DNA of 61,112 nt, counting the filler, from Globobulimina sp. (Eukaryota), in assembly GCA_003354225.1 (NCBI GenBank). It is 17 parts of 17 records of this genome, joined end to end, with 100 filler letters (N's around TTAATTAATTAA, not from the genome) between each part and the next. Parts side by side here need not be neighbours in the genome. Positions count along the whole stretch, not along the records: positions 46,819 to 50,317 come from PIVH01002658.1; 16 more parts are not named here. One strand, given 5' to 3'. The notes beneath the pieces are model-generated. The model was not told where the DNA came from, made no database searches, and was given only the letters and a program-made list of their open reading frames with translations. Every line of letters starts with the position of its first letter. The first letter of the stretch is position 1. Both the position numbers and the translations under genes were made by a program. This document shows positions 1 to 61,112 of this stretch, in pieces.

Positions 1-95
1 ATCCAAGTCGCAGACAGCCGTCCCATAGAAGACGTCGACGCAAAAACGCAAATAAACAAAAAATTAAAAAGCAACCAACCAAGAAAGCTGAGATT

Positions 96-2612
96 GTGGC
101 GAATCAAATTAAAAATATCAAAAAGACCAACGCCTTCGTTAAATATGAACTTAAAAACGGTGAGATATGGGACTGCCGCTTTGATTCTATTAAATTGCGA
201 GAGATGGCGAAGAATTTAAAGGATTATAGAGCGATTTGGGAGGTGGAGAATTCGTGCGATATTAGTAATGTTTCGGTGTCAACAAACTCCCTCAATATTT
301 ATTGTCCGGTGAGTAAATTTATGAATTTGATCATTGGAAAACATCCCGATTATGCGAAAGCGATTAGAATTGTATACCAAAACACAAATACCCATCATCC
401 AATGCATAGACTGGTTATCCATCACTTAATCCCTTCGACGATAGTTATTAATAATAAAACAATGATGCATTTAGACCCGATAATTGGCTCCAGCACAGAG
501 ACCATGTTAATGGACCTTGATTGGGACATTCCATACCCGCGATATCTATATAATGACATTGAAATTATGTATCTCAAGAAAAGTTTAGATTGGCGACCTG
601 TAAATATGTGCTTGTTCAATCTGCCAATCCGCATTTTGAATAATAACTCATTAAATAGAATATTAACCAACAAAATTACGGCAAATATTCATTCGACATT
701 TGTATTGTATACAATTGAGTGGGCGATGAGAAATGATTATGATGTAACGAAGATTGATTATATTCCGTTGATGATGGCGTTAATTAAACCGTATGAGATT
801 AAATCAGAGCGTTTGAAAAACGCAAAGAAAGAATTAGCCGATGAACGTAGCCGTCCGTCCCCAATGAATGAAGATAATGACAAGAAATCGAGTGAGGACA
901 GTGATGACTCTGTAAATGAGGATCTTTGGTATGATGATACTATGAATGATATTAATTTGCAATGTGTGAATATCGTGAAACTGATCCAAAAGTATGCGGT
1001 GAAGGCGGAGGATATTATCATTACGAATAAAATCAAAAATAGAAGATGGTGTAGAAACACTTTATTTCATTTGAGTAATGAGACCGGCAGTGATTTAGCG
1101 TTGCCGTGGTGGTACAAACCAGATAAATGGACGAAAATGATTGAATTTGTTGCCGCGGATAACTGTATACATCATATTCGCAAACCATTTAAATCCGATA
1201 TAATATTTGAAGGAAAGAATGTGTTTATCACTCCGGTGACAATAAAAGGAATCAATCCGAAATTGATAATTGGTGACGAATCATTGGGATTTCCTACAAT
1301 GCAATTTCGATGCGGTGCGATTAGAAAATATATGATTTTACTTCGTAGCAATATGTATTTAGATTACATTACATTATCCAAAACATGTTCGTGTGGAAAA
1401 AAATTCGTTCCCCATTCAAAGTGCCAGGAACAAGCAAATTATATTAAAAAACAGATGAATAAAATAAAACAGAGACATAAATCCGGAAAAATATCAAGGG
1501 AGCAGATGGAGAGAGACATTGAAGGCATTGTATCGGTGAAATGCATTAAATGTGGCCATTGGGGTCATTATGGCAGTGACTGTGATATGGACGACAAGGA
1601 CGAGGAGTGTTGTCTATGTTTTTATAAATCGAAACATATTCGGACTTTGAACATTTGGATTTGCTCAGATTCGTATAATTTGGTAAAATTATTTGAGAAT
1701 TTGGATAATATTAATTCGATTTGGAAAGATATTAATTTTGAAAATTTGGATCATTATAAATTGATTCATTGTACATTTAATTCGGAGTTAAATTTATCGG
1801 ATTTATACAGAATTATTGACACAAATACAAATAATAAACAAATCAAATTGAACGCCGATATGGAAAATTTGACTGAATTTCCCGAGAGTTATAGTGCGGC
1901 AGTTATAAACCCCCAAATTTCACAAAATATCGATAATAATAACAAGAATAAGCCAAATCCGATGAATTCAGACAATTTATTACAAAATGACTCAGTAAAT
2001 TTGACAGCCATTCAATTATTAACGGATGGATTAACTGCTGATGATTTTGAAGATGCTTCGTCGCAAATTATCGAATTTAATGAAAATAAAAATATTGAAT
2101 TGGTTGTAAATAATTCTGGTGAACAAGAAAATGAACTATCAACCAATCCATACGTTGATGATACATTATTGGCAGGATTGAATAAAGGCATTTTGAGTGA
2201 TATAGAAACCATGGATTTTACCGATCGATATGATGCAAATAGTAAAACATTGACCAATTCGACCAATTCGACCAACAGCCAACCACCAAATGATAATTTA
2301 TATTCATTTGACAACGATCCAGAATTAAATTTAAATATTAAACATAATAAAAGTAAGAAAAGAGGTCGCAAACCTCAACCACGCAAATTGCAGCTTCATC
2401 CGGTTAAAGAAAATCCGAAATTGCCACAATATCTGAAAGCCAGAAACAAGAAAGCAACATCATTCCGAGTCAATGTGACAGATAAAATATCAAAAGTAGA
2501 CAATCAGAATGCTGCCGCAAATAAATTACCGTTCAAAAATAATCGAATTAAAAAGAAGAAACAAAATCGAAGGAAAAAAGATGAATTACCCAGCAACCAA
2601 TTAGAAAAATGA
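96..2612 (+). CDS. LINE ORF1-like (gag-like) nucleic-acid-binding protein
   Basis: 838-codon ORF; CX2CX4HX4C knuckle CIKCGHWGHYGSDC flanked by other Cys/His clusters; basic, Asn-rich disordered tail. The true start is uncertain (the track uses GTG). Confidence 0.75.
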   Translation: MANQIKNIKKTNAFVKYELKNGEIWDCRFDSIKLREMAKNLKDYRAIWEVENSCDISNVSVSTNSLNIYCPVSKFMNLIIGKHPDYAKAIRIVYQNTNTHHPMHRLVIHHLIPSTIVINNKTMMHLDPIIGSSTETMLMDLDWDIPYPRYLYNDIEIMYLKKSLDWRPVNMCLFNLPIRILNNNSLNRILTNKITANIHSTFVLYTIEWAMRNDYDVTKIDYIPLMMALIKPYEIKSERLKNAKKELADERSRPSPMNEDNDKKSSEDSDDSVNEDLWYDDTMNDINLQCVNIVKLIQKYAVKAEDIIITNKIKNRRWCRNTLFHLSNETGSDLALPWWYKPDKWTKMIEFVAADNCIHHIRKPFKSDIIFEGKNVFITPVTIKGINPKLIIGDESLGFPTMQFRCGAIRKYMILLRSNMYLDYITLSKTCSCGKKFVPHSKCQEQANYIKKQMNKIKQRHKSGKISREQMERDIEGIVSVKCIKCGHWGHYGSDCDMDDKDEECCLCFYKSKHIRTLNIWICSDSYNLVKLFENLDNINSIWKDINFENLDHYKLIHCTFNSELNLSDLYRIIDTNTNNKQIKLNADMENLTEFPESYSAAVINPQISQNIDNNNKNKPNPMNSDNLLQNDSVNLTAIQLLTDGLTADDFEDASSQIIEFNENKNIELVVNNSGEQENELSTNPYVDDTLLAGLNKGILSDIETMDFTDRYDANSKTLTNSTNSTNSQPPNDNLYSFDNDPELNLNIKHNKSKKRGRKPQPRKLQLHPVKENPKLPQYLKARNKKATSFRVNVTDKISKVDNQNAAANKLPFKNNRIKKKKQNRRKKDELPSNQLEK

Positions 2613-3043
2613 TGAGTTTAATGATTTATATTAAAAAACGTTTCCAAACCAACCGAGTCCCTATTTTTATTATATGTAAATATGTATTCTCCTTTTTTAA
2701 TTCTCCTATAATTATATCTGCATTGATGTTAATTCCCTATTCAGTTTTTTCCTTTTTGTATTATGCCAATATTACTATGTTTAGATTGAATAAAGACAGA
2801 GAACATTTTGTTATTACGGATTTGCATTTTGTGAATTTATTTCATTGCAATCCAATAATAATAATAAAATACTCTACTTTTTTCCGTTATAATTTTCCAA
2901 AATGTGTCCAATTTGTATTAATAATTCAATTTAAATCTCCGATGATTATTGGCTTAGAAGCACAGACTGATTTTATTATAATAACTATAAATAATTCACT
3001 ACAAAATGACCTAAAACTAAACCCTAAAACACTGTTATGGTAA
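2609..3043 (+). CDS. Hydrophobic 144-aa ORF bridging LINE ORF1 and ORF2
   Basis: Its ATG overlaps the ORF1 stop (AAATGATG at 2607-2614) and its stop overlaps the ORF2 start (ATGGTAA at 3037-3043). It stays open through very AT-rich DNA. Confidence 0.45.
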   Translation: MMSLMIYIKKRFQTNRVPIFIICKYVFSFFNSPIIISALMLIPYSVFSFLYYANITMFRLNKDREHFVITDLHFVNLFHCNPIIIIKYSTFFRYNFPKCVQFVLIIQFKSPMIIGLEAQTDFIIITINNSLQNDLKLNPKTLLW

Positions 3044-3503
3044 AATATAATTTATTACAATATAACATAAATGGATTAATATGCCCTACAAAAATGACAC
3101 AAGAAGATAAATGCAAGAGAATGTACCAAATAATGTGCTCAAAACAAATTGATTTCCTCTTGCTCCAAGAATGGAGTGCGACCCTCAGATATAAAGTCTC
3201 TCCGAAGGATCCGAATTATATTGACAAAAACGGCAAATCCCACACTGTCCGATTCCCAATTAACTTCTTTCCTAAATATAAAGTACATTATACAGGGACT
3301 GAAACAGCGATTCTTTACAGAGAAACACTGCTAATTACCCCTCTAAATTCGCCTTCGAACTATGATAAAAATGATCGAAGAAGAAACTGCCACATTACAA
3401 GTGTGATTCTACACTGTGGCGATCAGGATATTGGGATACATTCACTATATAATTGCCCCCGTAATCCCAATATAGACCAAATGTTTGGATATCCATTAAA
3501 TGT
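3037..3503 (+). CDS. LINE ORF2 N-terminus, AP-like endonuclease (3' partial)
   Basis: EEP/APE motifs in order: LLQYNINGL, IDFLLLQEW, TAILYR, IHSLYNCP. Confidence 0.85.
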
Positions 3504-3603
3504 NNNNNNNNNNNNNNNNNNNNNNNNNNNNNNNNNNNNNNNNNNNNTTAATTAATTAANNNNNNNNNNNNNNNNNNNNNNNNNNNNNNNNNNNNNNNNN
3601 NNN
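3504..3603. other. Artificial contig linker (first of 16)
   Basis: N-run + TTAATTAATTAA (stops in all six frames) + N-run, 100 nt. The same linker starts at 7107, 10710, 14312, 17914, 21516, 25118, 28719, 32320, 35920, 39520, 43120, 46719, 50318, 53917 and 57515. Contig lengths fall steadily from 3503 to about 3498. Confidence 0.98.
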
Positions 3604-4021
3604 CGATAGCGTAATCACGCGGCGAAAAACTATCTATCAGATTCCCATCGGCGGCGTAGAATTGAACATAGAAAAATGCGTTCGTGAAATCTGCAGTTGT
3701 TGGATTCTCGATCACTCCGGCCACTACCGCGACGGACAAATCTCCTTCCTGATGTGGCCAGAGTTCAACATCCTTGACGATCAACTGACCATAACCATCA
3801 GGCAAATCTCCATTGGGAACTCCCGTGGAGTCGCGCAGAGCCCAGGCGCCGACAACAAGAGCCAAAACGGCCGCTAGAACAACAACAAGCCCGATCTCAA
3901 GCCGAGGATTTTGGGAATCCGCAGCCCACCCTGTTTGCCAACTCAGGCATCTCGGGCACCGGCGGGCGCCCTGTTGGAGAGGCTCGCAGCAATATCTACA
4001 ATTAGGGTTCTGGTCACTCAT
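3604..4021 (-). CDS. Bacterial-type zinc-ribbon + TM + FxLYD-like protein (3' partial)
   Basis: CRYC..CPRC ribbon, a TM helix, then VAGVIENPT..VQFYAADGNLID. GC-richer than the rest of the contig, with a GGGAG Shine-Dalgarno-like motif upstream of the ATG. Confidence 0.7.
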
Positions 4022-4041
4022 TTCTCAGACGTCTCCCATTT

Positions 4042-5093
4042 CATTTGCCGATGTTCATTACACGGCAGAATTCTTCCCGTGGCACTCATACTTTTTAACC
4101 GAATTAGAAACCCAAATCCGTGCATTAGGCGGCGATTTTAAATGTTTTGCTTTGCCGTATTGGGATTTCACAAACGATGCCGGATACGATATTGCCGATG
4201 AAATGCCAATATATAACTCAGTGTTAGGTGCAGATGGAAATGCAGATGATTTTTGTGTAGAAGATGCGTTATGGAACAGAGATGTTTATCCCACCACATA
4301 TTTATGCTCAGAACAGGAAAAAGCAAATGGTATTAACTGTTGTTTAAAACGGCACCATGCAGAACGTGGACATATTCCAGACGCTGCCACAATGGCTCCA
4401 CACATTTACAATTACAGAAAATGGCGCAATTTCCAAGATGCTGTGGTCAAAGAACATACCTATGTTCATGTGTACCTGTCCGCCAATGACAATCATACGC
4501 ACATTTTTGGGCACAATGCAGCCGAGGATCCATTGTTTGTCATGTTGCACAATTTTATTATGTATATCAGAGCATTGAGGACCACGTGTTTTGGATATGA
4601 TAAAGTTATAAACGAATTGGAGCAGTATCAACCGTATGCATATGACCCCTACGAAGCATCTCGAATGGCGGATATTAAGCCTTTCTTAGATTTGGCAATG
4701 GATTTCAATGTATTGAGTGAAGCGAAATGGTCTCGAGCCTATTCGGAGGATATTACTGTTCGCAAAATATTTGATTTGAAGCAATTTGATATTAGTTACG
4801 AATTAGGCACTTTTTGGAAGGATAATGTTAAATTGCAAGAATTTTGTGGCACCAATTTAAATGAAACATGGTTTTATGATTCGGAGATTAAGAAGAATTT
4901 TCTTGTTGAAGCGTTTTCGGATGAAACCGGTTTTAAATCCAGTTTGAATCATCATTATTTTGTGAGGTATTTTATAATATTTGTAGTTTTCTTATCATTT
5001 GGGATTGTTGCAAGATTTAGAAAGAAATTATGGAATTATCAGAGAGTGTCATTGAAAGATAGTGATTGTGATAATTATTACGGAACTTTCTAG
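4042..5093 (+). CDS. Tyrosinase-family (type-3 copper) protein with C-terminal TM helix, 5' truncated
   Basis: CuA half-site VHYTAEFFPWH, LPYWDF, and CuB site EHTYVH..DPLFVMLH. The N-terminus is replaced by the bacterial-type sequence. Confidence 0.85.
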
Positions 5094-5477
5094 ATTTTGT
5101 GATAATGTGATTAATTATATTTTTGTTTTTTATGTTATTTGTATTATCTATATTGTATTTTAGATTATTTGTATTAATTTATACTTTATTTATTAATTAC
5201 ATTTATTATTATTATTTGAAACGAAACAGAATTTTCTTGTACGTTTAATTCCTGTACAGCATGAAATGGATCGATGAGATTATCGTTCGTTCGTTGTATA
5301 TAAAAATTATAAATTTTAAACTTCCAATTTATTAGTTAGTGGATATTGTGTTTTTTTAGCTGTTTGGAACAGCTAATCTGGTCAGTTAGAAAAATTCGGA
5401 ATTACAAACAGAAATTAGCAATAATTATGTAGTTTTCATTGAAATATTGTTTGCAAGAAGTGCAGAAATGTGTAATC

Positions 5478-7106
5478 TCATTTTTTTCTATCAAAATTGG
5501 AAGATTGCATTAATATTTCCATTCCATCTTTAATATTATAAAAGGATAAAGTCCGCGTATCATCATACATATCATCGGGAAGGCCTCCTTTTTTGCGATA
5601 CATTAATCTCTGATATTGAGGGTTTAATTGAAAATATCTCTTACAGAGCAACTTCAATTGAGCCACCGTCATTGCAGTGGGCAACTTCTTTTCGATGGGT
5701 TTCACCGTTATACTCTCCGGGTCCATGGATTGAATGATCACAGTCACCGCCATCAATCTCTCCTCTACCTCCGTATCCAAATTCATTACACCGTGTTTTT
5801 GCCGCAACACAATATATCGCGGATATAATTGGTCAATCCGACTCTCCTCAGCCTCCTCATCCTTATCCTCTTCCTCCTCCTCATCCGACTTATCATCGTC
5901 ATTCGCAATCTGTTTCGCAATCCATTTCAAATAAAATAATTCCGCGTCACACCGTTCATTCGCATTCACCAAACTCGCATTGCAAACTCTCAAATTTGCA
6001 ATTTTCGCAATGGCCAAATCGCGCAATGTAGAAAAACCATACTTATCTTCAAACGTATTCTGCACAAAACTCAATTGATGCAAATTTGGAAACTTATTTA
6101 GTTCATCAAACACAGAAACATCATTCCATAAATTATTCCGCATCCACAACCTGGCCAATGCAGTGAAAACACCTTGGCGATAAACGATGCGTTCAATGGC
6201 CATATAGCTGCATTGTACGTGGGTTAAATTCGGACAATATCCAAATACATCGCCAATTTCTACCCAATCAGACATTGGATTTTCGCCAATGTTTACATCT
6301 TGTAAATGTGCGAAAATCTCCGCTATCTTTGCTCCATTTGGTACACTTAATTTTGACTCATCTGCGCCAAAAGCATTTGGATTTGCAGCCATTTCATTAT
6401 TGATAATATTCATTGGCAGTCGTAAATGGTTAATATCATTTACACACAATTGCAATTCTCTTAACTTTGGTAAACATCCGTTCATAGCCAAGATGTAAAC
6501 AAACTGCCATGGTTTGAAGGTTTTCGACTTGGTGTTGTTCAGATATAAACATTGTAAATTGGCAAAGGTTCCTGCAAAGGCTGATGATAAGGAAGCAATG
6601 CTTTGGAAAGTTAAACAGTTCAATGGGTTATGACTCAAATTAATCTCAATTAAAGTGTGACTCATTGCGGACAGAGCAGTGAAAGTATGAAGGGAGGAAA
6701 TAAGATTTCGTCGGAGTTCAAGGGACTGAACTTCGGGGATGGTTTCTTTTAATTGTTGCAATGAACGCATATCAATGTGTGTTACATCATAATCCTCGAT
6801 ATTTACGGAGAGTTTTTGTTTTAAATTACATTGTCGACGGATTGATTTATCCCAGCCAACAAATTCGATCTTGTATGCGGACTCTTGTGCTATTTTTTGT
6901 TGTTCTTTGATGTCATCTTCTAAGCTCTTTGTTTTTTTTATGTGCATATTTTATTTTTGTGCATATTTATAGGTATATTTTTGTAACGTAACATCGAGAG
7001 AAAATCGATCAAGAATAACGGCTAACAAATCACGACCAAAATTTGCTTTGGCTGGCTTTATAAAGGAAGCTCTGCCTTCGTCGGTGGTGAAATATCGGTG
7101 GACCTA
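5478..7106 (-). CDS. TBCE: Tubulin-specific chaperone E (5' partial)
   Basis: End of a CAP-Gly domain (RYF..ASFIKP..NFG) at ~6993-7103, intron ~6927-6992, IEFVGWDK, LRRs, ERCDAELFYLK and a C-terminal ubiquitin-like domain. Confidence 0.9.
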
Positions 7107-7250
7107 NNNNNNNNNNNNNNNNNNNNNNNNNNNNNNNNNNNNNNNNNNNNTTAATTAATTAANNNNNNNNNNNNNNNNNNNNNNNNNNNNNNNNNNNNNN
7201 NNNNNNAAGATAGATATTAAAAATTAATGAATAGTCACATATTATAAAAT

Positions 7251-10108
7251 TTACAATATATTTTGTCTATAATTATTTTTAATTTCCTCAAGATTAAAAA
7301 TAATTTCTTCTTCACCAATTAATGTCAAATGCGTTTCAACCGAATTTGCTTTATCTGTTTGATAATCACCTAAATAAATTTTATATTCACCAGGAACAAT
7401 CCTTTCAATTCCTTTTGTATTTGTTAACGAAATAGTTTCAGGCGAAATGGATAAACTCACATTCTTAGATTGTCCTTTTTCAACATATACCCTTTGAAAA
7501 TCAAATAATTTTATCAGCGGTGCATCCGGATTGCCATCAGCATTGCTCACAAATCCCAACACCACACAGTCACTATTCACATCTCCGACATTTGTAACTT
7601 GCACAATAAACGATGTCGCTGCATCAGAATGAAAATATTTACCATTCCTATACCAATCAGCTAAAACGTTTGTTTTTGCAACATTTCTTACTGTGCTATT
7701 ATAATATTTATATGTAAAATCCGTATAAGACTCGCCATAACCAAATGGATACACTGGTGTCTCCGTATAATATCTATATGTAATACCACCATTACCCCTT
7801 AACGACATGTCAGTAATCTTCCTATTATTTGTCAACGACACATCGTAAATGGTATACGGCAACTTTCCAGCTGGTGATATATCGCCATATAATATGGCTA
7901 ATATTGCGTCACCGCCCAACTCGCCGGGATAAAACGCTTCGATTATTCCATCCACATTCATTTTGGGCCATGATATATCGATCGGCGATCCATTAATTAA
8001 CACCAACACAGTCTGTCTATTTGCTGCATATATCTGCTGTAATAAACGCAACTGATTGCCAGGGAACGTAATATTTTCTCGATCAAAGTTCTCCGCTTCC
8101 ACTGCGGTATTATAATTATCATTTCCTTGTGCAAAATTCAATGGTTCCAAGCCTAAAAAAACAACCACAACATCTACAGATTTTGCTGCAGCGATCGCAG
8201 CATTAAAGCCAGAGGTCTCAGTACAGCCTAAATCGCAGCCTTCCACACCGACGACATTCAAACCTTGTTTTTGTGCAATGACCAATGGACTGTGACTATT
8301 AACCAATGTGTTAGTGTCCACATAGGAGGATAGCATATATTGAGTGGCATTCATATGTGGTCCGATGAATGCATACTTTCTATGGGTATTCCGCGACAAT
8401 GGCAATATCTTATTCTTATTCTTCAACAAAACAATGCCTTGCGTGGCTGCATCGAGAGACAGTTTCCTATTTCGAGGACTGTCTACATACTCTGGACCGT
8501 AGCTGTTGTAATATGGTCCGGGGAAATCAATTAAACCCAACTCAATCATTCGAAACATAAACCTGTACACTGCCGTATCAATATTTTGCGCAGTGGTATA
8601 ATTTGCAACGACTGCAGCATATAAATAGGATAAATATACATCACCGATATTGGCGTCACAACCGCCTTCCAATGCAATTTTGCACCGTAATAAGGGATCG
8701 TCTTTGCCATTGTTATTGGCCAACACATAATTAGTGAACATTGGGTCTGCGATGGCGCCTTGATCGCTGATGATAAAACCATCAAATCCCCATTCTTGCC
8801 GTGCAATTTCATTCATAAAGTAGTTATTACCGCAGGCCGGCACAGAATTGATGGCCGGATACGAGCACATCATTGACCTGGCATTTGCTGTTTGTATCAC
8901 TGTCCTCCAGGCGGGCCAATAATATTCGACTTGGTCTTGTTGGTTTACAATCGCATCGAAATTCCCTCTCTCTGTTACTCCATATCTCCCACCTTCCATA
9001 TCATAATCTGCATAATGTTTCACTGTGTTACTCATCTTTAAATAACGCGTATCTTCACCATATTGGATACCATTAATATATTGCATTCCATACTGCCCTG
9101 TTAAATAAGGATCCTCGCCGGGTACTTCTTGACCTCTCCCCCTTTAACATGCAGACATGGAGACATGTAAGACTTAGTGAAGTTTTTTTTAAAAAGGTTT
9201 AATGTAAGTTATGTAACATACCATCGTGGGTCTCTGAATAGATTAATATCGGGAGAATAACAATATAAGCCACCAATACCTTGGTTGTTTAGAGCTCTCC
9301 CTTCATCTGATATGGCTGCGCCAATGCTATGCCACAAGGATCGATTATAAGTAGCGCCTAACAAAAGACTATGTGGAAAACTAGAGGGACAGCCTGTATT
9401 ACCATTATATTTCTCGCCACAATCTGTCCGAATACCATGCAAACATTCCAATTGCATATTTGCCGGCACTCCCAAGCGTGGAACGCCAATATTACCATAC
9501 GCTAAATTACTAACTTTCTCATACAAAGTCATTCTTGATAATAAATCTTTGACTCTATCATGTGTCGGCATGTTTGCATTGCAATAATCATATGTGTTAT
9601 ATGGTGGTTGGGAGCAATTGCGCGCTGCATACTTATTTGCGGTTAAACACAATGATTGATTCATATTTGACACAATATAATTTCGACCATTGGGATTGAT
9701 TTGCCATTGTTGCAAATCATCATTGTTATAACCAATATTGCAATGTAATACAGTTACCATTGCATAATCTTGTGCGCCCATTGGTGTCGCACATAAATTA
9801 TTTACCACTAAATTGACTGCCTTGCCATTTACTGGCTTGGCGCTCCATTGTTCCATATAATTAGACGCACTGCAACCTGTTGATGTGACTGGGAAGAAAC
9901 CGGGAGTGCAATAACCAACATTACTGCATTCTAAACATGTGTTTGTGTCTTGTGTTAATCGTAATGTTTTATCTGATCCCAGGGTAAATTTCTGATAAGC
10001 ATCATATTTACCACATTCGTTTAATGTCAGCCAAACATGGCCAGGCGATACTGTTTGGGAGTAACCATATGCAATGAGCACAGCGCACGTGACCAATAAC
10101 ACCATCAT
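7251..10108 (-). CDS. Secreted GH3 beta-xylosidase/glucosidase with N-terminal ricin-B-like lectin domain
   Basis: Signal peptide and QxW repeats. An intron at 9142-9221 restores RDPRWGRGQEVPGED. Also KHY, the nucleophile motif IISDQGAI, IVLLKN, and a C-terminal Fn3-like domain. Confidence 0.92.
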
Positions 10109-10167
10109 TTAATGTTTTTTTTCAAGGTTTATAAATACTTTCAACGTATTATTGGTACTAACAACTA

Positions 10168-10709
10168 TGGCTTCGTTCAAGCAATCCACACAGTCTTGCA
10201 TCCATTCTGCGAATAGCCTCATTGATTTGATACCTTTGTTGAGTCATATCCCTTTGGATGCAATCAAAGCGTTTGCCAGTCAACAATTTGAATCATTGAA
10301 CAATAACTCGTTGCGAACAGCATATTATAATTCTTTATCAATCACTGATATATTTCCAGATGATATTACGCAACATATGTTATCATTTGCTGGATTTTAT
10401 GGTACAATGTCAGTCAGTAAAACGTGGAAAAAATGTTCAGAACAAAATGTAAAAAATTATTTAAACAAATCATATGAATCAATACAATCTCAAAATGAAA
10501 TAAAATATGATGACACAGAAAATGTGACTATAATTGTTGATCAGAAGAGACCGCATTTGCATAAAATAGAAAACGAATTAGGTTTTGTAATACTAGTAAA
10601 TAATTTGTATTCTGCATTAAATGACTGTGGCGATGTTGACAGAATATTGATACATAACGGACATTATAAATTGGATAAAGGTGCAGATATTGGTAATATT
10701 CAATTGATT
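10168..10709 (+). CDS. F-box-like / beta-helix protein (3' partial)
   Basis: SITDIFPDDITQHMLSF resembles an F-box; LYSAL..DRILIHNGHY resembles the start of a right-handed beta-helix. Confidence 0.45.
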
Positions 10710-10809
10710 NNNNNNNNNNNNNNNNNNNNNNNNNNNNNNNNNNNNNNNNNNNNTTAATTAATTAANNNNNNNNNNNNNNNNNNNNNNNNNNNNNNNNNNN
10801 NNNNNNNNN

Positions 10810-12985
10810 AAGCTCTCGATCCATTATTTGTGACTCTGCCCAACGACCGCATCTCCACATAGCCAGAGATTAACTTTTCAGCTGCTTCATCACTTATTTT
10901 TGGTTGAATATGTCGTCGCGAATACGATATATATTGCATTAATTCAGTTTGGTTTAACGTGATATTAATACGACCCGCTTCTGCATCGGCTGCTCTTTCC
11001 TTTTCTAGATCCTCTTCGCCATAATACAATGAAACAATATGTTTTGCTAATTTACGGTCTAAATTTTCTTGCGGCCGGTCGAGCACTAAATAAATTAAAT
11101 CAAATCGCGACATTAAAGTGGGCGGTAAGTCAATATTCTCCACCACAGATTTGGTCGGATTGTAACGAGACTCGATAGGGTTTGCCGCCGCTAATACCGA
11201 GGTTCGCGCATTTAAGGTACAAATGATTCCCGCTTTTGCGATGGAAACAGTTTGCTGTTCCATCACTTCGTGTAAGATGGACCGGGCCGATTCGCTCATT
11301 TTGTCAAATTCGTCAATGCAACAAATACCGCGGTCTGATAACACCAAAGCACCACTTTCCAACACTAAATCTCCAGAGTCTGGGTCTTTGGTAATATACG
11401 CAGTCAAACCAACGGCTGACGAACCTTTGCCGGACGTGTAAATCCCACGCGGTGCCACTTTATATACATATTGCAACATTTGCGATTTTGAGGTACCGGG
11501 ATCACCGATCAACAAAATGTTGATCTGATCTCTGAATTTCTTCTTCCTCCCACCATCCTGCACTCCGACACCACCAAACTCTTTCTTTGTTGCACCAAAT
11601 AATTGACATAAAATGCCTTTTTTAATATCATTCATCTCATAAATAGACGGTGCCAACGAAGAGGTCAAAATTTCATAAATATCGTCATTGTCGGCCAACT
11701 CTCGAATTTTATTGATTCGATCTTGCCGAAACAAGTCAGATTCATCCTTTTCATCAAATTTATTGAACATATCAATATCATCCTTTTCTTCCTTATTTTT
11801 AGTACTCTCAGCATCTTCCACTTGGAATTGAGTCGACGACGATTTCTTTATATGGACGCAATCGATATATGTCTTATAAACGGATTCGATTAAACTCGAT
11901 TTAATTTTGACTGGACAGGCTCGATAAACGCCAGTTACTTCGATTCGATCGCCAGGTTTACAAAAATCCACTAACTGGTCATACACAAAAATGTCAATGG
12001 TTTGCGGCGTATCGCCATCGGGAATCGATTCAGGCGCTTCTTGCAATTTTATTAACTGTTTATCTTTAAAGGCGCAGCGATTATGAATTAATTGGAAAGT
12101 GTTGACCGATTGACATGAGATATTGCGACATTTGCTTGGTTCGGCGATGCGACCCATATCAATGGGGATATCGAGCTCAAAATTGCACAAAGTACAACGG
12201 AAAAATGCAGATTGAATGTCGGGGATGATCGACGTGGATCGGATTACCATGCCACGAATGGAAATTAACTCATCGATGTTGATTGGGTTCATATTGCGCA
12301 TGGATTTGATGTCTTTGTTTAATAAATTAAAGGGCCTCACCCATATATCTCCGCCTTCTAAATTATTTTGTGTAGCGTACGCATTTACCACTTCGTCGAA
12401 AGAGGGGAGCACTTCTTGAGGGAATGCGATTAATTGTTTATATAATTCCGAATCATAAGAATATAAATTAGAACAATTTAGGTTCAGATTATAGGATTCC
12501 GTATCAATGGCAGTCTCAATCAAATCTGGGTATAATAAGCGATCATTGCCCTCATTGTCTGTCATTGAAAAATTGGATATAAAGTCACGAAAACGACGAT
12601 GTACGTCATCTAAGTTGACATTTGTGCCCCAAATGGTGGTCACCAAATCTCCATTGACGCCGGTTTCAGAGGAGGCTCTGTCTTGGTTTTGGTTTGGTTG
12701 TGGTTGTCTTCTACGTGCATTGTCCTGATGATGTGTGGGAATTCTATCAATTTGCTGGTATTGTTGGGATGGGCGACTAGAGCGGATCCCTGAGCGTGCA
12801 GTGCGGGGCGAACCCATCATAGAGGATCGATGTGACGAGGCCACAGATGCGCGGCCGGATAAATCATCGATGGGTGAATCAATATCGATATTCCCATCAC
12901 CAATCGGAGAATCCAGATCCATGTCCATGTCCATGTCATCTGCTGCTGGCGGGGAACTTGTCCGTGGAGGTGGTGACGATGTCAT
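10810..12985 (-). CDS. MCM4: Replication licensing factor MCM4 (3' partial)
   Basis: SP-rich N-terminus, IWGTNV, zinc finger, KLQEAPESIPDGDTP, Walker A GDPGTSKSQ, IDEFDKM, SRFD arginine finger. Confidence 0.96.
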
Positions 12986-13416
12986 TCTGAGATACTGCAG
13001 GATAAATGTATTCCGTCACCCAACAAGGTAAAAGCAGGATGATTTGTGATTTTGTAGTTGATAAATGTAAAAAAAAAACCTTTTAAAAAAATTCCCTAAC
13101 TCTTTGACACAAACAAAAATTAGAACACAAATTGAACAAAAGAAAGTTTAATTACAAACTGCTAGAAGTGGCCCAGAACAAAGTATAACATATATGGCAG
13201 AAACAATTCGTCGATCAGTGTGCTAAAGGAATAAACCAGATTAATATCCGAATTTCAGATCAATCTACTTCATTATTCATCAATTTGATTCCCGCAAAAA
13301 CAAATTGATTTCCCGCTGCTTCTGCTAATTATCGATTGTCATGGTTCGACATTCAATGGTTATTGTATTACAATTGAATATAATTCAATTAATTATTTCT
13401 GTAAAATTGAATGGTG

Positions 13417-13560
13417 AATCTGATACAGAATGGACACGTATCACCAAAAATATACAAATATTACATATTGCGCATTTACAAAATTAATATTTGATTATAT
13501 TATGGTATGGAATAAAACATATACAAAATCTGATACAAAATGGACACATATCACCAAACA
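13417..13560. repeat. ~32-bp direct repeat, two copies 110 bp apart
   Basis: AATCTGATACAGAATGGACACGTATCACCAAA at 13417 and AATCTGATACAAAATGGACACATATCACCAAA at 13527. Confidence 0.7.
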
Positions 13561-13839
13561 TAAACAAATAATTCCATACCATCATATATATACAAATTAT
13601 TAATTATTTTTTGATCACTTTGCTGCTTCATTTCCTTTAGTTCTTTTCGAAAAGGTAATGTTTTTACGAAACAGTCATATTCTAAACAATGTGAAACAGT
13701 ACGTTTGGAATTGTCAGATATTTTACAAGGGACAGAATATTTCAGACCACAAATGTTAGTCAAACCAGGAAAACGTTTTTTTATTTTAAAATTAACATCG
13801 CCGCACAATTACAAAATTAACTGTTTACAAAAACAAAAA

Positions 13840-14311
13840 ATGAACTCGTTGATGAATGTAGGAACAAGTAACTCATTGACAAACAATAATGTACATAATT
13901 CGTTACACACACCAAACGATCCTGATTGGTTACGATTTACAACATTTGTATTATACATGATATCATCATCATTGATAATAATGTCCATCCGTAAAATCTA
14001 CATTGATCGATGGCAATTCTTTATGATATTACGCTCCCCATTACTCACAATATTTTTTATATTTATATTTTTGTTCTATAACATATTTAACTTAATTCGC
14101 TATAGTTTTCCTATTTTAATATCACTTTCAACGGAATACATATTGTTTCTCACATTAAGCACTTTGCGAATTAGCATCATATCATATACATTATACATAT
14201 TATTCTTTGCCATATTACAGCAATACACCTTGCTGCACCGCCTCAATTTAAACAACAATATTCAAAGTTTATTATCCCAATTAATCATCGCAGCAACATC
14301 ATCGCAAATAA
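13840..14311 (+). CDS. Multi-pass membrane protein (3' partial)
   Basis: ORF with at least three hydrophobic helices; start uncertain. Confidence 0.55.
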
Positions 14312-14411
14312 NNNNNNNNNNNNNNNNNNNNNNNNNNNNNNNNNNNNNNNNNNNNTTAATTAATTAANNNNNNNNNNNNNNNNNNNNNNNNNNNNNNNNN
14401 NNNNNNNNNNN

Positions 14412-14643
14412 AAAGGGGAAAAAGAAATTTTCACAAAGATGTAGAGAATTAAGAAGTGTATTTGTTACTGTTTGTGGTGTGTTCAGTGATAATGTCGCAA
14501 ATATTAAATATTATGAAAAATGCGAAAAATTACAAAATGCAGTGGATGATAAATTATTTTTATTCAGTTGTGAAGGAACACGTCCTCTTCAATTGTTTAA
14601 TGGATTTGATGTGAATGATATTTGTGTGGTGCAAAAGTTTTGA
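14412..14643 (+). CDS. C-terminal fragment of an unknown protein
   Basis: Open frame from the contig edge, KGKKKFSQRCREL...DICVVQKF*, followed by T-rich 3'-UTR-like DNA. Confidence 0.45.
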
Positions 14644-14849
14644 TTGTTTGTTTATGCGTAATTATGATATTTGTTTTTATTGTGGGTTTATTTTATTCTT
14701 ATTTATTTAACATTTCTTTTTTCAAAGAATCACAGCTAGCTTCTACAGAAATGCTACACAATTACAGCTGTATCTTAATATCTTAATACTAGTCCGCCAC
14801 TATTAAAGTTTTACTTAGAAAAAACAATTAAACTATTTGACGATTTGTG

Positions 14850-15677
14850 ATGGCTAGCTCTTCTGGAATCCAGCACAAAAAAATTAATTTTTCAAGAAAC
14901 AGATCCGATTATTATTGGATCGCTGCTTTTTATGTTGTTCTCTATGCTTTTGGACAATATTTTTTTCCTCAAAACACAGAACCAGAGCATGCAAAATCTA
15001 TATATAATCTCATTAATTTCATTGGACTCTCAAATGAAAAAATGGTTTATGCAATGTATTGCATGATTTCCTGTTTTGCCTTATCAGCATTAACAGCAGC
15101 AATGTGGCAAGTTATTAAATATTTTGATCCAAACATATGTATGAAATATTTTAATGCGCAAATGAAAGCAATCTCTGTTAATATGGTTTTATTAGCAATG
15201 ATGGAAACTATGTGGACATATATCACAATAAACGGATATACCAAGATAACAATGGAGAGAATGGAGATTTATCATATATTTTTCGATGCATTAGGTTGGA
15301 TGTTAGGCTTTGAATTGACGTGGTATACACAACACCGATTGATGCACGACAGCAAAATATTATGGAGATACGGCCATCAATATCATCATTCATGGAACAG
15401 AAAAGAACATATGATCGGGATTACTAATTTTGCATTTGATCATGTGGTGGAAATCTGGGTAACAATGTCTTCTTCCTTTGTTCCTGTGTTTATATTTCCA
15501 ATTAATTTTTATGTAAAAACAGTGGTGTCTTTGATTTATATGTTAGTTGCAATATTAGTGCATTGGGATGCATTTCCTTATAAATATCATTTAAATCATC
15601 ATTATAAAGTGGTTAAAAATTATGGATCACATTTTCCAATCTTTGATATGTTTTTTGGAACATATTATGCTGGATAA
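14850..15677 (+). CDS. Fatty-acid hydroxylase / sterol desaturase family protein
   Basis: His boxes HRLMH, HQYHH and HLNHH, plus NYG..IFDMFFGT and TM helices. Confidence 0.9.
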   Translation: MASSSGIQHKKINFSRNRSDYYWIAAFYVVLYAFGQYFFPQNTEPEHAKSIYNLINFIGLSNEKMVYAMYCMISCFALSALTAAMWQVIKYFDPNICMKYFNAQMKAISVNMVLLAMMETMWTYITINGYTKITMERMEIYHIFFDALGWMLGFELTWYTQHRLMHDSKILWRYGHQYHHSWNRKEHMIGITNFAFDHVVEIWVTMSSSFVPVFIFPINFYVKTVVSLIYMLVAILVHWDAFPYKYHLNHHYKVVKNYGSHFPIFDMFFGTYYAG

Positions 15678-15856
15678 ATGAAAATGGACTGCTGTTTTTT
15701 AACTACAGTGTAGATATTAATTTTTGTTTAGTTTAGTTTGTTAGATCCCTGATTTGAGAGAAAAGTGTTAGTGAGCTAGTCATCGATCAGAAAATCCTTT
15801 TTCAAATCAGAATATTTCGATCGAATTTCAAAATAAATGGAATATTAAGAAGTTGT

Positions 15857-17868
15857 TTATGACTCAAATTCTCTCCCAGAACTAACATATCTTATTGAAG
15901 CAACATGATTGTCACAAACATCGATCCCAATGGATGGATATCCGAATTTAGCAAAACATCTTTTTAACATTTTCTTATAAGACATTGGCATTTGATAATT
16001 GATTCTCACTGCGAGTGCTTTTGCAAATGGTGGATATTGTTTTAAATTATTGATAAAATACTTTTCAAATTTAATATGTCGAAATACTTTAAATCTTCGA
16101 ATATAATCTGTTCCTGTTTGTATGCCCCATTTCAGAAACTTATTTATAAAATTTGATCTTGATTTTACTGTCCTATCACCAAAACCTATCATTAAGTCAT
16201 GATTAAACCATGTTTTATAATTTTTTATTGTGTGTTTAAGCGATTTCTTATCAATCGTCCATATATTAATCTGTATTTTATCTATAAATTTCTGCGCCAA
16301 TTTAACCAGTCTCCAAAAATAAAATTCTGCAGTTTCCTCATTAATGATTGCCAATGATGGACATCTGATTATTTTATTATTCAGATCATTTATTCCAATC
16401 TTATTACACATATTTGTCCGATTATGATCATATTGTTTAAGTATTTTACATTCCCAGTTATAATCAATAACATCTTTATTCTCATTATTCGTTAATATTT
16501 GATATAAATTAATATGCATTGAATTAATGGTAAAATCATAAAATTCCATATGTGTTGGAAACGGAAATAATGGTAAAGATATACCTACATTTTCAATATT
16601 ATACGCATCGATCTGTGAGACAATATTTTTGATTTTATTATCTGCGCCACGTAATTCGCCAAATCTTTTGAACATTTTGTATCTCGCATCAGAATTACCG
16701 GTTTGATCAACAATGTCAAATTCAACATTATCAAAATGTAATCCATCATAGGACACATCCTTCAAAGTAACCAACCAATGAAGACCAAAGTATTTCGGTT
16801 CGATCTGAAAGTTTTATACAAATAACATTTGTATAATCAAGAATTTTGATCCTGTACATATATAATATGTGTTATATCTGTACAGGATCGAGCTTCTTGA
16901 TTTTAATATATATGTATACCTTAAACAAATGACTTAAATGTTTACGTTTTGACAATATATTGATAATAAATTTTGCATTTAATAAATAGTTACATGTTAC
17001 AATATGGTGTTCGTACTTTAATATTTTATCTACATCAACATCACCGGTCGGATATGCTGGAATATGGTTCACCTTATTTTCATTTTTAGCGTCATATTTA
17101 TTCAAATAATGTCTCCAAAATACACATTTACTGTCTGTTTGTGATGAATGATTGGAATGATATTTAGTTAAATGCTGCAAGTATTTTCTTGATAATTCAT
17201 AAATATTTACAACAATATCAATATCTCGGATTGTTCGCAATAAATAACTGTCTCGCAATGCTCCACCACGGACATATACATAATTTAAGATATTAAAATC
17301 ATTATTATTTGAAAACTCACATTTATTTGTTTCGGCGTTTACATATTCATCGATAATGGAAGCAAGCAAATGTGTACCGGCCATACATTCCAGTGAATGA
17401 CGGCTAATCTTCCATACATATTTGCGTATAATTTCTTGTACACTGCTTCCAATTTGGATTGTATGCAATGTATAAATATGACGTACATAGCCTGAAAGTA
17501 ATAATATTAATTTTTCACTGTTCTCCAGACGAGCTTTTTTATATCGAATATTAGGTTTGTGTTTGGTACTCTTTTTTAAATCTTTATGTAAAAACGTTAA
17601 ATTGTGATAACTCATTGGATGTAGCCAATAATCAGTGGTCGGGTATGGTGCCCATGGCACATAATGCCGCATATTTCCATTGTGTTTGGTTTTGTTTCCT
17701 TTTTTGGTTTTCTCTTTTCTGTAATAATTCCCTACGTCTCTTCCATTTGAAAATCTCCAACGAATTTTCTTGTTTCTGTAATAATTCCCTATGTCTCTTT
17801 TATTTGAAAATTTCCAACGAACTTGTTGATTCTCCCATTTGTTCTTTTGAGGGTAACGCAGTACACAA
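15857..17868 (-). CDS. Divergent class-II nucleotidyltransferase (CCA-adding / bacterial poly(A) polymerase head domain)
   Basis: VRGGALRD..RDIDIVV catalytic DxD, YDFTINSM and GINDLNNKIIR. Intron 16805-16919. Two 19-aa repeats near the N-terminus. Start uncertain. Confidence 0.75.
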
Positions 17869-18044
17869 TGCATTTAGTATGAGAAAAAAATGAAAGGAAA
17901 TGAGAAGAAAATGNNNNNNNNNNNNNNNNNNNNNNNNNNNNNNNNNNNNNNNNNNNNTTAATTAATTAANNNNNNNNNNNNNNNNNNNNNNNNNNNNNNN
18001 NNNNNNNNNNNNNTTCCTTTCAACTACAAAGTTAAATGTTTATT

Positions 18045-18722
18045 TTAAATTGTATTTATTAATAATTTCACGCATTCCCAATATCATGACATCGCCTTTC
18101 AAATCATCGAATAACTTTAATTGTGATACCATTTCGCTCTTTGACTTTTTATTTTCTTTTTTCAATGTCTCTCCGTTCGTACAATTTATTCGATAAAGTA
18201 TTAATTTCATCATCGGATAACTTTTTTTGTTTTTGATGCTCTTTCCGTAATATATTTATTTCATTTTCATGATCTGCATTTATTTTTTCTATATATTTTG
18301 TAAGTGATATTTTATCACTTTCTAACTCTTTCTTTCTTTGTTCCAATGCAGCGAACTCCTCCTCATTTTCCAGATCAATTTTCATTTGATACTCATACTC
18401 ATTTTGCGTGATTTCATTGACTGCTTTATTTATAATTTCAAGATTCGTTTTCCTTTTTTTTTTTGGTGGAAAACGATTTGCAAAGAACGAATTACTATCA
18501 TTTCTCTGTCGTTTATTATAATTATTAGTGATACCACCTTCTGACTCACTACTTTCTGATGACGCTTGGGGTGTTTGTTGGGTTTGGGAATTTTCGGAAT
18601 AATTTGGCGAGGGCGAGAAAGTTGGTGATGTAACTCTGTCAGGTGTAGAACGCCCAGATGTGCCTGCTTCAAGCTCAGGGATGTTTGTTATTGTGAGTTT
18701 ATGATCATATTCGATTTCGCTC
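18045..18722 (-). pseudogene. Exon of an NLS + coiled-coil protein with a frameshift near 18170
   Basis: Open frame 18722-18149 with an S/T/P-rich region, PPKKKRK and a coiled coil. Protein-like sequence continues in another frame (TLKKENKKSKSEMVSQLKLF...). No upstream ATG is visible. Confidence 0.5.
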
Positions 18723-18743
18723 TATCCAACATCAAAAAACTTT

Positions 18744-19805
18744 ATGCAATGGTGCAGTGAGTTGGCAGACAAAAGACCAGTAAATGATGACAATTACTTA
18801 GTACTTGCGATTGTATTGCCAGCAATAACATTAGCACAAATAATATGGTTTATAAATCAGATGTGTTGTCATTACAAACAACTAAACAACATTCCAAAAC
18901 ACCTATTTGTACTGTTTTTTCTTCTTCACATAATAGGACTATTGTATACTGTCCATGACATTACAAAAAGACTCATATTGGTCCAAATATATCCTGCATT
19001 TATATTCAATGACATTGCATGCTTAGTAACAGCATATGTCGCTAAATTATTGCCTTTCATATACGAGGCTCTATTATTAACACAAATCTTTTTAAGATTA
19101 ACAGGAACATTCAATAAAGGCATATTAAAAATGAGTCGAATTCATAAAATATCATTGCTACTATTCTTGATCGTGCCTTTTATATTATTCTTTGTATTAT
19201 TTTTTGTATTTTTAGAGAAGCCATGTTATACAGAATGGATATCACAGTTTGATATCAATGGCAATGGAATATTCTTTCTTTGCACTGCACACAGATCACA
19301 GAAATCGTCGTTAACTGCATTTTTGGGCATTGCATGGGTGGCTTCGGCAAATCTATTGTTTGGCATTATATTTAGTTATAAACTCCATCGTTTATGTTCC
19401 AACAATAATGACAATGAAAAAGCTGTGAGACACATAATGATTAAAAATACTATTTTAACCCTAGCAATCTCGTTATCCACCTTATTAATCTGGTCATTGG
19501 TTCTCATGAGAATTGGAGTTTGGTTGTTATATTTTGATTGTTTTTTTAATGTATTCTTCATTGGATTAATGTTTAAATTCAATGATAAATTGTATATGAA
19601 AATATTTCGCATTCCGCATAATTATTTACAAAAAAATTTACAGAATGTAAGATGTGAAGAAAATAAAGCAAACCCAATTCCAGAAGTAAGTAAAACAGCA
19701 TATTATGATAAAGGTACTCCCGGCACCGGTGCCGGTACAGAAGACAATAGCAACTCATCAACGGTGGAATTATGCAATTCACGCATTGTATTTATTGCAA
19801 AATAA
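18744..19805 (+). CDS. 7-TM GPCR-like protein
   Basis: Seven hydrophobic segments, Cys at the top of TM3 and in extracellular loop 2; intronless. Confidence 0.75.
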   Translation: MQWCSELADKRPVNDDNYLVLAIVLPAITLAQIIWFINQMCCHYKQLNNIPKHLFVLFFLLHIIGLLYTVHDITKRLILVQIYPAFIFNDIACLVTAYVAKLLPFIYEALLLTQIFLRLTGTFNKGILKMSRIHKISLLLFLIVPFILFFVLFFVFLEKPCYTEWISQFDINGNGIFFLCTAHRSQKSSLTAFLGIAWVASANLLFGIIFSYKLHRLCSNNNDNEKAVRHIMIKNTILTLAISLSTLLIWSLVLMRIGVWLLYFDCFFNVFFIGLMFKFNDKLYMKIFRIPHNYLQKNLQNVRCEENKANPIPEVSKTAYYDKGTPGTGAGTEDNSNSSTVELCNSRIVFIAK

Positions 19806-20309
19806 TCATAATAGTAACCTATTTTAGCGTTATCAGTTTTTATTTTATATTATAAATTAATTGTTCCTCTCGTTTGTTTTATTTAATTTATTATAGTTCC
19901 TCTCGTATTTCTAAATTTTCAGATGCCACTCTGAATTTTAATTCTTCAAAATCTTTTTTAACAACAATCAAAAACAAATAAAACTAAACGGAGTTGGTAA
20001 AAGTGACTGAAAAGCTAAAAGAAAAAGTTTAGATAAGTCAATCTTATTACCATTTTCTGCAACTGAAGCATGTACATTTTAGTGCAATATTCACAGAATT
20101 TGTTAAGTATTAAAGCTTATTGCAAAATTACAACAGTTTAGCATATTAATTAAATATTATTGTAGAGTGAATTAGTGACTTTTCAATTCAGTTAAATGCA
20201 CATTGTCGAGCAACACAGAATACAAAACATCCAATTCAACCAAAAGAATCATCCTGTCAACATTCTAAAAATCCAACAATTACAAAATACAATTCAAAAT
20301 AACAAAAAA

Positions 20310-21515
20310 CTATTTAGCTTTTTGCCAGGTTTGCTGTCCTCTCCTCCGACGATATCCACTAACATGCGCATCATCGCCACCATAATATCTCCCTCGTCCT
20401 CTCCCCCTCCATCTCCCTCTTCTTCCTCTCCCTCTCCCTCTGCCTCGCCTACCGCGTCCATAACCACTCCTATACTCCTCCTCATCATATCTACTGTGCT
20501 CATCATAATATCTCCCCCGATAACCATCACTATGCTCATGCTCATAGTCATAGTCATAGTCCCTCCTACCACTCCTCTCCCGATCTGCATCCCTCTCAAT
20601 CCACGATCTCTTGCCATACTTTGCCACCTTGGCCAAGGCAATTCTTTTCCGTCTGCGCATCTCGCGGATTCTCTCTATCTTTTTCTCCTTCGCCCTCTCC
20701 TACTTCACCGCCGATGCACGATTGATTTTCTTCGAAGGTTGCCCTAAAAACAGGCATTCAAAAATCATCCAGAAACGATGCGATTTTGCGCCACAAACAC
20801 TTAACTTCTATGCCGTTTGGTAGCGACATGTTGCGCTAAAGGAGCGATTTCTTTTTCTTCCTTTTTCTCAGGAACTGGCTCAACAATTTTAGCTTTGGAG
20901 GAATACTTTTTAACCAACATTACATTCCTGCGAATACATTCTTGTTCCGCTATTTTGGCCTTGTTTTCCACCATTTTCTTTGCGTCGGACAGTGACTGTA
21001 CAAATTTTAAATAATCCGAGTCTTTTTCGATGGTATTTATGCGTCGATCGGTGGTGGAGATTTGTTTTGGCAGTGACTGATTGGGTGCGAATTCTACGCA
21101 GAGTTTGTAGCTTGGATTTGGTTTTGGTTTTATATATTTTGCCCAGACGTCTTCCTTTTTTTCAGTCTGTTCTGGTTCTGGTTTTTTGAAGGTTAGTTTT
21201 TGAAATTTATCAATGAATGGAATGGCGGCATCAAATGAGGTGAAATTAATGTAAAATCGGTTGTAATTGGTTTTGTTACGCCGTGTGGGGTTTGATATTT
21301 TGGGCTGGGAACAGAAATGAAACCAGTCGTATTTTTGAATGAATTCATCTAAATGTTGTTCGATTTCATTTTGGGTGACGAAGGTTGGGATTTTACGAAC
21401 TACGAATTTGGTTTTTTTTTGGATGGCGGTTTGACGCGATAATTCAAATGAATCTGAGGAGGTTTGCGAGGATTTGGTTGTGTCTGTGGCTGTGGCTGTT
21501 TGTATGGAGGGAGTT
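20310..21515 (-). CDS. UPF3: NMD factor UPF3 (5' partial; in-frame TAG at 20700-20702)
   Basis: Largely missed by the ORF track. Hand translation gives TKFVVRKIP..YDWFHF..RFYINF..VEFAPNQ..DRRINTIEKDSDYLKFVQSL (Smg4/UPF3 RRM). Intron 20744-20805, then an R/G/Y/D-rich tail. Confidence 0.85.
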
Positions 21516-21668
21516 NNNNNNNNNNNNNNNNNNNNNNNNNNNNNNNNNNNNNNNNNNNNTTAATTAATTAANNNNNNNNNNNNNNNNNNNNNNNNNNNNN
21601 NNNNNNNNNNNNNNNTTACGGATCTAAGAGAGAAAAAAAATCATATTAAACACATAGAAAAAATATGT

Positions 21669-24600
21669 ATGGAGCAAAAAAAGAAAATGGCAGACGATGA
21701 AGATGTGGATATGATGAACAATGATAAGGTAATATTGCAAGAGATGCAAGAAGCGAATGGCAGATTACAGCAAGAAATAAGAATACAAAACGACAAAAAT
21801 GAGGAAAAAATGGAATTTCTCCGCCAAAAACACAAAAAAGAATTGGAAGCAATGCAAATTAAAACAATTGAGCAAATGACAGCAAATTTAGAACAATCAG
21901 AGAGAGCTGAAGCGCTAATCCAAGACATACATAATTTGGATAATATGATAAATGAACATGAAGAGAGCCAAAAAAGTGCGCCAAAAGCCATAATAATGCA
22001 AGAAGTGAAAGAAAATGAATTAATGGGAAATAGTATCCCGCCATCATCAGAAACAGAAGCACAAATTACAGGAAATACGGGAACAACCCAAGAAGAACGA
22101 AAGTATGCCATAATATTTGACAAAAACAACTTAGAAGCACTCAAAATGGAAGATTTTACACAAGAAAGCATCACTGAGCTACAAAATGAATTAAATGAAT
22201 GCAGATCAAATACAAAAAAGATTGGAATTGACAAAGAATTGCAATTAATTGAAACAAACCTTGCTGACTCGCCAAAAGCAGTAGAAATGCTACGAAAAGC
22301 ATGGGACCCATCAAATAAAGCAGTTTATAGCTGGATGACGCACGCAGCAGACTGGAAATTAAAGAGAAGAGAATCTCCGGTCAGCGGAACCTACTCATTA
22401 TCGCCAGATGAAAAAACAAATGATTTTCAGATTTATTTAGCAACAAAAGACCGTAACACCGGAGAATTCCTGCATTTATCAGTGCAACCATTAAAAGTCA
22501 CCAATGCATGGCGAGATGTGACGGAAATATTGACCCAAACCAATGGAAATGTATTATATGCGATACAATTAGAATCGGCGCAAAATGAAGAACCTATGGC
22601 ATTTGAGATTGATTTACAACGAATACATGATCAGGATGAGATATGTGCAATTTTATTAAATACAGAGACCAAAATCAAATGGACCATCAATAACAAAGAA
22701 GTTGAAACTGGCACCAAAGGCTACAAACAATCGGCGGTGATTTTGCCGATAAGCACCCAAAAACTCCAAATAATATCAACTGAAGATGTTTATGCGGAAT
22801 TTAATGAAGAATCGCAAAAAGAAAATGGAAAAAAAGAAGAAAATGAGGATGACAAATCATACACAGTGCAATTGTTAATTTTATGCAGTAAAAAAGAAGA
22901 AATAATGGACCAATATAAGGAAACAAGCACAATCACCAAAGACAATGAGGAGTTAAGAAACAAAACAACACTCAAAAAAATTACCAAAAGAAAGCAACAA
23001 AAAAGAAACATCCAAAAAGAAAGATCAGAAATTGCGAAAAAGTATGTGAAAATAAGTTTGAATGAAACAAAACATAATAAAAACAACAAAACAGGAAAAG
23101 AAACAGCCGAAGAACACGAAATTAGAGTCAAGAAAGTACAGACAATCACTCAAAACTTACTTTTATATTTTATATATATTTATTATTTTTATAAACAGAT
23201 AACAAGTACAAATGCATTATTATGTGTGTCTACCGCCTTCAAAGCACATATAAATGATGCCAACTCAAGCAAATATGACAAAAAATCAAATTTCGTTTTA
23301 GGCGAAGATATGATTGAACAGAATAGAAACAAGAATGAGGAATTGAATGCAATCAAAAATGACCTAAATCCCCAACTTTACAATTTTAAATTTTTTGTTT
23401 TTGATCATAATAAATCTGCACAAAGTAGATACCAATATATTTATGATTCTAGCTTTATTTTTATATTGTTTTGTTTTTTGCAACAAAAATTACTGTTGAA
23501 TTTGCCTGAAATGAATGCATTTGTTATCTTGCTATATTTATGTATCCAATTAATTTATAAATGTGATTGTGCTGTATTTAATTTATTTCATTTGCAAGAC
23601 GTTTGCAAAATGACTCAGCTTCAGTTAAACAACCAAAAAAAGCATGAAACTAAAATGAAACTAGTTAAAATAAGCACAGCTTGCCTCAGTAAACAGAAAA
23701 CCTATCCTAGCACCTATAATTTCAATTTACATAAAATCTATCCTAGCACTGCAATTTCGCGGGAAAAACTAGATAATGCAACAAATAAAAAACAAAAAAC
23801 AAAAGTAACAGCAAATAATATGTTTAAACATGTGAAATATAAAAAAAAGAAAATAATAATAGATATAATACATACAAAGAATGAAGTAATAATAAAGAGA
23901 AAAGGAAAGAATGTAATGAACAAAACACACAACAAACGCTATCGCCCAGTATGGGGATCAACAAACAAAACAGACATACGATGTTTAACAGCGAGAGCGG
24001 CCTCTTGCAAGAAAGTAAGTAAATGGCGAATCTCCCCCTTCTCAAAAAATGCACGACAATGCCATAAATTGTTAGTTTTCCTCCTTGACCCAATTTTTAC
24101 GTTACAAATAGGCACCGCACGATTTAACTCACTAACTAAAACATGGAATCGATGGCTCACACGAGCAACAATGAGCCGATCATGTAACCAACGAATCTCG
24201 CCCACAGTATCGGCAGAAATGGAGGAATATAGCCCTAAACAATCCACAAAAGGAGGAATATTGTCATTTGCGGTTAATACATCTTCAATAAAGCGATGCC
24301 CTGCCTGGAGAGTAATAAAATGTGCCACCAAAAATTTATCGAAATCAGACTGCACAGCACGGAGTCGGGCTAAATATAAAACAAAAAAGGGAAAAAAGAA
24401 AAGAAGAAATAAGGAGAAAATAGATAAAGACAAACTCAATGAAACAGAAATAGCGGCGAGATGGTCACGACAGCTAAGAACACGAGAATCAGAATTCAAA
24501 CAGCGACTAAATAATACAGCACCATCGGATAAATGGTCAAATATCTTCTTCAATTCCCAATATAATTCCTCGACATATAATATGGAACAAACACGAGGAA

Positions 24601-25117
24601 TGAGATCCAATTCTAAATTAGGCCCAAACGGCCAAAGCGAAGCAGATGTGTCAATACGGACAATTGTCCAATCAAAAAATTGTAGAGCTGATTGTAATTG
24701 CTCGGAAAGCTTAGAATCATCACCATCATCATTTGCAATATCTTGCTTTTTTGCTTCTCGTTCGACCTGTTTGCTTTCTTCATATTGTGCGTATTGCCCA
24801 CCACGAATAGCCTTATATGGCCAATTGGCATTGCTGGCACGAAGTGATAATGCCGACTGCTTAACGTATACTGCCGACTTCTCTTTCCTTGACGAAGACA
24901 TTGAAAGACTTAAAACTAAGATCCAATTAACAAACCAAATACAAAAAAACTGTGACACAAAAAACTATGTTACAAAAAACTGTGTTGGAAAAAATCATGT
25001 AAAAAAATGGGAAATAAAAGGGAAAAAAAGCTATGGAGTAAAATGCTACTTACATCACTATCGCCACCCAATCCAATATTTGCAGATGGAATGCAAGTGT
25101 GCGGAAAATGCTGATGC
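21669..25117 (+). CDS. Contig-spanning ORF: coiled-coil N-terminal half, low-complexity C-terminal half
   Basis: About 1150 codons without a stop. The first ~490 aa look like a normal E/K-rich protein; the remainder has unusual composition. Confidence 0.5.
23939..24902 (-). CDS. Unknown protein antisense to the long ORF
   Basis: Globular-looking sequence from MSSSRKEK, with a polypyrimidine intron-like segment at 24370-24435 (66 nt, GT..TAG, in frame). Confidence 0.55.
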
Positions 25118-25217
25118 NNNNNNNNNNNNNNNNNNNNNNNNNNNNNNNNNNNNNNNNNNNNTTAATTAATTAANNNNNNNNNNNNNNNNNNNNNNNNNNN
25201 NNNNNNNNNNNNNNNNN

Positions 25218-26837
25218 TTATGCAGGAAAATGTGGAGCACCAAGTCGAGAGTGAGGAAGATGCCGTTTTGAGTGCGGAGAGCAGTGACAGTGAAGAGGTA
25301 GAGGAGAAAATTGATGCTATTGAATATTATAAAGATATACAAGACGAACATGTTAAGTCATTTCAATGTTATATAATGTTTATTTTTGTGTTGATATTTG
25401 TAGGTCGAGAGTTTATTGTGTATGAAAATGGAGAAATCCTACGAGAATCCCTATCTTTTGGGTGATAGGACCCGATATAAAATACCAAAGAAAAAGAGGG
25501 AATTTGACCATTTGGAGAGGGATTTGCGACGATTGACTGCAGGATTGAACAATGTAGAAATTGAGGATAGGAAATTTTGCAAATTGGTGATATTGAAATT
25601 TTATGAACTTTTATGTGCTACGTTTCGTCGATATTGTTTGATTGGCGGTGATAAGAATTGGTTGACACCCAAAGGATGGAACAATTTATATCGCGATGCG
25701 TTTGTTGTTGACAATAAATCTGAATTTTGTAAGGATAAACAATGTAAAAATTTATTTGAAAAAATATTGGCGGTGCACGATAATAAAAAACATAGAAAAA
25801 ATATAGAAAGTGACTGGAATGGTGTTTGGAAGCGGGAAAAACAGGAAGATGGAGAGGACGCAGTTATTGTTAAAATTAAACAAATGTCAGATTATAAATT
25901 AAAAGGATATATTAAGTCCTTTGATTTTTGTGATATTAATGGAGTCATCAAACACGATACAAACAATAAGCAAACCAAAAAATTTATTATTTTGTATCAG
26001 GTCCAAACAGAACAAAATAAAGCAATGAGATGCGATGCGACATTGACCAATGAAAATAAAATAGAAATTGCATGGCAAACAATTGAAGAATCGGCAGTGA
26101 ATAATGAGGAAACCGGATCTTTTGTGTTGAGCAAAATTGCTGAGTTAACCAAAGAGGATAATAATGTATTTAAGGTATGGTGGGGAGTATAATATGATAA
26201 TATGATATTTAATTATTGCGATTTCTGATTGACTGAATATCATATTATCATATTATACGCCGATCACATTAAGTCTGTTTATGGTTTGTTGCGCTATGAA
26301 TTTTTCGATATATTGTTGTGTTTGTCACAAATGAAGTTTCCTAAAAACACTCATAAGTATAAATTCCAATCACTTTTGAAATTAATGCAAGACTTTGTAA
26401 CCCGGTTTATTTGGGATGATATAAATTCAATTTCAGCGTCAAAAGATAGTTTGAAATGGTTATTTAAAAAAGATTCGAAATCATTATCGAAATTATTCAA
26501 AACTTATTGCAAAAAAAATGTTGGTTTGTTAAATGAAAGGGAATGGAAAGTATTATGTTCTGATATATTCAACAAAGGTATGGATGGTAAGGCATTTAAA
26601 AAAGGGAAAAGTGGCAAGCCAACACAACGAGATATCTCTCAGTCATTCCAATTGGCAAAGACACATTTATATCATTCAAATTTAAGATACAATCAATTTG
26701 AAAAAGCATTGCAAAATTTAGCACATAAAATGTATAAAAAAAAACCACAACCAAAATATCAAACATTTGATTATCAGGACAAATTAAAAAAAATATTACA
26801 ATGGGCTGCTAAATTGCAGCGATTAAATGAGAAATAG
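25218..26837 (+). CDS. Protein with EF-hand-like / p25-alpha-like modules (5' partial, two introns)
   Basis: Three ORFs joinable through GT-AG introns (~25352-25403; donor at ~26177). Two FxxYC..L...W modules. Confidence 0.6.
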
Positions 26838-27044
26838 TTTATAATTATAATATTACACTGTATTATATTTAGTATTTAAATTTAGTCGATTATAAATAGT
26901 ACAGATCAGCATAGTGATGTTATCGATGTATAACCCCTCGATCAATATAGTTTGATATGAGCTTCTTCTCCAGACTCGGTACACAATAAAAATTCACGAT
27001 AAAAAAAGTAAACATAAGTTTTTGTCAATAGCTTACAAAATTAT

Positions 27045-28718
27045 TTAAATAACAAAGACTTGCGGTGAAGTATCATCAGTCTCCATTTGCTTACTTTCCT
27101 TCTCATCCTTCACTCCCTTCTTCGACTTTTCTTGAATCATTTCAATATCCTCATTATTCACAGTTTGATAGTCTTCTTTTTTCTGTTGACCATCAACTGC
27201 TTTATGATGAACGCAGCAGTACCAATAAACAACACCAATGAAACAAATAACAACCAATCCCACAAATATCCCACCAACAATGTATCCCTTTTCCTCTCTA
27301 TCACCCATTTCATCGCTATCGTTCTCTGACGTACTCGAGCTAAGATACTGTGTAGTTGGTGGCTGTGAGGGTGATATTGTGGGCGCCATTGGACACTGAC
27401 AAAACCAATCAGCATCAATTAAACACGACACATCGTAGTTATTATCCACTCCGCAATGCATTCTGCTTCCACCATGCATATAAATCTCTGAATTTGTTTT
27501 ATATTCCTCGGTAATATCGATATCACTCCATCCCCCTCTGGCAAATATTTGTAAATCCAAATGTTTATCATTCGCACTTCCTAGCAACAGCAAACATATA
27601 TTTTTCGTTTTTGTTGGAGTAAAATAGATAAAAAACAGACCAGAAATGACACAATTTTGGCTTTTCGTGGGACAGTAAACCTGTATATCTTGACAGGCAC
27701 CGTGCGGACCTTCATTACTATTACAACCGATACTTAATTTAATCGAATTATTCGCATAAAATATTGCATTTTGACAGGATTCATTCGCGTTACATTGCAC
27801 ATTAACAGCACCATAATCTGGTCCATATATTATCGAATCAGTCAATGCCATGTCACCCATTCCATTCACGTTTAAATTACCTCGCGAAGCTCCCGAATTA
27901 ATACTGATATTTGTGCATGAAGCTGAAGACGTAGATGAGCCGCAAACAACTGTACAATTATCAAGTGCTCCAGCTCCACAATTTATGTTTGTTTCGGTTT
28001 GCAAACCAATGCAGGATCTCTCGCCAGTACATAATACGTTGCATGCTCTCCTATCTCCGCAATTTATTGTTGATGCAGCACACGATTCAAATGCACTGCA
28101 AACCACATTGCAAACACCTTCATTTTCACCATCAGCTATGCCTGAACATGAAAGTGTTTTTGTTTTACACTGTCCAGCAACTGTACAGTTTATATATTGT
28201 TCATTTGCTTTGCTTCGGAAACATTGGCTATCAAACTGGGAATATTTGCAATTCCATAAACCATATTGTATCGAACACGATGAGTTATAATCGAAACCAC
28301 AGTGCATTGTGCCTGAGATATATGCATTGAAAGTAGTGATTGTGACATCATTGAAAGAATCTGGCGCATATACTGTCCAATTCTTAGGTGATTCAAATAT
28401 GCCGCCATCGCCACGTATTTCGCAATTATATCTGTCCGATGCTATATTTGCTGGTGATATATGAGGACATATTAATGTTATATTGGTGCAGCTATTTGCG
28501 GATTGACAGTCAAGTAACGATCCGGTTGTTGCTGCTGAAAAATCAATTACTTGGTTGTTGCATGGAAATTCTTCATTGCAGATTTCATGGCAAAATCCTT
28601 GATTACATCTTGCTGTGCAAACTGAGACCAAATAACTTGTTATTATTAATATTACAAACGATACGGAATGTTTAGTTGTAGCTGCCATTCGAGCTTCCAA
28701 ATGATAGAAAAAAACTGT
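27045..28718 (-). CDS. Cys-rich type-I membrane surface protein
   Basis: Signal peptide, repeated C-x-C..I.C units, S/T/P stalk, TM helix and charged tail. Probable 60-nt in-frame intron at 27581-27640. Confidence 0.8.
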   Translation of the reverse strand, partial: TVFFYHLEARMAATTKHSVSFVILIITSYLVSVCTARCNQGFCHEICNEEFPCNNQVIDFSAATTGSLLDCQSANSCTNITLICPHISPANIASDRYNCEIRGDGGIFESPKNWTVYAPDSFNDVTITTFNAYISGTMHCGFDYNSSCSIQYGLWNCKYSQFDSQCFRSKANEQYINCTVAGQCKTKTLSCSGIADGENEGVCNVVCSAFESCAASTINCGDRRACNVLCTGERSCIGLQTETNINCGAGALDNCTVVCGSSTSSASCTNISINSGASRGNLNVNGMGDMALTDSIIYGPDYGAVNVQCNANESCQNAIFYANNSIKLSIGCNSNEGPHGACQDIQVYCPTKSQNCVISGLFFIYFTPTKTKNICLLLLGSANDKHLDLQIFARGGWSDIDITEEYKTNSEIYMHGGSRMHCGVDNNYDVSCLIDADWFCQCPMAPTISPSQPPTTQYLSSSTSENDSDEMGDREEKGYIVGGIFVGLVVICFIGVVYWYCCVHHKAVDGQQKKEDYQTVNNEDIEMIQEKSKKGVKDEKESKQMETDDTSPQVFVI

Positions 28719-29026
28719 NNNNNNNNNNNNNNNNNNNNNNNNNNNNNNNNNNNNNNNNNNNNTTAATTAATTAANNNNNNNNNNNNNNNNNNNNNNNNNN
28801 NNNNNNNNNNNNNNNNNNCAATCTGGCCTCCCTAGATATTATCCAACTATCCTGTGCATATTCATATTTTTTTTTTTTTTTTTATTTTTTTTTTAATTGC
28901 CTCAAATCCATTTAGAAAATTTTATCGTACATCACAAACAAAACAACACAAAAAGAAAGAATTCAGATATCATATTTTGCATTCAAGTCAAGCAATATAT
29001 ATTAACACAATATAATGACAACATCG

Positions 29027-31226
29027 TTATAACAAACCAATACCACTGACCATATGACGTAAATGTCTGCGAAATGATTTCTTCTCTTTTTCTTGCTTTT
29101 CCTTTAACTCAGCATGTTCCTTCGCAGCTTCTCTTTTTTTATCATCGTGGTTTTCTTCATCTTTTCGTTTCTGTTCGCCCTCAACATCCGTGGCGACCAA
29201 ACCTAAGATACACAGCAACTGCACTCCCCAAATAAGTGCCTGATTCACCACTTTTGCAAACAATGGGCATATCCCCAATGTCAACGAAACAATCAATCGG
29301 AATATCCACACTTTCTTATTTGCTACAAACGGATGTGCGCCGCGAATGATATTCAAACAAATCACTATCACAAATAATGAGTATCCAGGCAACAAAATGT
29401 CTATCCATCTTTTCTTAGTGTCCAGCACGTGTTGGCCTGCCAACTTTGTATGTATTGCAAAAAACATTCGTCTGCATTCCAGCTCAAAATAGCCAACAAA
29501 ACAAATGCTTTTTGCAATATATATATACCTTGACACCAATGCCATATCCAAGCAGAGCAATAAATAAAACTTGATGCGAATGTATATAAACTCTGGCTCG
29601 ATTTTTGCTGATCCGCAAAGCGTGATTTTTAGTGCCGACTAAAATGGCTTCCTCAGTCGGTTGGCAGTTATAATATAACCGTCCAATGCAATAACTCAAC
29701 ACAAATATACCCAAAAAGAAGAATATCCGAATGATATCCGGTGGTGTCCCATCTTTCTGCCATGCAAACTTTTGATACAGATCCAATGAGCCCACATCAG
29801 CACTGAGCACCGCAATGAGTGCCTCGCCCAAAATGATCATCACAAACAAGCCATAGCGCTCAGAAATGTGCGGCACATTCAGCGGCAAAGCAACCGCATA
29901 CTTTTTCTTCTCCTCACTGCTGCAGAAATAGTTGGAAATGGTCCATTGAAGGACGCCGCTGCCGTACTCCACCACCCATAGACTGAAATAAATGGCAAAG
30001 TAATCCAGCGCACAGCCATGGAATTTGAAGCCAATCAAAGTGATTAAAACCAGTATAATGCATAAATGTAAAATGATATGATACACAGCGTGTGACTTCG
30101 CGCGAGGAATGAACGACACTCTAAAAAACATGCAACAGCTCACAATCCGGATCAGTGCGTAGGAGCTAAAAAAGCCAATGTGATACGCGGCGTCATCCGC
30201 GACAAAAATGCCCATTGCTAAGATAAAGGTCATGTAACAGATACGCAGCAATTCGTCGATGTGCTCATTCAACACAAAATGCGTGGTATACATCACCTGT
30301 TCCATCCAAAAGGCAGACAGCAACGCAAATTGAGCAAAAGCTGTCAACAAGAAATCATATTCACCGTCATGGCAGGCGGTAGCATCATAATGTAAGCCCT
30401 GTATACGTACACAAACTGGATTTGAATATCAAAGAATAAGTATGCTGTACATGTATGCTGTATACCTCCTCGCTGACCACCACTGAATGCGCCGCTTCTG
30501 TGCTTAAACGGACAATGCAAGCAACGAAAACTAAGTCAAAAAACAACTCAACCCAACCAGCCCTCAACTCGTCCAATCCATCGTCGACGCAGTACGTATG
30601 CCAATCTTGTCGTATATAGCCACGAAAGAAACGATTTTTAATTCGACTGAGCAGTGTTTTTGTAAAGTGTATAGATGCAAAATGATAGGAACACTTAACT
30701 AAAATGTTTGATTTTGGAGGTTTGTGGATGCCGTGAACTTATCAGTAAAGGTTTTTGTTATATATTGTTCTTCATTGTTTTCATCGATGCCGCCGAGCTT
30801 ATGGGCAGTCTCCATTCTATGTTTGAAGTCTTCCACGTCTTTGGCTTTGATGTCGCCAGAGTTATTTGTCTGCAATGATGGCGTCTCTTGCATCTGTGGT
30901 AGAGTTTCGTCATTGGGGTTGGCCGTGTCGTTGGTGTCGGGGAAATCATTCCTAGCGTCAGAATCTGAGGGAGACACTGGTGATGGGACAGCTTCCGGCG
31001 ATGGCAGTTCGTGAACAGAACCGGTATTAAGATATTCACTGTCATTATGTTCCGGGTGTTCATGAATTTCAACAGAATTTGCATTATTTCGGGTAATTAA
31101 TTCTATTGTATCGTCTTTAGTGTCAGTGACTGTATCTACATCTGGTGATTTTGCATCTGGTGATGGCAACTCATGAACAGTGTCACTTTGGAAAGAATCT
31201 GTTTTATCAATCAACACAAGTGTCAT
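29027..31226 (-). CDS. ltrA: Low-temperature requirement A (LtrA) family membrane protein, three introns
   Basis: WVELFFDLVFV and HISERYGLFVMIILGE motifs. Introns near 30647-30699, 30400-30465 and 29445-29528 join the four ORFs. Confidence 0.88.
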
Positions 31227-31260
31227 TATTCAACACAAGGTTTTTGAGTGAGGGGGGAGT

Positions 31261-32307
31261 TTAATGCAATGGAAATGTGCAATGTCTTATCATTGTAGTT
31301 ATTCCAATTTCATTCAATAATTTCATTTGGTTTTCCGAATTACAAAACACCAATCCAGCAAATGGTAGCGCATTGATTGAAAATTTTACTTTAATATTTT
31401 GATTGTGTTTGTCAATCAATTCACCTTCAAACTCGCCACATTTTCTCACTACGATCATCATTGCATGTTGTGTTATTAATAAATTATAAGAAAACATATG
31501 TTGAGATAAATAATTATTTCCAATAGTATCGTCAAGCAACATTCTATTTTTTATCCAAGCAATCAATTTGTGATAAAATGAATTTAATTGATCACAATCA
31601 ATATTCTCATCCAATAATATCATGCCATGTAAGAATGGATAACCATCAAATATCAATATGGCATTGTTATCATTCTCTTTCTTTTCCTCACTTTCAATTG
31701 GATTTTTTTGCAACGATTTAGCGATTTTATGCAATGATAATGTTTGTGGACATGGCATAATATGCAAATGTCTGTGCATCTGAGTGGCACCCGATAACAT
31801 ACCGGAATTCATAAATATTAATGAATTGTTTTGATTTGCTTTATGTGTTGATATTGATTAGAATATTTTTAATGTTACATCAAAATCGTTAATGTTTAAA
31901 GGATTTGTTTGTTGGATCCAATCTGAACTAATAATTAAAATATGATTTGGTAAAACTGGAAATTTGTTTAAAATTAATTTATATTCATTTTTTTCGCCCA
32001 AGTCACAAATATGTGAACCACTCCTAAATGGACCAGCAAATGGATCAAATGCTTTTGCCTTTTTATTATTATTTGCTTTGCTTTTTTGTTTTATATTCGT
32101 TGGTGGTTTATTTGCCTGATTCTCTGCTAAATATACATTGTATTTTAGATTATTTTCAATACAAACTTCTGGTTTTGCTTTATAAGCGTCACATTTTGAT
32201 ATTAATGCTATTGCCTCACATTTTGATATTAATTCTTGTATATTGACAGATGACCGTTTTGGACACTTGAAGGGTGGTTGTTTTTTTGCAACACAGGAAG
32301 CTGCCAT
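31261..32307 (-). CDS. Ap4A phosphorylase / ATP adenylyltransferase (APA-like), in-frame TAA at 31858-31860
   Basis: DPF, LNKFPVLPNHILIIS, NSGMLSGATQMHRHLH, SYNLLIT, SINALPFAG. The two track ORFs share one frame and are separated by a single stop. Confidence 0.85.
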
Positions 32308-32419
32308 TGTTTTCACTTGNNNNNNNNNNNNNNNNNNNNNNNNNNNNNNNNNNNNNNNNNNNNTTAATTAATTAANNNNNNNNNNNNNNNNNNNNNNNNN
32401 NNNNNNNNNNNNNNNNNNN

Positions 32420-33371
32420 AACATATGATAATATCGAAGAGCAGGAACAGACCGAACAGTCAAATGAGCCAATAATAATCGATGAAATATATGCAAATGA
32501 ACCGGTACCAATAAATTTGGAGATAATCGATGACTGCGATGCCAATGGTAATGTTGTAAATGATCAGGAACAAAATATTGATAGTCCCAAACAAATTAAT
32601 TTAGAAACAAAGTCAGCTAAAATTCCGAAAAAACCAAAAACACAAAAGGTTATAGATAAAATTGAATGTATTTGTGGACGAAAAATGTTTTCAACAAAAA
32701 ATCCAAAAAACAAATATCCACCAAATTCTTTGTTACAATGCCAACAAAAAAAATGTTCAAATAAGTTAATTGTTAGCAAAGATACATTTTATTGGTGCAA
32801 AAAAAAAGGGAAAAAGTATCATAGCACCAAAGATGGTGGATTTGTGATTTGTGGCTCATGCGCAATGTCAAAGAGTGAGAGAGAGCAAAGAATTAAAATA
32901 AATCATAATTTATTAACTAAACAGATAAAAAATAATGATATTGGATGCATTGTAATATCTGTATCTCATTCGTATGAAGAAAAAGAGAAATTATTGACAT
33001 CAATGAAGGAGATACAAAGTAATAAGGAATTAATTAGAACAAAATCGAAGAGAATGGTTATTAATGATTGTGAATATAAAGTGATTTATCATGGATTTAT
33101 GAGTAAAAAAGGAAATTTATGGAATAAATCATTTAAAAAAAGATATTTTAAATTAGTTGAAAATAAGAAATTGTACTATTATAAAGATGATAAAGTAACA
33201 GATGACAATCACAGAGGGTTTGTAGATTTGAATGATATAAAACGTATTGTAAAAAGTGGTAAACAAGGATTGAAAATGAATACAACAAACCGAGAATGGA
33301 CATTTTTGTGTAATAACATCAAGGAAAGAAATACGTGGTATAATGTTATAAATAAATTATGTTTTAAATAG
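32420..33371 (+). CDS. Zinc-finger + PH-domain protein (5' partial)
   Basis: CICG..C..C..C..CGSC cluster; PH domain HGFMSKKG..FKKRYFKL..LYYYK..ERNTWYNVI. Confidence 0.88.
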
Positions 33372-33620
33372 TCAACTTTTTTGGCTTAAAAAGTTTTCAC
33401 TCAATTACGATGAATTCGAGTTACCTCACCCGACAACTGGAAAATACTGAATCTGTTTTTTATTGTATACTGAATCTAAACAGAAGAAAATTGCAATTTA
33501 AGTTGATATCGGCATCAAAATTACATAGTTGGCAATGCAGACCGTAACTTTGACACTCATAACAATGATAAAAAACAAATATAAAAAACAAAAGAAAATT
33601 AAAAACGAATTCTAATTTTT

Positions 33621-35121
33621 TTAGTCCAATTTCGCAAATTCAGCTTTAATTTCTTTAAAAACGGGTTTCATTTTATTTTTAAACGCATCCGTATAACTCG
33701 TATGATCCATCCACTGTTGAATCGTGCTGACAATAAATGGTGCTTTTATCTTAAAATGAGTTTTAACCACATCCTCAAATCCAACATACGGCTTTTTTAA
33801 TATATCTAAAATGGCAGATTTGGCATTATGAAACATAACCTCCTCATCGTAATCAATCACTCTTCGTTCATGCTGCGTTCTGCCAACCACTGTCCCCTCC
33901 CATCCACCATGCGATGGCTCCATATAATACGGATGGTTCGCACCAAAGATCATAAACAAAATAGTCGACAGCACTTGATACACATTGGACTGTCCAGCGG
34001 TCCATCCCGGGCCAGACCACGTCCCTAACAAACTGAGACACACTTTGCCGCTGCTTTGGTGTAAATTGGGTGAAAAGCCACCCGGTCCATTGTTGGCACG
34101 GCAAAGGGCAGCACCACGGGTCACATGCTTAATATTCAACGGCTTATTTGGATAATCGTCCGGTAAATAAATATCGAATAAAAATAATCCATTCGCATAT
34201 GGCGTATCTTCAATTCCTGTCAACAATGCTTGCAAAAAACGTGGGTTGTTCTCATCAAAGCGCACGAACATCGAACATTCGATGGAAGTATAAATATTTT
34301 TGGGTAATGTTTTCCGAATTTCTTTCATAATTTTCTTAAAATTATCAGAAGTTGGATCGGGTTTATCATCTTTGTGCGAGGAATATGTATGGCGTTCGGT
34401 GAGGCCTTCAATGGATGAATATGTAGCATAGGTTTCGAGCGCTGCCATTCTAGAAACATATTGTTCGCCGGCTGTGATATATTCTTTTTGTTCTTTTTCG
34501 TTTCTGTGCATTTTAATATCTTCAATTAATCCATTTTTGATTGGTTTGGCCCGTTTGGGTGTTGGTGGCGGTGTGGGTGTAAATGTTGGTAACGGCTGGG
34601 GAGTAATTTCATGTTCAGATATGGAATAAGTATAATTTTCAAAAACATTTTCGGTCAAAATTGATGGTGATACGGATGCTGATGCGGATGCTGGTGTTTT
34701 TCTTTTTGTTTTTAGGAAATACGTGCTTTTTTTCTGTGGCTTTTGTTGTTGTAACCAGAGATCGTTCCAATTATCTAACCATTCCTCATCATAATCGTCT
34801 TCGCCATCACCGTATACATCGTAATGGTAATCATATACACTGCAACCTATGATTTTATTTAGGTCTTTTTGCGAACGATGTATTTCCTGACTTTTCTTTC
34901 CTTGACGTGATGCCTTTCCACGTATCCAACCTCTTACCATTGTATCGGGGACAGATTTGATGCTGCCACAGGATGCTTTTTTCGATTTTGAACCACAAGA
35001 TCGATTCTTGAATTTTTTCTATATGGATACAACCGAGAAATTTATTTTGAATTTGCTGACATTGTGGAACATAGTCATATAGATTATGTTGAGGCAAACC
35101 TTTATCATTTGATTGTTCCAT
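33621..35121 (-). CDS. Ubiquitin-conjugating enzyme of BIRC6/UBE2O/UBE2Z type
   Basis: TGIEDTPYANGLFLFDIYLPDDYP and FSPNL..GKVCLSLLGTW. An intron at 34847-34937 joins the 35121 ORF to the main exon. Confidence 0.9.
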
Positions 35122-35295
35122 TTATTGTTACAGGAATTAATTAATAGCATGGTTGGTCAACGGAGAAAACAAAATGAAGAGGAAATGTTGTGAAATGTAA
35201 GTGAAGAAATGAGGATGTTTTGTGCAAGTACAGCTGAACTAAACAATTCTGATAAATAATTATACTTTTTCTATTCAAAAGTTAGCAATTAAAAT

Positions 35296-35825
35296 TTAGC
35301 TGTTTGTATCCATATCATTTATGATATCATCCATCATTAAATCCACAGCAACAACGTTGTCATTTAATATTTGCCCAAAATTTCCTGCTGTGTTCTTTTC
35401 TTGAAATAGCTCATCCGGATTTTCTGGTATTACAACATCAGTTGCATCACCTTCCATGGTTGAAGTCACATAGCTTTGTAATGAAACTAAGGATACGCTC
35501 TCTCCTCTGGTTCTTGTAGCTTCCAAAGGAGTAACACTTTGTCCTTCGGTCCCAAAATGTTGAGGATCAATTAACTGCACATAACAGTCATCATGACCGC
35601 TAATGTGCTGTTGATAATTTTCAATCAATTGTTTGTTTCTTTTCTCTTGATATTTCAAATAAAAAGTGACAATAAAACCACATAATATTACTAATGACAC
35701 CAATACAATTACAAATACAATTGGTATTACACTCAAATGACTGTTTTTAGGTTTTCTTGTTGTGGTGGAAATATCAGACGTTTTCAAAACATTTTCTTCA
35801 CTCTCTTTTGTTGTTGTTGTTGTTG
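35296..35825 (-). CDS. C-terminal part of a type-I membrane protein
   Basis: Thr-rich stalk, TM helix VIPIVFVIVLVSLVILCGFIV and acidic tail; the 5' part is lost at an apparent inversion junction. Confidence 0.65.
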
Positions 35826-36327
35826 ATCCAAATGGATACACTATTTATGTTAACGGAATTAAACAATGGAATGGGGCATTATTCTCAGGTATGTTTGTAC
35901 ATAATAATGACAACAAATTNNNNNNNNNNNNNNNNNNNNNNNNNNNNNNNNNNNNNNNNNNNNTTAATTAATTAANNNNNNNNNNNNNNNNNNNNNNNNN
36001 NNNNNNNNNNNNNNNNNNNGTGGCCGGTATACAACGACCGAACAAATCACATAAATATAACACATACGCTCTGTTGATTGATTTGTTTTCTTTTGAAAGC
36101 ATTGAAAGCAGCTGCCATTGTCAAAAAACGTTAAGTATTATTATGCAAAAACGTTAAGTATGAATTAAGCGGCGATGCGATATCAAAAACTTCAAAGACT
36201 TCATATAATCAATAACATTATTATTATCATTCAATTTGTATATACTTAATAACATTATGCATGACGTAGTTTGATAAACCTGACGTATTTATATTGGTTG
36301 CTTTTTGTATCAAATATTTGTGACAAA

Positions 36328-39189
36328 ATGAATAACATTAAAATGAAATCATTAAACAAAAAAAGGAAACGTAAAACATCAATAACTAAAACAACAAATG
36401 CTAGCAAAAACGCAAAAGTAAAAATTAAAGCAACTAATAAAACAAAAACATACCAAACAGTAAACAAAAACACAACAAATCAAAAACATAATAAAAATCA
36501 AAACACAGAACACAACAAATCAAAACACACAACACAAAATTCAGAACATAAACATGCAATTCCTGTCATTGAAGAGTTTACGTTGCAATCAGAACAATAT
36601 CAATATGAATTTCCTATTAACAATATCAATAATATCCAACCAATCGAACAAATAAAAAACATATTATATGATTTAAAATTAAATTATAAAATATCATCAC
36701 AATTTGAGCTTTATCATGATTGCATATTATCGTATCCAGATAAATATATTCGAGCGCGAAATGATTGTGGCTCATGCTTAATATTACCTGATTGGAGACG
36801 CAAAACCAAAACATTATCATATGATAAATATATCCATGTTGAAAAGCGAGATGATGGCCAATGGGTTTGTCCATGTGATATATACAAATACGTAAATGCT
36901 CGGAAATATTGCGATCATACAATATTAGCGATTTCTTTTAGCAATGGAAATCCAACACAATTACCATCATTGCCATTTATTCCAATACATCAACGCGTTG
37001 AAGATAGAGGTACCGTCGCTACAGTTGCTTTTCCTGAATACGGAAGGAAAATGGTAATATATTCAGTTGCGCCACAAGATAGAAGATATTCCTTTGTTCA
37101 TATTAATAATGGCTTTAAAAATGTTGTTTGCAGTCGCCATAAAGGATCGTGTTTATGTAAATCCATTGTATTAAGGCAAATAGGCCACGACTTGAAACAA
37201 TATGAAGATATTAAATTATATGAGCCAGATGAATGGGATGATGAGATTGGATTTTGTGATTGGGATATTTTACATAATAATAAATCTGTAATATCTCATC
37301 AAACTGTTCCTGTTCCACCAATATTTCATACAAAATATGATCAAGTATCTAATCAGGAGCAGTATTATCAATACAAAAAACCGCGAGAAATACCATCTGA
37401 ATTTGCACCAAATATTAAATGTTGTACCACAGACAACTGTACGCATGACTTTGTTGAATCTGATAAAATATTAGTTTCTTCATCAAAAACATTATTTTGG
37501 GATACAAGTTCAAATTATAATAACATTAAAATATATTGTTATCAATGTCCGGAATGTGATGTAACGTATGTTTATGATGGCTGTCATGATAAAGTTGTCA
37601 ATTTCAAAAATGAAATATTAATTCATCATGATATATTTAATTCGTTTACTTTATTTTATCACAGATCCAATATGGCAATGAATACGTTTGTTCGCAATCA
37701 ATATGATATATACAGTTCAAATAATTCTATTAAATCGTTTTTTAATGCACCGACATTTGATAAATTATATAAATCATTCAAAGCGTTGCAAGGTTGGGAT
37801 AAAACATTGCGTTGTCGGAATTGTCAGGAAGCTGGAAAACTGCCAAGCATAGTAAGCTTTGACGGGGTAGGTCAAATTATAAAAGATCATCAGGTTAAAA
37901 ATTGTGTTTCTCCAAAAGATACAACACAATTTAATGAGGTGCGTGTTAAAATGGAGGCTAAAGTGGCTAAACTTCGAAAAGTGTATATTCCAAACGCTAA
38001 GCTTCGAAAACAAGTTGAGAATTTATGTATAGCCACACAAATCCGAGTATATAAATATGACACAAGAACACGCAAACAATATAGTGAAAGAAATATAAAT
38101 ATTATATTACAAAGTTTAGTAAGTGCTGAACATGGAAAACTTGCAAATCTATTGACATTTATTTTGAAGGATAAGTCTGCAAACAATCAATCCCAATGGT
38201 CTCAATATGATGGTAAATTGCAGCATTCAATAGGGAATGTAATCAGATCGTTAGCAAGATATAATTTATTGGATAGTATTGTGCCATATCCATTGATTGA
38301 AACTTTAAAACAATATGATTATTCCAGATCCAATTGGTCCAATATTAAACAAAAAGTTGCTGACTATTCCCCATATATTTATCATTCATTCCAAGGATTT
38401 TTCAGATACGCAGAAACACCACCAAATGAATGGACTGAATTGATTAATGAAATTGTATGTTTATCATCAAAATTGGTTGAAGGTTTAGAAAACATACGAC
38501 ATCAATCACCACCTATTCCAAAATCAGAACCTCTGCATCAAACAATATTCAATGCACCATCAAAATCAGGATGTAATTATGGTTATAAAGTGCAACATAC
38601 GCGACCTACATATGATTTTAAATCAGAGAAAACAAAACGAAAAACACGGAAAAATAAAGCAAACCTTGATGAAGAAGATGTTGTTGGTGGTTGCAATAAA
38701 TATTATTGTGAGTATGGGAAAATGTCAAATGGTTTGGTGGTAGTTAAGTGCTTGGAGCATGAGGAAATTATTGGGACTCATGTTTTGCGTGAAGCTGAAT
38801 CTGTGAATGATATGTTTTCTTTAGTTTTAATGATATATCCAGGAGATACAGCACCTGAATTGGTATTATGTGATAACGCATGTCAATTACATAGATATTG
38901 TATGTATAGAGAACCAACAAAATTCAAAAACACTTTATTTTTAAATGATGAATTCCATGGTAAAGGCCATAAATGTGGTCCATTATATTCCATCAAAGAG
39001 TTTAAAGATGTTTTGTCAAAGTTTAGTTTTCTGAACGATTCTAGTATTGAACAAACAAACCGTTTCTTAAAATATATGCGAATATCATCAATGTATATGA
39101 ATTTAGCTTCGTTTATGTCATTTGTAAAAACAGCTTTAGAAATTGAATCACGTAAAGCAATCATAAAAAGAACAGATGCAGAGTATTAA
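36328..39189 (+). mobile_element. KDZ (Kyakuja-Dileera-Zisupton) superfamily transposase, intact ORF
   Basis: SWIM-like CPC..CDH, CxC Cys clusters (CYQCPEC..YDG), and catalytic-type motifs SFDG, VVKCLEH, AESVND, LCDNACQL, DEFHGKGHKC, NDSSIEQTN. Intronless. Confidence 0.85.
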
Positions 39190-39339
39190 ATAAAATTATT
39201 TGTTGTTTGTTTTCCATTATATTTAAACCTGTATTCATTGTATTCATTGTGTCCATTTTTTATATGTTTATCGATTCCCCATTGGATGTTTGTTATTGTT
39301 CAAATGTTGCGTTATATCTATTTGTTGCTTGTTCATATC

Positions 39340-39519
39340 CTACTTCGCCTTGCAATCTATCCCATTGACTGCCGAATCACTCTCCTTCGCCTTGCAATAT
39401 ATCCCACTGACTGCCGAATAACTCTCCTTCGCCTTGCAATCCATCCCATTGACTGCTGAATCACTCTCCTTCGCCTTGCAATCCATCCCATTGACTGCTG
39501 AATCACTCTCCTTCGCCTT
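39340..39519. repeat. 42-bp tandem repeat, at least 4 copies, cut by the contig end
   Basis: Unit CTTCGCCTTGCAATCCATCCCATTGACTGCTGAATCACTCTC, with the leftmost copies more diverged. Confidence 0.92.
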
Positions 39520-39651
39520 NNNNNNNNNNNNNNNNNNNNNNNNNNNNNNNNNNNNNNNNNNNNTTAATTAATTAANNNNNNNNNNNNNNNNNNNNNNNNN
39601 NNNNNNNNNNNNNNNNNNNTGTTTTCAGCCGCCCCAGTGAGGATTGAAAAC

Positions 39652-39760
39652 ACACACAAAGTATAGGAGGCCTATAATTTGTACACGATCTGTGACGTCA
39701 CAGTTACGAGTGCAATCCCTATGGTTAATATGCTAATTAGGGTGCCTATACTTTGTGTGT
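39652..39760. repeat. Small inverted-repeat (MITE-like) element
   Basis: ACACACAAAGTATAGG ... CCTATACTTTGTGTGT, a perfect 16-bp inverted repeat about 110 bp across. Confidence 0.7.
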
Positions 39761-39805
39761 AAATAAATACAGTAATCTTGGGTCCTGGCACGAAAACTAA
39801 ACCTT

Positions 39806-42800
39806 TTAATTGTTATTGTCAGTAAAAACCAGGCAGGTTGCCCTATAGTATGTTACCATGGTGGTTCCCAGTTTCTAGCCATTCTTACCTTATCTTGACC
39901 AACATAATAAATGTACTTTAAACCAGAAAGGATTTTGCTCAACTACCTTTCCCTGGCGAACAGTGACGTCGGGAAATTTTCGGTCAATTACAGCAAAAAT
40001 TCAACAAATTTGTGAAATTTTTGAAATCGCCATAGCTAGTTAATTAAGGCAGCTAGGAAGATGATTAAAAAACCAATCGACAGCATGGGTTACAGAGTAT
40101 TTTGGACAAAAGTTTGAAAGAAAACGACTCATTCGTTAAAAAATTACAGTAGCACGAAATATGCGCGATATTCACTTTTTCGGAAATTTGGATTATGTGC
40201 CAAGTTTGAGTGGCTAGTACACAATTTCCCTGGCTTCTCCGGATCTGATAATTCTGTGCCATTTGTATCCTTACCTGTAGTTTACAAAACCGTTTCAACA
40301 TCCGTGGTACATGGGTAAACTGTGGAGCACTGCTCATTTAAATTTTTCTAAAAATCGAAAAATCGAAAATTTTCTCCATCGAATAACAACCATAGAAATT
40401 AGTTGTTTCATCATATTTGCATTAGTAATGGTCCAAAATGTTGTTAAATAACATTGGCGGGAATTTTCAAGTTTTTCTGACAAGGTTCGACCCTCGCCGT
40501 GAGAAATATTTTTTTATTCTTTTATGAATTTTTTTATTTTTTTTGTTTTTACTCACCTTTTTAAGCTGTAAAGTGAAAATGACGATTGTTTTGATTTCAA
40601 AGCAGATTATGGACGTCATGTACTAAAACTTATGATTGTTTCTCACTCAACATAACTATTTGTTAAATTAATATGGTATTTACTCAATCGTTTCATCTAA
40701 ATAACCAAATGACACACACACACTATCGATATTCAACTTTGTTCTATCTACAGTATTATTAAACATTAATTTAAGCCACCATAGGACAGTATTTGTTGAT
40801 CTTATGGAAAATAAGAAGCATTTTTGCCACGTTTCTCCATCATATGTTTTCTTCTGGTAAGTTTCTGTTAAAAATAGTCGCGGTTTAAGAGTCGATGTCT
40901 GAGTATGTGGACCACTATATGGTTTCCGAATATTTTAAAGGTGTAACCTGTGAGATCTGAAATACCTAAGACTGTTACATACAGATGAGTTATATAAGCA
41001 CAAGAAAGGATTTTTCGATCCGCGATTTTTCGTAAATTTTTTTGAAATGACCGTAACTCCGTCAATTTTAATTGTAGAGCAAAAATCTTTTTTCCATTGG
41101 ATTCCTCATCGAAAAACTTTTAATTTAAAAAAGAACTGATCCGAATGTTAGAAATCTAGCTGGAGTTATATTTAGTTGAAATTTTTGGCCATCACAAAAA
41201 GAGCTGTAGCTATTCCGGAGCGTTGGATATGTAATTGTCCGCGAAAGAAAATTTTCGGGGTCATTTTTTGGAAAAACGGTTTTTACTTGGTGAAATAATT
41301 AGCAGCGAAAGACAACAAATATCACAAAAATGCCTGCAAACAGTAATTTTGGACTTGTTTTCAACTTTTTTAGCGATAAAAATGCGTTTTTCGAAAAAAA
41401 ACATTTTTTGATTTTTTGGCCTCTAGGCCGATTCCATGCTCCAAATGACAAAAAATGACAAAACATTATTTTCCAAAAAAACATTTTTATTGCTAAAAAA
41501 GTTGAAAACAAGTTCAAAATTACTGTTTGCAGGCATTTTTGTGATATTTGCTGTCTTTAGCTGTTAAAATTATTTCACCAAGTGGAAACCATTTTTCCAA
41601 AAAATGACCCCGAAAATTTTCTTTTGCGGACAATTCCATACCCAATGCTCCGGCTATTTGGGTCGACTTTTTTTTTAAAATGACGAGCATGGCAAGATCT
41701 TTATTTTGGAAAAATAAAAAAATAAACATCGGACTCCGTTTTTAGCTACAGCTCTTTTTGTGACAGCCAAAAATTTCAACTAAATATAGCTCCGCCTAGG
41801 TTTGGAATTTTCGGGTCAATTTTTTTTAAAATTAAAGGTCTTTCGACGAAGAATCCAATGCAAACAAAGATTTTTGCTCCATGATGAAAATTGACGGAGT
41901 TACACTCATTTAAATTTGTTTTACAAAAACCGCGATATTTCGACATACTCAGACATCGACTCTTAAACCGCGACTATTTTTAACAGAAACTTACCAGAAG
42001 AAAACATTATGATGGAGAAACGTGGCAAAAATGTTTCTTATTTTCCATAAGATCAACAAATACTGTCCATGGTGGCTTAAATTTATGTTTAATAATACTG
42101 TAGATAGAACAAAGTTGAATATCGATAGTGTGTGTCATTTGGTTATTTAGATGAAACGATTGAGTAAGTACCATATTAATTTAACAAATAGTTATGTTGA
42201 GTGAGAAACAATCATAAGTTTTAGTACATGACGTCCATAATCTGCTTTGAAATCAAAACAATCGTGTTTTTCTCTTTGCAGCTTAAAAAGGTGTGTAAAA
42301 ACAAAAAAATAAAAAAATTCATAAAAGAATAAAAAAATATTTCTCACGGCGAGGGTCGAACCTTGTCAGAAAAACTTGAAAATTCTCGCCAATGTTATTT
42401 AACAACATTTTGGACCATTACTAAAGCAAATATGATGAAACAACTAATTTCTATGGTTGTTATTCGATGGAGAAAATTTTCGATTTTTCGATTTTTAGAA
42501 AAATTCAAATGAGCAGTGCTCCACAGTTTACCCATGTACCACGGATGTTGAAACGGTTTTGTAAACTACAGACAAGGATACAAATGTCACAGAATTATCA
42601 GATCCGGAGAAGCCAGGGAAATTGAGTACTAGCCACTCAAACTTGGCACATAATCCAAATTTCCGAAAAAGTGAATTTCGCGCATATTTCGTGCTACTGT
42701 AATTTTGTAACGAATCCGTCGTTTTCTTTAAAACTTTCGTCCAAAATACTCCTTAGCCCAAGCTGTCGATTGGTTTTTTAATCATCTCCCTAGCTGCCTT

Positions 42801-43029
42801 AGTTAACTAGTTACGGCGATTTCAAAAATGTCACAAATTTGTTGAATTTTTGCTGAAATTGACCGAAAACTTCCCGACGTCACTGTTCGCCAGGGAAAGA
42901 TAGTTGAGCAAAATCCTTTCTGGCTTAAAGTACATTTATTATGTTGGTCAAGATAAGGTAAGAATGGCTAGAAACTGGGAACCACCATGGTAACATACCT
43001 GCCCGGTTTTTACTGACAATGACAATTAA
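39806..43029. mobile_element. 3.2-kb non-coding palindrome / foldback-like element
   Basis: Outer arms ~39806-40908 and ~41941-43029 are near-identical reverse complements. Inner arms ~41045-41410 and ~41460-41915 are more diverged. Centre near 41430. Confidence 0.85.
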
Positions 43030-43219
43030 TACGACAAAATTGTGGTTTGAGAGAAATTATGTTTTAAATTTCAACTCAATCGGTAACCTCCTTATTGAAT
43101 ATGCTTGTATGCTGGTGTTNNNNNNNNNNNNNNNNNNNNNNNNNNNNNNNNNNNNNNNNNNNNTTAATTAATTAANNNNNNNNNNNNNNNNNNNNNNNNN
43201 NNNNNNNNNNNNNNNNNNN

Positions 43220-43787
43220 TTAAGAAAAAAAGAAAAAGAAGAAGAAAAAGAAACCAAAGTTTGCGGTGGCATTTGATTCGATTACTTTTTTAAATGACAA
43301 AATATGTTTGTTGTCCTCAAATGGGTTAAATGCTGGCTGTCATGAATGGAGTGTTAAAATCCGAAAATGTGATATTTATACGCAAGAAATCGGAGTGATC
43401 AGCACTTTAAAGATGAAACACAATATGAAAGTCAATGAGAATCGCTTTTTGTTAAGTAATGAATTGGGCGCCAGAGCGATATATGGATGCGAAGTATGTA
43501 CAAAGTGTTTGTATTACGGATCGTATGACACGGACGGAAAGCAAATATGTTACGGAGTCGAATATGGAGATTTGAATAATAATAATTGGGAAACTGGTGA
43601 TATTATTAAAGTTTGTTTGGATTTGAATAAGTCGAAAATAACATTTTCTTTAAATGGTAATAATGTGAGGAAAGCAATGCATATAGCAAGTAATGAGAAT
43701 CTTTATTTTTATCCAATTATTGCATTCCAAAAAAGTGGGAATTACAAATATGAATTAATGAGTGTTCAAAATAAAAAATGGATATAA
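43220..43787 (+). CDS. SPRY/B30.2-like domain protein (5' partial)
   Basis: GCHEWSVKI..QEIGVI..GDIIKVCLDL..ITFSLNG..FYPII. Confidence 0.8.
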
Positions 43788-44238
43788 ATTAATAAATATT
43801 AATGTCAGAGACCAATATATGGATCATTCGAGATTCGAATCAAAAATAAAGAAATACTTTCTATTTCTGATTTTCGATGCGATTTTTGTTGCCTTATTGT
43901 GACTTTGATACTAGTATATTGTATAAAATGTATATTTTACCTTTCTTGCTAGTTTCGTATCCGTTTTGATATTATGTGCTATAGAAAATTATTTCTAAAC
44001 ATTTGTAGGTGATAACAGTGAAGTTAGCTAGTCATCACATGAACGGACTTTTAACGGTTTAAAACGAAAAAGAGTTTACCAAAACGAACGATCGACTATT
44101 TCATTTTGTATAATTACAACGCCTAAATAACACAGTAGAATTTTATAATTAAGTACTTAACACACAATACAAAATACAGAATTTTTATGATAATGCTTTA
44201 TTGTGTTTTTATTTGATCAGAATTTATATCTCTTGTTC

Positions 44239-45321
44239 TTATTCAAAATCAACATTTTCAACAATTAAATTCTGTCGGGATTGAATATTTTTACGTCTTC
44301 TTACTTTTTGTTCATGCTCAGTTTTCTCAGTAAAAGCTTGTAAACCGCGCATAACCTCCATAGGCAATGGGAATAAAATGGTACTGTTCTTTTCCGCCGA
44401 TATCTTAACCAAAGTATGCAAATAACGCAACTGCAACGCACCGGGACTGTCACTGATTGTATCAGCCGCTCTCGCCAATTGCTCCGCAGCTTCCGCCTCA
44501 CCCTTCGATGACACCACTTTGGCCCTCCTTTCCCTCTCAGCCTCGGCCTCCGCCGCCATAGCCCTTTGCATATTTTTTGGTAAACGGACATCTTTAATTT
44601 CAACAGCTGGCACTGCCACACCCCACGAACTGGTTTCTGCCTCAATGATATCTCTCACTTTATCATTAATTTCCTCTCTCTGCGATAATAAATGCTGTAA
44701 ATCGTATGTACCAATAACAGACCGCAACGTTGTTGCGCAAAAATTATTAAATGCATAACGATAATCATCCACCTCCAATATTGCTTTAATGGGATCGATG
44801 ACTTTCATAAATGAGATTGCATCAACGGTGACGGTGACCGCATCCTCGGTCATCATTGCTGTTTATACATTATTATCATAGAAGTTTATAATATATATAT
44901 TATGATATAAGAAACCTTGTGGTGGTAAATCACAAGTAACCATTCTTAGATCAATAACTGTGATGGAATCAGTCAACGGATTAATTAAGAATATGCCAGG
45001 TCCTTTTGCACCGCCTGTGATTTTGCCCAATCTGAATATCACTGCACGTTCATAGTCACGAACCGTGCGAAATAAAAAAAACCAAAATATTGGAATTATT
45101 ACACACACGAACCATGCACAACCTAATAAAAATATCTCACAACAACTCCATGTATGAGGCTCCTCCGGATCATACATATTCACTGAGGATTGGTAATCTT
45201 GCATATTTTTTTTGGACGGCGAGCCATCCAATGCTTTGGGTGCAGAATGCGATCCATAATCTGTTGTAACTACGCCTTTAGTTGGTCTGTTTTGAATGTT
45301 CTCCATTAGTGGGTCATCCAT
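44239..45321 (-). CDS. Stomatin / band-7 (SPFH) protein, copy A
   Basis: YERAVIFRLG and AMAAEAEAERERRAK..ALQLRYL; intron 44859-44915. Confidence 0.95.
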
Positions 45322-45447
45322 TTACTACTCTTCAGGAGTTTTATTTTTTTTTATTCAAAATAACCTTCCAAAGTCTGTGAAAGTCATTTGAATTGCTCCT
45401 CCCTCGTCAATATTGATCTCACTCCAAATCAAATATCATTACAAAGT

Positions 45448-46497
45448 ATGTCGAGTCGTGAAGTAGATGCGTTTGCGAAGGAGAAGCCCACCGCATCCGG
45501 CGGCGAATTACGGGTCGACACAGGCCGTAGAAAGATGCAAGATTACCAATCCGTGCATGCGTTATACGATCCGGAAGTAGGCGTAAAATGGAGTTGCTGT
45601 GAAGTAATCATACTTTGTCTTGCTTGGTTTTTAATGATAATACCTATATTTTGGTTTTTTATGTTCCGTACAGTCCGCGATTATGAGAGAGCGTTGATTT
45701 TCAGATTAGGGAAATTAAAAGGCGGCGCTGAAGGACCCGGTGTCTTCTTACTCAATCCCTTAACCGATCACATATTTGTTATTGATTTACGGATAGAAAC
45801 TTATAATTTGCCGCCGCAAGGTATCACACATAAAATATATACACTTACTGCATGTGCAAGGATATAAATATAACGCAATTTAGATATGATGACCGAGGAT
45901 GCGGTCACCGTCACCGTTGATGCAATCTCATTTATGAAAGTCATCGATCCCATCAAAGCAATATTGGAGGTGGACGATTATCGTTATGCATTTAGAAATT
46001 TTAGCGCAACAACGTTGCGGTCTGTTATTGGTACGTATGATTTGCAGGCATTATTATCGCAGAGAGATGAAATTAATGATAAAGTGAGGGATATTATTGA
46101 GGCAGAAACCAGTTCGTGGGGTGTGGCAGTGCCAGCTGTCGAGATTAAAGATGTCCGTTTACCACAAAATATGCAAAGGGCCATGGCAGCGGAGGCCGAG
46201 GCTGAGAGGGAAAGGAGAGCCAAAGTGGTGTCATCGAAGGGTGAGGCGGAAGCTGCGGAGCAATTGGCGAGAGCGGCTGATACAATCAGTGACAGTCCCG
46301 GGGCGTTGCAGTTGCGTTATTTGCATACTTTGGTTAAGATATCGGCGGAAAAGAATAGTACCATTTTATTCCCATTGCCTATGGAGGTTATGCGTGGTTT
46401 ACAAGCTTTTACTGAGAAAACAGAGCATGAACAAAAAGTAAGAAGACGTAAAACAAAACAGGATTTAATTGATGAATCAAAAGAAGATGTTTTGTAG
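45448..46497 (+). CDS. Stomatin / band-7 (SPFH) protein, copy B
   Basis: Same motifs; intron 45821-45883 at the same position as in copy A. Confidence 0.95.
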
Positions 46498-46818
46498 AAA
46501 AACAATAATTTTAAATGTGGATTGAGTGTTTTGAATGTGTGCAATGATTATTTCAATAAATAGTATATACGTAATTTTACGTTTAATTATTATACAATTC
46601 TGACTACTTTGTTTCTTGACACGGACATTTCAGGGAAAAAAAGGTTTTTTTGGTTTCTTCTTTTCGGAAAAATAAAAATTACAATTCAACTTTACTATTT
46701 TTGAAACGATGTGGTATTNNNNNNNNNNNNNNNNNNNNNNNNNNNNNNNNNNNNNNNNNNNNTTAATTAATTAANNNNNNNNNNNNNNNNNNNNNNNNNN
46801 NNNNNNNNNNNNNNNNNN

Positions 46819-49800
46819 TTTCAAATCTTATTTGGTGATAACGAATACTCGACGAGAATGTGCATAGTTCAGATTGGTTAGTTTGAGTCTCCAAATCAAC
46901 TCCAATTTCTTTAATCAGCCATTCTAAATCTTTCATAAAAAATCTCCTTTTCGCATTTCTCTCAAACGAATTACAAATGCAATCCGTAAAATGGCCAGAA
47001 TCTGACATTGCTCTCCCTTTGATTGTGCCATAAATGTCCATCACATTGGAACCAGCCGCAGCCGCAGCACCATCACCATTCTTCAAATGGGGCTTTCTGT
47101 GCAACCAATTACTGATTGAATCGGAGAAAGCATTCCTCATTTTATTGGTGGACGGAACAGTGATCAGTTCGATATAATTATAGTCTCTCTCTCCTGTCCT
47201 ATCCATATATGATATCGATTGAAAAGAGTTAATTTTATTGTTACTGTCGGAATTTCCAATATTATAATCTGCAGCACCTCGACAACAATGATGGAAAGTT
47301 ATTTTGATCAATCCTTTATTTGAGGAGAATTCCTGTTGAGTTTGCAATTCGTGCTCAATAAATTCAGTGTCTATCATTTTCATGTCTGAGCTGACAAAGC
47401 AATCACTGTCATCGCCGTGACTGATAACATGCACAATTACGGCTTTATATGTTGTGTCTTCCAGTTTCTCTGCGTGCAAATCAATAAATTGTAGCACATC
47501 TTTTTTTGTGCAGTAACACGTATCTTCATTACAAACATAAACATCATAATTATAGGCAATCCTCCACAGACTCGATAACTGTTTGACATTCTTTCTGACG
47601 CCATCCAATAATTGTCTTTTATCATCAAACTGCGAAATCCCAATTATTAAAACCAAGGTTTTATCGACAACGAAAGCATTCATATATTCATTCCTCACTT
47701 TAATATAAACGAAAATAATCAAAATGCACGGAATCAGCAATAAAAATAAAAAATAAAAATTAATGTCTTCCAATATATTGGTATAATTTTTTGGAATGAT
47801 TGTAATAAAAATACCGTCATTTCCAACCACTAAATCTCCGTTATCCACCACTGCATTTATTGTAAAGTTTTGATATTGTTCGTCGTTTGTAACTGGAAGT
47901 TTTATGGAGATAATGTCAGATAAATCAGCCACTACAATGCTCTCCAAATGCAGTTCTTCACTGGAAAACGTCATCGAAATTGGTGCTGGATAATGACGCA
48001 AGACATTGCCAAATTGATCAGTAACAAAAAAATTCAATTCCAAATATGAATCCACTTTGTATTGAGCAGCATATTCAAAGTATATATGATAGGCCGTGGT
48101 GTGGTTAATCAGTGATGGCTTAGTAACTGCGACATATTCCGCTTTGTTATCAGTATTATAACTATTGTTGCTGCCACATTTTATGTGCAGTTGAGATATA
48201 TACTCAGCTGGTTCCTGATGGTAATTTTGCAAAACATCATAGCAAAGAATGCGGCAATTGTTTGGATTATATGCAAAATATATGAATGGTTGGGATAGAA
48301 TTATGTCAATAAAGACAAATAAGCCTTCATTCATCTGTATCATTGTATAATTTTCTTCCAACTCAGTGTTGTTAACAATGAATGTGATATTATCCAACAT
48401 CACAGCAACGCCATTACCCGCTTTGATCAATGGCTTATTGCCATCAATCGCAGTCCAATAATCCATAGGACTGCATTCAGAAAATGAAAAATTAGATCCA
48501 ACAGCATTTGGTATATATTTTTGTTTTCGTAATGAGGCATAGAAACATTTATTTTTATCCTCAAATATGTTTTCCATCTCGTTCCGAAAACATGATTTAA
48601 TAATTCCTGCGTCGACTTCCATGATTGTGGATCCTCGAAAAGTATTACCACTCAAACAGACTGATCCGTGCGTATTTACATAAAACAACGATTGATTGTT
48701 GCTGATGGTATCCGTCATTGTGTTGTAGATAATGCTCATTTCAACATTTCCATCAATATTTATTGTCCCCTTCCACTTTTGCAATGGATAGGGTTTAGAT
48801 TTGGAAAAGTTGTATAAAAATCCATCGTCATTCCTATCAATTGTGTTGTTTATTAAAATGGCTGTCGAGAATGCATCAAATGCTTCGTACACATTGGGAT
48901 ATGATGGTGAAAATATTGCAATTCCGGCATTGCAGTCTGTTTTAAAATAAGAGTTCTCAATCCATGAATATTGAGAAGCAAAAACGAGCGGTGGATGGTA
49001 GAATTGGTCAATATTTCCTTCATTAAACAATAGTAAAGCTTGAAGTGCTGATATTGTGGAAACATGCTCCAATCCAACGTTTGTAATATGGCAGCCGTGC
49101 AGATAAACACTTGTTGTGTAGGATGTGGTCCATATTGCCACCGAGCTATATTCCATCCGAGTATTAATAATATAATTATAACCGGCTAAAAGTCTTAAGT
49201 CATAACTAACGATGCCGTACAAATTGCTGTCCGATATAACCAGTGTGCCCTCACCAGAGTTAATTGCAAATACATTAATATGCAGTCCATGCGGATCATA
49301 TATGCATTGATCATGGCAGTATTCACCATAATAACTCGACACATTCGTCACTTCCACATAATCATAGCCACTGTTACCTTTTTGCAAAATCATTATACTG
49401 TTCGCTCCAATCCCATGCAATTCAAAACTGTCCAAATATAAGTGACAGCCATCAACGGTAATGAAGCCGTGTCCGTCCACTGCGTCAGGAATGATGGCAT
49501 TTGGCCAGGTACTGTCATAAAACAATGTGGATGCAGTGACAGCCGTGTCTTCATCGATAGGACAGAGGGATATGTTGTTTTGAAATAATTTCCGCTTGAT
49601 TTCTTCCAACGAATCTGATGTGATATCATTATGAATGCTGATTGAATGCAAATGTATGTTGCTAAAATCATTAGAAACAGCGTTCAAAAAAAGTATTGGA
49701 AGTTTTGGAACATCGCACGAATACCGTATCCCAGCGGAAAAATTAAAAGGTAACTCAGACACTGAAAGTTTGTAATCATCAAAACATTTTGCTGTCACAT

Positions 49801-50317
49801 AGTGGAAAAGGCGGCAATGACTAATTAATTTATCTGCAATCAAATAATTGATAATCACATTTGATAGGTTGACATTGCAATTTTTGATGTTGACTAAAAA
49901 TAATAACTTATCCATCTCTTCCGACTCGGAATAGCTATTTGATAATTTGAACAGATGCGATGTTGATATATTCACATTTTCAATGTTTAGTAATCCAGAA
50001 TTTACGTTATTGAGATCGAGTACATTGCCGTTCACGTTATAAAACAAAATATTTCTGATCGAAATGTTATTTGAGCTCAGTATTCCAGCAATGTGAATTA
50101 TAGACGTTCCCTGAGTTTGTGTTTGAATGTTATGGAATTGCATACCCTCAATAACCGAATATACGTCAATGTGCTGCAGAGTTTGACCAATATCAATGAA
50201 GGTAAAGGCACCCAATAATGTCATATTTTTAATCACATTTCGTTTCATAATTAAACTGCATTGCTGCAAACCAACCAGTGTCGATTGGAAAATATAAACC
50301 GCAAAAATGGCTGTACT
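46819..50317 (-). CDS. Single-pass receptor-like protein with intracellular caspase-fold (peptidase C14) domain (partial at both ends)
   Basis: Frame open across the whole contig: Asn/Ile-rich beta-helix-like ectodomain, VTDQFGN Ig-like module, TM helix at ~47700-47765, then VLIIGISQF..IVHVISHG..TFHHCCRG. Confidence 0.85.
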
Positions 50318-50431
50318 NNNNNNNNNNNNNNNNNNNNNNNNNNNNNNNNNNNNNNNNNNNNTTAATTAATTAANNNNNNNNNNNNNNNNNNNNNNNNNNN
50401 NNNNNNNNNNNNNNNNNCAATGGGTATAGAA

Positions 50432-53338
50432 TTAATTCAAATTAACAACACCTTCCACCTCCATCATTTCTTGCTCAATGCCATTAGGCTCTAACATTGA
50501 TTGTCTTGCATTTGCAATACGTGTCGTTGTCGTTGAAATACGTGTCGGTGCCATTTCAACCATTTCAATTTGTTCTAATGCTGCGTTTGATGCTATACAT
50601 AAACTGATTATATTTGTAATTTTTGGTTCATCAGATAATTGCCAACAATCTTTAAATATTTTTGATAATTTTCCCTGTCGATTAGCATCTAATAATATCT
50701 GTTTATAGATCTTGTTGTTATAAACATGAATAGTTAATTCAAATCCGTTTGTTATATACTTTGGTTTAACAATTTCAATAACACCGCCTTCCACACCCAT
50801 TAAAAATGCAATACGCTTTTGCAATTCGCATCGAATGGTTCGACATTTGCTTGCTTTCTTGGCAATACAATCACCGGTTATATTCATTGAAATAATTTCA
50901 TGTCCTTGTTATTTTTCTCATATTTTCAATTGATAATAAATAACAACTAACATTATTTCTGAACCAATTCAAAATATGAGAAAAATATTCTAACCTTCAT
51001 TCTTATTTATTTTTTGTTGTAATGTCATACTTAATAATGATACAATTATCGATATGAAAGAAAATATCATTGAGGATATAGCAATGGCATCAAACCCGGA
51101 TTCATTTGCAACATAAGCACCTTGCAGGCACAATTGAGGTAAATTCTAATTATAGAAATATATACAAAAATGTTAATAACTGTATACATCTGAAAAGTGC
51201 ATGAAAAGTGTCAGCTGTCAGACATATTAAACAGTGTCACATCATGCAATCCGATGAAGTACCATACCTCTAAAATAACCACGCTGTACATTCGTTTGGT
51301 AAAAAACTCATTCAATTCTCTAGATGTTAACCCCATATTAAATATCTCCAATCTAAATATAGAACTATTAAACAAGGCGACAGCAGAAAAGGAGCTACCT
51401 GTAAATACAGAAACGATTAATAACACTGTCGAAAATTTTGACAACCACGATCGAATATGATCCGTTTGAATCCAATGATTCTTTGCACAAAAATACAATT
51501 GAAATAACGAAATGAATGCAGGCACCACAATAAATACTATGGATAGATATAATATCACTTTATAAAAAGTATTATGCGGTGCAATTTTATTTTGTACACT
51601 CAGTAGTGTCACAAAAAAACAATCGGATAACATGTCACTTGTTTGTATTGCCATCGCGAGAATTGCTCCCACTTTGAAATAATCATTGATACGCACTTTT
51701 TTTGCATCGACCCATGCTGCCATTGACAACAGAGACAGAAACGCAATAACTCCAACAGCAGTGTATTGGTAATATGTGGTTAGAGTAAGCAATGTTTTTC
51801 TATATTTATCAGGTGGCAGTGATGAATCTGTAACGGGATGGTCCGTTGGCTCGAGAGTCGGTTCCAGAGTCGGTTCATTTGATCCAATGCAAACATCAAC
51901 CATTTCATAACAATAACACTCTGTTGTTAATGTTGGGAAATAATTACCAGTTTGGAAATAACCCATAGCGGTATCTATAATGTCATAACTATTCGAATAT
52001 TCACATTCATGATTGACATTGCAATATTTTGCACGCACTTCGACACATGTTTCATTGATATAATTTAAATCTAAGTAATTATTTGTCCATAATATGTCAA
52101 TCCACCACTGATTATCAATTAACATGTACTCATTTAAAATATACCAATCCAAATAATGAAAATCAAAACGACAACGACAGTCTGCGAGGTCATCGTTATA
52201 AGTAATCTCCATTACATAGCCAGTAATATCCGTCGGGATGGAACAAAATAACCCTGGAATATTCCCAGTACACTCATATTTAGCATTCTGTGTCCAGTTA
52301 AATGCAGGATATGTAATATTACATTCACACGGAGTGCTATTACCAATAAAATCAGGATGTTTGACCACGAATGTTGTTGTGTTGAGCGTTTGAGGGATGT
52401 TTAAATCTGTTTTAAATTGAGTTATTCCGCAGAAAGCTTCAACGTCAGGAATATAAGTTGATTCTGTGAGTGCTGGAACTGTGGCAGTTGATCCATCTGG
52501 ACATGTCCATGCATGAGTACTACCGCTACTGTTACTGTTATTACTTGACAAAACATCAGAAAATGAGTCTGGATAACAACATGAAATAATTTGCTGCTGG
52601 TTACCACCGGTTTCTGCATAAACAGGCGGATGCAATGTATATGAGGTATTATCTGCTGGATCACAACATGATAAATCTTTTAGTGATACTGTAGCCATTC
52701 CATTGGTCTGTATTAAAATATTAAAAAACGCTCATTTCTATATTTAGGATATAATCCCGATATATATTATTATGTACCGTAGGACTTTTCGTAGGTGTAT
52801 TTGGAGAAAAAGTAGGTGATGCTGTAGGTGAAAATGAAGGCGCATTTGATGGCGATTTGGATGGTGTTGTTGGTGCGGTGGTAGGTGCATTTGAAGGAGG
52901 GTGAGATGGTGTCGTAGGTGTATGTTAAGGTGCATTTGATGTATTTGTAGGGACAGTTGTAGGTGCAGCAGAGGGCGCAGTTGTAGGTGCTTGGAAACAT
53001 ATAAACTCCATTGTGTAATATGTTTGTGGCTCATTAGAAAAATGCCAATCATTGCTAATATCTGGTGGGAAAATAGCTCCACTGATAAGTCGCAATACTA
53101 ATAGATTAACATTAGCAGTTATTCGCCATCCCACAGGATCACGCGATATTATATAAGAACCATTTGATGTATCTAGCCTCCAGTGTGTCATGAGATTAAC
53201 GTAAACACCTTCATATCTCTTCATTGCAGTGGCATTATTTGTGTTTATAATTCTTATAAAGTCACACGGTGCTTCGTTGGATGATACAACTAGCACATTG
53301 AGCAAAAACATGTACAACAATACAATTTGGTGTGACAT
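50432..53338 (-). CDS. Multi-exon surface protein: signal peptide, P/T stalks, Cys-rich region, multi-TM domain; in-frame TAA at 52925-52927
   Basis: Exons at approximately 53338-52778, 52709-51267, 51147-50995 and 50905-50432; EPTLEPT repeats and several TM helices. Confidence 0.7.
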
Positions 53339-53456
53339 TGTTTAAATACTGACTTGAAACTAAAGAAGATTTTTTCTTGTTTAAAGATTAGAACTTGTAC
53401 ATGCAAACACTTTATGTATATATATATATACATCCAAATAATTTATTAACCAGTAA

Positions 53457-53872
53457 GCATCTCTAAAATATGAGGGACAAGTTGCACCATTTGTAGCTTT
53501 CTGGCAACTTTGATCCCAAAATACTCTGTCCCTGACCATCCACAATAATACAAATCAAATAGAATTTAATTGTAAATTATTAAAATTGTGTGCTGGACAC
53601 CAACTGCCGAAAGGCCAAAAGCCATATGGCAATCCCCATGAATCTGGATTTGGTTTTTTATCATATGCATAAATATCAGATGGGAATCATGGGATCTTTT
53701 CATCATTCATCTCCCAAAACCAAATCTTGACTCCGACGCTATCCGCCACAGAGGTTGCATATATACCACCTTTATTATCATTAAAATTGGAACCAAACGA
53801 ATTATTATTATCTGGCGTTACAGCACAATTATTATCAGATGAACCAAGCGTGCAATTATAACTTTACCATTC
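53457..53872 (-). pseudogene. GH16 (Lam16A-like beta-glucanase) C-terminal exon, disabled
   Basis: Hand translation SFGSNFNDNKGGIYA..VKIWFW..IP*FPSDI..PNPDSWGLPYGFWPFGSWC, then FDLYYCGWSG in another frame. Contains stops and a frameshift. Confidence 0.75.
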
Positions 53873-55071
53873 TTAATAGAAAATGGTTTAATGGAATTCG
53901 TAAAAAAAAAACTTTTNNNNNNNNNNNNNNNNNNNNNNNNNNNNNNNNNNNNNNNNNNNNTTAATTAATTAANNNNNNNNNNNNNNNNNNNNNNNNNNNN
54001 NNNNNNNNNNNNNNNNTTCACTTTAAAAGGAGCTTATGCAGCGGAGAAAAGGACCTTTAAACTTGTAGCATTTTTCACATTTTCGTTTTTTTTCAAAAAT
54101 CCACATTTTTGGCAAGCTCTCATACGGCCCCCTTTCGAAAGCCGAACGATGTGAAAGTTTTCCCGAAAGTGTGGCCTATGGGCTATAAACCCCAGCAGTG
54201 ATCATTTCAGGAGAAGTTTTTATGCTAGAGAACGAACCCCTTAAACTTGTCACTCTTTTCACATTCTTCGACACCAAATTGAGCGAAAATTGAGGAGCTC
54301 CCCACCAGTCAGTGGGGACGAGTCAGACGAAACCGCTATGGGGTTTATGTTTGTACCTGGGGTACTCGGTGATGGGGGTGTCAACCCTGGGGGCTGACCC
54401 CCAGGTTTACATGCCTGCCTGATCTCGAATGGCAATGACAATTAAATTCTTTTCAATAAGCTTGCGCGTCAAAGGCGCCAAATTTAAATGAGTGAATCTT
54501 GTAAAGGCCTTTTAAGATCAAGTTTTAACAAAATAAATAAATAAAATGTGAAATTTTATGCATTTAAAAATCATGTAATGTATATATTAAAATTCTTACG
54601 TTATTTTAAAGTTTTTCCACCTAATTATCGAAATATGCAAATTTTAAGTTCAAATTGTGTCAGAAACGTTACAGCAAGAATAGATACGTTGCCTAAATAA
54701 CTTATGCATTCTTGTTTACAGGAGTTACCTAATTCTAGATTCTTTCGTTTTCGTTATCTCATTTCATGAAATTGAATTTTAGGTAAACCGAAATAGTTTA
54801 GTTCATCTGCTTTTTAACCCATTGCCATGACAATATTATTATGTTTCCCTGGTTACAATAATTGATAATTGGGTCCTTACGTGGCGAAAGGCGCTTCTTA
54901 TTTCGGTTCTTGACTGTTGATTTTACCAACTACTTTGAAGTTCAAATTTTTAAAAGCTTCATTCAAAGTGTAAGTGACTAATTTTCACGACTCGCCATAA
55001 ATACTGTAGGAACATTGACCTTGTTGACACAAAACTAGACAAATGTAATGTATGATGTATGACTCGAAATA

Positions 55072-55417
55072 CCGTATATCCTCGAATAGAACCCCTCCAT
55101 TGAATAGAGCCCCATCCCCCACCCCAGAGTCATTTGAAAAAAAAGAGCCCCTCCCTTGATTATAGAGATTATATTATAGAGTCCAATATTACATGAAATA
55201 TATTATGCATTTTTTGCTGAAAATAACTTATTTAGGTAGAGTTAATACCAAAGTATTATAGCTTTACCAACAAAACCAAGAGAATTTACCACCAATATTT
55301 TTGACTGCTGCCTGCAACAAATTAAAGAAATAGAGCCCCTCCTCCTTTGAATAGACCCACCCCCTAAAAGAGATTTGACAAAATAGAGCCTCAGGGCTCT
55401 ATTCGAGGATAATATGG
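55072..55417. mobile_element. MITE of Tc1/mariner-pogo type
   Basis: TA|CCGTATATCCTCGAATAGAACCC ... GGGCTCTATTCGAGGATAATATGG|TA: ~23-bp TIRs, TA target duplication and several internal AATAGAGCCC motifs. Confidence 0.85.
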
Positions 55418-55602
55418 TAAGCCTACCTAGTAGGGACTTCTAACATAAAAAATGCTACCCAATGCCATAAAAAATTGTTTAATGGTGGTGGTGGTCAGTC
55501 TGTTCACTACTTCAGAAACATTGTCTAACGGTCCTCTAATGTCCATAGCAAAATGAATATAATTTATGCAAAATAGAAACAATTTCATTTTCAGCACAAC
55601 AT

Positions 55603-56577
55603 ATGGCTTTTACTCAAAACGTCATTTATGTGATCGGAGGTTTTACCATTTTTCTTCTCAATGCCATCATTGTTGTGGCCATTCTCAAAACACGATCTTT
55701 CCGCAAGAAAAAAGAATATCTGATCTTGGTCGGCATGTCCGTGGCTGACCTAGTTTTTGGTCTCTCTTTCTTTTGGCTTGGGTCATACCGTTTGTATTTG
55801 GAGGCCTACGATCTACAACATGATATGATTAGTGTTTGGGAATGTATGAAAAAGCCTATGTTTCTTGTTCTTCTGTTCGGCAATCAAATTTCTGGAGTGA
55901 TGTTCACTTGCATTTCTGCCGATCGCATGTTGGCTATCGCTTCTCCATTCTGGTACTTCAAGCAGAATGTCAAATACGCCTATCGCATGGTGGGTGCATT
56001 CTATTTGTTCGTGTTGGTCAACTGTTCCGTTTTGATGTTTTTTTCGTACACAAAACGGGACGAGTTGATTCCACAGATTTGTCAAGGTGCCAAGGTATTG
56101 GGAATGGGTCTACCGGCACAGTTCAATAGTCTGGTTCCATTTCTGGGAGGGCTAATTAGCGTCGTTTTGTACATTGCCATTCCTTTTGTTTACCGCAAAA
56201 AGACCATCACCAACAAAGAAATCGGGCTAGACAAACATAATCTGCAGAAAAACATCGAAATGCAAAAGAAATTGATGAAAACTCTCGGAATCGCCGCTGT
56301 CTTTACATTCGTGTTTTTCACTTTACCTACTTTCATTAGAATCTTTGCTATTGGCTGGATGTCTGATGAAGCGTACAAAATTTTCGGTCCATATGCTGCA
56401 TGTATCACATTTGTGAATGCTATGGCCAACTTCTTTCTGTACACTCTCCGACATAAGGAAATGAAAAATGCTGTGTTTAGTTTGGTCCCAGGATACAAAG
56501 TGAAGAAAAACCGCGTAATACCGATTGGTGTGGTTGCTAGGAAGAACAAGAATGTAAGAGTAGTAAAAAAATACTAA
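55603..56577 (+). CDS. Class-A GPCR resembling nematode Srsx chemoreceptors
   Basis: Seven TM helices, SVADL, ISADRMLAIASPFWY, NAMANFFLYTLRHKEMK; intronless. Confidence 0.85.
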   Translation: MAFTQNVIYVIGGFTIFLLNAIIVVAILKTRSFRKKKEYLILVGMSVADLVFGLSFFWLGSYRLYLEAYDLQHDMISVWECMKKPMFLVLLFGNQISGVMFTCISADRMLAIASPFWYFKQNVKYAYRMVGAFYLFVLVNCSVLMFFSYTKRDELIPQICQGAKVLGMGLPAQFNSLVPFLGGLISVVLYIAIPFVYRKKTITNKEIGLDKHNLQKNIEMQKKLMKTLGIAAVFTFVFFTLPTFIRIFAIGWMSDEAYKIFGPYAACITFVNAMANFFLYTLRHKEMKNAVFSLVPGYKVKKNRVIPIGVVARKNKNVRVVKKY

Positions 56578-56718
56578 ATTCTTTTTCCTCGGTCGATTAT
56601 ACCTTTGGGGCTCCGATCTATTTAGATGAAAACGTTCCGTTCTGTTTCCGCCAGGCAGAAAATAGATTGATTTCGCGCCGCCCCTTTTCTACTTGGCAAA
56701 CATTGTTCTGATACACAG

Positions 56719-56791
56719 CGACCGTCAATTAGTTTCTCGGACCGTAAATTAGTTTCTTGGACCGTCAATTATTTAATCTGACCGTAAATTG
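56719..56791. repeat. ~20-bp tandem repeat, 4 copies
   Basis: GACCGT(C/A)AATTAGTTTCT-like unit. Confidence 0.85.
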
Positions 56792-57013
56792 TGAGATGTA
56801 AATGTATGTTGTCCTGTTCCTTTATCAAGCATGCTTCTTTCTTTCTATTCGCCTGCATGCATGCATTGAGCTGATTAAGTTTAGCGAGATGTTATCACTT
56901 GAAATATATTTGTAACTGATAAGTAAGGTATTCTGAATAATTTGGTTTAAATCAATGAAACATTTCTGTATACATAAATTGTAATAAACGTAGAAATGTA
57001 AATTGTTAAGGTG

Positions 57014-57514
57014 CATTCATTGATTGATACGTTCAAATCGTTACATTTATTGACACATTAAAATTGTTACATTGACACATTTAAATTGCTACATTCATTG
57101 ACACAGTCAAATTGTACATTCTTTGACACATTCAAATTGTACATTCATTGACACATTCAAATTGTACATTCATTGACACATTCAAATTGTTACATTCATT
57201 GACACATTCAAATTGTACATTCATGGACACATTCAAATTGTTGCATTCATCGACACATTCAAATTGTTGCATTCATCGACACATTCAAATTGTTGCATTC
57301 ATACATTCATCGACACATTCAAATTGTTGCATTCATCGACACATTCAAGTTATTGCATTCATCGACACATTCAAATTGTTGCATTCATCGACACATTCAA
57401 ATTATTGCATTCATCGACACATTCAAATTGTTGCATTCATCGACACATTCAAATTGTTGCATTCATCGACACATTCAAATTGTTGCATTCATCGACACAT
57501 TCAAATTGTTGCAT
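57014..57514. repeat. 25-26-bp minisatellite array, cut by the contig end
   Basis: Unit ATTCATCGACACATTCAAATTGTTGC, homogeneous at the right and degenerate at the left edge. Confidence 0.95.
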
Positions 57515-57614
57515 NNNNNNNNNNNNNNNNNNNNNNNNNNNNNNNNNNNNNNNNNNNNTTAATTAATTAANNNNNNNNNNNNNNNNNNNNNNNNNNNNNN
57601 NNNNNNNNNNNNNN

Positions 57615-59693
57615 CCCAAAGACAGGGTCGGCTCAAGTGAGGCCGCATCCTCTTTAAAATATGAGTTATTATTCACCATTGGATTATATTCGTTGTAATT
57701 GCTGCCAACAAAGTTCATCTCTGCGGTGCCGGTGGTCCCTGCACTGATATTGGAGGGATAGGCCGCTAATTGCATCTTGATCTGGTCCTTATTCTTCTTC
57801 CTATTCGCATAGATGTCATATTGTCCATTGGTATAATGTTGGCCTATGCGGTCATTCTGTAAAGGGAACAGATCGTCCGCGGCCTCCTCCTCTTCGTTGT
57901 AAGAGACCTGTGTCTTTGCGGCCTGCCGCTGTTTATTGATATTGTTATAGTGTTGTTGTTGTTGGTTCGCTATCTGTTGTTCCACTTGGATTTGCTGCTT
58001 AATTCTGCGGGTGTTTGACGAGTACGACCGCCTCTTCTTGCTCTGATTACTGACACTGTGATGTTGTGACGTCGACGAATTGGCAGAGGTCTTCCGCGAC
58101 CCACGGTGTTTCTTATCGCGTTGGGGGACATGCCGTTGCTCGAAAGGGTGCTTATCGGGCGACGATTTACGCGATGAATGCGACGCATTACGCGACGAAG
58201 GGTGCGAATGCTTTTTATATACATCCCGGTGTTGCTTTATGGGCTTCCCGCTGGAGGACGAGGAGGGATTTTGTTGCTGCGGTGGTTGTGTGTAATGTTG
58301 GGGCTGATGTTGTTGTTGTTGTTGCTGTTGGCGTGGCTGTGGCTGTGGCTTGACCACGTTCAAATTTCTGTTGTTGGATCGGTGCGAGCCATGCGAGTGC
58401 CGTTTGGGTGACTTATGATAGATAATATTATGCATATTTTCTGGTGTACTCACACTGTTTGGCACCGGCATTGGTGACAACTGCTCAGATGATTCGGCTA
58501 TGGATGGCGTGCGTTCTTTCACTGTGATTACATTGAGGTTACTATGGCTGCTATGGGGCACATTTAGATTTTCTGCGCTCTTTTGACGATTTTGCTCATA
58601 TTTCTTAGTGTCATCGGTGGGATTATTCTGTGCCGTGTTTAAGGATCTTATTTGGTGCTCATGCCAGCAGATGCAACAGATGATGGTGGTCACCACGATC
58701 ACACAGAGACAGCCCACCACCGTACCAATCAGCACAAAGGCCAATATTGTGAACTGTTGTTGGTTGAAATCGTCGTCGCCCTCAGTGGTACGGGGACATT
58801 CTGCTGTTTCTGTGTCTAATAACAGCCATAATGGCGCACATTCTTTCCACCATAATTGGCTCGTTTCGTCTCTGTCTGATAAGCTCGAATTTGTGCAATC
58901 TCGGTGACAGAGCCAGTTCACATCAGCTATGCCTCCGATATTGCTGATGATGGAGGTGTCTGCGCAGTTATTGCACCGTATATTGCATTGATTGGGACAA
59001 TATATCGTATTGGTGTCGCAATCGCCGTATATACAGGATATGTTTAAGTCGCCTGTGATGTTTGCAGCGTGTATGGTGTTGTCTGAACAATCTCCATTGC
59101 AGTTTATGATCATATTGTTGGTGGCGGATGAGGAGTAGATCTGGTTTTGCTCAAAATAGGTATCCGCGGAGGTGGTGATGAATAATGAACCTATATCAGC
59201 GGGTGCAGTGATCTGCATATTTTGTGTGTTGCCGTCGATGTTCAATGTTACGCTTTCACAATCTCTGGAAATGATAGTTGCGTCGGAACATGCGTGAGCC
59301 TGTGGAGTGTGGACAGGTCAGGGACATGGTTTGTGGTGGAACTTGTTATAAAGCAATAGATTTACCAAACTGTGGCGCAATTAATGACGCACAAAGCGCC
59401 ATTAGGCGGGCAATATATAGTGGTACTGCATGCGTTTGAGACACTACATTGGACGTTGCAATTAGAGGCAGCTGAACACATTATGTCTGGCCTAAGTTTG
59501 CAGATGAACACATTATGTACAATAATAAGAATAGAGCAAATAATAATTAATTTACAAACCGACTGTCAGAATTTAATGTTGTTGTTCGATCAATGGTGCA
59601 TGTGCCTGAACTGACAGAGGTGCAGTTATATTCTGCTCGCACTATGTATGTGTATAACAAACAGCTAACTGAAAGATACGCTTTCAGCGACAT
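57615..59693 (-). CDS. Cys-rich type-I membrane protein with long Q/H/S-rich cytoplasmic tail (3' partial)
   Basis: Signal-peptide exon from MSLKAYLSV at 59693, two short introns, the same C..C..I.C unit style as 27045-28718, and a TM helix. Confidence 0.8.
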
Positions 59694-59737
59694 TATCCAA
59701 CAGCAAAAGTTTTAATTTAAGTTGAAGTAAAGTTGTT

Positions 59738-59809
59738 GAGCATGAGAGGCAATCTGATTAGAACACTGCTTTTATGCAAGGAATCCAGGTTCAAATCCTG
59801 GCGTGGGAT
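59738..59809 (+). pseudogene. Degenerate tRNA-like sequence
   Basis: Perfect T-arm CCAGG-TTCAAAT-CCTGG at 59785-59801; the acceptor, D and anticodon arms pair poorly. Confidence 0.3.
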
Positions 59810-60113
59810 ATTGGCGGTATGGCGCCTTATAATCGCTCTTAAAGTGAGATATCAAGATCGTATATTCACTGTATAATATTGGAGATATTGTACAGATATT
59901 GTACAGATATTTTATGTTCATGGCAGATTATCGTCCATCTATAATACGTTGAATAAATGCTCAGTGTACATTGTTTTTATCGCATTTATATTATGGATTA
60001 TTGAATAAATGGATATATTCCCGGGTTCTTTATTTTTATTTATTTAATTATTCCTTATTCCCCCTTTTTTGAGTGAATTCTTTTTCTTAGTGTTTACTAA
60101 TTAATTTACAAAA

Positions 60114-61107
60114 CTCAAACTTTAGTGTTCTTAAAGGTCATTGTTTAGAACCGAGACGTAACAGCAAATTATTCAAACAGACTTTATTGGTCTTTCATCT
60201 CTATATCAGTCACAAGTTATTTAAGAATCCAAATTATATCATATTATCATTACCATGTATTTACAAATGGATCAAATCTCCAATATTTATTTATCAACAC
60301 ATAACGTCAACACTTAATGCTGATTGTTTGATTTATCTTGTTTCATTTGTATGATTTCTAATTATAACTAGTTAACCAGTAGAATACAATATATCCTGTA
60401 TACGATGTCTATATTTTGTTTTTGATGACGATTATTGTGTTTTTGAAATACCGGTCAGACGAAACGGAGGCATACTGTTTACCGGGACAGCAAAGGGGGG
60501 CCATTAAGTATTTTACGCACATGTAAAGTGCTCATCATATACTATTTGTTTTTTGTTTTTTTTCGTAGTTAGTCAGACACAGAATATTCAAATAATATGT
60601 ATAAATAACATTGTTTGGTACCAACTCCAATGTAAATATTTTCATTCTCATCTGGTTTCCACATATTTTGATAGACATAATCTTGGGAATAACCAGTCTT
60701 CCATCGATGTATAGCGTCACCATTTGATATATTGGTACCTAAAGGTTGAGAGAATGCAGCCAATGGCTTTGGCAACGAATACTTTCAACGATATATTCCA
60801 AAAGATAACCCCCACTTTGTATAACTTTGATGTAAATACACAATGTATACGTAAATATATTTTAAATACAATGGCGTATTATTTGTATTTTTATTCTTTT
60901 AATTATGCTGTATTTTTATTTAATATTACGATTTCTGTCAAGAACTGGTGGATAATATCATTTGTTTATTAATTAAGATCGATATCGTGGTATATCATAT
61001 TATCATTCAAACTTTAGTGTTCTTAAAGGTCATTGTTTAGACCGAGACGTAACAGCAAATTATTCAAACAGACTTTATTGGTCTTTCATCTCTATATCAG
61101 TCACAAA
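60114..61107. repeat. ~100-bp direct repeat, two copies ~890 bp apart
   Basis: TCAAACTTTAGTGTTCTTAAAGG...CAGTCACAA at ~60114-60215 and ~61006-61107, differing by one indel. Confidence 0.9.
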
Positions 61108-61112
61108 TTTCT

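Follow-up and report, generated by a model that had tools for sequence, protein, structure and literature searches.

A candidate receptor-caspase from foraminifera: an outer beta-helix, a single membrane helix and a caspase-type protease in one predicted chain

In the foraminiferan Globobulimina sp. (GCA_003354225.1), a single reading frame joins an outer region of more than 850 residues, one transmembrane helix and a caspase-type domain that carries both catalytic residues. On balance, we favour reading its product, P0001, as a fragment of a type I single-pass membrane protein with a cytosolic caspase-type protease that would be activated by clustering. The window, the whole stretch of 61,112 nucleotides that was analysed, is made up of 17 unrelated contigs of 3498-3503 nt each, separated by 16 linkers of the form N-run/TTAATTAATTAA/N-run. 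Positions 46819-50317 (PIVH01002658.1) are exactly one complete contig of 3.5 kb, with such a linker on either side and unrelated contigs beyond. The frame (46820..50317), the only one on this contig, lies on the minus strand, as do all features described below; its 1166 codons are free of stops and open at both contig ends. P0001 is truncated at both ends: it lacks its N-terminal part, signal peptide included, as well as a short tail at the C-terminus. In the relative P0156 (1912 aa), residues 696-1829 align with residues 1-1166 of P0001, and a sequencing-run contig reaches 1140 nt past position 50317, upstream of the gene fragment; in the downstream direction, run contigs go 134 nt further than the contig does. 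Residues 3-16, a hydrophobic stretch where the frame begins, were considered as a signal peptide, a reading that was rejected because the alignment with relatives continues farther upstream. No second copy of the gene was found in the other 16 contigs of the window.

Pfam assigns residues 888-1156 to Peptidase_C14 (PF00656) at 38.3 bits against a cut-off of 21.4, covering profile positions 3-225 of 233, and the domain was modelled with a pLDDT of 84.7 and a pTM of 0.79. A preliminary description, made from the sequence, had proposed a caspase fold whose motifs are nearer those of caspases than those of metacaspases, and the fold is borne out by the model. Every one of the 50 best Foldseek matches listed is a caspase or a complex that contains one (best E 6.3e-12). 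Structural comparison by VIA-align against 48,161 chains gives Z scores of 26.8 for caspase-3, 26.5 for caspase-8 and 26.3 for caspase-9, with 216-219 residues aligned (218 residues at an rmsd of 3.6 for the caspase-3 entry 4jj7_A), and 22.5 and 21.2 for the caspases CED-3 and Dronc. Among non-caspases, the paracaspase MALT1 reaches 22.7 over 197 residues, metacaspases 17.5-18.9, and legumain and GPI8 16-17. As modelled, the domain is structurally nearer caspases than paracaspases or metacaspases. Sequence identity to caspases in the structural alignments is 10-21%. A single-sequence search of PDB sequences with P0001 returned nothing at E<=1, and the family profile returned 14 matches at E<=10, all of them caspases and the best of them weak (E 0.003). 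In the profile alignment, the family SHG motif falls on the SHG of caspase-2 and the C-R-G motif on the caspase active-site pentapeptide, both in caspase register.

The large-subunit-like (p20-like) half, delimited by Pfam, model and alignments at residues 888-1022 (47252..47656), contains Leu904 (47606-47608), His963, the catalytic His967 of the SHG motif, His1010 (47288-47290) and the catalytic Cys1012 of the C-R-G motif. The codons of the two catalytic residues, at 47417-47419 and 47282-47284, lie where they had been placed beforehand (His at 47417-47419, Cys at ~47282). That the dyad might be misplaced had been raised as an objection; both residues align with the caspase-2 motifs, and they are kept in 94/96 (His967) and 93/96 (Cys1012) family members, as is Gly1014 in 93/96. 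Judged by alignment, the His-Cys dyad is intact in P0001. An inter-subunit linker, expected at ~65 aa, was found at 69 aa (residues 1023-1091, 47045..47251); it is variable and predicted to be disordered, with pLDDT below 55. The small-subunit-like (p10-like) half, likewise anticipated, is present in the model at residues 1092-1166 (46820..47044) and runs to the contig end; it contains Arg1102 (47012-47014), and its last strand and the helix before that strand form the predicted dimer interface.

The substrate pocket departs from the caspase pattern. The basic S1 pocket of caspases consists of two Arg and the pentapeptide Gln, and of these residues the second Arg alone is kept (Arg1102, 88/96 members). 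The Gln position before the catalytic Cys is His in 93/96 members, and what we take to be the first Arg position, caspase motif placement being drawn partly from general knowledge, is Leu in 93/96, as had been suspected. Because two of the three S1-pocket positions are changed, Asp specificity, and even a cleavage target, should not be presumed. The conserved Arg1102, to the extent that residue conservation informs, argues against a metacaspase-type acidic S1 pocket. A pocket of one Arg, His and Leu could reveal a new specificity class in the C14 caspase branch. In relatives, the linker ends in [D/E]-[S/A]-N (D in 53/96, E in 18/96); in P0001 it ends in G-S-N, with Gly at the putative processing site where 71/96 relatives have Asp or Glu.

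The protease domain is joined to the outer region by a single transmembrane helix (residues 852-874, 47696..47764), for which the best 19-residue Kyte-Doolittle mean is 2.91, compared with 1.6 for the runner-up elsewhere in P0001. A basic juxtamembrane stretch follows, and the first caspase-fold strand begins at residue 887, 12 residues past the helix and within the ~15 aa that had been claimed. Topology signals were computed across the family. Signal peptides are found at the start of the full-length relatives P0156, P0039, P0007, P0006, P0010 and P0013, and a hydrophobic segment stands at the start of 57/93 long family members. Lys and Arg together number 2.9 in the C-terminal flank of the helix versus 1.8 in the N-terminal flank, and N-x-S/T density is 2.15 per 100 residues N-terminal of the helix versus 1.13 C-terminal of it. 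The relatives' signal peptides, the charge bias and the glycosylation-site bias thus favour a protease domain on the cytosolic side over the extracellular placement that had been raised as an objection.

The outer region was modelled with AlphaFold2 at a pLDDT of 75.0 and a pTM of 0.76. Approximately residues 1-670 (48308..50317) are predicted to form a right-handed parallel beta-helix, in keeping with the beta-helix-like ectodomain first described. The best VIA-align match is the adhesin PfbA (Z 21.5), followed by NosD (21.1) and by PL6 lyases, tailspikes and pertactin (19-20). Foldseek with the 850-residue outer model gave zero matches at E<=0.001; the assignment is based on VIA-align. For residues 1-850, the ESM Atlas returned leads alone, at 0.87; Pfam reported SufBD_N in the outer region at 18.5 bits, under its cut-off; and a word-based search with the outer domain returned two proteins and no more. 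As modelled, the beta-helix is of a type known from glycan-binding and glycan-cleaving proteins and from adhesins. Nearer the membrane, the same model has a Cys-containing, all-beta stalk (~residues 685-845, 47783..48265), which is the best-conserved piece of the outer region within the subfamily, with C688, C692, C714, H739, D767 and F769 invariant in alignment A2. The preliminary description had placed an Ig-like module in the ectodomain. The all-beta character is upheld, whereas the Ig identity appears only in weak Foldseek rows (NCAM and filamin, E 0.015-0.02), and the ESM Atlas gave no usable match for residues 685-850; in the model, the stalk is possibly an Ig-like sandwich. The ectodomain had also been called rich in N-glycosylation sites, which is modestly true: 18 N-x-S/T sites lie N-terminal of the helix versus 12.3 +/- 3.1 in shuffled sequences, and 97/2000 shuffles equal or exceed that number.

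P0001 belongs to a large family. An exhaustive search found 168 representative clusters at E<=0.001, of which 111 score <=1e-30, and the organism is known for 24 of the 26 relatives that were checked, all 24 from the foraminiferal transcriptomes of Bolivina and Nonionella. These are transcriptomes of field-collected cells, in which some foreign transcripts are conceivable. Separately, two runs, possibly RNA but perhaps DNA, carry a relative that is 94-95% identical. A word-based search with profile A1 returned 17 proteins, all from EukProt, with no animal caspase and no NCBI-sourced protein among them. Counting genes that pair a membrane helix with a C14 domain, as had been suggested, computation shows the linkage to be family-wide: a hydrophobic helix stands <=45 residues upstream of the caspase domain in 118/122 usable members, the four misses being two weaker helices and two cases in which the domain is the second of a tandem protein. 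Across the family, a short and conserved tether links the helix to the protease. Soluble tandem two-domain relatives also exist (P0020 and P0081). The outer regions are diverse, 117 of them sorting into 16 similarity groups. A scan of 36 members found Lectin_C (C-type lectin) in four, Kelch families in up to two and LDLa in two, and jacalin and PT repeats occur among the precomputed Pfam domains of relatives. Going by these domain annotations, helix and caspase form one cassette that occurs with interchangeable outer domains, including beta-helix, C-type lectin, Kelch-like propeller, LDLa, jacalin and Pro/Thr-rich stalks.

A homodimer model of the C14 domain scored 0.32, just at the mark (best control 0.00), a pass that may reflect memory of solved structures, since caspase dimers are among them; the mark is reached by 21/30 proteins solved as one-chain pairs and by 0/23 solved as single chains. 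Across the runs, 39% or more of the contacts agreed, with a partner pLDDT of 68 or higher. The predicted interface is symmetric and consists of the last strand, where residue 280 of one domain meets residue 280 of the other, and the helix before it, corresponding to domain residues 257-268 and 278-286, or residues 1132-1143 and 1153-1161 of P0001.

From these data we infer a course of events, from ligand through activation by dimerisation and autoprocessing to substrates and outcome, in which the protein may serve immunity or cell death. An inactive protease monomer would be held at the membrane until two or more receptors are drawn together by a multivalent ligand, which is probably a glycan surface presented by prey, a microbe or another cell. 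The cytosolic domains would then pair via the last beta-strand, in initiator-caspase fashion, and turn active; many members would probably cut their own linker after an acidic residue. The active protease would go on to cut cytosolic substrates near the membrane, and the cell may then die, mount a defence response or remodel its pseudopodial network locally. Extended to the whole family, foraminifera would possess a large, diversifying repertoire of one-chain receptor-caspases (>150 clusters), in which clustering of lectin-type or beta-helix outer domains on foreign or prey surfaces switches on the protease. We offer this broader proposal tentatively, at rather less than an even chance.

P0001 could instead be an adhesion or feeding protein, whose beta-helix sticks to or degrades glycans of prey or substrate and whose caspase domain, constitutive or regulated from inside, trims proteins of the cytoskeleton or vesicles at the pseudopod membrane, with no outside-in activation. 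Foraminifera rely on adhesive, dynamic pseudopodial networks, which counts in its favour, as do the nearest outer-domain structures, which are those of adhesins and polysaccharide lyases or hydrolases (PfbA, PL6 lyases and tailspikes), and the fact that Pfam finds no signalling domain besides the protease. However, the joining of one cassette to many unrelated outer domains suits interchangeable sensors better, and the short, conserved tether and the symmetric dimer interface that is predicted also weigh against a purely adhesive role, which we consider unlikely. Less likely again is a non-catalytic scaffold or pseudo-enzyme that, like c-FLIP, would recruit proteins upon receptor engagement. 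The protease-like domain of c-FLIP is a good structural match to the C14 model (VIA-align Z 20.8), two of the three S1-pocket positions are altered, and the dyad is lost in a few relatives (Val for Cys in the first domain of P0020, Leu for His in P0081). Yet P0001 has both dyad residues, and the retention across the family of His (94/96), Cys (93/96), the flanking Gly and Arg1102 (88/96) is hard to explain without catalysis, so that we regard a dead scaffold as quite improbable.

The fusion itself might be an artefact, arising from a chimeric contig, read-through of two genes or contaminating bacterial DNA, and here the contig gives some cause for caution: at 3.5 kb it is short, it truncates the gene on both sides and it has no usable neighbours, and the exact copy is known here from a DNA contig. 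Nevertheless, the frame is unbroken over 3498 nt, and contigs from other sequencing runs span the join. Record 8 of run X2 bridges the outer-domain/helix/caspase junction (46954-49405) with 24 differences at ~99% identity, and record 28 of run X7 bridges the helix region (47550-48396) at ~95% identity. The indels listed in the bridging run contigs all keep the frame; in a related organism, such indels fall in the linker, at 47071, 47185 and 47196. Whole-length transcripts of relatives show the same order of outer domain, helix and caspase, and the same junction recurs in 118/122 relatives. All 24 named relatives (26 looked up) are foraminiferal, and an intron-split SPFH gene lies on a neighbouring contig of the same assembly. 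A bacterial or chimeric contig, which the preliminary description had named as a way for its reading to fail, was rejected because the named relatives are all foraminiferal and contigs of other studies bridge the junction. The probability of an artefact is very small.

Caspases are regarded as soluble, animal-specific and adaptor-recruited, and here a caspase-type domain is wired straight to a cell-surface module. If the receptor-caspase reading is true, a complete surface-to-protease pathway of death or defence has evolved in one polypeptide outside animals, and animals did not invent the coupling between extracellular sensing and caspase-type proteases. Were the protease active and clustering-dependent, the family would offer a natural and minimal system for testing the induced-proximity model of caspase activation. 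Coupling of receptors to caspase signalling would then have arisen, or been retained, outside animals, and there would be a first approach to the way in which foraminifera, as giant single cells, sense microbes, prey or each other.

The closest comparison is with the animal initiator caspases (caspase-8, -9, -2, CED-3 and Dronc), which share the fold, the catalytic motifs in register and the order of large subunit, linker and small subunit with P0001; their last-strand pairing is predicted here by the model. Caspases of animals are soluble proteins that death-fold adaptors bring to receptors. The logic of animal death-receptor/adaptor complexes, from surface receptor to protease activation, would be common to both systems, but in animals receptor, adaptor and caspase are separate, whereas P0001 combines receptor and protease in one chain. 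Where caspases have no prodomain or a death-fold prodomain, P0001 has a transmembrane helix and an outer region of >850 aa, and a CARD, DED or death domain is not among its Pfam matches. Nor does P0001 resemble the death receptors of the TNF-receptor superfamily, as Pfam reports neither TNFR repeats nor a death domain and the outer fold is a beta-helix. The animal S1 pocket has two Arg and a Gln, while the foraminiferal family keeps one Arg and has His in place of Gln.

The paracaspase MALT1 is a good structural match (Z 22.7, 197 residues), though below the caspases. It likewise has a caspase-like domain and is activated by induced proximity downstream of surface receptors, a mode of activation that for P0001 we infer. 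MALT1 is soluble, with death and Ig domains; its specificity is for Arg, and its S1 pocket is acidic. In the engineered FKBP-caspase-9 and -8 "suicide switches", a catalytic domain is fused to a dimerising module, and pairing of the chains suffices for activation. Those fusions are artificial, and the foraminiferal family would be their equivalent in nature, with the input coming from outside the cell.

Among foraminifera, caspase-like proteins have been reported from Reticulomyxa filosa, where they group with animal caspases and not with metacaspases at 92-95% bootstrap (Klim et al. 2018, PMC5982838); they also served as an outgroup in PMC10959488. Set beside P0001 by their published description, these are likewise foraminiferan C14 proteins on the caspase side (PMC5982838). 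In the main text of that paper, as distinct from its additional files, the word "receptor" is absent and the sole use of "transmembrane" concerns mitochondrial potential. The literature searched yielded no description of a membrane-spanning receptor-caspase architecture in a eukaryote; matches for "receptor-caspase" were the phrase "death receptor-caspase-8 pathway". In bacteria, however, membrane-spanning caspases have been described in the parts of the literature consulted, namely the caspase of two-gene EACC1-caspase systems (Kaur et al. 2020, PMC7159879) and MaOC6, a cyanobacterial orthocaspase (Klemencic and Funk 2017, PMC5756287), and both papers propose sensors in conflict or cell-death systems. 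Because bacterial membrane-spanning caspases with outer sensors are already known, the novelty of the present architecture is limited to eukaryotes and caspase-type domains. No such bacterial protein was among the 150 matches listed in the exhaustive family search. As those accounts describe them, the bacterial proteins likewise combine a cytoplasmic caspase-superfamily protease, membrane helices and an extracytoplasmic ligand-binding domain. However, they are of the prokaryotic orthocaspase type with a partner EACC1 gene, and they place the caspase N-terminally and the outer domain C-terminally, the reverse of the order found in P0001.

Encoded on the contig at 46819-50317 is a protein, P0001, in which a large outer region, one membrane helix and an adjacent Peptidase_C14 domain follow one another in a single frame. 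This was the observation in the preliminary description of a receptor-caspase, and it is confirmed. Helix plus caspase is the architecture that defines a very large family of foraminiferal proteins, whose outer domains are interchangeable. The 61-kb window consists of 17 separate contigs of 3498-3503 nt, ordered by size, with 16 linkers of the form N50/TTAATTAATTAA/N50 between them (positions 3548, 7151 and so on to 57559); the segment list and the sequence at both borders show that 46819-50317 is exactly one contig. Because the window is an artificial concatenation, gene-neighborhood arguments across any linker are unsound, and there is no genomic context outside 46819-50317. The window's other 16 contigs hold no related copy of P0001. 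The P0001 frame (46820-50317, minus strand) runs stop-free for 1166 codons and is open at both contig ends. All 1166 residues align to residues 696-1829 of a 1912-aa relative, P0156, at 39.6% identity, and a sequencing-run contig continues 1140 nt upstream of the frame. From this alignment, the signal peptide of P0156 and the upstream run contig, P0001 lacks its N-terminal part. The C-terminus is nearly complete, as the conserved domain of relatives stops at the same motif and is followed by short variable tails. In this copy the gene is truncated, and its contig stands alone.

The membrane helix (residues 852-874) is the sole strong hydrophobic segment of P0001, with a Kyte-Doolittle value of 2.91 against 1.6 for the next best, and the Peptidase_C14 domain (residues 888-1156; Pfam 38.3 bits, cut-off 21.4) follows at a spacing of 12 residues. 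An AlphaFold2 model of residues 876-1166, for which 33 family members were aligned, has a confident core (mean pLDDT 84.7, pTM 0.79) and a low-confidence linker (residues 1023-1091), followed by the small-subunit-like half, in agreement with the linker and small-subunit-like region described earlier. Compared with 48,161 PDB representatives, the outer-region model (residues 1-850; pLDDT 75.0, pTM 0.76) resembles right-handed parallel beta-helix proteins over roughly residues 1-670, with Z scores of 21.5 for the PfbA adhesin, 21.1 for NosD and 19-20 for PL6 lyases, phage tailspikes, pertactin and polygalacturonase; a Foldseek search with the same model gave no match at E<=0.001. The last ~160 outer residues form an all-beta stalk containing cysteines that are invariant in the subfamily. 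Of the outer modules first proposed, the beta-helix stands, while the Ig-like one is a tentative label for this stalk, hinted at only by weak Foldseek rows.

By predicted fold and by motifs the protease domain is caspase-type, though very distant, with 10-21% identity to caspases in structural alignments. Foldseek ranks 1-50 for the C14 model are all caspases or caspase complexes (caspase-8, -3, -7, -9, -6, -11 and CED-3; best E 6.3e-12). A structure search independent of Foldseek gave the highest Z scores to caspase-3 (26.8), caspase-8 (26.5) and caspase-9 (26.3), lower ones to the MALT1 paracaspase (22.7), CED-3 (22.5) and Dronc (21.2), and still lower ones to metacaspases (17.5-18.9) and to legumain and GPI8 (16-17). 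A search of PDB sequences with P0001 alone found no relative; the family profile had 14 distinct matches there at E<=10, all caspases, a weak but consistent similarity headed by caspase-2 (E 0.003). In the profile alignment the family's SHG falls on the SHG of caspase-2, and its C-R-G coincides with the active-site pentapeptide of caspases. Both the Z scores and this register bear out the earlier remark of a closer resemblance to caspases than to metacaspases, and the register agrees with the dyad placement originally given.

Residue conservation was counted in a 96-sequence alignment of complete C14 domains. The catalytic His967 (94/96) and Cys1012 (93/96) are kept, along with the flanking Gly968 (87/96) and Gly1014 (93/96) and with Arg1102 (88/96), which, from motif spacing, is taken to be the second caspase S1 arginine position. 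His1010 replaces the Gln that precedes the catalytic Cys in 93 of 96 (profile alignment to caspase), and the leucine noticed earlier at the first S1 arginine position is Leu904, kept in 93 of 96, its match to that position being presumed. With His1010 and Leu904 at S1 positions, the family fails the strict caspase S1 signature. Judged from the alignment, the catalytic dyad is under conservation, yet the S1 pocket appears unlike that of caspases. An extra histidine four residues ahead of His967, His963 (codon 47429-47431), is invariant in 96/96; caspases typically have a hydrophobic residue at the equivalent position. This histidine may belong to a metal site or to the pocket, or may act in pH sensing. 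At the linker end, just ahead of the first strand of the small-subunit-like half, lies a family motif, [D/E]-[S/A]-N (Asp 53/96, Glu 18/96, Asn 93/96), that resembles a site of autoprocessing C-terminal to an acidic residue; P0001 itself has Gly at the acidic position.

When 1.84 billion representatives were searched exhaustively by phmmer, the 291-residue domain matched 168 proteins at E<=0.001, 144 at <=1e-10 and 111 at <=1e-30. Among 153 BLAST-matched family proteins, 122 include the domain start and at least 30 upstream residues (the 31 fragments set aside comprise 26 lacking the domain start and five with too little upstream sequence), and 118 of the 122 carry a hydrophobic 19-mer (KD>=1.8) within 45 residues upstream of the domain, in most cases with a basic Y-C-R-K-Q-Y-like stretch after it. 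The four misses are two weaker helices (KD 1.36 and 1.57) and the second domains of two soluble tandem proteins. Precomputed Pfam annotation of the relatives' outer parts lists C-type lectin, jacalin and PT repeats, and a Pfam scan of 36 of the 75 members that reach 900 aa found C14 in 26, Lectin_C in four, Kelch families in up to two and LDLa in two. Single-linkage clustering by similarity sorts the 117 outer regions that are 150 aa or longer into 16 groups, of which the largest is mosaic; the beta-helix region of P0001 is common to about ten members.

The soluble tandem proteins, P0020 and P0081, have caspase-like domains in tandem and no membrane helix. The first domain of P0020 is without the catalytic Cys, and in a P0081 domain the catalytic His is replaced by Leu; such proteins may serve the receptor family as regulators of the c-FLIP type or as built-in pseudo-dimers. 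In two other relatives, P0076 and P0090, a short outer part and the helix precede a caspase domain close to the N-terminus, and long extensions lie downstream, with further hydrophobic helices and LRR and Notch LNR repeats in P0076 and a SAM domain at the C-terminal end of P0090. Either they are multi-pass or adaptor-bearing variants, or the transcripts may be mis-assembled.

An intracellular protease, as originally proposed, is favored by the topology signals. Signal peptides begin the full-length relatives P0156, P0039, P0007, P0006, P0010 and P0013, and a hydrophobic start is seen in 57 of the 93 members that have a long outer region. Across 119 members, Lys+Arg per 15 residues averages 2.9 after the helix versus 1.8 before it (higher on the C-terminal side in 77, lower in 24, equal in 18), and N-x-S/T density per 100 residues is 2.15 on the N-terminal side versus 1.13 on the C-terminal side. 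Together these features point to the N-terminus being outside and the protease inside. P0001 has 18 N-x-S/T sites before the helix and one after; the sites described earlier are present, but their enrichment is modest, since 97 of 2000 shuffles reach 18.

A chimeric or bacterial contig was weighed as an alternative source of the fusion. Contigs from public sequencing runs were aligned to 46819-50317. Run X1, possibly the source sample, gave near-identical coverage past both ends. In X2, from another study with another organism code, one 2472-nt contig covers 46954-49405 with 24 differences and holds the small-subunit half, the helix and 1.6 kb of the outer domain in one piece. A relative with 94-95% identity is present in X6 and X7 (from a third study; presumably RNA, possibly DNA), in pieces matching 46819-47732 and 47550-48396, the second of which, in X7, bridges the helix. 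All indels listed in these comparisons keep frame: those of the linker are +6, +3 and +9, and the outer domain has one of -9 as well as a -8 and a -1 that lie nine bases from each other. The bridging contigs and the transcript-derived full-length relatives with the same fusion rule out a chimera. As to bacterial origin, 24 of 26 relatives looked up come from EukProt transcriptomes of Bolivina argentea (16) and Nonionella stella (8), and two are Logan or ENA records. On the contig at 43220-46718, two divergent stomatin/SPFH (Band_7) genes with similar N-terminal regions lie within 44863-46497; one is in two plus-strand frames (45388-45867 and 45886-46497), broken at Pfam profile position 52/53 by what looks like a short intron, which fits a eukaryotic genome. 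With fold, dyad, topology and contig as found, the receptor-caspase interpretation survives all the refutation tests proposed with it.

Over 47023-47554, a 4092-nt X2 contig and others in X1, X6 and X7 match two short conserved caspase-domain stretches only, separated by 420 letters in the X2 contig versus 495 in that of P0001; they are probably a paralogous receptor-caspase gene of the same organisms. On a different contig, 51211-52698 (minus strand) is a 495-codon frame with a Cys-rich, N-x-S/T-rich N-terminal half and then several hydrophobic helices; Pfam gave no match for it, and it may encode another lineage-specific surface protein.

Initiator caspases are activated when adaptors gather monomers, which pair through the last strand. 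The P0001 protease sits 12 residues from the membrane helix, beneath a large variable outer domain; the economical reading is that ligand-induced clustering of receptors would do the adaptors' job directly, by pairing protease domains. Two-copy prediction of the C14 domain scored 0.32, exactly at a mark that 21 of 30 one-chain pairs of known structure attained and none of 23 known single-chain structures did; the best control scored 0.00. Contact agreement across runs was at least 39% and partner pLDDT at least 68, and the predicted interface is symmetric (domain residues 278-286, 280 against 280, plus helix residues 257-268). As caspase dimers have already been solved, this score may reflect likeness rather than independent evidence. 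The soluble tandem relatives, one with a dead first domain, fit a family in which pairing matters, and outer domains of the lectin and beta-helix types hint at glycan surfaces as ligands.

The analysis thus adds to the preliminary description a family-defining architecture with swappable outer domains, a conserved dyad with an apparently non-caspase S1 pocket, and the truncation of P0001. For the foraminiferan Reticulomyxa, Klim et al. 2018 (PMC5982838) reported caspase-like proteins that group with animal caspases; these appear as a caspase outgroup in PMC10959488 and are mentioned again in PMC10565124. The main text of the 2018 paper does not use "receptor", and its sole "transmembrane" concerns mitochondrial potential; full-text literature searches on membrane-spanning caspases and foraminifera found no such architecture described in a eukaryote. 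Parallels exist in bacteria: a cyanobacterial orthocaspase has been predicted to be membrane-spanning and to bear a receptor domain on the outside (PMC5756287), and the caspase component of EACC1-caspase systems sometimes comes with membrane helices and a binding-protein domain that is extracellular (PMC7159879). These bacterial membrane caspases, as described there, are not close in sequence to the P0001 family and have the reverse domain order.
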